The notes: generated by a model not told the origin, from the sequence alone. A stretch of 64,000 nucleotides of DNA from Pecten maximus (GCF_902652985.1 NC_047019.1:17050001-17114000); one strand, 5' to 3'; shown: positions 1 through 64,000, counted from the stretch's first letter. Translations and numbers: made by a program.

Positions 1-863
1 TCGTATCAGCTATATTTGGTGCGTATAAATGCATGATCGATTGTAAAACCTCAGATTGATGTAAAGTTAGTGATTCAGAAATATACATATATTAATGCTA
101 ACATTGCTGTGCTGTCAAAGTATATATGTATTGTTCGTGACTGGTTCGTTGTCTGGTTCGTTGTCTAACATTTAATATTCAATACAATTTCAAAGACTAA
201 AGACCAGTAAAAAAAACTTTCTAGTTGCAACCTCCAATTGTTCGAGGTTTCATAATAAAACTACGATCCCTTTAAAACTATTTTCAAAGTAACTTATAAA
301 ATGTTTTTGATTGTGGATTATGGAAAAAATATCTTTTTCATCATAAACAATGACTTCCATAGGTAAAATGTAATGATATATCAATGACAGTGTGATTTAT
401 ATTTTTATGAACAAACGTAGCGATACAAATAAGGNNNNNNNNNNNNNNNNNNNNNNNNNNNNNNNNNNNNNNNNNNNNNNNNNNNNNNNNNNNNNNNNNN
501 NNNNNNNNNNNNNNNNNNNNNNNNNNNNNNNNNNCTCAGGTCAGCTATATTTTAGTTTGTGGAGGATTCATGTATTTGTTTTTAATGTAGATGTTGGTCA
601 GGAATTCAGAGATTTATATATGTACATATAATATAATCAATGTTAATTTTACATTTATTTGTTGCTTTGTAAAATTTTGTAATATTTTATTATATGATGA
701 AAAAATATGTGACCTCAGTTAAGGAGTCCGGACTTTTTATTCCGACTCAACTTGAAAATAACCTACGGAGTAACCATCCAAATCAAATTTGATGGGTAGC
801 TGTCACTCTTGCCTACTACCTAGATACCGACAATAAAGATATTTAAACTAGATTTTTTTTTAG

Positions 864-3800
864 TTACAGTACAAGAGATTTTAGACGGAACAGTGAGGAA
901 GGGTCAGAATCAGTGCAGACCTCTGACACAGAGGCTACATCTTTCTCCTCTGATTTCTCTTTCATTTCACGGCAAGATGAATCAATGACTTCCCTCGATA
1001 AAACACTTTTGAATGAAAACCAAGAATCGTTGTTCAGTAAACTTCATTCTGCAAGTAACCCGAACACTAGTCTGAATAAGAGTCCAGCTCACAACAGCTC
1101 TCCAGTGCAAGGGAGAAACTTCCCCCACCTAGAATCCGCAACAGTAAGTGTTGTTGAAAATGCAGAATGTCGTAGGTGTAAAGCAATGCAGTCCGATGTT
1201 GGATGTCAAAGTCAGACATTGTGTGCCTGCTCCTGGAGCAGTGGTGAAACTGTTACACCTTCAGGTGACTTTGACGATTTCAAATTACGTGGCATTGGTT
1301 TAACAGAAACTGTAAAAACTGGACATCAAGGAAACCCAGGAGAATCAAAGCTGTGGAAATGTGATATAAAAAATGGTTGCCCTACGGACACTGATGTACT
1401 TGGCTGCCAAACAGATTTTGATAAGCTTTCCCTCCAGCAGCAGTTCTCACAGTTAAGCTTTAGAGACACTCCAGGTAGGTTGATAAATCTATTTTTTCAC
1501 ATTTTCTATGTCCAAAAGTTATTTCTTTGAAGGTTTTCAATGTTTTTTCATGAAACAACAGCTGTTGTTATATAGTAGAGGTTCCATTCCTGTAAACATC
1601 CTGTATACCATAACTTTGTTCTTCCGCTTAAGAATTACAGTCATATCGGGTCAATCTACCAAGGTATATTTCTCTACTTCTTTTTGAACATCAAAGAAAA
1701 AGTTACTCTGAAGTCTTCTGCTAATTATGAAAACTCTAGCCAAGGTTTATTGTGACTTCTGGTTCCAATCAGAAAAAATGTTTCCCGAAAATTCCTCACT
1801 TTATCACAAAATGAGTAGGTAAAAAAGTTAAAGTTTGGTTAATTTTAATTTTGTAAAGAAAGTGTATAACAATGTGTGTTTTTTGTAGATTCCACCAATC
1901 CTCAACAAGTAGATGAGAGTATTACTGACAATCCTTTGGCCTTGTAAGTAATCTTATATATATATAATACATATGACATTGTTTAACCAGTTTTTGTTTT
2001 GTAACTAAATTAAAATCTGACATCTCTGCTGCTTTTTTTGTTGATGGAATACGTGTATCAATATTAATATACACTGTCATAATCAAAATGTTACCGTCTC
2101 ATTTTTTACTTTGTCCTATGGGAAATTCATGTGTTCCTCTATGATTTTGACAATGCATGAATACATCTCAACATACATTCTGGCATTATACATATGTTAG
2201 CTGAAGTATTGAATTGAGTCCATGGTATACGTACAAATGTATAGAGTAGAGTATATATGTCCGCTGCTTGAGGTAATAGCTTTAAACTACTCATTCCTGT
2301 GTAATATTTCAGCTGCTCTGCTACAAAAGTTCTTGGTAGCCTGTCTACTTCCAAAGAGAGCCTCAACTCTGGTAAACACACTTTTTAATAATATCTATTT
2401 CAATAAGTAATAGTTTTGTTGTTGCTTTTCAGCTATTCGTACCTGCAAATTTTCTGTATTTTAACATTAGAGATCGACGTTTTTCAGGGATTAGGGGGGT
2501 AATTTTGTGTATCCTGCACTCAAGCGTGCCTATTTACGTTTTTTGCTTATTATTCGAGATATAACGTTAATTAACATTAATTTTGTGAAATAATTTACAC
2601 ATGCAACAAGTAAACCAAATTCAAAACATTACTGACAGAGAACATTGAAAAACACATTTTAACTTAACATAATGAATCGTCTATGTATATAATGTAATAT
2701 GTACTAGCTTGTGTGATCATTGACCTCACTGACATCACTCAGATGACAAAACTCTCAACAAAGACCATGCACCCCCGTTATAAGACCACCTGATGCCTGT
2801 CCCATAGGTGGTCTCATAAGTGGGGGACCACTGTACAAATGATGTCCCTTTGACACCCTACCATAAAGTCACTTGGGAAATCTAAATTGCTTGCCAATGG
2901 TAGACATTGCTTGGTGCTTCATCACTACCCGGTATATGTGCTAAAGATTAATGATTTGATTAATTCAAACTCGTATTACTAGTTTCAGTCACTTTCTCGA
3001 TATTTTATGCCAAACTTAGGGAATGATCAGAATATATGTATTGAACAAACTTTGTCAGATGGGAAGGAAATAGGTAATGCTAATTATTAAAAAATATTTT
3101 TTGTGCTTACTAATCAAAAATACCTTTAAATTCAAACCTAATGATTCTTAAAAAAAATCACAATGGTATAATGATTGTAATATTGTTGTTGTTCCAGCCC
3201 AGGGTATATACAAACTGCTGAATAACTATAACAACATGCATCATGTGATATACAGCCTGTTGTCAGGGCGACCAGTCATCGTCATAGCAACAGCAGCATT
3301 TGAAAAAGATGTTAAGGAAATAGTACGAGCCCTCCAGCATTTTCTGCCAAACAACCCTAGGTTAGTAGGCCATACAACTCAACCAAACATTTGTAGCTAT
3401 CTGTGAAAGTCTGTTGAACTCAATGTGTGTACTTTACCAATGCTATATGATTATGGGGACAGGTGCACTTATTAGGTTAAATACAATGGGTGTCAAACAA
3501 TGGTCCTCTGAATAGACTAGGATTCACCTTCAGAAGTGTGTGACTACCATATTCATGAAATGGTCCGAATCAATTATAATCAGTATGCTTTAATTGGTCT
3601 TGTGTGAAACCTTGATACTAGTTGAGACCTTTTTAGGGGCACAATAGCTCAGTTGGTTAGAGCACCAGCCGTGTAACCTCTCATCTAAGGTGCATGGTTT
3701 GATGCTCCCTACCAGTGTCGGTTTGTGTTTCTCGGGAAACTGAGAATCTGGTCGGCCTGTGCTATCATGGTTATGTCCTTGGGCAAAACACTTTTTAGCC

Positions 3801-6800
3801 TTTGCTCTGAATGGCATACAACGGGCATGTCATGAGCCTACAGTATGGTGTTCAGTGAAGAAGTCACCAACTAATACAAGGAGACCAAGCCTCAAAATGA
3901 CCCTGACAATAAACCCACCAAACAAACATTCTTTTTAACTTTGTACATAAAAATTTACACATATGGGTTATCTCCCTTGAATTTTTTAATGAAATATCTG
4001 AGTTTACTTGGAATGATATATATATCAGTTGACTACAGTGTTTTGTTTAATACCTACAAAGTTCTCCATTAGCTGACCGTATGTCAAAATTACCACATAA
4101 GGATTTAATATGTTTGTGAGTGTAACATTTTAACTCTTCTGGGAAAGATTTCAGGTCAATGTAGCATGCACCCTTAAATCAAACAGGTGTCCAGGTGGTG
4201 CCCACCCTAACAGCCATTTGACCTGGCTGTCTCACCTTCCTAAAATCACAGACCTAGGAGGGATGAAACTTGTAGGGGTGTGTCGACCGGAGAAGAAACC
4301 AATGGACAGACTCATCACTCCAGCATTTAAAGTACAGTATCTGTACAATATAAACATGTATAGATTTCAATATGGACATCAACTTGGAAAAATTAAAAAC
4401 TGGCTGCTTGATAAAAAGAATGGTAGTTAAAGAATTTGACCATACTGACAGTGTATACACATTCAGTCAACAGAACATGATCCCCTTTCAGACAGTTGAT
4501 AAAAATAATAATAATAAATCATTTCTCAGTTTGTTGTCCATGGCCAGTTATTCAGTTGAATAATTGAATGATAACAGAAAATTGACATTAAACTTACAAA
4601 ATAAACAACTGGGAAATTGAGTAGAAGAATTGTTTTAAGTGATGGTAAAGAATGGTTAGTTCAATTGGAACAAAAGATGACTCACCATTGAAATTGAATT
4701 ACTTCAGATCGTTTCGTTCAAAGTCCAAAGATTCTGATAAAAAATATTTTTGATTAATTATAGTTCCTACTTTTAATGGAATGTTGCAATATTTTTTCGA
4801 GATAAATGAAATATATAAGAGACAGTAAATCAGTATAAATCCATTACACACTCAGCTATAAGTTCCTTGTGCGAACAATAAAAATGGCATTTCTGTGGTT
4901 GTCCTTATTAAACTTAACAAGTTTCTATGTTTTATAGTTGTTTTTTTTTGTTCGATATTGTTAACGTATATAATAAAGAACATGACAAGGTATTAAGATT
5001 GATAGTTTTACAGAGGATTAATTGGAACATTCAGGCTGTGCTGTGGCCCCTCTTAATTCCTAAATAACCCTTAGGCTAATATTTTTTGAGTTTTGCTTAA
5101 GATAGAGGTACAGTCTTAAGAGACATGGTTTCCAAAGGATTAATTGGGACCAAAGAAAATGAGACAATGATTGAAAAAATATGACTGAAAGATATTTTAA
5201 ATGTTTTGCCATGATAGCTTTCCAACCCTTTCAATTTCCAGAGATTTGTCACAATACTTGATGTGGACAGAAGGGTACTACTTTCTCCAGCTTATCAGGT
5301 GAGATGCATCAATGGGTTGACCTACAAGTGTTTTTAATCATTATCAAGAATCAGTACCAAACTATGTTATAATATTAAACAAGCATCAAGCTCCACATTG
5401 TCATGATGTTGACTTTAGTTGGCAAAATAATGAGTTAATTGTAGTTTGTATCAAATACATATTAAGTACATACTCATAGTCATAATATCAGTATACAAAT
5501 ATATATTCAATCAAATACATTTTTAATCAAACGCATATTCAGTTATATACATATTCAATCATATACATATATTCAACCAATAACATATTAATCATATACA
5601 TATTAAATCATATACATATTCAACCTGTCTGTGTATAGGGTCAGGGTTGAATATGGCATCAAGCACATATTCAATCATGCACATATTCAAGCATATACAT
5701 ATTCAATCATATACATATTCAATCAAACATATATTCAAACATACACATATTCAATCATATACACATTCAATCAAACACATATTCAGTCACACACATATTC
5801 AATCATATACATATTCAATCATATACACATTCAATCAAACACATATTCAGTCACACACATATTCAATCATATACATATTCAATCATACACATATTCAATC
5901 ATACACATATTCAATCATATACACATTCAATCAAACACATATACCTGTCTGTATATGGGGTCAGGGTTACAAGGGTTGAATATGGCATCAAGCAAATATT
6001 CAGTCTTGCACATATTCAATCATATACATGTTCAATCACAACGTATTCAAATTCCAATCATGACAAATACATATTTTATTCAAAAACATTAAATGATCAG
6101 ATTTTTACATAATCTTTAGGCAAAATCAATAAACATACAAATCAGTTCAGTGAAATGAAAATGAAAGAAATTCAAACATGAAAATAAATAGATATAATTT
6201 TAAATGAAATACTTATCAATTAATCAGTTACAGTCCCAAAATTTTGCATCTATCACTTAAAAAGCATGACTGCACAGTTAAAATTTTCTAAGAGGTTTAT
6301 CATGTTTTTGTTACAGGGAAGTTTTCTTACCCTTCTCACCAGCAAGAAGAAATCCTTCAAGTTTGAGTCTGATGCCTTGTTGGCCTATATTAAGGGGTAA
6401 GGATCAAACTTAATTTTGAAATTAAAGTTCTGTTACGTGGGTTGAATATGGCATCATATTGCTTGGTTGCAGTACCTGTATGTGTATGGTTACTGTGCCT
6501 GTATGTGTATGGTTACTGTACCTGTACATGTATTGTTACTGTACCTGTACGTGTATGGTTACTGTACCTGTATGTGTATGGTTACTGTACCTGTATACGT
6601 GTATGGTACCTGTACGTGTATGGTTACTGTACCTGTACGTGTATGGTTACTGTACATGTATCTGTACGTGTATGGTTACTGTACCTGTACATGTATGGTT
6701 ACTGCACCTGTACGTGTATGGTTACTGTACCTGTACATGTATGGTTACTGTACATGTATCTGTACGTGTATGGTTACTGTACCTGTACATGTATGGTTAC

Positions 6801-9800
6801 TGCACCTGTACGTGTATGGTTACTGTACCTGTACGTGTATGGTTACTGTACCTGTATGTGTATGGTTACTGTAACTGTACGTGTATGGTTACTGTACATG
6901 TATCTGTACGTGTATGGTTACTGTACCTGTATGTGTATGGTTACTGTACCTGTACATGTATGGTTACTGTACATGTATCTGTACGTGTATGGTTACTGTA
7001 CCTGTACATGTATGGTTACTGTACCTGTACATGTATGGTTACTGTACCTGTACATGTATGGTTACTGTACCTGTACGTGTATGGTTACTGTACCTGTACA
7101 TGTATGGTTACTGTACATGTATCTGTACGTGTATGGTTACTGTACCTGTATGTGTATGGTTACTGTACCTGAACATGTATGGTTACTGTATCTGTACATG
7201 TATGGTTACTGTACCTGTACGTGTATGGTTACTGTACCTGTAAGTGTATGGTTACTGTACCTGTATGTGTATGGTTACTGCACCTGTACGTGTATGGTTA
7301 CTGTACCTGTACATGTATGGTTACTGTACCTGTACGTGTATGATTACTGTACCTGTACGTGTATGGTTACTGTATCTGTACATGTATGATTACTGTACAT
7401 GTATCTGTACGTGTATGGTTACTGTACCTGTACGTGTATGGTTACTGTACATGTATCTGTACGTGTATGGTTACTGTACCTGTACATGTATGGTTACTGC
7501 ACCTGTACGTGTATGGTTACTGTACCTGTACATGTATGGTTACTGTACCTGTACGTGTATGGTTACTGTACCTGTATGTGTATGGTTACTGTACATGTAT
7601 CTGTACGTGTATGGTTACTGTACCTGTATGTGTATGGTTACTGTACATGTATCTGTACGTGTATGGTTACTGTACCTGTATGTGTATGGTTACTGTACCT
7701 GTACATGTATGGTTACTGTACATGTATGGTTACTGTACCTGTATGTGTATGGTTACTGTACCTGTACGTGTATGGTTACTGTACCTGTACGTGTATGGTT
7801 ACTGTACCTGTACGTGTATGATTACTGTACATGTATCTGTACGTGTATGGTTACTGTACCTGTACATGTATGGTTACTGCACCTGTACGTGTATGGTTAC
7901 TGTACCTGTACATGTATGGTTACTGTACCTGTACGTGTATGGTTACTGTACCTGTATGTGTATGGTTACTGTACATGTATCTGTACGTGTATGGTTACTG
8001 TACCTGTATGTGTATGGTTACTGTACCTGTACGTGTATGGTTACTGTATCTGTACGTGTATGGTTACTTTATCTGTACGAGTATGGTTACTGTACCTGTA
8101 CGTGTATGGTTACTGTATCTGTACGTGTATGGTTACTGTACCTGTACATGTATGGTTACTGTATCTGTAAATGTAATGGGTCAAGGTAACTAAAAAGGAT
8201 TTAATATGGCATCATATTACGTGGGTACTGTACCTGTATTGTATGGTGTCAAGGTAACAAGGGTTGAATATGACATCATATTATGTGGGGGTCAGACACA
8301 CACAGAGGAACTCACAGACCTATAGCTGGTTTTGTACCAATTCAAATTACTAATTGATCAGATACATCACATTATTGTAATATAAATACAGTTACTCTTA
8401 GACTATTAACCTTATTTTGATTTAGAAAATGTTATGCTTCCCCATGCGATGAGGGTGTGTACAGTGTTACCCATGTCTGTCCGTCGTGTCCCATCCCATT
8501 CTGAATCTATGTTGTACCCCGAGAACCCTTCAACATGCTGATATGGTCCATATTTTCATCATAGTTTCATAACACCATGCAAGTTCTTCATCGAAAGGGG
8601 GACATTTATATCTTACAAACATTTTTTAGTCATTGAGAGATTCTTATTATAATAATACTAATATGTACATTTTGTTTGGTTTTTAGATTGCTGTCAGAAA
8701 TCTCATCAAAAGCTTTCATCTTCTTCCACCTCTTCTGTCTGGGGAATGCCGGCACTATTGCAAGGTATTTAGCTACCCGATTATATATGTTACATTACAG
8801 TTTCAGTTTGGATGTAAAGGATTGGAAATTATATCTCTTTACATTATATCACTTACAGAGACCCTAATCTTGATAGCATATACGTTCATGTATTATGTAA
8901 TTGATTAACATAGCACAAAGAACTTTTATATACAATAATGTATAATAATATGTTGGAATGTTCTCTGTCAATAAACGTTTACATATTGCTATCAACATAT
9001 TAATAAGGTCTGTCATGGACTTGTATTAGAACTATACATATACATAATTCCCTGAATCTATAGAGATATCGGAGATTGGTCACATATGCCTTGTCATTAA
9101 ATTAACATCATTATTTGAAATCCTCTTTGCTGGGTGTCTTCGGCAGTACGCTTCAGTGAGGTAGCACTATAAAGTCGGCATCAGTTCTGTGCTATTCCAT
9201 GAGACAAAACACAAAAATACCACTGCCTCCTAAAACAAACACATACACCACTGGGATGCATCTTGCACACAGGGAAGGCTGTCCTTAAGTGACCATAGCT
9301 GTTGATAGGACGTTAAACAATACAAACTAAACCTAACTGGTTTCTGGTTGACATTGTCAGTTTTTAAAAAAATTGAATAAGATATATTTGTCACCATGAA
9401 AATTGAAACTACTTGAAATAGGACTTGTTGGACCTGAGTACACAGAGATGTCAGTGGCTTGTTAAGGAGTACAGGGTTTTATATTGACTAGGTAATGAGT
9501 CTGTCGGGTTTGGAATCTCTCTTCCATAGAGCATGTGTTCAGTTTTATCTAAAACTGACTACATCTTGTACATATCTTTCAAATGCTCTGATCTTTGTGT
9601 TAGTTTTGTGATTTGGAGTATCAAACAAGTGGCAAATTATATGAAGTAAATAGATTTTATGCATTTTCATATACATGTTATCAAATTGTAACAAGTTAGT
9701 ACAATAATCAGTCGACATATTGCTCCTTTATGCTTTTGATTTCCAAGTGTAAAAAGTTGGAAAACCAGATATCTAAATGTTAGTTAAAGGAAAGTGTTCA

Positions 9801-11393
9801 ATGTAATACATGATACTGATTGGCAGATCTTAGACTGGGAAAGTATTTGTAATATAACCTATAATTACATACATGGCACTGTTTTGACATAAAGGTCAGA
9901 GATACAGGCCCTCTAGGCCTCTTTTACAATTTAAATTCACTGTAACAATGCAGTTTATTTACTTTTAACATACAGAAGAAACAAAAATGTACAAGTAGAG
10001 GGCCATTTCAAAATGGTACCAATTTATCATTTATTGTATATAAAACTTGGATCTATTATTGTTTTAAGTGGCTACAGTCTTCATGCTCGGAGCAAGTCAT
10101 TCCAACAGACCGTGGTGGCCTTCCTCACCAGGTTAGGGGCACTTGACAGTGATGCAGTCATTGTACAGGTATACTATCCCTGGCCAGTACTTTTCAAGTT
10201 TAATGTTGATATAACTCATTTCCCAATTGCTGTGAAAAAAATTGTTTCCCACTTACAATTTGGTACTGTCAGGCAGATCCCTCATGTTGAAATCTTTGTA
10301 ATATTATTTGATAATGAGAACAAAAAGTTAATTATGTCATTTTATGATATTGATGCTGAAGTAGCTTGGTGAGCAGAGCAGGACATCTGAGCCTCTTCAA
10401 GTCTGGTTTATGTCTTCTGGCTGCTATGTTGATATTTATTGTTTTTATTTTACAGTACTTGGCCGAGATGATAAAACACCAGCATATTGAGAACCACTAC
10501 TACACCACCAGTAATACAGGTAGAGACTACCATCTCCTATAGCTCCTCCATCACTCTCTTCCTTGCCTTTTGTCAATGCCTTACATTAAGCCTGTCTATT
10601 CGTTCCACCAGATGTTTACATAAGTCCCCTACCAGTGAAAGCGATGAGACTATTGGTTTCCTCTCCATCCGTCTTGTATGTGTGTATGTAACGCAAAAGT
10701 TTATCAGCTCTCTAGTGGCTTCATTTCTTGAGTAATTTTGATCAAACTTCACACAATGATAAAGGGCCATTATAAACATCTCAGACAAGATTGAGTTTCA
10801 GGGTTTTTGGGTCAAGGTCAGAGTTACTTTTTTTAGCAGGGCATTAAAGGGGAAATGTATCGCTTTAGCAATACCTAGAGAATGCTTGTTATCTGTTGGT
10901 CTGTCCAGGCTTTGATAATGCATGTGTTTACCAGTTGGCAGATGTTTTAGGTTACATGTACTGCATGGGGTTAGCGTTGTCACTAGATTTGTTTTATGTT
11001 ACGCGTTGTCACTAGATTTGTTTTATGTTACATGTACTGGAGTTAGCGTTGTCACCAAATTTGTTTTATGTTACATGTACTGGGGTTACCGTTGTCACCA
11101 GATTTATTTTATGTTACATGTACTGGGGTTAGCGTTGTCACCAAATTTGTTTTATGTTACATGTACTGGGGTTACCGTTGTCACCAGATTTGTTTTATGT
11201 TACATGTACTGGGGTTACCGTTGTCACCAGATTTATTTTATGTTACATGTACTGGGGTTACCGTTGTCACCAGATTTGTTTTATGTTACATGTACTGGGG
11301 TTAGCGTTGTCACCTAATTTGTTTGATATTACAGGAGTGCCAGTCAGACCTCTGCTCCTACGTACCCAAAACTGTCAGACATTCAAATGCTGA
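864..11393 (+). CDS. SMCR8: SMCR8 (DENN-domain subunit of the C9orf72-SMCR8-WDR41 complex), 5'-partial, 11 exons in window
   Basis: GT-AG exons with consistent phases: 864-1474, 1889-1943, 2313-2371, 3198-3360, 4187-4331, 5242-5298, 6317-6396, 8687-8764, 10069-10168, 10456-10519, 11335-11393 (TGA). Translated blocks HVIYSLLSGRPVIV, MKLVGVCR, RFVTILDVDRRVLLSPAYQG, LLSEISSKAFIFFH and DAVIVQYLAEMIK are collinear with the vertebrate SMCR8 C-terminus as I recall it (AIYSLLSGRTLVV, WKLIGLQR, RYTSILDLDNKTLRCPLYRG, LTQLCSKAFLY, DVRVVQYLAELLK). The first three exons are low-complexity linker and less certain. Confidence 0.88.
3636..3927 (+). mobile_element. tRNA-headed SINE (degenerate) in SMCR8 intron
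   Basis: Head GGGGCACAATAGCTCAGTTGGTTAGAGCA (A box), degenerate B box GGTTTGATGC, central GTCCTTGGGCAAAACACTT motif common in metazoan SINEs, AAAC-type tail. Confidence 0.65.
5500..6050. repeat. ~16-bp tandem repeat (CATATACATATTCAAT)n
   Basis: Directly visible tandem array; explains spurious ORFs 5631-6092 and 5647-5979. Confidence 0.9.
6470..8170. repeat. 23-bp minisatellite (GTACCTGTACGTGTATGGTTACT)n with 29-bp variant units
   Basis: ~1.7 kb array visible directly; source of the many overlapping C/Y/V-rich ORFs. Confidence 0.95.
9110..9335 (+). mobile_element. 3' fragment of a SINE-like element
   Basis: CTTCAGTGAGGTAGCACTATAAAGT core and ...GCTGTTGATAGGACGTTAAACAATACAAAC tail resembling mollusc SINE 3' ends. 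Confidence 0.45.
10950..11334. repeat. 43-bp minisatellite abutting the last SMCR8 exon
   Basis: Unit GTTACATGTACTGGGGTTA(C/G)CGTTGTCACCAGATTT(G/A)TTTTAT, about 8-9 copies; period 43 (e.g. 11070 to 11113). Confidence 0.92.
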
Positions 11394-13704
11394 ATTTACA
11401 GAATCTTCTTACTCAGTCATCACGGTTAAAGAGAAGTCTTCAGATGGAGACAACACCATATATAAGGTTGTCCTTCAGATCTGTGGTTTCACAAATCAGT
11501 TATTGTTAGCTCGCTTTTTCGAAGAAGAGGGACCAGAAAGCTAGCTAATGGTGTCATCCCAGCGTTGGCGTTGGTTTTCTATTAACATTTTGCCAAATAT
11601 CAATATGCCGTTCAACACTTGCACCAAAATGTGTATACCAAATAATTTGGTTGAAATTAGGCATTAATGCATCACTCTATAATTGAACTAGGGTACTGAT
11701 ATTTGACATAGGGTTCCCTTGGGGTTAAAATATTCACTACCAGAGTCAAACTAAGGAATTTTGGGGGAAAAACCCTGCTTTGACATGTTTTGGAAATCAT
11801 ATTTGCATTTTTGAAGACATCAATACCAATTCATATAATTATTTGAATTATTTATTGACAAATATTTTTGCGAGAAGAGCAATGCTGTTCTACAACAGTT
11901 CTTGTTATTACTTAAAGTTACCATTAGGCCATTACTCAAAAAACATTCTGTTTCTTTTAAAAGTACATTTGTAAATAATGTATTAAGATATCTGCTACTT
12001 GCAATTACATGAAGTGTATACTTTTGAATTATATAACTGACAAATTTCATAAAATGATTTTTTTTTGGCACAGTATTTTGTTGTAAAATAGATCAATGTA
12101 ATTTAAAAACTAGACACATGTAAAGTGAATTTTAAATGAAAATTGTTGTTTATTGTGTTATACATCTAAAATAATGACTGAAATATACTCCATGTTAAAT
12201 GTGTTACTCATAATGATGATTCTTCTTTTGCTACAACTTGTTTTGTAATCTGGCAAATTTTGATGAAACAAAAGATTTTTGAATCCAATATTTATAATTA
12301 TATTAATTATATAATTATTGGCAAGATTAAAACTGAAATTTTTAAATCCAATATTTATGTATATTAATTATATAATATAATAATTATTAGCAAAATTAAA
12401 ACTTCTGAAGCTGAAGATTTTAAAATCCAATCCTTTAATGACAGTGCTATTTATGTTCTTTCTAGTTGGGATTTAAAAATAGTCCCTCAATTAGTGAATG
12501 GGATTTGAGAAAACATATAAAAGTATAACCCAAACAGGAGAATATCAAATGTAATGATATATGATACGGGTGTTCTGAATTAGTGTTCCGCAAGTGAAAT
12601 GTGTCTCACAGAGATGGGAGAAAATACTTCTACCTGTAAATACTCACAGGCCTGGATTGTCTTATGTGTTAGTAGCAATGTTCAGAAAAACTTACTTAAA
12701 GTGTTGTTGAATATCAAAATTATGTTGTTAATCATAAGGAATGGGTGGTGCAATAGGGATATATAGTTTACACAGTGCCAAATCATTGTTTCTTTGATTG
12801 TAGTTATAATTAAGGTGTATCTATCACACATTAAAAAGTGATGTTCCGATTGTCTTGTAATTATTGTGAGGATTGTGTGTGTAACATTCCATGAAATTTG
12901 TATGGAGGTATTCATCTTTCCACGAGTACAAATCCTTGACAAATTTCAGTATTTTATTGATTTATTACCAGATAATCATGTATATTGTATCAATATGAAA
13001 GAAAATGTTGAATGTTTTATTTCAGTTAAATGTTATTAGGTTCGGTTGATTTAGTTTATAAACACGTGTACGCTACTGCTAGTAATCAAATAGTTTGGAA
13101 AACAATTTAAGCTAATTTATGATTTGACAGGTAAATGAGAAGTCCTCAAATTAAGGATTTAAAAAAGGGTTATATTTTTAAAGATTTTTACACCGTATTA
13201 TTTTTCATAATAGTCTGAATTTTAATTTTTGAAAAAAATATGACAATTGTCTGAACAATTAAAAACAAATTTGTTTGAATCCTTTCTAAAAATATTTTTA
13301 TTTTGACTGGTATACATTAATGAATTAATTAAAAGTACAATGTATTCCTGCAATCAGGTTAATATGCAGTGAGATAGATTATCCCTTTCCATACACCTGT
13401 ACTTTTTTATATATATATATATACAAATATAGTAAGGAGTACTTACTTGTCATATGACGATTTCTGTACTTACATCATTTTTGAATGATGGACCATGTTT
13501 GTTATTTTTTCTGTGGATCAATCATTCGATATCCTAGAAATAATTTATATAATACAGCAGGAATTTTGTTGTTTAATTTGGTTGTTTTCGAAAATTTGAA
13601 TCTTTCATTTTTGGAGTGCCCACCAGGATATGTGTATTCACTTTAATTTCACAGACAGACATTTCTTCTAGATGTAACATTGTTTGCTTCCAGTCAGGAA
13701 ATAA

Positions 13705-15553
13705 GTTTTCAGTTCACCTGGTCCGAAGATCTTGAGCGCTTATGCCATGGTGCAGTGTTGAGGATTTGTCATCCATCAGCTTTTCATAAAAACACTACAT
13801 GTCATGAATATCTTAGTTGATTTTAACTAACGTTGGTCTGAAGAATCCTTGGTTGATGGGGGAACCAATTTTATTTGATGGGTGGTTCACCCAATTTAAA
13901 TGTCAATTAAAAAAAAAAAAAAAAAATAATATCCACAAATGAACATTTGCAATGACATTATGAAGCAAAATTAGTTTGGATAAACTGGACACCAACTGAC
14001 CAAAGATCAAGGTCACTGGTTCAATTGTCAAGGATGAAGTTGATCCTTGCTGAAATAAAACATCAAACCTTGCACATGGGTATTATAGCTGTATTTAAAT
14101 TTCTCTTGGCTAAGCAAACATGGATGTGGAAAGAAACAAGAGTCAAATCAAAGTTCATGTATAATTTATATTACCAGGTAATTGTTTCCTACTTGCAATT
14201 ATTTTTGAAGTCCAAATATCAACCTCACCAATAAGGGTAGATGGGGAATATATACAGCAACAGGACAGGGCCCTTGCTGGCTGTTGGCTTTCAAGTTTGC
14301 TTTCAATTTTCTTATGAACCGGAAAGTTAATTATTAATTAAAGGAAAGTATTGACAGCAATGCATGGAACCGAGTGGTATATCTCCAAATGGGAATAGTA
14401 TTTATAATATAACTCCTGAGTGCTTTGTCATAATCACTGAATTATCCAGGTGAGTGGTTCAGGCCCCATGGACCTCTTGTTTTGAAAGTTTGTATGGAAG
14501 TATACTGTTCCACAGATTTAAGAATGGTTAATGAATTGTGGAGATGGTTTGTTTACTTCACCTATGCTGTTTTTGTAGATTACGGCAGACAAAATGTAAT
14601 TGGCCCTTGTTCCCTACAGTTTGTCAGTCTGTATGACTGTTGTTATCCGTTCATTATTCAAATACTAGAAGCCTAACAATTCAGCTGCATATATATGTAT
14701 ATTAATTAACACATATTAAAACATACTACAGCAGTACATTCAACCTTTTCTTCTGATTCACTGGTTTTTAGGTTATCTGTTTCTGATTCACTGGTTTTTA
14801 GGTTATCTGTGACAAAGACTTTAGTGCCCTTTAATTTTCTAATCACCCTTTGTTTGTTGTCCGTTATCTGTTCATTTTACATTTTCAACTTCTTCTCATT
14901 AAGCAAGAGGCCCAGAAACCTGATATTTGGCCTATAGCATGCCGGGATGAGGGGCTATCAGGCTTATTCAAATTAATGACCTTGACTTTTATTCGAGGTC
15001 ACAGGGGTCAAATATGCTAACATCTTTAAACGCCTTTTTATTAAGCAAGAAGCCCAGAGACCTTATGTTAGGCATATAGCATGCTGGCCTGAAGGTCTAT
15101 AAAAAGTTTCAAACGAATGACCTTGACTTTCATTCAAGGTCAGTTAGGGTCAAATATTGTCCAGGGTAAATATTAAATGTTGAATCTTTCTGTTATGCAC
15201 AAATATACTAGTTGCTCTTGCCAGCAGATATTGACAAACTCCTGATGTTACTACCACATGAATCTTACATGAGATAATAACCAATACCTGCTAAAAACAT
15301 CAGATAACTTTGCATAGCAAAAAACTCAATGGCACAAACTGATGACCTTGAGCTTCAAACAAGGCCACCTGGCTCAAATATGCAAAAATCTTTTAAAAGT
15401 CTTCTTCTTTAGAACCAACACTTAGAAACCTGATATTTGGTTTGTAGCAGGCTTAGGAATAACAACATTGACCACAAATTCACTGTTGCAGGAATCAAAT
15501 CTGCCCAAATATATCAAACACAGATGACCGTTAAAGTTCAAGGGCCTCTTGTA
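13705..15553 (+). mobile_element. Two degenerate non-autonomous Helentron/HINE-like elements (~13705-14481, ~14786-15553)
   Basis: T-rich start with TCACCTG-type subterminal motif, matching CAGGTGAG/CAGATGAC near the 3' end followed by GGCC..CCTCTTGT ending; internal ~130-bp repeats with TGACCTTGA. Confidence 0.45.
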
Positions 15554-16861
15554 ACATTTAATTTAGACTTAGATTTTTGAGTACCGCCTGGTCTAGCAGT
15601 CCTATTGAAGCTTTAAACCTGTCCAGTATATATGTATTATGAATTTTAAAATCTATGCAAATTTTGTCATTTTTATTAAAAGAATATGTCTGGTCTAATT
15701 TTTTTTTTTGAAAGATAGTCACAGATAAATTGTGAAAAGTGATATTCTCAAACCGATTAAAACAGTTTCAATTAATTTTTATTTCAATTACAACTCAAAT
15801 ATAATGATGATGTGTGTCAAATATGTTACCACCTGAATTTTCATTTATGAACCAATATCATTGTACAGGGTGATTTGTAGTATTAGCTGTGATCATGTTC
15901 TGTATCATTATGTGAAAGTGTGAATTTCAGAAATCTCGCGATCAATACCTGTCCCTAGGGTCCTGGTCCTATCCACAACGACGGTAGAAATTAAAGATAG
16001 ATGTAGTCAAGATTTAGTCGTTTGTACACCAATGGCAGGGTGGTTTTCCTCCAACACAAACACAAAAAAAGCTTTGTGGCATTGCTATTAAAGTATATAC
16101 ATAACTTTTATTTGATGTTGATCATATACAAGATGGAAAATGAAGATTATGGTGCAACGTAATTTACAACATGTACATCACTTAACTATATACTAGATAA
16201 TACATGATACAAAATGTAAATTTTGTTAGATTAGAAAATCTGTCACTGTATAACTGTATATTTACACATGAAACAATAGTTACTGTTACAAGATAATTAG
16301 AGTAATGCATTTTTGTGTATAGACGAGTAACTGTTATGATGAAACATAAAATGAAATTATATTCACGACGGCAAGGGATTGTGCAAGATTGTTGAAAATG
16401 TTATCCGTACTGTGTTGTTTTGTAATATTAATGTTTGTAACCAGATTTTTATTAAATATCAGATGGATAACATATCATTCTGTACTCTCTGTTGAAATAA
16501 ATTTACATAGACTTGACTTGATTTGTTGCATATATTTCCTACCTTCAACATAGATTACAATAATCAAGGTAAATTGCCATCAAGATCACAGAGGTAAAAC
16601 CTTCTTCGTACCTCAGAAAATGTTTACCGTAAATTCAGCGATTTAAGTTTAGAAACTTTCGGCTTATCATGCAACGTATACTTACTAACAAATTTTGGCA
16701 TCAGTGGTACGTTGATAAGTTTACATTATTACATATGGGTTGACTTCTTAGTCTTTAATAGTCTTAATAAATTGAACTCAACACTGAAAGTAAGTCCTAA
16801 TTTATTATATATTGTATTCAAAATAACCAAATTCACAACAGTACAAAATTAATCAAAACCA

Positions 16862-17243
16862 ATTGTCTCATTAAATGTGCAATAAGTTTGTGATACAAAC
16901 AAGTTAAACACACAAAGCAACATTGTCTCATTAAATGTGCAATAAGTTTGTGATACAACCAAGTTAAACACACAAAGCAACATTGTCTCATTAAATGTGC
17001 AATAAGTTTGTGATACAAACAAGTTAAACACACAAAGCAACATTTTCTCATTAAATGTGCAATAAGTTTGTGATACAACCAAGTTAAACACACAAATCAA
17101 CATTGTCTCATTAAATGTGCAATAAGTTTGTGATACAACCAAGTTAAACACACAAAGCAACAGTCTCATTAAATGTGCAATAAGTTTGTGATACAACCAA
17201 GTTAAACACACAAAGCAACATTGTCTCATTAAATGTGCAATAA
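16862..17243. repeat. 60-bp satellite, left part (interrupted by EnSpm element)
   Basis: ~6.4 near-identical units CATTGTCTCATTAAATGTGCAATAAGTTTGTGATACAACCAAGTTAAACACACAAAGCAA. Confidence 0.95.
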
Positions 17244-19707
17244 CCCTTAGCAAAATGCAATGGCATTAAAATACCATTGAAATAGCATTACTTCAAAACC
17301 ATTGATAAGCCATTGAAATACCATTTATTTAGGTTGATCAATGCTTCTCATGAAGAACCATTGAAACACCATTTGAACACCATTGAAACGCCATTGAAAT
17401 GAGCCGAAATATTTAAATTAGTTTGCTAAATAAGGTATCATGAAACAATGGTATTTCAATGGTTTTTCAATGGTATTTAAATGGTATTTTAATGGTATTT
17501 TAATGGCATTTCAATGGTCTTGGAAATAAATTTCAATGGTATATCAATGGTTTTAAGAAAAAAACAATGGTAATTCAATGGCATTCCAAGACTCCGTCTA
17601 TCTACATGTATCTGAACCCAGGAACCTAGAATAATCAAATCACTTCTATATTCATGGTGTGGTTTTCTAGTGTTCAATTTACGGTGTTCATCAAAATTAT
17701 TAATAAAACTCGAAGGGTGGTAACTCTAAATATGACCTGGGTGTCCTAGGGTGGTGGTAGATTTTTTTACTGGACTATCCCTCAGACATTGTTTGATCTC
17801 CATCAGTCACTCCATTCATTAAGCAGTCAAGCAGATCTTTTCCCTTGAATCTTCTTGGTTTTGTTACATTATGCTGTATTGTGACTAACATTGATAGGTG
17901 AATTGAATAATAGCCCACAATGAATCTGATGATGGGCTAATAATTGAGAAAACATATCCAACTTTAAATAAAGATAACCTCAGAATATTGCTTCTTTTTC
18001 ATTTGCATGTGTTTATTTTATTAATTTCTGGTATCCAAAAAGAAGTACATAGAGAAACATCACTGGTGACAATATGTGTTTCTTTCAAAATAGCTTTCAC
18101 CTTTTTGGGCATACTCAAGTATTTGAGATACTCTACAGAAATGCCTAGCTTAAATTTCAGTTTAAAAAAAAAAGAGAAATCAATACGAAAGCATGGCACA
18201 TATTTTTTAGATTTTCATATTTGGTAATTATCTTAGACCAATATCATAAGTCAGGACAACTGAAAAAAAAGTCACATTTTTGTTACCATTGCAACAGTTT
18301 CTGGCCATGGTACAACATGCATGTCCGTCCTAGGCCTGTTACAGACATTCTATTTTGTCAAAAATTTAATTTTACATGATATGAAACATTTCTGCATGGA
18401 TAAATATCATAATGTTTTGTATTTTAATCTTTGAATAAATTTTTAAAATTTGGATTTCCGGAGTTGCGTTTTTCTTCTTATATGAATTTGAACAAAGAAA
18501 CAATTTATACAAAGGAATATGCCATTTCTACAGGTAAGAACAATCCAAAGACATAATGTTTATAACAGAAAAAAAGGTTTCCTTAAATGCATAGTGGTCC
18601 TAAACCAGTATTAAATGTTAATTACAAGAGTGACAATTACATAACAGGAACCGATTTAACAAGATGGACATTTTTGCAACATGGTTTAACAGTGTTGTTC
18701 CGATGATCGATCATATTTGATATCTAATCGAAAGGCAACCAATTCTTATTAATTGATTATGAGGTTCACTTTCACTTCATGTACTACCTAGAAGAGAACG
18801 ACAGTTCTGTATTAGATTAAATTACTACCAATCATGTTATTTAATATAACAAGTACTAATTGTAAGGACAACCGTTAAATTAATGTCCCCCAAACTACCC
18901 CAACGGTCGTAAATAATGATAATGGAAGAGTTTTCACCGAAATCAAACAATATCTAAATTTGGGGGAAAAAAAAACCAGAAACCTCAGACAATTTTGTAA
19001 GTAGTACCATTCTGATCAGCTTCCCTCAATCCCATATACCAATCTGTACCAAAATCAAACAATATCTAAATTTCGACCAATCAGAGGCCACGAAATGGCA
19101 GCCATTTTTGAGTTTTGTTCCAAGACATGCACGTTGCACACCTTCTGCCCCCCAAGCAATACTCATGTGAAGTTTCATAAGGATCTGTCCAATAGTTTAG
19201 GAGGAAACTGCCGGACAAGTTCACCATGAAAAGATAGAAGAAAGCTAAAGAAGAATTTAATAAGAAATGAAACAAACACAATATGGCCCCCCAACTTTGT
19301 TAGGGGGACATAATTAATTATAAAATATTAATGATAACTGTTCATCGGTGAAGACTGTAACTCTGAAATGGTATGAATGAAAGATAAGAAACTGCGAGTG
19401 AGCGGCAGCTAGACATAAGACAAAATGTCCAAAGAAAAATCCCATTTGTTAAGCATTATGTACGTACTAGTATGCCAACCGATTAATCCTTAAATTCATT
19501 GTAGAAACTGCTAGAAGGAATGAAATAAATGCAAATTATCAAAATATTTATAAATGTTTGTCCATCAATGTTGAAATATCAACTGATTCCCAACACTACT
19601 TCTTCAACATCTGGGGACACAAAGCGATACATTTCTGTCGAATTTCTCAAATACTTATAGTTTGTCGTCACCCTCAGACTTCTTTCTTCCTTTCTGCTCT
19701 GCTCCCC

Positions 19708-22700
19708 TTACTTGCAACTCTTTCGTTTTGATAACCTATGGTTCCCAATCTTGTTCTGGATAGCAGTGATGTACTTCTTCTGGGATAGTTCTTGAAAGTT
19801 TAATGCACTGCATCTTGTATGGAGATATTCTGAAAGAATAGTACAATTATTAAGGCATTAATGTCCATTCTTTTAAAGTCGGTATCAAACTACAAAGTAT
19901 TAAAGCTGTAATTCACATCCCTCGCTTTCGCCTCAAATTGCGTTAATCAATGGACCATGAGTCACTGCGGCAAAAAATGTCTCTTTTCGTTAATCAAGGG
20001 GTCATAACTCCTGCAAATAATGTCCCAACAAAACCTGCGACCTAGCCCTTTAGGCATTTGACCATGTCACCAACTTCCTTTTAAGCAAAAGCGGGGGATA
20101 AAAATTGAATGCCTTCCTGTTGAACATAACATATATTTCACTCGTATGACAGAACTTTGCGATATTCTGTCATACTCGTGAAATTACTGAATTACGTAGC
20201 TGCTTCTTGCAATTAACAAAAAAGATCTGTCATATTTTAAGTTAATTTCTTTTATAAAAAGCTATATACTGTTTTTTCTTTTACTCCTGACATTACTCAT
20301 ACCTTGTATAGCCTCTCTCTTGTTGATAGGGAGGGAACTAACACCTTTGCTGGCGGCCATTTCTTCAAATGAAAATACTAAGTCCAGAACTTTATTCAAC
20401 AGGTACAATGCTGGATTTTTCATGGATCCAGCCTTGTTCTCTATGCCCCTTAACTGTGATGGATTCACAAGAATTTCAGCAAAGTGATCTTTGTCATCTG
20501 GATCTATGATCAAGGGAACGAGTCTCTGGGAAATATAATAAAGTAAATAGGTTAGGGTACACATTAAAACTTAATACACAATGTATTTATATAGCTATAT
20601 TTTGGATACTTTGCAACAAAAAGATTTTTTTTGTATTTCAAGTTTCTTGAAACAAAGTCATTTTATCAGTTGTGTTGATAATTTGCAAGCAAATAAAAAC
20701 ATTTGTTATAATAATTACATAGAATATGAAAGCCATTAATACAGAAATTTAATGTGTACATTTTACTTAACCTGGGATTGATACTAGTGGTGGTCAATAA
20801 TTCTTACTAATTTAAGTTGTTCTAAAGCATGGCAAAGTTGTAAATTAAACAATAACATATTTTTCTAAGAAAGAAATTCTCTTTCATTTTTAAATCTTTT
20901 TCTTTCAAACTGAGAAAATATGTACATGCAAGTAAAAAGACTTGACTTTTAATTGGCAAATTATTCAAATCCACACGTCTTTGTTGTTACCACTTTAACA
21001 AAATTGTCTGATGTCTTGGAAGGACTACTAGAAATTGTTAAGGATCGACTGAAAACTGTATCTGGTATATGTGGTCTTGCTGGCCACCTGATAAAACAAG
21101 TTGTAGTATTTAACACTGTTAACGAAGATTTTATGTGAAAGATAAATATTTCTAGGTACTGCATGAGTATGAGGCATATGTACATACCATTTCACTTTTC
21201 TGTGCAGATTTGACAGATGATCTTGGATTCCTGTCAAAAACCTGAGTATTTGGCGAGTTCATGGAGTGCTGGTTGTTCCCAAATATTTCTCTTCCATTAG
21301 ATTCCCCCTGTTGACGTAATTGCAATGTCAGTAGCTCCAGAAACCCAAGCAAGGTCACTCTTTGGTTGTTGTCCAACTCTCTAAAGTAATCTATTAAAGG
21401 ATGAAGAGAAAAAAAAGGAAATTTTCAACAAGAATTAATATGTTAAATCCCTATTTACAAGTATCGATCACTGTGTGATCTAAATAGTATTCTCAAATTG
21501 AATAGTATCATGATCAAGAATATAAGACAATGTCAAGAAGGATTTGTATACAATATGTATAATATACAACCCCTTTTAAGTTATCAGACAGAGTTTAGAG
21601 TTATTATCAAATAGCTGAAAATCCAACTAGTAATTATATGAACAAAGAAAAAATACCAGGCCTCACCGGACAAGCAAAATCAAATTTCAAATATTTACCT
21701 TAATTTGAATTTTAAAATGATATCCAATATATATGACTAGGGCAACAATCCACCAAGGTTACATATTGTAAAATTGGATGAATTTATTCAGTCTTCCAAG
21801 CCATTGTACTGTACAGACAGATGGATAAAAAAAACATACAATAAAAAGCATGAATTAGATTTTAAGATATATATCGAAACACTTTTTATAAATATTTTTT
21901 TAACACATACCTGTGATCGGATTACAATGCTGGGACATGGGCATGTGCACTGGATACACTGGGGTACTTGATATTTCATGCTGTACATCCTCTTGTGATT
22001 CCTTCGGGTTATCCCATGAATAATTGGCGTTGTAGCCATAGTACTGGTTTTCACTTCCAGAAGCCGATTGAACTGATGGCATTTCTGAATAAGAGAAACC
22101 ATTGTGGTCCTGGTCATTCAAAACACTAAGGCCAGAAAACACAGCTTGTGATGTTTCCTGTTGACTATCCAAAACCAATTCTATCTTTTTTGTTGAGTAC
22201 GCTTTCTTGGAGGGAGTCTTGGAATTTGTAATTGTTACAGAAGTAACTTCTGATGTGCATGTTTCTGATCTTGGCCTAATGCAAGTGTCAAATAGTCTAG
22301 TTTTTGTATGGCTTGTTTTTATGGATGGTGTCTTTTGGGTATCGCGGATAGGTGTGGCTTTGGAAGGAGTCTTTTTGGTCCCGCGGACAGGTGTGGCTTT
22401 GGAAGGAGTCTTTTCAGTCCTGCCGACAGGTGTAGCTTTGGGAGGTGTAAATGTCTTTTTGGTCCCACCTACAGGAGTGACTTTGGACGGTGTCTTTTTG
22501 GTCCCACCTACAGGAGTGGCTTTGGACGGTGTCTTTTTGGTCCCACCTACAGGAGTGGCTTTGGACGGTGTCTTTTTGGTCCCACCTACAGGAGTGGCTT
22601 TGGACGGTGTCTTTTTGGTCCCACCTACAGGAGTGGCTTTGGACGGTGTCTTTTTCGTCCCGCCGACAGGTGTTGCTTTTGAAGGTGTCCTTTCCGTCCT

Positions 22701-23814
22701 GCTGACAGTTGTGGCTTTGGGTGGTGTCTTTGATTTTTCAGATTCTGACTCGGGCTCACTAGCTACATTGGCAAATGCAGACATTTCATTAAGTTTTATG
22801 ATGTCTAGTAATTTTGGTTCTTTCGATTTAACAGGTAGGGGTGTACACGTTTTCCTCTTTTTTTTAGCACTTTTCTTTTCATATTCATGGTCACCTGCTA
22901 TAGAATCACTTCTGTCCTTTTTTTGTTCTGGCTGTGATGTATGGTGCTGTATTTCATCACTTGCCTGCAGTAGTCTTTTAAGCTTGGTCGCGGCTCCTCT
23001 TTTTCCTGATTGCTTTCTCTCCTTTGCCAGGGACAAAAGTGTCTCAACAACTCCTTCATCTGTCAGGTTTATGCCTTCGCTCTTGGTGAAATTCATAAAT
23101 GCCCGAGCAGATGTTGCACCTGATGAAAAGAAATCAAAACATTTATAAATAATTCGAAGTCTTAAAAAAAGGAAATGGATACGAATACATTAAATGGTTT
23201 AAACATTCACAATAACTCGCACAGTATATAAAAAATATGGCTCGAGCTCGATATATATAACAGCAGTCGTGCATCCATAGGCAATTAGTTTATATACTCT
23301 ACATATACAAATTTACATGAAGCCAAAAATTCAAGGGAAAAAATATGAAAATGCGTGAAATACAGAAAGTCAAAAGTTGCATCAATTTTGGCTCGTCAAT
23401 CATCAATGTAGATTATCTCGATCGCGACCTATACAGGTGCCCGATCGCGATCGTACATGTATCAATACACGGCGCCTAATATTAATGTTCAGTATTGAAA
23501 CCAAAAAATATTGATTAACGTAATAACATTGTCTAAAATAAAATTTAAACAAAGAGAAATGAACCTTACTTAATCGTAAAATACTGCATGGATTTTATTT
23601 TAAACTTACTTCCAGAGAAAACAGTTGAGCCTTCATACGGTTCGTCCCTTATCGATACTGTTCCGTCTTCATTAATTTCCTCCGTTGGATAATCTACGGA
23701 GACTGTACTTGTTGCTTCGTCTATGCATCTTACAGTTTGTTTTTTGCGGTTGACAATTTGCAGAGCTCTATCTGCCGTAAAGTATACAACAAGGTAATCT
23801 TCTTGTGTCGCCAT
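19708..23814 (-). CDS. Transposon-borne BEN-domain protein with central TPxK repeats
   Basis: Phase-consistent exons 23814-23610 (caagATGgcg start), 23119-21911, 21390-21188, 20525-20303, 19829-19708 (TAA). C-terminus LLNKVLDLVFSFEEMAASKG..LPINKREAIQEYL...AIQNKI fits the BEN pattern by eye; 13-aa repeats TPSKATPVGGTKK. Confidence 0.7.
22335..22725 (-). repeat. 39-bp coding tandem repeat (13 aa, TPSKATPVGGTKK), ~10 copies
   Basis: Visible in ORF 21900-23096; central copies identical, outer copies diverged. Confidence 0.9.
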
Positions 23815-24125
23815 CTTGCTCAAATTTGGTTTTGGCGCAATCGCAGCATCAGTGCAGCAGATATGCTTGAGTACAGTACCGGACACGATCGTGGTCAATT
23901 TTGTGAAATTATTTTTTTCCTTAATGCTTTAATAGCACCGCAATTTATATTTCTTTATCATTTTTTAAATAGGTTTAATTTATTTTGAAAGAAAATTTAT
24001 ACATTGTAATATTTCCCTCCCAAAAGAAACTACAGAGTCACGGAAACCTGTTTTTATGCTATGCACATCAAGCGCTGAGGCGATCAAGATTGAGTCAGGA
24101 TACATGTGGTTGCATTGTCAACTAA

Positions 24126-24774
24126 GGGCAAATTTGTTGCAAATAAACTGGTTTAGGTTTGGGTTTATGGTTTAAACCTGGTTTTCAAAACGGTTTGTAA
24201 ACTAAAACTAGTTTGCTCTTGAGAAACAAATGCGAAATTCTAGTTTTCAATATGGTGTCTTTGGGAGAAAAAGCTTCAGAGCAGTATTTGAAACGTTAAT
24301 ACCTCATGAACGCACAAAAATCCCCCGAATCCCAAATTATGTTGAAGACATACTTCCACAATTCAATGCAATGACAGGGAAACGCATGCAGTTCTAGCAG
24401 ACTTTCTTTCAAACACAAGGGAAAACTGTCATACCAATGGGAAAACAATTATTATATTTATAATTTATATTTTATTTGTCCAGTCAAATGACACTACGAG
24501 CCATAGCTGGCAAATTTGGAGCACGTAGCGCACTTCAAGAGCACATTCTGCATGTGTGTTGACAACATTCGCCATCTTGTTTTCAGAAACGAAACCTTCC
24601 AAACCACAACCGGTGGTGGTTTGAATGGTTTAATAAACTAGTTTAGGTTTATCAGAAACAAATGAATGAACCGGTTTCAGTTTAAATGTGGTTTGAAACT
24701 GGTTTACTCAACAAATGGAAAGTTTACAGAACCGGTTCGAAACTAAAACTGGTTTTAGGAGAACAAATTCGCCC
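24126..24774 (+). mobile_element. PIF/Harbinger internal-deletion derivative nested in the EnSpm element
   Basis: Imperfect TIRs GGGCAAATTTGTT... / ...AACAAATTCGCCC, 3-bp TSD TAA on both sides (24123-25, 24775-77); frameshifted remnant ..KQLL..FYLSSQMTLRAIAGKFG resembling the Harbinger transposase HTH region. Confidence 0.75.
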
Positions 24775-24814
24775 TAAGTAATTCCCATTGCCAATATAAT
24801 GGAATGGTAAAACC

Positions 24815-25714
24815 AAGCCTTTTTTCCCTTTGGGGGAAAAAAGGGGTTTTTTTTTGGGGGGGGGTTTTTTAAAAACCCCAAAAATTTTTTTGGGCAAAAA
24901 AAAAAAAAAAATTTTTTTAAAAAATTTTCCCCCCTTTTCCCCCCCCCCCCCCCCCCCAAAACCTTTTTTTTTTTTTTCCCCCTTTTCCCCCCCCTTTTTT
25001 TTTTTCCCCCCGGGGGTTTTGTTTTTTTTTTTTTTTTTTTTTCCCCCCCCCCCTTTTTTAAAAAAATTTTTTTAAAAAAAAAATTTTTTTTTTTTTTTTT
25101 TAAAAACCCCCCCCAAAAACCCCCCCCCCCCCCCCAAAACCCCCCCCCTTTAAAAAAACCCCCCCCCCCCCCAAAAAACCCCCAAAAAAATTTTTTTTTT
25201 CCCCCCCAAAAAAAATTAAAAAAAAATTCTTTTTTTAAAATTTTTTCCCCCCCCCCGGCCCCCTTTTTTTCCCCCCCCCAAAAAACCCCCTTTTTTTAAA
25301 AACCCCCGGCCCCCTTTTTCCCCCCCTTTTAAAACCCCCCCTTTTTTTTTTTTTTTTCCCCCCTTTTTTTTTTTTTTTTTTTCCCCTTTAAATTTTTTTT
25401 TTTGGGTTTTTTTAAAAAAATTTAAAAGGGAAAAAAACCCCCGGGGGGGTTTTTAAAAATTTTTTTTTAAAAAAAACCCCAAAACCCAAAAAAAGGGGGG
25501 GGGGGGGGGGGGAAAAATGGGTTTAATTTCCCAAAACCAAAAAAAAAAGGGGGGTTTTTAAAAGGGGAAAAAAAAACCCCCCCCCAAAAATTAAAAAAAA
25601 CCCCAAAAAAAAAAAGGGTTTTTTTTTTTTTAAAAAACCCCTTTTTTTAAATTTTTTAAAAAAAAAAATTTTTTTGGGGTTTTAAAATTTTTTTGGGGGG
25701 GCCAAAAGGGAAAC

Positions 25715-25746
<32 letters not shown>

Positions 25747-26634
25747 TAAAAATTTTTTTTGGGCAAATTAAAAATTTAAAATTTTTTTTGGGGGGGCCCC
25801 CTTTTTTTTTTTTTTAAATTTTCTTTTTTTTTTTTTAAAAATTTTTTTCCCTTTTGTTTTTTTTGGGGTTTTCCCCCGGGGAAATTTTTAAAAATTTTTT
25901 TTTTAAAAAAAAATTTTNNNNNNNNNNNNNNNNNNNNNNNNNNNNNNNNNNNNNNNNNNNNNNNNNNNNNNNNNNNNNNNNNNNNNNNNNNNNNNNNNNN
26001 NNNNNNNNNNNNNNNNNNNNNNNNNNNNNNNNNNNNNNNNNNNNNNNNNNNNNNNNNNNNNNNNNNNNNNNNNNNNNNNNNNNNNNNNNNNNNNNNNNNN
26101 NNNNNNNNNNNNNNNNNNNNNNNNNNNNNNNNNNNNNNNNNNNNNNNNNNNNNNNNNNNNNNNNNNNNNNNNNNNNNNNNNNNNNNNNNNNNNNNNNNNN
26201 NNNNNNNNNNNNNNNNNNNNNNNNNNNNNNNNNNNNNNNNNNNNNNNNNNNNNNNNNNNNNNNNNNNNNNNNNNNNNNNNNNNNNNCAAAAAACCCCCCA
26301 AAACCCTTTCCCCAACAGGGGAAAAATTTTTTGGAAAAAAAAGGGGGATTTTTTAAAGGGGAAACCCCTAAAAAAAAATTTAAAAAAGTTTTAAAAATTT
26401 AAAAAAAAAAAAAAAAAATTGGGGGGGAAAAAAATTTTTGGGAAAGGGGGGTTCCTAAAAAAAAAAATTTAAAAAACCCAGGGAAAAAATTTAAAAAACC
26501 CCTTTTACAAAGGGGGGGGGTTTTTTCCCGGGGGAAAAAAGGGGAATTTTTTAAGGGGGGTTTTTGTTTTTTTTAAAAAAAACCCCCAAAAAAAATTTTT
26601 TAAAAAAAAAAAGGGGGGGGGGGGGTTTTCCGGG

Positions 26635-26666
<32 letters not shown>

Positions 26667-26776
26667 TTTTTTCAAAAAAAAATTTAAAAATTTTTTCCCC
26701 CCTTTCCCCCCCCCTTTTTTTTAAAAAAATTTTTTCCGGGGGGGGAAAAAAACCCAAAAAAAAAATTTTCCCCCCC

Positions 26777-26846
<70 letters not shown>

Positions 26847-27290
26847 TTTAAAGGGGGAAAAAAAGGGGAAAAATTTTGGGGGGTTTTTTTTGGGGGGGAA
26901 AAAAAAGGGGGGGGTTTTTTTTTAAAAAAAAAAGGGTTTTAAAAAAAGGGGGTTTTAAAAATTAAAAATTTTCCCAAAAAAAAAAAAAAAGGTAAAAAAA
27001 AAAAGGGGGAAAAAAAAAAAACCAAAAAAAAAAAAAAAATTTTTTTTAAAAAAAAATTTTTTTCCCCTTTTTTTTTAAAAAAATGTTTGGGACGGGTTTT
27101 TTTAAAAACCCCCCCCAAAAAAAAAAAAAGGAAAATTTTTTTTTTTTTTTCCCCAAAAAACCCCTTTTTTTTTTTTCCCCCCTTTTAAATTAAAAAAAGG
27201 AAAGGGGGAAAAAAAGGAAAAAAAATTCTTTTAAAATTTTCTTCCTTACGTGTACAACTTTTTTTTAAAAAAGAAAAAAAGGGGGGTTTT
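24815..27290. other. Low-quality homopolymer-run sequence flanking an N gap (assembly artefact)
   Basis: Only runs of A/C/G/T around the gap at 25918-26286, typical of degraded read tails. Confidence 0.93.
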
Positions 27291-27311
27291 GCTGGTTTTG
27301 TTTACATAAAG

Positions 27312-28688
27312 GTGAAACCACTTAAACTTGATACTGGTGGAATAGTTCATATTTTTCCATACAATAGTAGCAATCCAAAAGGAATTCCAAGAACAAAGGA
27401 AAGTATTCTTGAAGATTTGACAAAGGTTCAAACCAATGTGGAAAATGGTGTGAAAAAGTTCACAGTTCACGGACATAAAGGACCTTTCTGGTTTCTGTAT
27501 CTGACATATTTCAATGCAGTATATAGTTGTGTGATTGACTACATGCATGGTATTTGCCTTGGAACTACCAAGCAACTCATGAACTTGTGGTTTGGTGCCT
27601 CGAATAAGAGTAAACCGTACTCTGTATATCATGCGAAACAAACTGTTAACAAATTCTTGTCAGAAATTCGTCCGACACTATTTGTAACCAGGGTCCCACG
27701 GCTGATAGATGACATCGCTCACTGGAAATCATCAGAATTTCGTAACTTTTTACTTTATTGGGGTATACCAGTGATGAGCAAAATCTTGAGAAAGGAATAC
27801 TTTGTACACTTTTGTTTACTTGCTCGGGCAATCTTTTTGTTGTCCATGGAAAACATATCCCCGGTAGACATTGCAACTGCTGAGGGAGCTCTTCTTCTTT
27901 TTGTAGAGAATTTTGAAAGGTTGTATGAAGCAAGGTATACGACTCTGAATCTTCATCAATTGATTCATTTGGTTGATTGTGTTAGGCACACAGGACCTCT
28001 GTTTGTGAACAATTGTTTTATTTTTGAGGACCTTAATGGGTACATAATCAAACATGTACACGGTACACAAGGTGTTGAAAACCAGCTCGTAAATATTATT
28101 GGACTTGTAAAGGCCATTCCTATAATGTATGACAGATACTTTAAGGGAATAGATGATTGTGATTATGTTTTTGAGCTGTATCATGAGTTATCTGACAGTA
28201 TAGCTTCAAGAAGAATTCATAAACATGAAATTGAAGATGGTATAGTCAGAGTAGGGAATTTATTCAATGGGGAACTAAGTGATGATGAATTTGCTGCCAT
28301 TTCTAATTATGGAGTACAGTGTACTAGGAATGTTTCAAAGTATTATAATATCAATATGTATAAGAAGGGGTTTTATGTATATGGGAAATTGTACAAAAAC
28401 CTTGTAAAAAGACAGCAGCATGTTATAACATTTTTTCATGAGAATGACTACAAATTTGGATCTGTGGTGTATTTCATGGAGTCAAATGATAAGACCGGTA
28501 ATAAAATCAACCTCGCACTTGTTGAACCGATGAAAAAAGTCAAGTCTGTTGGCAGTGTTTGGAAAATAGAATTTAGGAAAAGTTGCATTGCCATCCCATT
28601 GAAGTGCATAACTAATATCAACAATTTTGTGGGAATAACTGGTGATTTCTTTGTATGTCCTCCTCCAAATAGGTATGACCGTGACTAG
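27312..28688 (+). CDS. EnSpm/CACTA-family transposase, C-terminal part (5' end lost in artefact region)
   Basis: Uninterrupted 458-aa frame with IDYMHGICLG, HWKSSEFRNFLLY, NLHQLIHL..V...GPL, CFIFEDLNG motifs of CMC transposases; AATAAA near 28886. Confidence 0.88.
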   Translation: MKPLKLDTGGIVHIFPYNSSNPKGIPRTKESILEDLTKVQTNVENGVKKFTVHGHKGPFWFLYLTYFNAVYSCVIDYMHGICLGTTKQLMNLWFGASNKSKPYSVYHAKQTVNKFLSEIRPTLFVTRVPRLIDDIAHWKSSEFRNFLLYWGIPVMSKILRKEYFVHFCLLARAIFLLSMENISPVDIATAEGALLLFVENFERLYEARYTTLNLHQLIHLVDCVRHTGPLFVNNCFIFEDLNGYIIKHVHGTQGVENQLVNIIGLVKAIPIMYDRYFKGIDDCDYVFELYHELSDSIASRRIHKHEIEDGIVRVGNLFNGELSDDEFAAISNYGVQCTRNVSKYYNINMYKKGFYVYGKLYKNLVKRQQHVITFFHENDYKFGSVVYFMESNDKTGNKINLALVEPMKKVKSVGSVWKIEFRKSCIAIPLKCITNINNFVGITGDFFVCPPPNRYDRD

Positions 28689-29305
28689 AATCAAGTTCAT
28701 ATAATTCCAGTTTACATGTAATGTTGTATAGGGGTATAACTTCTACAGAATTTGAAGTTGAAACTTCAAAAATATAGTACTTTACTTCTATACATTTATT
28801 TTATTGTGTAAAGACAATTGACATGCATGTATTTGCATTGCATATTGTTTACATTAATTATGCAAATGTACTTTTATACTATAATAATAAAAGGTAGTAT
28901 CATTCTGTAGAACTCAGAATTTATATATCCAAAATATATACTGGTAGTAATTCTCCAGTGCAGGTGAATATGAAAGTCTAGATCTGTGGCCATTATTTTT
29001 CATTTCTCAAAAAAATGGTCAGAAATGGTTGAGCCAAAGCTTTTCTTTCTAGAGCATGGATGAAAATAATGGTCAAACAAAGTCAATGGTATTTCAATGG
29101 CATTTAAATGGTTCACCTGTGAGTAAACCATTTTTTTGTACCATTGAAAGACCATTGATCTGAAAAATGGTATTTTAATGGTCATATAACCATTGAAATC
29201 TAATGAATTAAATGGCGTTTCAATGGATTTCTGAACAAAAATGGTCTTTCAATGGCATTATAATGGTGTTTCAATGATTTTTGGACCATTTCTTTTTGCT
29301 AAGGG

Positions 29306-29460
29306 AAGTTTGTGATACAACCAAGTTAAACACACAAAGCAACATTGTCTCATTAAATGTGCAATAAGTTTGTGATACAAACAAGTTAAACACACAAAGC
29401 AACATTGTCTCATTAAATGTGCAATAAGTTTGTCATACAACCAAGTTAAACACACAAGGC
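29306..29460. repeat. 60-bp satellite, right part
   Basis: ~2.5 units continuing in register with the array at 16862-17243. Confidence 0.95.
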
Positions 29461-32400
29461 AAAATCTACAGTAAAACTTCACAAAGGGAGTTTATTCAGA
29501 ATGATCTATATGGGTTGGGTGGACAGGGAGTCGTGACCCTCCAACCTGTTTTGTTATGGAATCATAACTTATCAGAGGTTGTTTACATGCGGTCAAGGGT
29601 TCCATATACAAAAGGATGTAGGAGGAGAACATACGGTGGTGCAGAGGTACAGTAAGACTCCACGAAACAGTCACACTACATATAAGATGTAAAGTGCAAA
29701 GAGTCTAATATTAGGTAAATGAAGAAATAAAGAATTTCTGTGCCTCTATTATATATATGTTGTTCCTAGCAAAATCTATTAGGAACACGTTGATTGTGGT
29801 GTATATAAGGTTGACATCAGTGGTTGTATTGTGGTGTTCTTAGTTTTCCATGTTTCGGTCTGAACCTATGTGTTGGTTTCCATGTGACATGGCCTGATTG
29901 GATTATCTACCATACATGTGTTTAGAGTATATGAAGGAGTTTCTGATATTGCTCATTATCAGGGTTCTTCCACTTCAGGTATACATTGTTCATGCATGTA
30001 GTTCGTATTTTCACTTTATGGTGATTCATGACATGCATTGGGTAGTCACTTCTGCTTGTATGGCAATTAAGGTGGAATGCTTTTGAGAGTGGACAAATAT
30101 ATGGGATTCCATCTGGCGAGTGGACTGCATATGTGTCTAATCTGACTTCATTCCTGGTGTAGTGGTATTGAAGTATGGTGTGTGGTCGGCTAGTTCATGT
30201 TACCAGCTCATAGAGTCGGTCCTTATATGCTGGTTAAGAGAAGCATTACTTTTAGTGATTATATGTAACATCATAATTTAGTTCAAGGTACATTGTATTG
30301 TCATGATGCCATGTGATAATGGATATTACAGGAGAAATGTTTATTGGTGATGCTTTTTTCCAAACCTTCCAAAGAATAAATTAATGAGGGAGATTTTTTT
30401 TTTATTCAACCAGGAAAAATAAATGAGATAAGGGGCTTTTAGTTCTAAGCAGACGAGGGAGGGTTTGAGAATCAAGTAATATTTCTTTAACTACTGTATA
30501 CACTAACTACATAACCTGAGAGTAACAGTTGCATATCCAGTCATTGTAACATCATAGGCAACACTTTATTTACCACAGAGATGAATTTGTGCATCTTCAA
30601 TAGCATCAAAACTCATCATGTTTGAATTATGACGGTACATATTAATCACCATACAACCATAATATACTATAACATTTTCAGTTTAATCAAAGCATAACAG
30701 ACAATACATACATTGTATCTCCTTAAGGCCTCAGTGGCCTCATTTAAAACCCTTGAATAATGATGGTTGATTCACATACTCCTACCATAGGGAATAATTA
30801 TCTATTGGTGAGAGGAAGCTTTATGACAATTAGATTAAAAAAGAAGTCGGTAGAACAAGGATGGTGAAGTTCTATTTATAGTAATGGTGACCCAATTTTG
30901 ACTCCACTGTTTTGATACACGAACTCGTACAACAGGGGATAATTATGAACAAATGCAGGATGTTCTTTGTGACGATTTGATAAAAATAACTTTGTAGAGC
31001 AAAGATGTGTTCTGCCTGTTCTATTCATAGTATAAGTGACCTTATTTTGACCCCAATATGTTGTTACATGAACTTATGCAATAAGGGATAATTATGATCA
31101 AATGCAGTAAGCTTATACTGTAGTGGAATCAATGATTGCAAAGGTCACCGGCAGCAGCAATCACACTATGCACTCCTTTTTTATGTATGTATAAGCATGT
31201 CATTTTGAAATTGTACGTCACATAACATCACTCCTAGACTTCTTATGGATATATAACCCAAAATAAAAAGGTGTGGACTTACAAGCTTTCCAAAAACTTA
31301 CCCAAAAAGTGGGTTTTGGTGACAAAAAAGCAAGTAAAAAAAATGGTAAAATGAAAAAAAAAAAAAATAAATAAAAAATAAATAAATAAATAAATAATTT
31401 TATTTCTGCATGATTTTGCTATAACATCACTCCTAGACCTCTAATGAATGCATAAACCAAATAAGAAGGGTGTTAGGTGTATACTTTTGGACTTACAAGC
31501 TTTCCAAAAACTTACCCCAAAAACTTTAAAGTGGGGTGGGACACTGATGCCAGGGGTACAGCATTAGCTCACGGTTACTCGTAACTGGTGAGCTAAAAAC
31601 GAGACTGGCAGAGTAAATATAAGGACCTCAAAATTATATTGATAGTAACAGTGAACTTCTGCATTTTTATCCCAGTTTGTTGATAAATAAGGAGATGGTT
31701 GTTAAGAATTTCCATGACAATCATATTAACAAAACCATAGTGATGGAGATAATATGAAGCCGGCTAGCTAGATTGTCTTCCTGCATAAACCAATGTACAT
31801 ACACACATGTATGTACATCAGTTTCTATGTACATGTATGTACAGTATGTATAGATAGATCCCTATAATTTCCTTCCTTAGCCCTTTGTATGTAGGTAGTG
31901 CTCATATAAACAACATGTCTCTTTTAACTTTAGTTTCATGTTTTTGCTATCTATACTTGATAACTTGCTATTTGGTATTCCAAGATGCCAATATTGAATA
32001 ACTATGCTGTAGGCCATGCGGTTTCAGTCAGATCTTTAAACGTATATGTACACATGCATATAAAGGCAAGTGAAGACAATAAGTTAATGACATTTAAATA
32101 TATTTAAATATCAATTTAAATATATTTCAAGCAACTTGTTTATGTTGCATTTATATAGTTAATGAGAAAAACAATAGATGTATTTAATACATATGATAAA
32201 TTGGGCATTAATTAATTGATCAAGGGAAGTAACTCTTTTTCTGAAAAATATATCAGATTGATAATTAAATCTAGATTCCTTGAAGTTGCAAAATATTAGA
32301 GAAATTGAATGAAAATAGAAAACTTATTACTTTTTGTACAAAATGCCTATATTTGTAATAAAGGGGCATAACTCTGCTAAAACTAATTGTGAAATTAAAT

Positions 32401-32960
32401 TCCATAACATAAACCTGCTTGAGCTATTGTGCCATAGAATATCTATAGCAAGTTTAATAAAAATCTGTTGATAAATAAAGGCTAGCAAGGAAAATGAACG
32501 GCATATGGACACGTAGGATATACCATAATTATACAACTTATTGTTGACGGGCATATAACAGAAATGAATAAACCCCAGTGTATTTTTCTAACATAATAAA
32601 ATCATGTGATATATATACAAAAAAAACAAGAGGTTTCTGCCAATTTTGTGTTCCTGATAATTCCAAACAAGAGAGAAAGCTTGACAAAATTATAATTTTT
32701 GAATTGGTTTTTCTAGGTCTGGGCACTAGAGAGGCAAGGCATATTTGCATAAAATAATACCCACAACTTAGCAAATTATTTCATGTAGTCCACTGTGAAA
32801 TTACAACCACACAGTATAAAATATAGCCTAACTTCAACAACTTTTTTTTCCATAATTTGCATGAAAACAGCACACATATTGATACATTAATATGAAAAAT
32901 AAATAACTAAAAGTCCAATCCTATTTAAATAATGTGAGGGCAAATACCAAATGATTAGTG

Positions 32961-35900
32961 TTAATCATCCATTCGTCTAAAGTATGCCACTCTGAAGGAT
33001 TTGCCCAGTGTTTTATCTTCAGTCAATTTTAGTTTGTAAACAGGATGTTCACCCCAGCCTTCTCCATCATAATAAATCCACTGACCAAGCTTATCATTCC
33101 AAATTTGACATCTCTCATGGACATAGCCTTGACCAGAACTGGCATCTTTCATGATGGCATATGACAAGGCATCCAGTCTGTACCTGTTATAAAGAGGTTT
33201 TTTTTTCAATAAACCTAAAAATATTAAAGTTATAGTTTCGTTAACAATCACAGATGTACTAAAGCAATAATAGGAACATTCAAACATTTGTCACTTTCCT
33301 ATACTGCCATATTTGAACAAGAGTAATGCAGTACAGAATAACATATATTTGCATTGGATGCTTAAGTGACCCTTACAGGGTTCTTGTAACATACAATAAA
33401 AAAATGTAACATTCAGAAAAACTGCTCAAACGAAACACATGTATTGGTTAAGAAACTATAACTAATATATATTATTGGTAAACAACTACAGGAATAAATT
33501 TTTGGAAGAAACACCGTGTTGGACTCACTCTTGCTATACTTAATATATATTAAGATGGTAGCAAATTCTATAAGGTATCAATTTAAAAGAGATCAGTTTC
33601 TGCATGGGCTGCATATCTATGAGCAGATAGATGCAGTCTAGATTATATGAAGTGATTGCAACTCCATTCTGATCAGTGCTACAGAAATGCTTCACAATGC
33701 GTTACCAATGAATCAAATGCAGCAATGAATCTGAGAACAATTGCGTACCCTATGATATCATTTTGGCACTAAGTTGATCATTGGCACAGCAAGGTTTTGT
33801 ATTGTGCATCAGATTGTTTGCGAATCGATCACAGAAATTAATTTGATTTAAAGACACTATTCTATCATATAAAGATATAGGGAAATTGGTGAAAATAAGC
33901 ATACTGAGATGTCCCTATAGGTCCCTCCTAAAATGGTAGCAGTGACCCTGACCTTGACTAAAAACCTTAAAACTCAAACTTCTCCAAGATATTATGGCCC
34001 TTTATTATTTGTGTGACAATATGTAACAAAAACAAAATTAATAGCAGAAAAATCTTTAAGCTTTTTGTTCCAAAGATGATTCAAACAAATTCAGTTGAAA
34101 AGCACTCAACTTCTCCACTATCCTATTTGTGAAAGGATTTACCTACATATTGCCGCTATTGCCCCCCCCCCCCCCCCCCCCCCCCCCCCAAATACATGTA
34201 GACTGTAACAAATTCTCAAGTCCCTGTGAACTCGGCAAGGGATCAAGGAAATCAGGGAATCAGGGAACAAGGGATTATGTGAATTGAGAAATGTCTAAGC
34301 AAGACATTTTGAGGAACAGCGTCATCAAATTTAAGTTGACAAAATCCAAGATGACCACCCATTAGGCATCTGCTTTATTCAATAAGTCTTAAATATTTAA
34401 CAAGAGATCCAAGATGGATCTTTGCGCCCACCATTGAATATTTTTGAGTGGTTCTATGTCAGACTGATCTTCCCTCTATTTTTCCCCTAATAATTTGATA
34501 ACAAGTGGAACCTACACATTAAGTTTGAGACACATCCATCCATTTCTTTTCTTTTTAAGAAATAGTGATAACAAACTTCTATTTTCAAAATCCAGGATGG
34601 CTATCTGTCAGCCATTTTGTTTTTTTGATCAGAAATCTACATTGTACATTATATTAGCACAACTAGCTTCAAAGGGGAGCCTTCACATGAAGGTTGAGGA
34701 ATACCCCTCCAGTACTTTTCAAGAAATGGGGAAAACAAACTTTGATTCTCAAAAACCAAGATGGCCTCCTGTCTGCCATTTTGGTTTCCTGATCAAAATC
34801 TAAATCAAATGGCCACAGCTAGGTACCAGGGGGAATCCACAAATGATGTTTGATGAATATCCCTTCCTTTTTTTTCAAACAAGGGGAACCTACATGTGAA
34901 GTTTGAGGAATATCCATCCAGTACTTTTCAAGAAATAGTGATAACAAGGATTGTTACGGACAAAGGGACGACAGACAGACCACGATGCGAGGCAATCTGA
35001 ATAGCCCACCATCATCAGATGGTGGACTAAAAATGCACAACTGAAGACCAAGGGAAACATATATAATTACGAAATTGAAGAATGATCTTTTGAGTACTTT
35101 CTGAGATATATCATTAACAAATTAAACTTCAAATGTCAAAATTCATATGAAAGAGAACGATTCCAAGTACTTTCTGAGAAATAGTGATAACAAACTTCAA
35201 CTAGTATCAAAATTTAAAATGGTGGCCTGTTGGCAATTGTATTTTCAGATCATTCTCGATACAGAACATGCACAACTAGGGACCAATAGGAACCTACATT
35301 ATGCAATTTAAGAAAGATCCATTAGGTACTACCTGAAAAATTGCAGTAACAAATTTCATTTGTCAGACCGCGGATGATATGGTGATGGTGGGCTTAATAT
35401 TAAAGTTTAAGTCTCAGGAGGCTAAAATATCAGTACCAGTACATCAAACCAAAGTAAATTATCATGATAACTGTTAAATTTCCTATCATATATTAATAGA
35501 ATTCACATATATCTACCATTAATATTTTCCAACAATTTAGAGTTGGACATATATACACTATTATACAGTATTGTAAATTAATATGGATTTATACCAGTCT
35601 TACCTGTATTTAAACATTCTCCCTAAATGTCTTAATTACTGGACAGGTAATGATTACCTGTAACCTAAACATCTACTAAACTGTTAAATTTTTTGAAGGT
35701 GATGAATAAACATAAATATTGAGATTACTATCTTCTGTAATGACATACCTCTGATTTCCAATAACAAGCTGCTCGGGCTGCTCCAGTGATGTAGAGTAGC
35801 CATGGAGAAGCACAGGAAAAAGAAACTCCCCTAGGCGAACTGTGGATTCCAATACTTCGAAAAAGGTTTGGAATGGAAGCAGTGGTGGTGAGCCTTGGCG

Positions 35901-38900
35901 ACAGTCAAGTCTTCTGGTGACATGAACGACACCATTGTCACTGAAATAGAACCTCACAGTTCTAGACTAAGTACACTTGTATATCAATATCCCCTCTTAA
36001 CTACAAGTGTAGTTGTGTTAATTTTGTAACAGTTTACAGCAGAAATACTCTATCTAGTACAACAATGCTACATTGTATTTAATTAACTACGTGACAATCA
36101 ACAAGATTTTATTGTAACAGGCCGGGTACCATTACATATGCCTCCCCCCCCCCCAAGCCACGCCTGCAGTCATAAATATAGTAGTTGATATAAGTGCAGC
36201 AGTTATGCCAGTAATGCCATACTATACCATATACAGTACCAAATTTCATCAAAATCAGACAATATCTAAAAAGTTTGGCCAATCTGAGGCCTCTGTCAAC
36301 TCTGTCAAATTCATGACCAGTTGAATAAGCAATCAAGCAACAAAAATACTCATGTACACCACTGCTCATGTACACGAACACTTGTGTAGAGTTTCTCTTA
36401 ATTCCAATTTACGGCTTTCGATAAACATCTTTCGATCGCAAAAAAGGGAAGAAATATCAATGATAAGAAGATGAAACAGAGCAAAAACAATATGTCCACA
36501 AACTTTGTTTGGAGGATATAACAATATTCTCATAATAATATTTTAAATTTATACAAGATAACACAACATATGTTATATTTTCAGTAGCACATTCAGAGTG
36601 GTGTGCAGCAGTTTGACAGCAGTAGAAAACATCAAAGATCATGCTGCTTAATAGTCAATGTCATACAATGTACATAGTTTTAAATCAAATAAATAACAAA
36701 TGAAATGTCTTACCATTAACATACCTATAGGCATCTCATTTCAAGGACAGGATACTGACAACACAAATACAAAAACACAAATACTGGTATTTTAAATTGC
36801 ATTACTACTGAAACATCACCATTTTGTACATATAGGGTTTCACTAATATAAAGCATCAATTAAAATATATATATTATGCATCCTTTATGTATAGAAATGT
36901 TTAAGATAAAATAACTAATACAAACCATTCAGAGCAAGGCATATCTTCATCACTCCATGCATCGATACAATCTTGGAAGCATGTATATTGTCTGCAAAAT
37001 AATTTGAATGAGATTGCAGGATCTTGGCATCCACCATTGAATTATCTTAATTTATGTTATTAGTCCTATGAGAGACTGATCTTTTCTCTAGTTTTGATAA
37101 CAAGGGGAACCTACATTATGAAAATGATATTTAAAAAAAAAATCAAATTTCTACTGTCAAAATCAAATATAGCAGCCTGTCGGCCATTTTGTTTTCTTGA
37201 CCTGACAAAAATTATATGATCACAACTATAGGGACCAAGCAAAGGGTCCTAAACATGAAGTCTGAGATCTGATACAGCCTTCCAGTGTACATTTTGTATC
37301 TCAAGAAATAGTGATAACCTGGCTTCAACTGTCAGGATGACTGCACAATCAGCCACTCTATTTTCTGATCAAACTCAAAATGGAATGGGCACAACTACTG
37401 ACCAAGGAGAGTCTACTCACAAGTTTTAGAAATAACATTCTGGTACTTTAAGAAATAGCTATAACAAACTTCAAGTGTCAAAATCCAAGATTGCCACCTG
37501 AGGGCATATAATTTTCCTGATCAAACTCAAAATTGAATGGGCACAACTAGGAACCAAGTGTAACATTACACATTAAGTTTCAGAAAAATCTTTCTGACTG
37601 GTACAGCCCTTCAACTGCCTTCAAATCTAAGATGGCTGCTTATCAGCCATTTTGTTTTTATGATCAGCCCCAATCTCAAAGGGCAAAACTTGGGACCAAG
37701 GGGAATCTACATGTAAGAAATTGAGATAACAAATTTTTTATTGTTAAAATCCAAGATGGCCATCTGTCAGCCGTTTTATTTTCTGATCAGTCCCAAGATC
37801 AAAACCGAGGGGAATTAACCTTCCTATGAAATTGAAGAAAGAGCATATCAAGAATTGTTTCAGTACAGATGACGTATTAAGGACCACAGACCAAGGACAC
37901 ATTATGGGATAATCCCGCTTGACCAGTTTATCGTCTACTGGCGCAATATCATGACCTTGGGCATCTTGGTTATTGAGATGAAGTGGTTAAAGATTTTAAG
38001 ACATTTGACCCCACATTCGAATCATTGGAACAAGCTTAGTTTGAAATAGGTTTTTCAAGATTGCTGCCATATGGCAGCCATATTTGATTTCAAAGTGACT
38101 TGATAAATAACAAAACTTGGTCATGGTTAGAAACTGAGCATTCCAATTTAGCTTCATTGAAATACCTTCAGTAGCTTATTAGTATAAATTCAATATAGAT
38201 GGAGAATGGATTGTGAAGATATATTGCATTAGGTTACTTGAGTCTTGTGACCTTAAAATAGGGAAAATTAATGCATGCAAGCTAATTAAGCTGAACTAAA
38301 ATCAATCATCACCTGCTTTGCCAGAGCTATAATCCATTAAACCCTTTTAAAAACATTACATCAAATCTTTATATAGTTTTCTCTCGTTAATTCTCATTAA
38401 CTATTTCTGAATTTATCATTTTGTAGAAGAAACTTTTAATGCAGTCACTGGGTGCAATTCAATTCTTTTATTACCCTAGGCCTCAGTACACAGTGTACAT
38501 CTGTATCAGAAATAGATACAGTGGTAGAATAATACAGCTTTTTCATAGTATTTTAAAACAAAAGAATAGATTTCTTAAACTTATTTGAAGTTGAGTCAAT
38601 TATACAGTCCCATGTTGACACCTTTAAAGACTTACTTATCCATCATCTGGCATCTCCTTGAAAATGCTTTGATGCTTTCCTTGAAATCCATTAGTACCTC
38701 TTTATCAAACGTACAAGACTTATTTGTGCATTTGGAAGATTTCTCAAAGATGTTTATCTTAAGGGGTTCCAAAATCCAATCTGCTTCTAATTTGACCTTG
38801 AAGTCAAAACAGTGATCTTCAGAAGTTGGTAAGCCATGCTTCAACCAAAAGAATTTCTTCGCATAATCAAATCTTTTAGCTTTGCACATCCACCAGATAA

Positions 38901-41900
38901 GATATAACCACTGAAAATGACAAAATAAGTAAATAAATAAGATAAAGGATGACAAAACATGTACATTGAATGCTTCTATTCTCACATGTATGCATTTTGA
39001 TGCATCAAACTTAATGAAGACAATTTTTTTATCCAAAGTCAAAAACAGGTTAAAATTCAGGAAAAATAACAATTCAATTTTCCATTTCTTATCCAAAGTC
39101 AAAAACAGGTTAAAATTCAGGAAAAATAACAATTCAATTTTCCATTTCGACCTAAGTTTGACCCAAAAAATACTTTCATGGGAATCTTTTACTGGACATT
39201 AAGCTTTCTGGTTCAAAACAAAAAGAAGTTAATCTCCAAAGCATGTTACAGGCCTTTTTGTTACTGAAGGGAAATTGTTTTTTTAGCACTTTGTCCTCTG
39301 TGACCTTGAATGGAGATCAAGATCGTTCATTTGAACGAACAAGGTAGCACTTATCTGAGCATGCTCAACAGCATGGTACAGTCTGAATGTCAGGTCTCTG
39401 GGCCTTTGGTTATTGAGATTTTTTCAGTATGTTTGACCCCAGTGACCTTGAATGTAGGTCATGGTCATTCATTTATACAAATTTCCCCTCAGTATGTTAC
39501 GAAGCCAATATCAGGTCTCTGGTCCTTTTGGTTATCAACAAGAAATTGTTTAAATGGAAAAATTGATACTACGAACAGACAAGGCACCACAGCATAATTA
39601 CATTATTTGTTGCTCACTTCTGACAGGTGAGCTAACAATGCACTAAAAATTTGCTTGTCAATGAGTATACAGTTTTGTACAAAGTGTAATGCTTATAATG
39701 TCTCCTATATCATTGAGGAATTTGACATACAAATTTAAGGCCCAAATTTCATCTCAGTTAACATCAACAAAATTTGCATGCAATACCTGAAAAGGTTCGT
39801 TGGAATTTTCGAGACTGCCTTCCATTTCTGGATGAGACCGTACCAACATCAAGATTATTGCCAAAATACAGTCTATCTGACAAGTGTGAATCAGTCTTAT
39901 TTTCCTTCTACAGAACTGCAAACCTCTTCCTTCAGATGGCAACTGCTTTGGAACTGGAATAAAAAAGAAAATTTTCATCGATCTTATGTGCTAAAATTAC
40001 AATCAAAAAAATATTTCAATTAACAATTAAGAGATACCAAGAGAATGTTGGTACAGTATACCCACAATTGAATCATCTTTGTTGCTCCAATGAAAGACTG
40101 ATATATTTTTTCCACTTTTCCCTTCCTTCCCTTGTTAACCATTTGATAACATGGGGAACCTACATATGAAGTCCAAGAAAGATCTAAAAAGCACTTCTTA
40201 AGTACAATTAAATGATCATGCATTACATGAAGTGCAGTGTACACATATATGATGTCTACATGAAGTCATGTACATACATGTATGCATAGATCGAATATAT
40301 ATGTGCTATTGTATCAAGCATGCAATTGTTGGGTGATCAACATTAAGCTATTGTGGCAGACATGAATTGAAGAATTGACCACGAATAATGTTAAAACACT
40401 TGAAACAGTTTTGATAATATGATTGCATACGTTGTTTCTGGAATATCCTACGTACATGAAAATAGATTCAAGCTGATCATGATCTAGGATTTTATTCAAA
40501 CATAAAAAAAAATGTCAAACTTTTTCCCCACAAGATCTTAGCAGATCTCAATCAAAATTATCACTTGCCAGCAAGGTGTGAAATATCGGACGCCATGTAG
40601 AAGCCAAACCAAATATTCCCTTCATTAAACATCAAACCACCACAAAAAATATATAATGAAAGATTCATATCACTGAAATAGGTGATTCTATGACCCACAC
40701 CAATCGGACAGCCCTGAACTGTGGAAGCTTTAGCCATTGGGAAGGGAATGCTGTTAGAAAGATTATTATAATTTATATACACTGTAGTCTAGCTATTCAA
40801 ACTGGCATACTGAGTATTCCTAAAACAATACCAGCGGTCCCATACAGGCCCCTGCTAAATACCTGGTCCTTTAAAAGTGTCTGAAGTTTGATCTAAATCC
40901 CTTAAGGAATGTAGCCTCCAGAGCGCTGAAAATGATTTTCTGAAAATATAGTAACAATGGCCTTGACCCAAAATTCTTCAAAATATTCTCCAGTTATATA
41001 TATATATAATTTACTGGCAGGGATCTAATAGTTACCTGTATTTTTTCCCTTTGTAACAAACTTCAACTGTCAAAATCCAAGACTTATGCAATGTGGTTTT
41101 TCTAATCAATATCAAAATTGAATGGCCACAACTTGCACAGTCTCAGGGGAATTTAAATACATCAAATAATTGTAAGTGTCAGAAATGTCCTTCCAGCACT
41201 TCTCAATAACAAACTTCAACTTTCAAAATTCAAAGTGGCTGCCTGTTGGGCATTTTGTTTTTCCAAATTTCAACTCAAAACCGAAAGGGCACAAATAGGG
41301 GCCATGGGAAACCTACAGATGAAGTGTAAGAAATAGATATACTTTCAGTATTTCTCAAGAAATAGCAATAAAGTACGTAACACTTACAATCAGCTGAGTA
41401 AGCCCCAAATCTTTCGTCAGCCTGTTCAGTCCGTTTAAGTCCAACACCATCTGCTGACTGATTTGGTGCATGTGCAAGCAGCTCAGGAGTCTCTTGTTCA
41501 GGCAGTTCAACATCACCATGAGCAGAAAACTGTTGGGTTGCAAGTTCTGTGTTTTGAGAATTCTGCTCAGTCTGTTCACGTAGAAGTTGAGCAGACTGAT
41601 CAGTCTGTTGATTGATGACATGAGAAAGATTTTGAGCCTCACGAGGTGTAGGCTGTTGAAGATTGTATTGCTGAGACTGATCTGCCTGTTGATCTCGGAA
41701 ATGAGAAAGCCTTTGAACCCCATGCTGTGTAGACTGTTGAAGACTGTATTGTGGAGACTGATCAGCCTGTTGATGTCCTAGTTGAGGAGCATTCTTCCTG
41801 ATGTGTGTGGTTGGTCTACCACCAGGTCTTCCCTCATTCACTGGCAAGGGCCTCTTAATGCTTTGCCCTGCAATGTCGACTGCTAAAAACACCAAGAAGA

Positions 41901-44139
41901 CACATATTTGTTTTGATATATATAGTAGCTATTAATCATATTCATTTCATACAGATACCATTAAAAATTATTTCAAACATAATTTGATACAATTATATTT
42001 GTTCAAAGGAAGACCTACTGGGCCAAATTATTGTGATTTATATATCTAAAGGACAAATCAAAATTCCTTGTCAAGTTCAGTGGAGTTAGAACCACCTTTC
42101 CCAAACAGTACTGTTGTCAAAATATAAACTATTGTTCCTAAATTTTTCCCCTATTTTATTACAAGTGTTATAATAATAAAATAAGAGTATAATTAATGTG
42201 TATGCTTCATACATTTATGTAAAGCAAGGTAAATCAATGTAGAGTTTTTGTGGTTTTCATTCTGGAAAAGAACTGCTCAAACAATACTTGTATGACCGTG
42301 GCCATGCATGTAACTATAAACTTCTGTAACTGCATACGATACATCATCATGCAAATATAATTAATAACTAAACATCTACTTACCTGTAAGTTTTTGAACT
42401 TTGGCTTTTCTTGCAGATATAGAATTGGTTTCTAGATCTGTTTGCCAGTTTTCCTCATCATTTTCGTAAATATTCTCTTTGTTATACAAATATTTTTTTC
42501 TCTTCTTATTTTCTGAGTTTTTTCTGGAACTTTTGTAGCTGAATATACTGCAAAGAGCTTGAATGTTGTCCCAAGACTCCTGATGTTCCCTGCCCTTTAT
42601 GTGGAAGTGTGTTTTCCTTCTAAGCCTTTGTTCTAAGCCCTTCAGGTGAAACATGTGTGCTTTTTTGAGGAGACTTTCTTTCCCCTCCCAGTCCTTTTGA
42701 TGCCTTATGCATGTTTTTCTTTCAATATTTGTTTGTAATTTCTTCTTCAAAATCTTCTTTCTTCTGAATTCAAATTTAAACTGCAGGTATTTATCTGGTT
42801 TTCTTTTTTGGTGATTTTTCACATAAGAGTGGCTCTGACCTTTCATTTTTCTTGTAAATATGTGATTGGTTTCTTCTGTCTGCCAGGATTCTAGATGATT
42901 TTTCTTTTTCTTTTTTCTTTTCTTGTTTCTAGAGTTTTTCCAGATACATTTGCATCCTATTTTGTTATAGAGAGCATGCCTGTTGATCAATGTCTGCTGT
43001 TTTCCCAAGCAATTCCTGTGGAATGCATGTGCTTTTCTTCTAACCATTGAGCTCTCAGTTCTTTTCCAGTCCTTCAAATTCATGCCAAATAAATGTACTT
43101 CTCTTCTTGGACTTTTTGTTTCATCCTCGCTTTTCTGACATAGTGTGTGAGCTCTTCTTTTATTTCCTTTCTTTGAAATCTTCTTTTGTCTAAATATTTT
43201 TGGCCAAAATATGCAATAATATGTCTTCCTTTGACAGTGACCATAAGAATGTTGTCTTTTCTTTTTCCTAGATGCTGTTGGCTTGTATAAAGTCCTGTTT
43301 TTATCCTTCCGTCGATGTTTACTGTCATATTCTCCCGTGTTGGTCTCTAAAACAGGACATTCCTTGAATTGGTCATGGTTTGGGTTCTCAGTAGGTCTAG
43401 AGTCAGTCCTCAAATTCAGCACCTCCTTAGGATCACCAGGCAGCACTGGCTCTCCAAATACAGAAGTTTCCTCAACATTTTCTTGAATTGCAGTTTCCAT
43501 CAAGGATTCCAAGCCTCTGTTAGGATTTACATCATTCTGTGCTTTGGGATTTAAACATGGACTTCTGGCTACTGCAGTGTCCTTATATGATCTGCAGTCA
43601 AAGCAGCACGGTCTTAAATGCTCGGCCAGGTCCAAGGCTTCAATCATAGAAGCTGAATTGCTTCCAAAGAGGTCAGAGGTATTCAAGGAAAGACTAATGC
43701 AGTCAATGTAATGGTTTCTATATAGACTAGCAGACAGGCCTGATTGTTGATTTCCCAGATTTTGAAAAAATTTGTGATCTGAAATTGAGTCAAATCTGTA
43801 TGATCTTCTTAGTCCATAGTCATTTGGAACATCATCAGTAAAAGTTTCAGAGGTGTCTTCATATAAACTAGATGTACTCAGAGAAGGTCCTAGTGGTTCA
43901 CTTACAAATTCTGACCACTTCCTCGAATCCTGATACTCATCACTGGTACTGTCACTTGTAGTTTTACAGTCCTCGATGGAATCTGTACTATGCTGAATAA
44001 ATGCCTGGCAACTATCTGTATGATCAATAAAATGTTCTTTACTTTCTTCTGTTACAACTTTTTGGCCAGGTTGATGACAGTTTTCTTTCCTTTTCCTGTT
44101 TTTAAATGGATTCAATATTTTAATTATGAATTTCTTCAT
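32961..44139 (-). CDS. C14orf28-like protein (USP/papain-like motifs) with long Lys-rich and Gln-rich N-terminal extension, ~1057 aa
   Basis: Phase-consistent exons 44139-42384, 41882-41388, 39953-39787, 38910-38636, 36991-36926, 35940-35749, 33183-32961 (3174 nt). Motifs IRLIHTCQIDCIL, KCTNKSC, CSEC, CRQGSPPLL, YRLDAL..H..QWIYYDG, AYFRR are collinear with my recollection of C14orf28 (IRLKNTCTIDGFL, CSNWRC, CHGAPPFV, YLLEG..H..HWMHYDG, VYIR). Confidence 0.72.
34330..35400 (+). repeat. Interspersed element with ~150-bp internal repeats (related copies at ~37020-37900 and ~41050-41360)
   Basis: Recurring AAATAGTGATAACAAACTTC..AAAATCCAAGATGGC..GCCATTTTG..GGGAACCTACA units; AACAAGAGATCC..GGATCTT hairpin start. 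Confidence 0.65.
39029..39148. repeat. Perfect 60-bp tandem duplication (intronic)
   Basis: TTATCCAAAGTCAAAAACAGG...TTTTCCATTTC twice. Confidence 0.9.
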
Positions 44140-44578
44140 CTTGACACAGGATTATGCAAATGTCCTTCCTTTTCACCTTCCTTTCACCAAAGACAAATCT
44201 GAAATATAAAGATGCAAAAAATGTCTAAATAATGTATCAGATGATGATAAATGTAATAATAAATTAAAAAAACAAAATGCCCATGGGCCTTGACGGTCAC
44301 GTTCACCTGAATTTTGAAATATTCAGTTAATTTAATTGACCCAAATAGAAATCAAACAAATGATAGTCAAAACTGTAAATTCCCTATACATTTAAACTAT
44401 ATACTATATTGCCCTGATAACACCCAAAAACGAACGAAACTGTACTTTACTTCTAAAGAATGAAAGATGGCGAAAAAACGTCCTCGCCATTCAGACGATT
44501 TTCACGAAATTTTGATAGATAAAAATACAAACATTTGCTTGGGAAGTATGAAAAAGAGTGAATAAACAGTCAACTTAC

Positions 44579-44720
44579 TGTTTAACTGAAATTTATGTTC
44601 TTTTTGAGACATTAGGACAGATATTTGCCAGTTAAAAACGTCTCCATCGTTATGAAGGAAATGCAGTTACGCGACTAATAATCCGGACGGAAGTCCGGAC
44701 CAGGAATTCAGGAATGCAAA
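44579..44720 (-). promoter_or_regulatory. Probable non-coding first exon / promoter of the C14orf28-like gene
   Basis: Donor GTAAGT (minus strand) at 44578, acceptor at 44199 upstream of ATG 44139; CpG-containing ETS-like CGGAAGT motif at ~44688. Confidence 0.4.
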
Positions 44721-45242
44721 AAAAAAAAAAAAAAAATTTTTGTAAATGTATCCGGCACTGGAAATAATCAAATTAGCCATTCAAATTCTTTGATTATTTT
44801 TTGTATTTTAAAATTAAAAAAAAATTTATTGTAACATGCTAAAAGAATTTAAATGTATATATTAATGAAAATAAAAGAAACTGAATTAAATTTTTTTTTA
44901 AATATTGTACCACATATGTAGAAATAGGGATATTTTTATATATTGTCCATTATTATAAGCATTTTATTTCATTAAGTGAATAGTGATTTTTTTTTTCTTT
45001 CGTTTTCCTCAAGAGGTCTCTTACAGATTTGATTATATTCACAATCTTAACTGATGACTGAGGTAATTCCTTTTCATATATGTACTAATACTTGTAGCTG
45101 ATAAATTTTACATATGTGGCAGAATAATTATGAACTTTCCTTTTCGGGTCATTTTCTTTGAACCTGGATTAAGAGACCACCTGTCATATGTGACCTTTTT
45201 CATTGCCTCCCTTGGAAGGTCACATATGACAGGTTTGACTGT

Positions 45243-45830
45243 ATATATAAACTATAGTAAAGTTTACCCCTTCACAAGGGATAAACTGAGACCCCAGAGT
45301 CATGAAATTCATAATTTTGGTATACGTAACGTAAAGCACCTGAAGATCCTTCCATATATGAAGTCAGAGTACATGTATTTGATTGTAACTTATTTGGGTT
45401 TAGAGAAGGAGTTTTTTGAAATTTCAGTTAATTTGACCCTTTTTCGCCCCACCCATAAGCCCCTTGGGGGGTCAGTCAATGCCAACATGTGCATACCATC
45501 AAGCTGTCATCTCATGCTGACAATGTTAACAAAGTTGGAATGAATTCATTAAAAGGCAATTGGAACAAATAATGCTCAAAAATGTGATTTCTATATACCG
45601 TATAAACTATAATAAAGTTTACCCCCTCTGCTGGGGCAAAACCGAGACCCCAGGGTCATGAAATTCACAAATTTGGTAAAGCACCTGAAGATCCTTTCAT
45701 ACATGAAGAGTACATGTATTTGATTCTACCTTATTTGGTCCTGAGAAGAAGTATGTTTTTGAAATTTCAGTTAATTTGACCCTTTTTGACCCTGCCCATG
45801 AGCCCCTGAGTGTCAGTCTCAGTGCCAATA
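45243..45830. repeat. Diverged direct repeat, period ~355 bp
   Basis: TATAAACTATA(G/A)TAAAGTTTACCCC...GTGCCAA block at ~45245 and ~45601. Confidence 0.7.
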
Positions 45831-46999
45831 TGCACGTTTACGTACTATAAGTCACCTTATTATAGCCCTAGCCTGGCTAACCGGAATTTCCCTTCACCTT
45901 TTTTAGCGATAGGATGTTTGCATTGAGCGTGAGATGTTGCTTGTATGAAATTCGGCTCCCAGCATGTTTATACCCTGGTAATTTTCTTCAAAACTAAATA
46001 TAATGTTCATGTTAATGTAGCCATTACAGTGTATAATTCAAATCCTCCAGGGAATATTTAGCTAGGCCTATTACTGGCCTGCTTATAATAGCTGCCATTC
46101 CACAATTACACAACACAGGGATAGCTTGGTAAAGTGGCCGAATTTGTTTACCCCATCAAAATGAGTGAAATGACACAAAAGCATTAAACATGGAATTTTA
46201 GGTCTATCCAATGTTATGATATTAGTGATAGCAATAATTAGAGAAATAATCTATAAACAAATTAGTAACATATTATAAGGCCCTATATATACGGTGTATA
46301 TATGGCACTAAGCAGATAGTTTAGCTTAATTATCATGATCAGCGTATATATTCCAGTCAATTGCATAATATATTGATTATCAGGGTTTTTTCTGGGGGCT
46401 TTTTGGGGCCATTAATGGGCCCCATTCCCAGTGAAATTATTTCATATTTAAGTCTTATTCCCACAATTTGCAGTTTACATTTACTCCTGAAAAAATCTTT
46501 ACCAATTCACCAATATTATTATCTTCCCAAAATGAGACCTCATGAATTCCTTCAATATAATTTATCTACTATAGTGATTAAATAACTATATATGTATGCA
46601 AGAATTAAAACATTTACACAGATCTAGACTATTAATTATGAAATGCATGCACAAAAAGTACACACAACAACAAGCATTACCTGATTCCCCTCTCTATTCG
46701 ACAATATATCAATATAAATCACAAACTATGTACCATATTGGTGGAAGGGGAAAAACCCACATTGGTACAAACGTAACATATAAGTATAATTCAATTTTTT
46801 ATTACCTTAGGCCTTAATTTCGGCCCATCGGTTTTTAACAAACATATACATATACATGATACATTTACACAAAATCTCACACTCTACAGTGTACATGTTA
46901 CATAATACTAAAGCCTTACACCTGTACAGTCAGGTATCAAAATAATGGAACAGGTGGACGAACGGACAGATTGAAGAACATACAAATATCATCACTTTG

Positions 47000-48095
47000 A
47001 AAAATACATTGCAGTAATAATGTAGTTACACAATTCTACATTAATAGGCTTCTGAAATAAATCTTCCTAACAAATTCAATTCTTTCTGACTTCTTGAGTT
47101 TAATAATTCGATAACTTTGAGAACTGATGGCTTGTGCCAAAAATATTTTTTTATATATTTCTTCCTAATATCAGTATAACAATGACAGAAAAGTAGAAAA
47201 TGATATTCATCTTCAACATCTAATGAATTACAATATGGACAATATCTGTAACACCTTTCTATGTTCCTGTATCTTCCGGATTCTACAGCTAAATTATGGG
47301 CAGATGGACGAATTTTAGTAATCATAATTCTTCGTTGTTTTGGTAATGATTTAGTCGGATAGAATTGTAAGGCCACCTTATCAACCATATTCCTATAGAG
47401 TTCACATTTACTCGAAGTTTGTATTAAATTAAATAAATTTTGATTGGCCTGATCTTCAATTCTCTGTTTAATTAGAGGCATTAAAAGATGAATGTCAGTG
47501 GGTGTCTGTCTCGCCCAGACATAACCAAAACCTAGCTCAAATAATTTTCGTTTTAGAAGAACTAACCAATTTTGCTTATGACGTTCGATCCTTCTCCATT
47601 TCCCTGTAAAGAAACTCATACGCCTCAGTTAAGATACAATTATCCGAATTTAATAATTTTAACCAATATTTCAACATCCTAAACAATTGTGTATTAGCTA
47701 GCGGTTGGCGACCAAGTTCAATATATACCATAGCGTTACATGTAGATTTCTTTACACCAAGTAAATTTTTGCAATATTCCAAATGAATTTTTTCTACTTC
47801 AAGCGCTTTATTAATTCCCCATATTTCACACGCATAAAAAAGAATACTTCCGACATATGTATCAAAAAGGTGCAACATAGTTTTGATATTCAAACTCATA
47901 TTATTACATTTGGAGCGAAGAGCAAAAAGAGCTTTTCGTCCTTGTTCAGCCACATGTTTAGACATAAAACTAAATTTATTGTTGAATCGGAAGAGGGCGC
48001 CTAAATAACAAAACTGATCAAATAATGAAAGCAATTCCAAGTTTCGTTTACTTTAACTATATATATGCCGCCATTACGAAAAATTAGTATTTACT
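47000..48095 (-). pseudogene. 3' fragment of a non-LTR retrotransposon ORF2 (RTE-X/CR1-like), frameshifted
   Basis: FCYLG, LFYACEIWG, VYIELGR, KIRPSAHNLAVESGRY..CPYC..VEDEYHFLLFC C-terminal Zn-knuckle motifs across ORFs 47576-48040 and 47041-47619. Confidence 0.85.
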
Positions 48096-49015
48096 GTTAA
48101 CTTCCATTTATCTGCATAGGTATCACCAGATCATCAGGGTACAGAAGAAGGAATAGACTCAATTCAGGTATAGGCAGGTATACGTGACCAAAGTGCGACT
48201 GCCATGCAACAAAGAACAGGCAATGTCCAGTGAAAAGTGGTAGCCATTGATCACCTATAGCAAATAAAATGTACTGACCATCCAACCGAAACCGTCTTGC
48301 ATAACAAGTACTATATATGCAATAACCACACACGGAAGCCGTGCAGGGGCAGATATTTAAGCATTTAGAGAGAACTCCAAAATTCACCAGTGGCTGGGAT
48401 TTGCATGTGCAAAAACATTACTGGATAACAGCCAATTAAGTCATGTGATTAATAGTTATATTGATCAATTAAAACAGACAACTAATAAAGGTGCGTTTAA
48501 GTTTGAGTGTACTGTACATTTGTATATAGCAGTCCTGTACGAGCTAGCTAAAAGTCTCTGGCTATTTCTTTGATATAGGTCTCTGGTTCTAAGGAACAAC
48601 AGCCAGCTAAAAGTCTCTGGCTATTTCTTTGGTTCTAACGCCTACCGACAAGGCAATCGTCATAACTTCCGCGCGGTGTTATCCTCTAACATTGTTGGAG
48701 TAAGTTGTCCCCTTAGCTTCTAGTACAACTAGGATGAAGCCGACATTTTGGGAATTTCAAAAGTGTCTGTGCCTGCGCCACTTCTGAAATTCCCAAAATA
48801 CAGAAAAACAGGCTGTAGTTGACACTTCACAATATACAAATGTACAATAATCTTTATTTAAAATCGCATTAATTTGTAGGCCTACAGACAACATTAGTTG
48901 TGTTCATGTGAACTAAGGTATTTTGGCTATTTTTTTTTTATAATATAAGACTACTGACATTTCTTTGTGTCCGAGATGACTCAAACGAGAAAGACTTCTA
49001 TATTAGTCTCAGTAC

Positions 49016-50418
49016 TGTAGCTACACTAGAACGAATATTCATACCCTGCCTACACTGCTCTCCGACCCTCCGTCAGAAATTGTCCGTCAGTCGTCCAGAG
49101 CTACGTTATCGCAGCTATATACAGCTGATATAGCTACACTACAGTTAGCTACATACACTTTTATTATGTGGTATAGACGAATTCTCGTCGTCTGCGACTT
49201 TTGTCAAGTAGCTTAGGCTAATCGGACGGTTTGTGGCAAGTGATTCTGTAGTGGTTTTGGCTCTTACTAGGTGTATGTACCCTTAGTCGCGATGTTAGCC
49301 GTACTCTGGGGGGTTCAGCCTAGGGTTTTCGGAGGGATATCGTGTCTAGTTTGACATGTGTCTGATTCGGGTTATTGTTGCGGCCATCTTTGGAGATGGG
49401 CCGTGATCAGCATGTATCAAGTGCTGTTATTGGTCGAGGCACCGGCGGTGGAGCCAGTCGTTGGGTCTCATAATTAGGTTCACTGGGGTCACGGGTATAA
49501 AAGTCGAGCACGTGTGTGAAATGTGCCTTTCTGCCGGAGAATTGGTGAGTTGCAGTCGGTTTCTGCATCATTTCTGACGCTTTGAAAACAGAGCAACTCA
49601 ACACAATGAAGCTAGTTTAGACCCTTATGCTTTGAAAACAGAGCAGACTAATGTTTGTTGTTAGGCTCTTTTAGAACATGACACGCTCGGAAAACTGAGC
49701 GAGCTCTCGGCATGTTTACATTATTTACGTAGGTTTACTTCAGCTACGCTCTGAAAACAGAGTGGTGGGTTGGACTTTAGAACACGTCAGCTTTGGGCTG
49801 GAGTTAATTAAGGAGTCAGTGATGTAATATTAGGATATTAGTACTGTTTGCCTCCACAGTTATGTAGGTTTTGTAATGTTTGACATGTAGTCTTTCCACA
49901 GGGAATGGGGTTGGAAGTAAGGCCCGTCTCGTAGGCTCAGCTATGTATTCTTAGTATTAGTTAGGAGTAATAGACAGTTTTGTCAAGTCACAAGTTCTAG
50001 AGACAATGGTTGGTGTGTAATCTTAACTAGGGTATTGAGGGAAGCACCTGCACGGTGACTGTTCCAGCCTCTATGTTAACATAGGTCATATTTGAGTCGG
50101 TCCCATTTTTCCTAAGTTTATTTATTGTTTATTTTGTTGGTATTTCATTTAGTTAACTATTTTTCTATTGCCTTTACACCTAAGTTTTATTATGTTGAAC
50201 TTTATTTTTGGTTATCTACAACTTTTTGTTACTTGTTGATTTATATACAGGCTGCCTCCATGAAACATAATTAAACTTGTAAAACTTATACTGGTGTTGT
50301 TGTGGATCTTTCCTAACACTTCCGACTAATCCGGAGAAAGAACCGGAAGGTGAGACCGGGAGTTGACTGTTAGCCACGGTTAAAGTTCTATTTTGTAAAG
50401 TTTCGGCCTTGTACAACA
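49016..50418 (+). mobile_element. Probable solo LTR (Gypsy-like)
   Basis: TGTAG...ACAACA ends, 4-bp TSD GTAC (49012-15, 50419-22), TATAAAA at ~49496, ATTAAA at ~50270, higher GC, no ORF. Confidence 0.65.
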
Positions 50419-51039
50419 GTACATTCTAAAAAATAACACAACGCGAAGTCTTTTGTGTGGCAAACTCTCGTCTCCTGACCCCGCCTACTACAATTACTTT
50501 AAAGTTTATCAGTACTGTAATGCAGTAAGCTTTACGACAATTTAGTCTACTTTAATATGCTTTTCAGCTACATCAGTATCTAGAAGAAATATGACACGCA
50601 TCTTTATTAAAACCCAATTACTTACCTTGAACACAATATTACACCAGTCTAGACTCTAGCAGATCGCAAGTTCCGCCGTTCCGTCAAACCGTGACCTTGA
50701 CCTTTTCCTGATCGATCAAAGGTAAATAGCACCGTACAGTTACCGGAAATACTTTATCGATTAGATAGGCCTGATACAGTATATTAGACTTGCGCCAGTC
50801 ACCATCCGCCAACAATTAATTCATAAACAAAATTCAACTCAAATATTTAGTCGCTTGATACTAAAACATTGGATAACGTACCGATTTCATTTTGCACATA
50901 AAAACATATCTTCAGATAATAGCATTTATCTTCTACAGGCGCTTGCATAGAAAATGTGAATTAAAAAAAAATGATATGGCAGTGGTAATGTGTACTGTGG
51001 AAACCACAAGTTTGGCAACTCCGTCACGATCACTGTAGT

Positions 51040-54000
51040 CACCGTATGGGAGCGACACCGGATATTGGTACTAGCTGAAGCGGAGAGAGTGTGACAGCAG
51101 GCCTAACCGGAGGTAAGATTTCGGAAAATTACTATATTTATATAGATCCAACAGAACTAAGGTTTGACAAGTTAATTCATGAGGATTTCCGTGGTCAGCT
51201 CAAGCAAAAATTATAACGACTTGGTGCCACGTATTTTACATTGATCGTAAAACATGCCATCTAGTACCGGCGAAACATTAGGTCTGTCAACTTCACAATC
51301 AGTTTAAACCTTTATTTCTAGCTAGATCCATGCTTATGGTGTTGTTTCTTTTCCATGATTATCTCCACTAACGTTGAGTATACATTATTCTTGATGTTAA
51401 TTAAAAATAGCGTCAAAATCGTTATTTTAAGTTTTTCGAAACTGAACGGCGGCTTGACAGCATTGTGTACGGCTGCTTGATGATTCTATATATCTCAGGT
51501 GCACGGCGTCTTGGTATTTAACATTTTGTATTCCATATTTTTAAAACAATTCAAACATTACGTTGTAGACAAATATAATATATATAGATTGTATTAAGAT
51601 GAACGTTAAGGCAGTGACGAGAAACGAGTCCGTTTAGAACCCCTACAATGGTAACCGGGATCGGTAATATCATATGGTTCTCTAAGCCAGAGTACAATGA
51701 ATCCAACTTCTCGTTTGTCTTTTCGTTTTTGGACCCACATCATCTACTCACCAACTGCAGAGTAAAAGTATGCAAGGATGGATTTCCTCAGAGAGACATC
51801 AGCCGAAATGCCTGGATGGATGTTGCAAGAGGAAACAAAACCAACTTGAAAATTTCACATGTTGAAGATCTGGTCGACAAATAGAGCGATTCTATTGCAA
51901 TGGAAACATTTTCTCTCGACGTGGAAGAGGCTATGGTTGAACTTAATTATACAAAGGAAGCTGCATTTTGTCGACTTGTTAGGGAGTTCCACGAAGCAGA
52001 TGACACGCCAGGCATATCTGCTTTAGAAAGGTGTCAAAGAAGACTAAAATCCGTGAATGGCTTCTTGAGGGTGTGAATTTCGGAAATCTCCCTGCATATG
52101 GATCTCACATTAGAGGAGTACCGAACGTTATGTTTCAGGGCTACATCACCAACGTAGATAGAAGGATTCAACTTTACCTGTATGTTAAATCTGGAAAATA
52201 TAATGTAAAATCGCTTGGAAGTTTAGAAGCAGAGAATATTTTTGGCGAATTTCAAGATCTGGATCCAAAAGGATCAGGAGTGATTAAGACTGAGGACATT
52301 CCAAACGCTATAGAAGCTGCCTGTCAGATGAACCTTTCGAAGGCTAAAGTCTAACCGGTTAATGAGCTCCTGATGGATATGGACGAAGATCATATCGGAT
52401 CCTATATTTGTCCCGTTTCCACAGACCATGTTTTGGTCAGGTCAGTATTTATGTAGGTAATAAGTATTTAGTGTTTCATTCTTCCAAATAATGGGCGACT
52501 ACAAAAACAGCTTACTATTTAAACGATGATTACATATTCCAGGTACAATCCATCTTTCCATACTTATTTAAATGTATCACTTGAGTATGCTATAGTTGAA
52601 ACTTAGTCTAACACCCGACAAGGGATTAAATTAAGACGATTGTTTGCTTAGCATTACCATATTAAAGGCGTCTTTCGTAAGTGTAACCCAGTAATATGCA
52701 ATATGTAAACCTAGGTAAAAAGCGCACGGAAAATTATTAAAATTTCATATTTTAGTCTCTGTGACCTTTATACCTATGACCTTGAAACTTTCAACACTTA
52801 TGCATAATGCGAAGGAGATTTACTCACGTAAGTTTCATACTCGTATCATTATTCTGTCCTTAGTTATATCATTTTATAAAATTTTGGATTTTAGAGTCTG
52901 TGACCTTGACCTTTCGTCCAATGACCATCAAAACCTATAGTTCAAGAATTTTACATTTTGACCTCTGTGACCTTGACCTTTGAACCTATGACCTTGAACA
53001 AGTTTCATGCAAATCTTTACATTCTTATCTATCATTGGTGTAAGTTTGAAGTCTGTAAGTGTTATAGTTTTTGAGATTTGCTCGTTACAAAATCCGTGGA
53101 AGAAAAAGAATAGGAAGAATAAGAACAAACATTACAAAACTAAGATGTCTTTCCGCTGTCGCGGGAAAGCCCTAATTATGTATGTAATTCTTTTACAGGG
53201 ATCATATGTTTGACAACGTCATGAGGTCGAAGAGGAAAGCCAAAAGGAAACTGGTGACCATTTCCGCTCCAGACTCGGCAGCGAGGGGTGTGGCACCTGT
53301 ACGTCAGCACCACAAATGTGACGAAAGTAAAATATTGCCCCATAAACGTCTAGGAATAGAACTGGACTTACGCATTATATAAACCAAGATCAGTGCTGTA
53401 TTGTAAATCGAACGAATTTATTCATTATGGCTTCATTTTGTGTTTTAACCTCCACCTCCACGTCAACAGAAACACCAAAAGAAATAGAGGATAAATCCAT
53501 GTTCTGACAAAAAAGTACAATTACCTCTATATTAGGTATATTATAATGTGCGCACATGTACAAATAAAGTTACTTTATTTTAGGCATAGCATTGGGTAGG
53601 TGTCCTTAATGTTAGAAAAAATAATTCAAGTGATAATTTAATCGCTACTGATCTATTGTCTCATCAGATTCAACATTATTTAACACAACCTTCTTTCAAT
53701 GTCATTCAATGTGCCGTACACTGAAGCACCAATTTGCCGTACACATAATTTCAACACATCTTCAAGCCGCCGTACAGTTTCGAAAAACTTAAAATAACGA
53801 TTTTGACACTATTTTGAATTAACATCAAGAATAATGTATACTCAACGTTAGTGGAGATAATCATGGAAAAGAAACAACACCATAAGCATGGATCTAGCTA
53901 GAAATGAAGGTTTAAACTGATTGTGAAGTTGACAGACCTAATGTTTCGCCGGTACTAGATGGCATGTTTTACGATCAATATAAAATACGTGGCACCAAGT

Positions 54001-54179
54001 CGTTATAATTTTTGCTTGAGCTGACCACGGAAATCCTCATGAATTAACTTGTCAAACCTGAGTTCTGTTGGATCTATATAAATATAGTAATTTTCCGAAA
54101 TCTTACCTCCGGTTAGGCCTGCTGTCACACTCTCTCCGCTTCAGCTAGTACCAATATCCGGTGTCGCTCCCATACGGTG
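51040..54179 (+). mobile_element. DNA transposon A: 418-bp TIRs, CACCG termini, 5-bp TSD, internally deleted
   Basis: TIRs 51040-51457 and 53762-54179 (about 6 mismatches by eye); TSD GTAGT at 51035-39 and 54180-84. Confidence 0.92.
51620..53382 (+). pseudogene. C-terminal remnant of a P-element-related (DxxH) DDE transposase
   Basis: FLDPHHLLTNCR, DK*S..AMETFS..V, SLGSLEAENIFG resemble P-family D..HL.K..R, DKM...A..FS and ENFFG motifs; in-frame stop at 51882, frameshift ~52050; terminal exon 53199-53382 (DHMFD..RGVAPVRQHHKCDESKILP). Confidence 0.65.
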
Positions 54180-56240
54180 GTAGTGCAACTAGTACGGCAA
54201 CGATGTTTGGACTCGTTTCCGGTATCGCTTCGGCGACATAACAACTTCGACACGGCGATAAACACAAGTCAATATCTGCTTTTACAGGTATTATAGGGAT
54301 GGAGGGTTAGTTATGAATGATAAAGCATATATTAAGGTTTCACCAAGCCTTCAAAGAGATATCGCTTTTTATCCGAGATTTCAGTAAATAGATTTGAATG
54401 TCACGCATTAACAGATAATACCACTTTCAGCTTCATTTGGCTTCGATTTGTCGATTTGTTTTAGGACAATCTTCTACAGTGATTCAATTTGTCAAATGTT
54501 CAGATTTTGCCCTTTCTTTTGATATATAATTTGATTATGATAGTCTGTTAAAGATAAAAATAATCCCAAATTTGTGTTCGATATCAAACTTCTATTGCAA
54601 CGGTTTGGAACTTGGTAGTGTGTAACGTACGCATTATCGCATTGAAACTAATCCAAACCGTTGCGTCGAGATTGACACCACGATGTAAACAATTAGTCAT
54701 ACTAGGTCGTTTCTGGATCAAATGTAACAATCTATGTATCCATTTATGGGCATTAACCCAGGGCATCGTTTTTCACTCATGTTCTGTGGATTTTTTTGCA
54801 AAATTAAACAGGATAAAGGCAAAAGTTTGGAAATGTCGGAAGGAATTCGCATCTCCTTGAAAGTAAATAGCAATATTTTATGTTTTATATGAACAATCTT
54901 CATGGAAACACCGTACTTATATAAAGCTTAATACTTCATAAAACCGCGAGTTGAGTATAGGGTTGTGACAACATGCGCATGGTGTTAAAATAGCACTAGT
55001 TTGAACCTACCCTTTTGCTTCTACTGCATCGAGGCGTATACCGGAAACGGGTCCAAACATCGTTGCCGTACTAGTTGCACTACAGTGACGATCGAGCGGA
55101 ACGGCACCCCATCTCACTTCAATCGACTAAAAAACACATTTGTTCAAACTGACACAATGCATACTATATGCGACCGTCATCAGGAAACCGCGATTCATCT
55201 TTAACCTATATACCGTGTCACTCAATACGAATTTTTACATCCAAAACAAATAATCCGTGAAAATATCGCCGAATTCCTCCAACAAAACACCATTTTTCAA
55301 ACTGCTTCCTCAGCCTGTACAGATTTCTCATTTGCATACGGGGTTGAAAGGTCATGCGATTATATACATGTAATCGACTGTCACCAGGTGCACTTTTTGT
55401 GGTCATCTCGGCAAATATTGTACAGGTGCATGTACAGGATGTCGTTTATGAGATCACGGACTAAGATAGTATATTTGTTTTTATGCCAGTGATGAGATCG
55501 TCCTTTCCATTTCTTCAACTGCATCATTTCGGTAGTTGTTGAAACTTCGTTTTAAAATCGAAAGATTGCATTTAACGGTGCTCAATAACTTGTTCAAGAC
55601 AGGGCCTGGACATTATACGTATACCATGAACTTGCAGAATCGGTTGAAATTTTTCGAAGTTGTTAAAATTTGGACGGGGTAATAGCTGATAGTTGTTCAA
55701 TATTTTGTCTTCAAATTGGACTTTCAATCTATTTAGGGTTATGTCTATCTGCAGTTAAATAAATGGACCAATACATGACTATATATAGACCACACACAAT
55801 ACCTGTAAGTATAAGAGGTTTAATATTTAATACATACCGACTTTTTGAAAAGAATCATGAATGTTAAAAAGAGTACACCTATTTTGTTGTTATACTCTGA
55901 GCTTGGTCGTTTACCTCTGCAAATTACCAGGAAATGCCGAATAGTTAAATACTGGTTGAAGTTAACTAAGACTTAACTAATAATTGTATATTAACGTCCG
56001 TGTACGACGATACGATTATATGTAATCACAGAAACTGTAACTGGCAATGCCAGGTTAAAAACTTACTGATGTCTACTGGCTTTGGTGATGTTTGGTTAAA
56101 TCAAAGCGTTATTACGAAAAAGTATTTTAGCATCTTTTCAAACAACGCCTAACCGATGTTTTTATTCAATCAAGGAATGAATTTACTGAAAATTCATCAA
56201 AATGTTATCTGTATAAATTCTTGTTAAACTCTTTTACTCT

Positions 56241-59200
56241 CATCATCATCATCATCATCATACTTTATTTCCTCCGGTTGGAGATTTTAAATACAAGGAA
56301 ATCGACATAAAAAAAGTAAATGAACAGAGGAATTAGAAGAAAACGCGAAAAAAAATATGTATATACATCGAGATGCAAGCGCGGCATTGAAAGGGATTTT
56401 CATGTCCGCGCGAAACAGTTACGTTGGTTTAAGTCAAGACATTACGACAGACATCGCGTAACACGAGCGACAAATCGAACAGATTTCATGAGGAATTGTT
56501 CATAGTCTGTATCGTCAATGAATGGAATTCCTGTATTGGCTCCTAATATGGCGCGGGTGAAGGCAGTAGCATCCATTTTCTCAATGAAAAGGAATACAGT
56601 TGGACCGAAGGTAATGAGAATATCTTCCATAAAGCTTTGTTTTAGAGCAATATTGGCTATACAATCAGCACACAGATGAATTACTGCGACGTCATGAGAC
56701 ATTGTGCAGAGTGGGCATTGTTCATCGGCAAGGCGACTAGGCAGAGCCAACACAGAACATATATAATAAATGTTTTGCATATCGGACGGAGATTCCGCAG
56801 CATGCCACAAGCTATATAGGTCATATGAGCAATGAATATTTTGGAAAAAGGAGAAGTCATTATCATTTGCCATACGTTCCTTGAGAGCCGAGTTTTCGTA
56901 GTTGTAGGACCTAATAGTGGATTTCACTATGCGTTTCCATTGGGACTTGGTTGGAAATATGTAAGACCGTAGATATGTCTCCAAATAATAAAGAAGATTG
57001 TATTTCCGGAGTACTTTAACTATATCAGGGAAATATCCTTTATGGTTAGCTGGTTTGTTGGGTAACACTGAAATATATAAATGTAGACGTATGGTAAAAA
57101 TTTGCTTCGGCAGATAGGATTGGTCCATAGCTATCATTTTTTGTAGAAACAGTAGTTTCCTCCGGTCGACTTCTGCTGAGATTCTGAAAAGACCAAGTAT
57201 AGGTTCGGCTATATCTGACCTTGTACGACGTGGTAAACCCAGTATGAGTTTTACAGCGTAGTGTTGAAAGCAAGCAATCTTGGAGATTTCTGTTACAGTG
57301 AGATTAGTCCAATGTTCACACCCATACAGAATCGACGGTAAAACGACTTTCTTGTAGAGACTGGTTTTAACGACAGGACTTATTGCAGATAAGGAGGGAG
57401 CTACACCAACAATAGAATGTAAGGTTCTTCTACCTTTATCACAAGCGTTGGTGATACGTTCGGCGTTAGACAGTTTGGACGAAAACACTGTACCCAGGTG
57501 AGTTTGGGAGTGTGGGATATCAAGGGTATGATGGCCTAGTGTCCATGTTTCATTCGGATTCCTTGGAATGTGGTTTCCGATTACTAAAACTTTGCACTTT
57601 GTATCACTGAACTCGAACTTCCACTTCATGCTATATTCCTGACAAATGTTCAACAGGTGTTGTAGCGAACGCGGAGATGTGCTGATGAGGGTGATGTCAT
57701 CTGCCAGAGTTGGATTCCCAGAAGGGACCCTATCGATAACGGCGCCATGTTTGCTTTTACTTAGATAGTCAAGTAGGTTATCAATAAACGTTTGATAAAG
57801 AAAAGTAGATAAAACACCACCTTGTCGGACTCCAGATTCAACGGGAAACCAATGTGACGTCATACCCTGCCACGTCACGGCGCTCGACATACCCTTGTAC
57901 GCCTCGCGAATGGTGTTAAGCAGATGGCCTGTGATGCCGACATTAGTGAGTTTACGAAAAAGGCCTGTGTGCCAGACGGTATCGAAAGCCTTTTTTATAT
58001 CCAGGAATGCAACAAACACTTTGCTTCCTAACTCTATGTTATGAAAAATTGTTTCTCGGAGAGAAAATGTGGCAGTTGTACAACTGAGAGACTTGCGGAA
58101 ACCGTTCTGTTGGTCGTTTGGGAATGATAAAAGTGAAGTCTTTAGACTGTCATGAATTCTGTTGTTGATCACTGATTCAAAAAGTTTGTATATACAGCAT
58201 AAGAGAGTAATTGGCCTGTAGCTTGCGGGATCACCGCGAGATTTGTTACCGCCTTTGAATATGAGAAGAATTATACCTCGTTTCCATACATTGGGCACGT
58301 GCTCAAGCTCCAGACATTTGGCGAAGAGTTTTTGAAGACACAATATCAGAGTCCGTCCTCCATATCGTAAATACTCGTTTTGAATAAGATCTACTCCGGG
58401 TGCTTTGTTGAATTTCAAACCTCGGATAGCGCACTCAACTTCGTCGAAGTTTATATTTCTGTTTAGATCATCGTGATCGAAAATGTCCTTAGGGTCATCA
58501 AGTTCGGCGTCGAACATTTCTGCCCTCCTAGAATTAACCTTATAAACAGACTGGAAGTAATTACCAAAAGCTTGCGCAATATCGACGGGAGAGCGTAAGG
58601 TTTCGTTACCGACCTTAAATGGTGAAACTTTGAGACGTGAAGGACGTTTTAGAAGCTTCAGTGCTCTCCAAAATGTCTTGCTGTCAACAACTGCAGCATC
58701 ATTCAGATCTTGGTGAAGACTTCGTAGGTGTTCGTTATAGGCTGCGCATTGAGTATTCTTGAATATACGTTTCGCTAGTTTATATTCCCGGTAAGAGGGA
58801 TGATCGGGTCCACGTGGTTTACCTTCAGACATCCACTCTCTTCGTCGCGCACGAGCAGTCTTGTGGGCAGATTTCACGTTGATGTTCCAATAAGGCTTCA
58901 ACTGTGGGTTGTATCTTGACATAGGGATACACGAATATGCACAAGCGATCAATGCGTCGGTAATAAGCGTGTGGAACCTGTCAATATTCGGTGGTTCGTT
59001 GATTTCGAAATCTTGAAAAGACCGTAGGGTGCTGTCAACAGCGAGCTGATACCGGATCAACTGATCTGTAGAACATTTACTCCAAAGAGGGTGTGAGGTA
59101 GGGGTTGGAAGTGCAGATCGTTGGATCAAAGGAGATTTGATAACACATTCCAGAACTGCATGATCAGAGGCGATATCGGCATCGGCAGAGGAAAAGACTC

Positions 59201-60219
59201 TGCATGATTGAATACAGTCGAGCATCGTGTCTGTAACAAGAATATAATCAATGGTAGTTTCAAGAGGTAGATACGTATAGGGAAGGCCACTACACAAACC
59301 CGATTTGTTAATCGGTATAAGGTTGTTGGATGAGATGAATTTGCGAAGTAGGCTTTGCTTACGACGCGCCGAGTAAGAAACAGGTAAGGTGTCATATTGT
59401 GCGTTGAAGTCGCCAATCACAGTCACATCTCCAAGCTCAGAGTAAAACGGACGACATCACTAAGAGTTTCGACCGCTTCGACATATTGGTTAACGTTCGA
59501 GTCGCTGGGCATATAAACACCAAACAATAAAGAGGCGTGGAATTACCTCGATGTATATTTAATCCAAAGATGTGATTAGACCGGTTGATACCAATTCCCT
59601 CCACGGTGTAACAAAGATTTTTGTTTACTAAAAATATCAGGCCACCGGACCCACAACAGATAGTTTCATAGTTCGCGTCCGTGGAACTCGGATATGTGTC
59701 AAAATGTTCGTGGATACTATTTGGAAAATCAGCACATTGCTGCGAGAGGCGTAGTTCACAGAGGAAAGCTATGTCGTATGAGTTCGCTGACAGTATGTTG
59801 TTTATACAAAAGGATGATGAGATGATCCCTCTGACATTCCAAGTGAGAATAGATAGTGACATGATAATCCAAAGACTTACCGAACACGAGTAAATGTTAA
59901 TAATATTGCTGGTCATAGCTTTCTTTAAAAGAGTTCACTGGATTCGACGATACTTTGTCACGCCATAACTTGTTACGGATCCATCTCCTACATTTGATCT
60001 CCCTTGGCCAAAAGTCATTGCTTTCAAGCACACACGCTTGATCCTTCGGTACGGAAACTTTTGCAGAAAGCAAGCCGTTTCGCGAGTTGAAAATGTTAAT
60101 TCGCGATACCGAGACACCAGCTGATGTAAGGTATTTTTTAATACCTGTTTCAGTGGAAGATTCGCCGATGTTACCAATGTAAAACTGGACAGATTTGGCT
60201 CTACGGGCTCCCACAAAAA
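56241..60219 (-). mobile_element. 5'-truncated LINE (RTE-X-like) with (ATG)n tail, ORF1 3' end plus ORF2
   Basis: (CAT)7 at 56241-61; ORF1 remnant 59897-60214 (FYIGNI..SAKVSV..FWP..IKCRRW); flanked by 298-bp direct repeats. Confidence 0.88.
56442..59862 (-). CDS. LINE ORF2: APE endonuclease + reverse transcriptase (frameshift near 59500)
   Basis: SILTWNVRG, GDFNA, TIDYI, SDH (APE); KAPGVD, YRPITL, FLDIKKAFD, GVRQGGVLS, LADD, HLG (RT); 994-aa open portion 56442-59426. Confidence 0.92.
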
Positions 60220-61362
60220 AGTTAAATACTGGTTGAAGTTAACTAAGACTTAACTAATAATTGTATATTAAAGTCCGTGTACGACGATACGATTATATGC
60301 AATCACAGAAACTGTAACTGGCAATGCCAGGTTAAAAACTTACTGATGTCTACTGGCTTTGGTGATGTTTGGTTAAATCAAAGCGTTATTACGAAAAAGT
60401 ATTTTAGCATCTTTTCAAACAACGCCTAACCGATGTTTTTATTCAATCAAGGAATGAATTTACTGAAAATTCATCAAAATGTTATCTGTATAAATTCTTG
60501 TTAAACTCTTTTACTCTACAGTATTATTTAACAAAATCAATTCCAGATATTTATCATCGGCTTATATCAAAGTTTCGTTTATCATCTCATCAGTTAAGTA
60601 TAGAAGGCAGACATCGTAATATCCCAAGGGCACATAGAATTTGGTAATTTGGAAAATCAGGTAGAAGATGAATTTCATTTTATTCATAATTGTCCTCTGT
60701 ATGCAACTTTACGTAAGAAATTGATCAAAAATGGCTATTGGAACCGTCCGTCGTCGTATAAACTTGTACAGTTACTAGCAGTACGTAATAGTAAGGAACT
60801 TTGTCATTTAGTTAAATATTACGATCAAGTTTATTATTACGTTCAACGTTTCAAGCTTAATATGTATTGTTTAATTACCATGTATTTTCTTCCGGTTACC
60901 TATTGCACATGACATTTTCTGGCACATTTTTTACTTCATATGTTATGCCTGTCGTCTTCCAATCTATCAAATTATGAATATGACTTCATACAATTATCCC
61001 ATATATATTTCACAGCTGTCCGCCATTTTATCAAAATCATTCTTGTCTTGGACAATGTAGGTTATTTTTCATATCATACTTAACATTTTGTATATAGGTT
61101 TTTGATATCCTTATTGTACATACACATGACATTATTCTGTTTTTGCTGTAATACCGATGGACCGCAAGGCCTAAAGTGAATAAACAAACAAACAAACAAT
61201 TTTCTAGGCCTTGTTGAAAATAGACTAATTTTGAAATCAGCAGTTTGCAACCGTCGGCTCATTATAGTTGCTAGAGAGCTTGTTTTCCGTTTTATCTTTA
61301 TTATTTGAACTCTGATCGTTTTAGTGTGCTAGTGCTATATTTTCTATGACATTTCATTAATC

Positions 61363-61705
61363 GTCTGACCGATCTGAAATTAGGAACAACAATGCATGAA
61401 ATGTCAAAGAAAATGTATCATTCAACAGATAAAACTTCACTAGAAAAAATAAAGTATCCTGGACCGTTTGGGTAAATTTTACCCACAGCTTACATAACAT
61501 GCTAATTTGTGTCTTTCCCATCACGATCACGTGAAAGTGCCCGTTTTCTGATATAAAATAAAATATTTTCTAAGCGTCTGACCGATATGAAATTAAGAAC
61601 AATAATGTATGAAATGTCAAAGAAAATGTATCATTAAACAGATAAAACTTCACTTCACTAGAAAAAATAGAGTATCCTGGACCGTTTGGGTAATTTTGAC
61701 CCACA
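61363..61705. repeat. Diverged direct repeat, period ~213 bp
   Basis: CGTCTGACCGAT.TGAAATTA...CCTGGACCGTTTGGGTAA.TTT.ACCCACA twice. Confidence 0.8.
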
Positions 61706-62229
61706 TCACGATACTAGTTTTTGTATTATCGACCTTGATTTGAAGAGAAATAGCTCTCATAACATCAATAAAATGACACAAAATATACACAGATTTGTTA
61801 AATTATACCAAACCAGAAATCAAACTTGTGACTTGCGTTTAATTTCGGTCTACTTCGCCACAAAATAGGCTTATTTCGAAACGGCGCTACCAAGCGATGC
61901 AGCCAGTATAGTGAAATATTGAAAAGTATCAAACTAATAAAACTTATAAATAAAAGTTGTTTTGCAGTGAAAATTTCTAAGTTTTACAGTAAAAATATAA
62001 GTTTTCCGTTTCAAGTTGACCAATCAGAGCAAACCTTGTTCCACCTACGGTTGCCACTTGTTGATTTTTCCGGTTGAAGCGGAGATAGATAAATTTGTTA
62101 TTTTGCTTTATTTCTGAAATATTCTGTCTTGTTTTTGACAAAATACTCACTTGACGTTAGCTGTTTATGCAGAGATTCTCCGAAAAAAACAGAAAACGCT
62201 TAAATTGCGCTGATCAGTCCTCTCAAAAT

Positions 62230-64000
62230 CACTGTGTGCGAACTCAACTGTACGGTTACCGGATGTTGCGATAGCTGAAGCGATTGAAAATGGCTGCTGA
62301 TTGCAGAGGTAAGAAGAAAATAACAATTATGTACCGATAAAGAGGGAATTGATACAAAGAATACGTTTTGGTACATGTATAGATATCAATCTCGCCCTGA
62401 GACTATGAACATGTCTTTTAACTATAACCAAACTATTGCAAGGATTAAAAATCACTTGCTCCTCATCGAAAATTTCATCTGAAAGATGTTATTATTTTCA
62501 TTTATATCGTCTCGTTATGTGTTATGTCTTCTATTTTAGTTCTGATACGAAAGTTTGAACCCCGATTATTATATATCACCATTCCTACACGATGTAATAT
62601 TATGCAAACTTACATTTTACGGGAAAAATTACACGGAGTTGAATACGGGAATATGTTCGGTTGTTATGAAAGTACTGTAAGGGTTGTAACCATCACAATT
62701 ACCCGTACGTTTTTTTTCATAAATCGCTACAACCCTTACAGTTTTAAAATTAAAAAATGTTATTAAATTACAAAAATATCGTGGACATTGAGAGTGTGGC
62801 CCAGACTACTTATATTATACATTATAAGTAGTCTGGGTCACACTCTCAATGTCCACGATATTTTTGTAGTTTATTCGATATTAAAAAATGTTTCTAATGA
62901 GATTTCTTGTTTACCGTTTCAGATCACGATGGAGTACCGTTGCTTTTATTGTGATTTCAAATGTTGCTGTTTGAAGACGTAATTGAGCACAGTCAAACTT
63001 AACATGGACATGAAATACTTAAATTCAAAATTGCAAAACACTCCCCAAAAGGAACTATAGTTCAGACCAAAAATTTCCAAATTGTACCAGATGTAGTAGG
63101 AAGACAGGAGGAAAAGATGGAAGTAAATAGTGACACATGTACTATCACATTACAGGAAAGTGATGATGGCTTTGCTTCTCCGTGCAGCAAAGTTCATTGT
63201 AGACCTTCTACGTCATTTAAGAATGTCAAGCAGTTATCGTTTGTTGCTAACACCTCTGAAGATGAGGATGGAGATGATGAACATGATTTAAGCGCTTTCT
63301 TCCAAGAAATTTCTTTACTTGATTGTGACCGTTCCAAAGCTTTTCGACACAGACAGAAGATACTGACGAGCTATATATATATATATAAACAGATCACACA
63401 GATGCTCCCAGGCGTCAGTCAAACTTTAAAGGAAAACAACATGACAAATATGTATGTAAAATTTAACGACCTGCTAAACCGTAAAGCATTACCAATGAAA
63501 AACATCGCATTTCTTTTGTTTTCTGATGTTGTGGTTGGTACTCCCATGACAATACTCATGCTATGCGGTATTCCGCCGTGGTGAAACATATTTGGAGAAC
63601 AGGATTAAAGCTGTTAAAAGGGAAATTCCTGAGATTTATGGGAGGTTGGAAGAATCAGGGTTTAAATCAGAAGGGACAAACCAGTTCACAGGATGCGAAA
63701 ATAGATTTTGCTGTTCCAAATCATTTATGTTTAGAGGATATTAAGCTTTGACAAAAACTAAGAAATGTAAAGCCAGGAATATTGAACGAGATGATAGAAA
63801 TGGCAAAACGGGACGACGTGGAGCAGCACAATACATTCAAACTCTGTATCGACGGTAAACAAATAAGCACAGGTGCAATTGATCAGAAAGAAGGTGATGT
63901 AAATATATGGGGCTATGAAACAGAACCTACATTGTTACAACGGAAAGATGAACTACAGAGAGACAAAATGCTAATTGAAACATTTGCAAATTTATTGGAA
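62230..64000 (+). mobile_element. Left end of DNA transposon C (CACTGTG terminus) with disrupted transposase N-terminus, runs off window
   Basis: Starts CACTGTG; shares ACCGGAT.TTG...TAGCTGAAGCG...GAG|GTAAG with the TIR of element A; acceptor at 62922 then ATG 62929 MEYRCFYCDF (C2H2-like), MRYS...W..G.KL.KGKFLRFMGG, FAVP, FKLCIDGKQI (candidate first catalytic Asp); stops and frameshifts present. Confidence 0.65.

What the first reader, a model, noticed from the sequence alone, without database searches (positions are those of the whole stretch)
51031..64000. DNA transposon group with Transib/RAG-like ends (CAC termini, 5-bp TSD) but a P-element-like transposase
Seen: A (51040-54179) ends CACCG..CGGTG with TSD GTAGT. 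B (51031-55087) ends CACTGTAG..CTACAGTG with TSD ACGAT. C begins CACTGTG at 62230 and shares a TIR motif with A. A holds a C-terminal remnant (DPHHLLTNCR, DK*S...FS, EAENIFG) and C an N-terminal remnant (CxxC..H..H, LCIDGK). Known: CAC ends with 5-bp TSDs characterise Transib and RAG-like transposons, while P elements typically make 7-8-bp TSDs. Inference: A and C are the two halves of one family's transposase, combining P-like catalytic motifs with Transib-like ends. This may be a poorly described lineage; I cannot exclude that it is already catalogued.
Basis: partly seen in the sequence, partly recalled or inferred. Interest (0 to 1): 0.75.

Follow-up and report, generated by a model that had tools for sequence, protein, structure and literature searches.

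The report
P-like transposons with built-in exonuclease
Three decayed copies of a little-known group of jumping genes sit here; their enzyme is related to the fruit-fly P-element transposase but carries a DNA-chewing nuclease inside it and leaves 5-base footprints like the ancestors of the antibody-gene recombinase.

Summary
A (51040-54179; 418-nt TIRs) is nested in B (51031-55087), and C starts at 62230. All three begin CACYGT and have 5-bp TSDs. Across the genome, 12 of 13 paired copies that I could read show perfect 5-bp TSDs. C ends outside the window, at window coordinate 65465, with the predicted AAAAT.

A, B and C are internally deleted, non-autonomous members of three related families. 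They are not two halves of one family. C keeps profile positions 13-610 of a 1345-position family profile, and A keeps 1089-1330.

Full-length relatives are 1100-1600 aa, mostly molluscan, and labelled only as uncharacterised or YqaJ-domain proteins. They have:
- an N-terminal C2H2-like finger;
- invariant D...D...DxxH...E residues;
- an intact lambda-exonuclease (YqaJ) domain lying between the first and second Asp.

An AlphaFold model (pLDDT 84.8) matches Drosophila P transposase at Z 30.9. HzTransib scores 13.2, RAG1 11.7 and Hermes 9.5.

Kolobok features are absent. I found no paper describing this lineage, and Repbase and Dfam could not be checked. Earlier scan notes concern other YqaJ-bearing transposons, not this one.

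The parts
51026..51030 (.). TSD of B (ACGAT), left copy; the right copy is at 55088-55092
   Evidence: Read directly
51031..51039 (+). Left tip of B (CACTGTAGT); its last 5 nt (GTAGT) are the target duplicated by A
51040..54179 (+). Element A: 3,140-bp non-autonomous deletion derivative, TIRs 51040-51457 and 53762-54179, TSD GTAGT (51035-39 and 54180-84)
   Evidence: 418 nt, 99%; 3 other full-length copies at 97-99% identity plus longer variants; 5 of 6 copies with a perfect 5-bp TSD
51618..52351 (+). A's coding remnant: the C-terminal 18% of the transposase (profile 1089-1330 of 1345). It includes the DxxH signature (DPHH, 51732-51743) and the putative catalytic Glu (52232-52234). It is broken by one in-frame TAG (51882-84) and one frameshift near 52004-52073
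   Evidence: hmmsearch with the family profile, E 2.8e-30, 3.4e-20 and 2.4e-42; ORFs
54185..55087 (+). Rest of B (MITE-like, no coding remnant); right TIR ends ...CTACAGTG at 55087
   Evidence: I3. B's two halves flank larger elements elsewhere whose interior matches the C-type N-terminal protein at 33-44% identity. One search found no profile hit in B
62225..62229 (.). TSD of C (AAAAT), left copy; the right copy lies outside the window at window coordinate 65466-65470 (L031:3466-3470)
62230..64000 (+). Element C: 3,236-bp deletion derivative running to window coordinate 65465. The TIR is about 54 nt (62230-62283). A putative first exon ATG..GAG|GT lies at 62290-62308 (inferred)
   Evidence: more than 40 left ends in the genome; matches 1-2883 and 11296-11480 of an 11.5-kb copy
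62929..64000 (+). C's coding remnant: the N-terminal part of the transposase (profile 13-610 when the part beyond the window is included). It holds a C2H2-like finger (from 62929, broken here), an HTH-like region and the first catalytic Asp in LCIDGK (Asp codon 63851-63853). The coiled coil and most of the YqaJ domain follow beyond 64000
   Evidence: E 5.7e-14 to 3.4e-35; intact versions in L003 and L033

Best explanation
A, B and C are non-autonomous, internally deleted members of three related families of one cut-and-paste DNA transposon lineage that is abundant in this mollusc-like animal genome.

Autonomous relatives carry one spliced gene for a 1100-1600-aa transposase built on the P-element/THAP9 type of RNase H (DDE) core. 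The parts are:
- an N-terminal C2H2-like finger in place of a THAP domain;
- a P-like helix-turn-helix region;
- the strand bearing the first catalytic Asp (..IDGK..);
- an inserted coiled coil plus a complete lambda-exonuclease/YqaJ nuclease domain;
- the rest of the RNase H domain with the second Asp (..DGQ..);
- a long acidic and helical insert;
- the DxxH signature, an insertion domain, and the catalytic Glu (..SLxxExFFG..).

Shown here: element anatomy, 5-bp TSDs, conserved residues and fold similarity.

Inferred: the enzyme binds the TIRs, probably through the subterminal motif shared by A and C. It cuts at the CACYGT tips and integrates with a 5-bp stagger. The built-in 5'-3' exonuclease resects transposon or donor ends, either to shape the 3' ends for strand transfer or to steer repair of the donor gap. 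A, B and C move only when a related full-length copy supplies the enzyme.
For: Anatomy and TSDs:
- TIRs and TSDs read; 12 of 13 paired copies have a perfect 5-bp TSD.

One protein:
- 9 of 9 non-A genomic hits of the C-terminal query have an N-terminal hit upstream on the same strand.
- The C3 copy carries the C-type end, the finger, IDGK, YqaJ and the C-terminal ORF.
- The A and C remnants match the family profile at E 1e-14 to 1e-42.

Family:
- 803 representative proteins at E<=1e-3.
- The named ones are molluscs plus Branchiostoma, all uncharacterised or 'YqaJ domain-containing'.

Conserved residues in 36 full-length members (P0153 numbering):
- D66, D595, D971, H974 and R980 in 36 of 36; E1141 in 35 of 36.
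- YqaJ residues D359, E375 and K377 in 36 of 36.

P-likeness:
- PF21787 (TNP-like_RNaseH_N) is the only transposase family that recurs: 14 of 36 members at E<=1, best 1.4e-5, always the second half of the profile.
- A genomic member on C14 reaches 25.3 bits against a cut-off of 24.6.
- The AlphaFold2 model of P0153 has pLDDT 84.8 and pTM 0.75.
- Foldseek's top hit is 6p5a_A, P transposase, at E 5.2e-5.
- VIA-align: 6p5a_A Z 30.9, rmsd 2.9 A, 325 residues, model range 25-1180. HzTransib scores 13.2, RAG1 11.7 and Hermes 9.5.
- The nearest named Atlas clusters are all P-transposase families: 0.90 for residues 600-1253 and 0.88 for residues 1-200 of P0019. These are leads only.

Nuclease:
- YqaJ is found in 26 of 36 members.
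- The family profile hits lambda exonuclease at E 1.7e-5.
- Structural Z is 14-16.
Against: - No Pfam family reaches its cut-off on the window's own fragments or on the 571-aa genomic ORF.
- PF21788 (GBD) and PF21789 (RNaseH_C) are not among the 25 families shown of 29, so the P-type insertion domain is supported by structure only.
- No structure is solved for Kolobok, MuDR or Dada, which share the C/DxxH signature. 'Closest solved fold' therefore cannot place the lineage inside P rather than beside it.
- I could not see a residue-level superposition, so equating D66/D595/E1141 with the P catalytic triad is an inference.
- TSD length, termini and the DNA-binding domain all differ from classical P elements.
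Confidence: 0.75

Rival explanations
1. The elements belong to the Kolobok superfamily, specifically KolobokE, the lineage that fuses a DDE transposase to a lambda-exonuclease-like nuclease.
For: - Kojima & Bao 2022 (PMC9587614; passages read) say KolobokE encodes a PD-(D/E)xK lambda-exonuclease-like nuclease, that Kolobok occurs in molluscs, and that it shares C/DxxH with P.
- KolobokP solo LTDRs are flanked by TSDs of 3-5 bp.
- An earlier scan note (s1-788501) reports a KolobokE-type element in this genome.
- No Kolobok structure exists, so a Kolobok core might also score best against P transposase.
Against: - TSDs are 5 bp and not TTAA: 0 of 12 perfect TSDs contain TTAA.
- Termini are 5'-CA..TG-3', not 5'-RR..YY-3'.
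- There is no zinc finger between DxxH and E. Only two Cys columns reach 60% there, and none follows the first Asp where KolobokE has CCHC.
- The nuclease lies between the first and second Asp, not downstream of the transposase domain.
- The KolobokE alignment is in a supplement I could not open.
Confidence: 0.1
2. The elements are Transib/RAG-like transposons, as their ends suggest, with a very divergent RAG1-core-type transposase.
For: - 5-bp TSDs and CAC tips.
- C's CACTGTG differs from the RSS heptamer (recalled as CACAGTG) at one position.
- HzTransib and RAG1 appear among the structural matches at Z 13.2 and 11.7.
Against: - P transposase scores Z 30.9 at rmsd 2.9 A, against rmsd 4.7-4.8 A for Transib and RAG1.
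- Foldseek gives E 0.24-0.39 for RAG1 against 5e-5 for P.
- The DxxH signature is invariant. [quoted passage not shown]
- No RAG1 or Transib family appears among the 25 Pfam families shown of 29.
Confidence: 0.03
3. A separate, unnamed superfamily-rank lineage in the hAT/P/MuDR/Kolobok/Dada group that only resembles P because P is the one solved structure of its neighbourhood.
For: - Sequence similarity to P is marginal: sub-threshold PF21787 in 14 of 36 members, and none for GBD or RNaseH_C among the families shown.
- The TSD, the termini, the DNA-binding finger and two large inserts all differ from P.
Against: - Z 30.9 over 325 residues spans chain residues 193-569 of P transposase. From recalled domain boundaries, that range includes its insertion domain.
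- Hermes (hAT), also a C/DxxH family, scores only 9.5.
- Atlas feature hits are exclusively P families.
Confidence: 0.1

Closest known systems
P element / THAP9 superfamily transposases (Drosophila P transposase, PDB 6p5a and 6pe2)
   Same: - RNase H-type DDE core with the same fold (Z 30.9, rmsd 2.9 A, 325 residues).
- DxxH signature between the second Asp and the Glu.
- Partial PF21787 matches.
- TIR-bounded cut-and-paste elements with a spliced gene.
   Different: - 5-bp TSD instead of 8 bp (P value recalled).
- CACYGT tips instead of CATGATG (recalled).
- A C2H2-like N-terminal finger in 9 of 36 gene models and no THAP-type C2CH pattern in 0 of 36.
- About 440 aa of coiled coil plus lambda-exonuclease inserted between the first and second Asp.
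- A further insert of about 370 aa between the second Asp and DxxH.
- GTP use is unknown.
Transib transposons and RAG-like transposons
   Same: 5-bp TSDs and CAC... termini; C's tip is one base from the RSS heptamer (recalled).
   Different: The transposase fold is far closer to P (Z 30.9 against 13.2 and 11.7). A DxxH signature is present. There is no RAG2-like partner and no RAG1/Transib sequence match.
KolobokE (Kojima & Bao 2022, PMC9587614)
   Same: A DDE transposase with the C/DxxH signature and a lambda-exonuclease-like PD-(D/E)xK nuclease in one protein; present in molluscs.
   Different: [quoted passage not shown] None of these is found here.
ISL2EU (PHIS superfamily; PMC4482050)
   Same: It pairs a DDE transposase with a YqaJ exonuclease (passages read).
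   Different: There the YqaJ protein is a separate second ORF, the transposase is Harbinger-like with a THAP domain, and the TIRs start GG. Here the nuclease is embedded in a P-like transposase.
hAT5-type hAT elements (recalled from Repbase usage, not from a call)
   Same: 5-bp TSDs within a superfamily that normally makes 8-bp TSDs, which shows that TSD length can shift within a superfamily.
   Different: Hermes hAT transposase matches only at Z 9.5. No hAT dimerisation domain appears among the 25 Pfam families shown of 29.

Membership tests
P element / THAP9 superfamily | RNase H-like catalytic core with the fold of P transposase | tested here: met
   VIA-align: 6p5a_A Z 30.9, rmsd 2.9 A, 325 of 442 residues, model range 25-1180. 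It is also Foldseek's top hit at E 5.2e-5. Model pLDDT is 84.8.
P element / THAP9 superfamily | Sequence match to Pfam TNP-like_RNaseH_N (PF21787) | tested here: inconclusive
   14 of 36 full-length members match at E<=1 (best 1.4e-5), covering only about profile positions 64-134. One genomic member reaches 25.3 bits against a cut-off of 24.6. One database member carries a precomputed PF21787. There were 0 hits on the window's own fragments.
P element / THAP9 superfamily | GTP-binding insertion domain and RNaseH_C (PF21788, PF21789) | tested here: inconclusive
   Neither is among the 25 families listed of 29. The structural alignment spans P chain residues 193-569, which by recalled domain boundaries includes the GBD. 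GTP binding cannot be tested here.
P element / THAP9 superfamily | C/DxxH signature between the second Asp and the Glu | tested here: met
   D971 and H974 are present in 36 of 36 members. A's remnant has DPHH. [quoted passage not shown]
P element / THAP9 superfamily | N-terminal THAP (C2CH) DNA-binding domain | tested here: not met
   0 of 36 members have a C2CH pattern before the first Asp. 9 of 36 start with a C2H2-like CxxC-x(10-14)-H-x(3-5)-H finger. No THAP family appears among the 25 families shown of 29.
P element / THAP9 superfamily | 7-8-bp target site duplication (recalled) | tested here: not met
   12 of 13 paired copies have 5-bp TSDs.
Transib / RAG-like | 5-bp TSD and CAC termini | tested here: met
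Transib / RAG-like | RAG1-core-type transposase | tested here: not met
   HzTransib scores Z 13.2 and RAG1 Z 11.7 at rmsd 4.7-4.8 A, against 30.9 for P. Foldseek E is 0.24-0.39. No sequence match appears in PDB or Pfam.
Kolobok (KolobokE) | TTAA 4-bp TSD and 5'-RR..YY-3' termini | tested here: not met
   The TSDs are GTAGT, GCTAC, ACCAT, ACAAA, ATAGT, TACAT, TATAA, TTATT, TTAGT, GTCTA, AAAAT and ACGAT. Termini are CAC..GTG. The defining features come from PMC9587614.
Kolobok (KolobokE) | Zinc finger between C/DxxH and the Glu, and a CCHC finger after the first Asp | tested here: not met
   Only two Cys columns (31 of 36 each) plus H974 reach 60% between D971 and E1141. None does in positions 60-110 after D66.
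Kolobok (KolobokE) | [quoted passage not shown] | tested here: not met
   The nuclease is present but lies between D66 and D595, at residues about 244-452.
hAT | hAT-type core and C-terminal dimerisation domain | tested here: not met
   Hermes scores Z 9.5 at rmsd 7.1 A. No hAT family is among the 25 Pfam families shown of 29.

The most novel reading that the evidence does not exclude
This is an undescribed lineage of P-related transposons, possibly of subfamily-to-superfamily rank, widespread in molluscs and present in amphioxus. A complete lambda-type 5'-3' exonuclease has been spliced into the RNase H fold itself, between the first and second catalytic Asp. The lineage uses RAG/Transib-style end geometry: heptamer-like CACTGTG tips and a 5-bp stagger. 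If so, the tip sequence and stagger regarded as the hallmark of the RAG/Transib line can arise on a different DDE scaffold. It would also be a natural single-chain enzyme coupling transposition with end resection.
Probability: 0.45. Interest if true: 0.72.

Novelty: new variant of a known kind. Interest (0 to 1): 0.6.

Why it matters
TSD length and terminal sequence are routinely used to assign DNA transposons to superfamilies. By those criteria these elements would be filed as Transib, yet their enzyme is P-like. That is a concrete warning for automated annotation of mollusc genomes.

The lineage is large: 803 representative proteins matched, and public records label them only as uncharacterised or 'YqaJ domain' proteins.

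A transposase with an intact exonuclease built into its catalytic domain is an unusual architecture. It could show how transposons manage end processing or donor-gap repair. It would also be a compact candidate for genome-engineering tools if shown to be active.

Tried and rejected
- Pfam on 8 window and locus fragments, and on the 571-aa and 269-aa genomic ORFs, gave no family beyond weak noise: EF-hand_7 at E 0.18 and DUF5758 at 0.23.
- phmmer of the 571-aa ORF against PDB sequences gave only noise. The family profile against PDB found lambda exonucleases but no transposase.
- blastn and tblastx of A against an 11.5-kb C copy found nothing. That copy lacks the C-terminal coding part, so this says little.
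- I looked for C-type or A-type ends near the C-terminal ORFs in loci L067-L074 and found none. As a result I read no full-length element with both ends.
- A PF09588 scan of the genome was capped at 150 hits and did not resolve whether the split PF21787 locus on C4 holds a YqaJ domain.
- Literature searches found no description of a P-like transposase with an embedded exonuclease or a 5-bp TSD:
  - (YqaJ with transposase/TSD, and YqaJ with transposon/bivalve);
  - (Kolobok with YqaJ, and KolobokE/KolobokP);
  - (lambda exonuclease with DNA transposons and Transib);
  - (P superfamily with exonuclease and mollusks);
  - (P element, THAP9, TSDs, Kolobok, Transib).
- PMC5443660 and PMC5753468 (passages) gave no TSD lengths. 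The P-element values quoted (8-bp TSD, CATGATG tips, domain boundaries, catalytic triad) are recalled.
- Bivalve TE surveys mention YqaJ genes only as a gene family (PMC10225492, one passage) or list no such lineage (PMC10294476, passages). Their supplements, and the KolobokE alignment in the supplements of PMC9587614, were not seen.
- Repbase and Dfam were not available.
- I did not use the look-up of sequencing runs or read laying, because the question did not need reads.

Full report
**What is in the window**

The region is AT-rich animal DNA; G000 is 918 Mb in 3,983 contigs, and the window is C5:17050001-17114000.

- **Element A (51040-54179)** has 418-nt terminal inverted repeats that are 99% complementary. 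It is flanked by GTAGT on both sides.
- **Element B** is interrupted by A, which lies inside B's left TIR. With A and one GTAGT removed, B is a 912-bp MITE-like element (51031-51039 plus 54185-55087). Its TIRs of about 50 nt begin CACTGTAGTGC, and it is flanked by ACGAT.
- **Element C** begins CACTGTGTGCG at 62230, after AAAAT.
- All three start CACYGT. A and C also share a subterminal motif, ACCGGATRTTG..TAGCTGAAGCG, about 20-50 nt from the tip. B shares its first dozen bases with C.

**Where C ends**

I fetched the DNA downstream of the window.

- The window's C copy matches an 11.5-kb, TIR-bounded copy (C5:39938545-39950052) at positions 1-2883 and 11296-11480 only.
- Its right end is at L031:3465, which is window coordinate 65465. 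The TIR there carries an internal deletion and is followed by AAAAT.

**Target site duplications**

| Family | Paired copies with a perfect 5-bp TSD | TSDs |
|---|---|---|
| A | 5 of 6 | GTAGT, GCTAC, ACCAT, ACAAA, ATAGT |
| C | 6 of 6 | TACAT, TATAA, TTATT, TTAGT, GTCTA, AAAAT |
| B | 1 of 1 | ACGAT |

- The sixth A copy, on C10, matches at only 3 of 5 positions.
- The total is 12 of 13. None contains TTAA, and there is no obvious consensus.

**One protein, three families**

- A family profile built from 36 full-length database proteins has 1345 positions. It matches A's broken frames at positions 1089-1330 (E 3e-30, 3e-20, 2e-42). It matches C's broken frames at positions 13-610 (E 6e-14 to 3e-35). 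It has no match in B.
- Searching the genome with C's N-terminal ORF gave 122 matches. A's C-terminal ORF gave 14.
- Of those 14, five belong to A copies. The other nine each have an N-terminal hit 2-5.5 kb upstream on the same strand. The contigs are C3, C366, C19, C6 (twice), C3835, C2450, C17 and C14.
- The C3 copy has a C-type left end (94.6% over 500 nt). It continues with a 428-aa ORF holding the zinc finger and LCIDGK, then a YqaJ fragment. Further on it has a 269-aa C-terminal ORF that is 56% identical to A's remnant.
- B's two halves flank larger elements on C10, C2 and C8. The interiors of those elements match the C-type N-terminal protein at 33-44% identity.
- A, B and C are thus deletion derivatives of three related families, not halves of one family.
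- A's other three 3.1-kb copies are 97-99% identical to it, which suggests recent mobilisation in trans.

**The protein family**

- The longest genomic C-terminal frame (606 aa, L068) found 803 representative proteins at E<=1e-3, and 180 at E<=1e-30. Many are 1100-1600 aa long.
- The named relatives come from Mercenaria, Solemya, Mytilus, Pinctada, Ruditapes, Batillaria, Littorina, Dreissena, Mya and Branchiostoma. All are called uncharacterised or 'YqaJ viral recombinase domain-containing'.
- In 36 full-length members, Pfam finds YqaJ in 26 and TNP-like_RNaseH_N (PF21787, the P-transposase RNase H domain) in 14. The best E-value for PF21787 is 1.4e-5, and the matches always cover only the second half of that profile. 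No other family recurs beyond three members.
- Invariant residues, in P0153 numbering:
  - D66, in ..DGKK..;
  - D595, in ..DGQ..;
  - D971, H974 and R980, forming DxxH..R;
  - E1141 (35 of 36), in ..SLxxExFFG..;
  - D359, E375 and K377, the nuclease triad.
- The nuclease domain therefore lies between the first and second conserved Asp.
- Nine of the 36 gene models start with a C2H2-like CxxC-x(10-14)-H-x(3-5)-H finger, the same as in C. None has a THAP-type C2CH pattern.

**Fold**

An AlphaFold2 model of P0153, made with 59 aligned sequences, has mean pLDDT 84.8 and pTM 0.75.

| PDB match | Foldseek E | VIA-align Z | rmsd | Aligned residues |
|---|---|---|---|---|
| Drosophila P transposase, 6p5a_A | 5.2e-5 | 30.9 | 2.9 A | 325 |
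| Drosophila P transposase, 6pe2_A | 2.0e-4 | 30.5 | 2.9 A | 330 |
| Lambda-type exonucleases | ~1e-4 | 14-16 | 2.7-3.2 A | 177-189 |
| HzTransib | not listed | 13.2 | 4.8 A | 333 |
| RAG1 | 0.24-0.39 | 11.7 | 4.7 A | 329 |
| Hermes (hAT) | not listed | 9.5 | 7.1 A | 279 |

- The P-transposase alignment runs from model residue 25 to 1180 and covers chain residues 193-569.
- The alignment starts at residue 25 and Pfam matches only the second half of PF21787. Both fit an RNase H domain split by the coiled coil (helices 92-214) and the nuclease (about 244-452).
- I had no residue-level superposition, so equating D66, D595 and E1141 with the P catalytic triad is an inference.
- The protein Atlas gave only P-transposase families as nearest named clusters, for residues 600-1253 (0.90) and 1-200 (0.88) of P0019. 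These are leads only.
- In the genome itself there are at least 40 canonical, contiguous PF21787 copies. A member of this family on C14 reaches 25.3 bits (cut-off 24.6) over profile positions 64-134 only. That hit lies between the N- and C-terminal hits of the family on the same contig.

**Comparison with known systems**

- **P elements.** By fold, DxxH signature and partial Pfam matches, the enzyme is of the P/THAP9 kind. By TSD (5 bp, not 8), tips, DNA-binding finger and two large inserts, it departs from classical P elements. The P values are recalled, not taken from a call.
- **Transib and RAG.** By its ends it looks like Transib or RAG, but the protein evidence argues against that.
- **KolobokE.** An earlier scan note on another piece of this genome led me to KolobokE, which also fuses a lambda-exonuclease-like nuclease to its transposase (PMC9587614, passages). 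According to that paper, Kolobok makes TTAA duplications and has RR/YY termini. [quoted passage not shown] None of these is found here. The KolobokE alignment is in a supplement I could not open.
- **ISL2EU.** It carries YqaJ as a separate ORF next to a Harbinger-like transposase (PMC4482050, passages).
- Seven literature searches found no description of this architecture. Repbase and Dfam could not be consulted, so prior cataloguing remains possible.

**Mechanism**

- *Shown:* TIR-bounded elements with 5-bp duplications; a conserved DDE/DxxH core of P type; an intact nuclease triad; non-autonomous derivatives with near-identical copies.
- *Inferred:*
  - The transposase recognises the subterminal motif through its finger/HTH region.
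  - It cleaves at the CACYGT tips and integrates with a 5-bp stagger.
  - The embedded 5'-3' exonuclease resects 5' strands at transposon or donor ends. It would either prepare 3' ends for strand transfer or favour homology-directed refilling of the donor gap.
  - A, B and C depend on full-length relatives for movement.

**Verdict**

This is a new variant of a known kind: a P-related lineage with Transib-like ends and a built-in exonuclease. Interest is 0.6.

Noticed in passing
window 55940-60516: A non-LTR retrotransposon lies on the minus strand. Its 994-aa ORF (56442-59426) matches RVT_1 at E 2.5e-32. The insert, about 56240-60216, is flanked by 300-nt direct repeats (55940-56239 and 60217-60516) that are 99% identical. 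That is far longer than a usual TSD, so the LINE may sit between two copies of another repeat.
   Followed up: partly
window 50321-61947 and G000:C5:17119681-17132000: The block holding A, B and the LINE is repeated about 19.4 kb downstream at about 90% identity. Element C, by contrast, has a 99% identical twin at C5:17132283. This looks like an old tandem duplication with later homogenisation of C, or uneven divergence.
   Followed up: partly
window 62764-62873: A 110-nt palindromic insert (51-nt arms, 96% complementary) lies in C's putative first intron. Most other C copies lack query positions 460-587, so it looks like a small MITE that landed in this copy or in its immediate ancestor.
   Followed up: no
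proteins P0160, P0183, P0207: Public records label these members of the animal transposase family as proteins of bacterial MAGs (Sedimenticola, Candidatus Thiodiazotropha). They are probably host DNA binned with bivalve symbionts.
   Followed up: no
G000:C4:52633698-52635254 (minus strand): Here a P-like RNaseH_N match is split into profile positions 3-57 and 58-134, 1.1 kb apart. This could be an intron, or another lineage with an insert at about the same point of the fold as in the family studied here.
   Followed up: no
window 61358-61705: Two 99-135-nt direct repeat units, 87-94% identical and 213-218 nt apart, overlap short inverted repeats between the LINE block and C.
   Followed up: no
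Several distinct transposon types in this genome therefore carry this nuclease (earlier scan notes).
   Followed up: no
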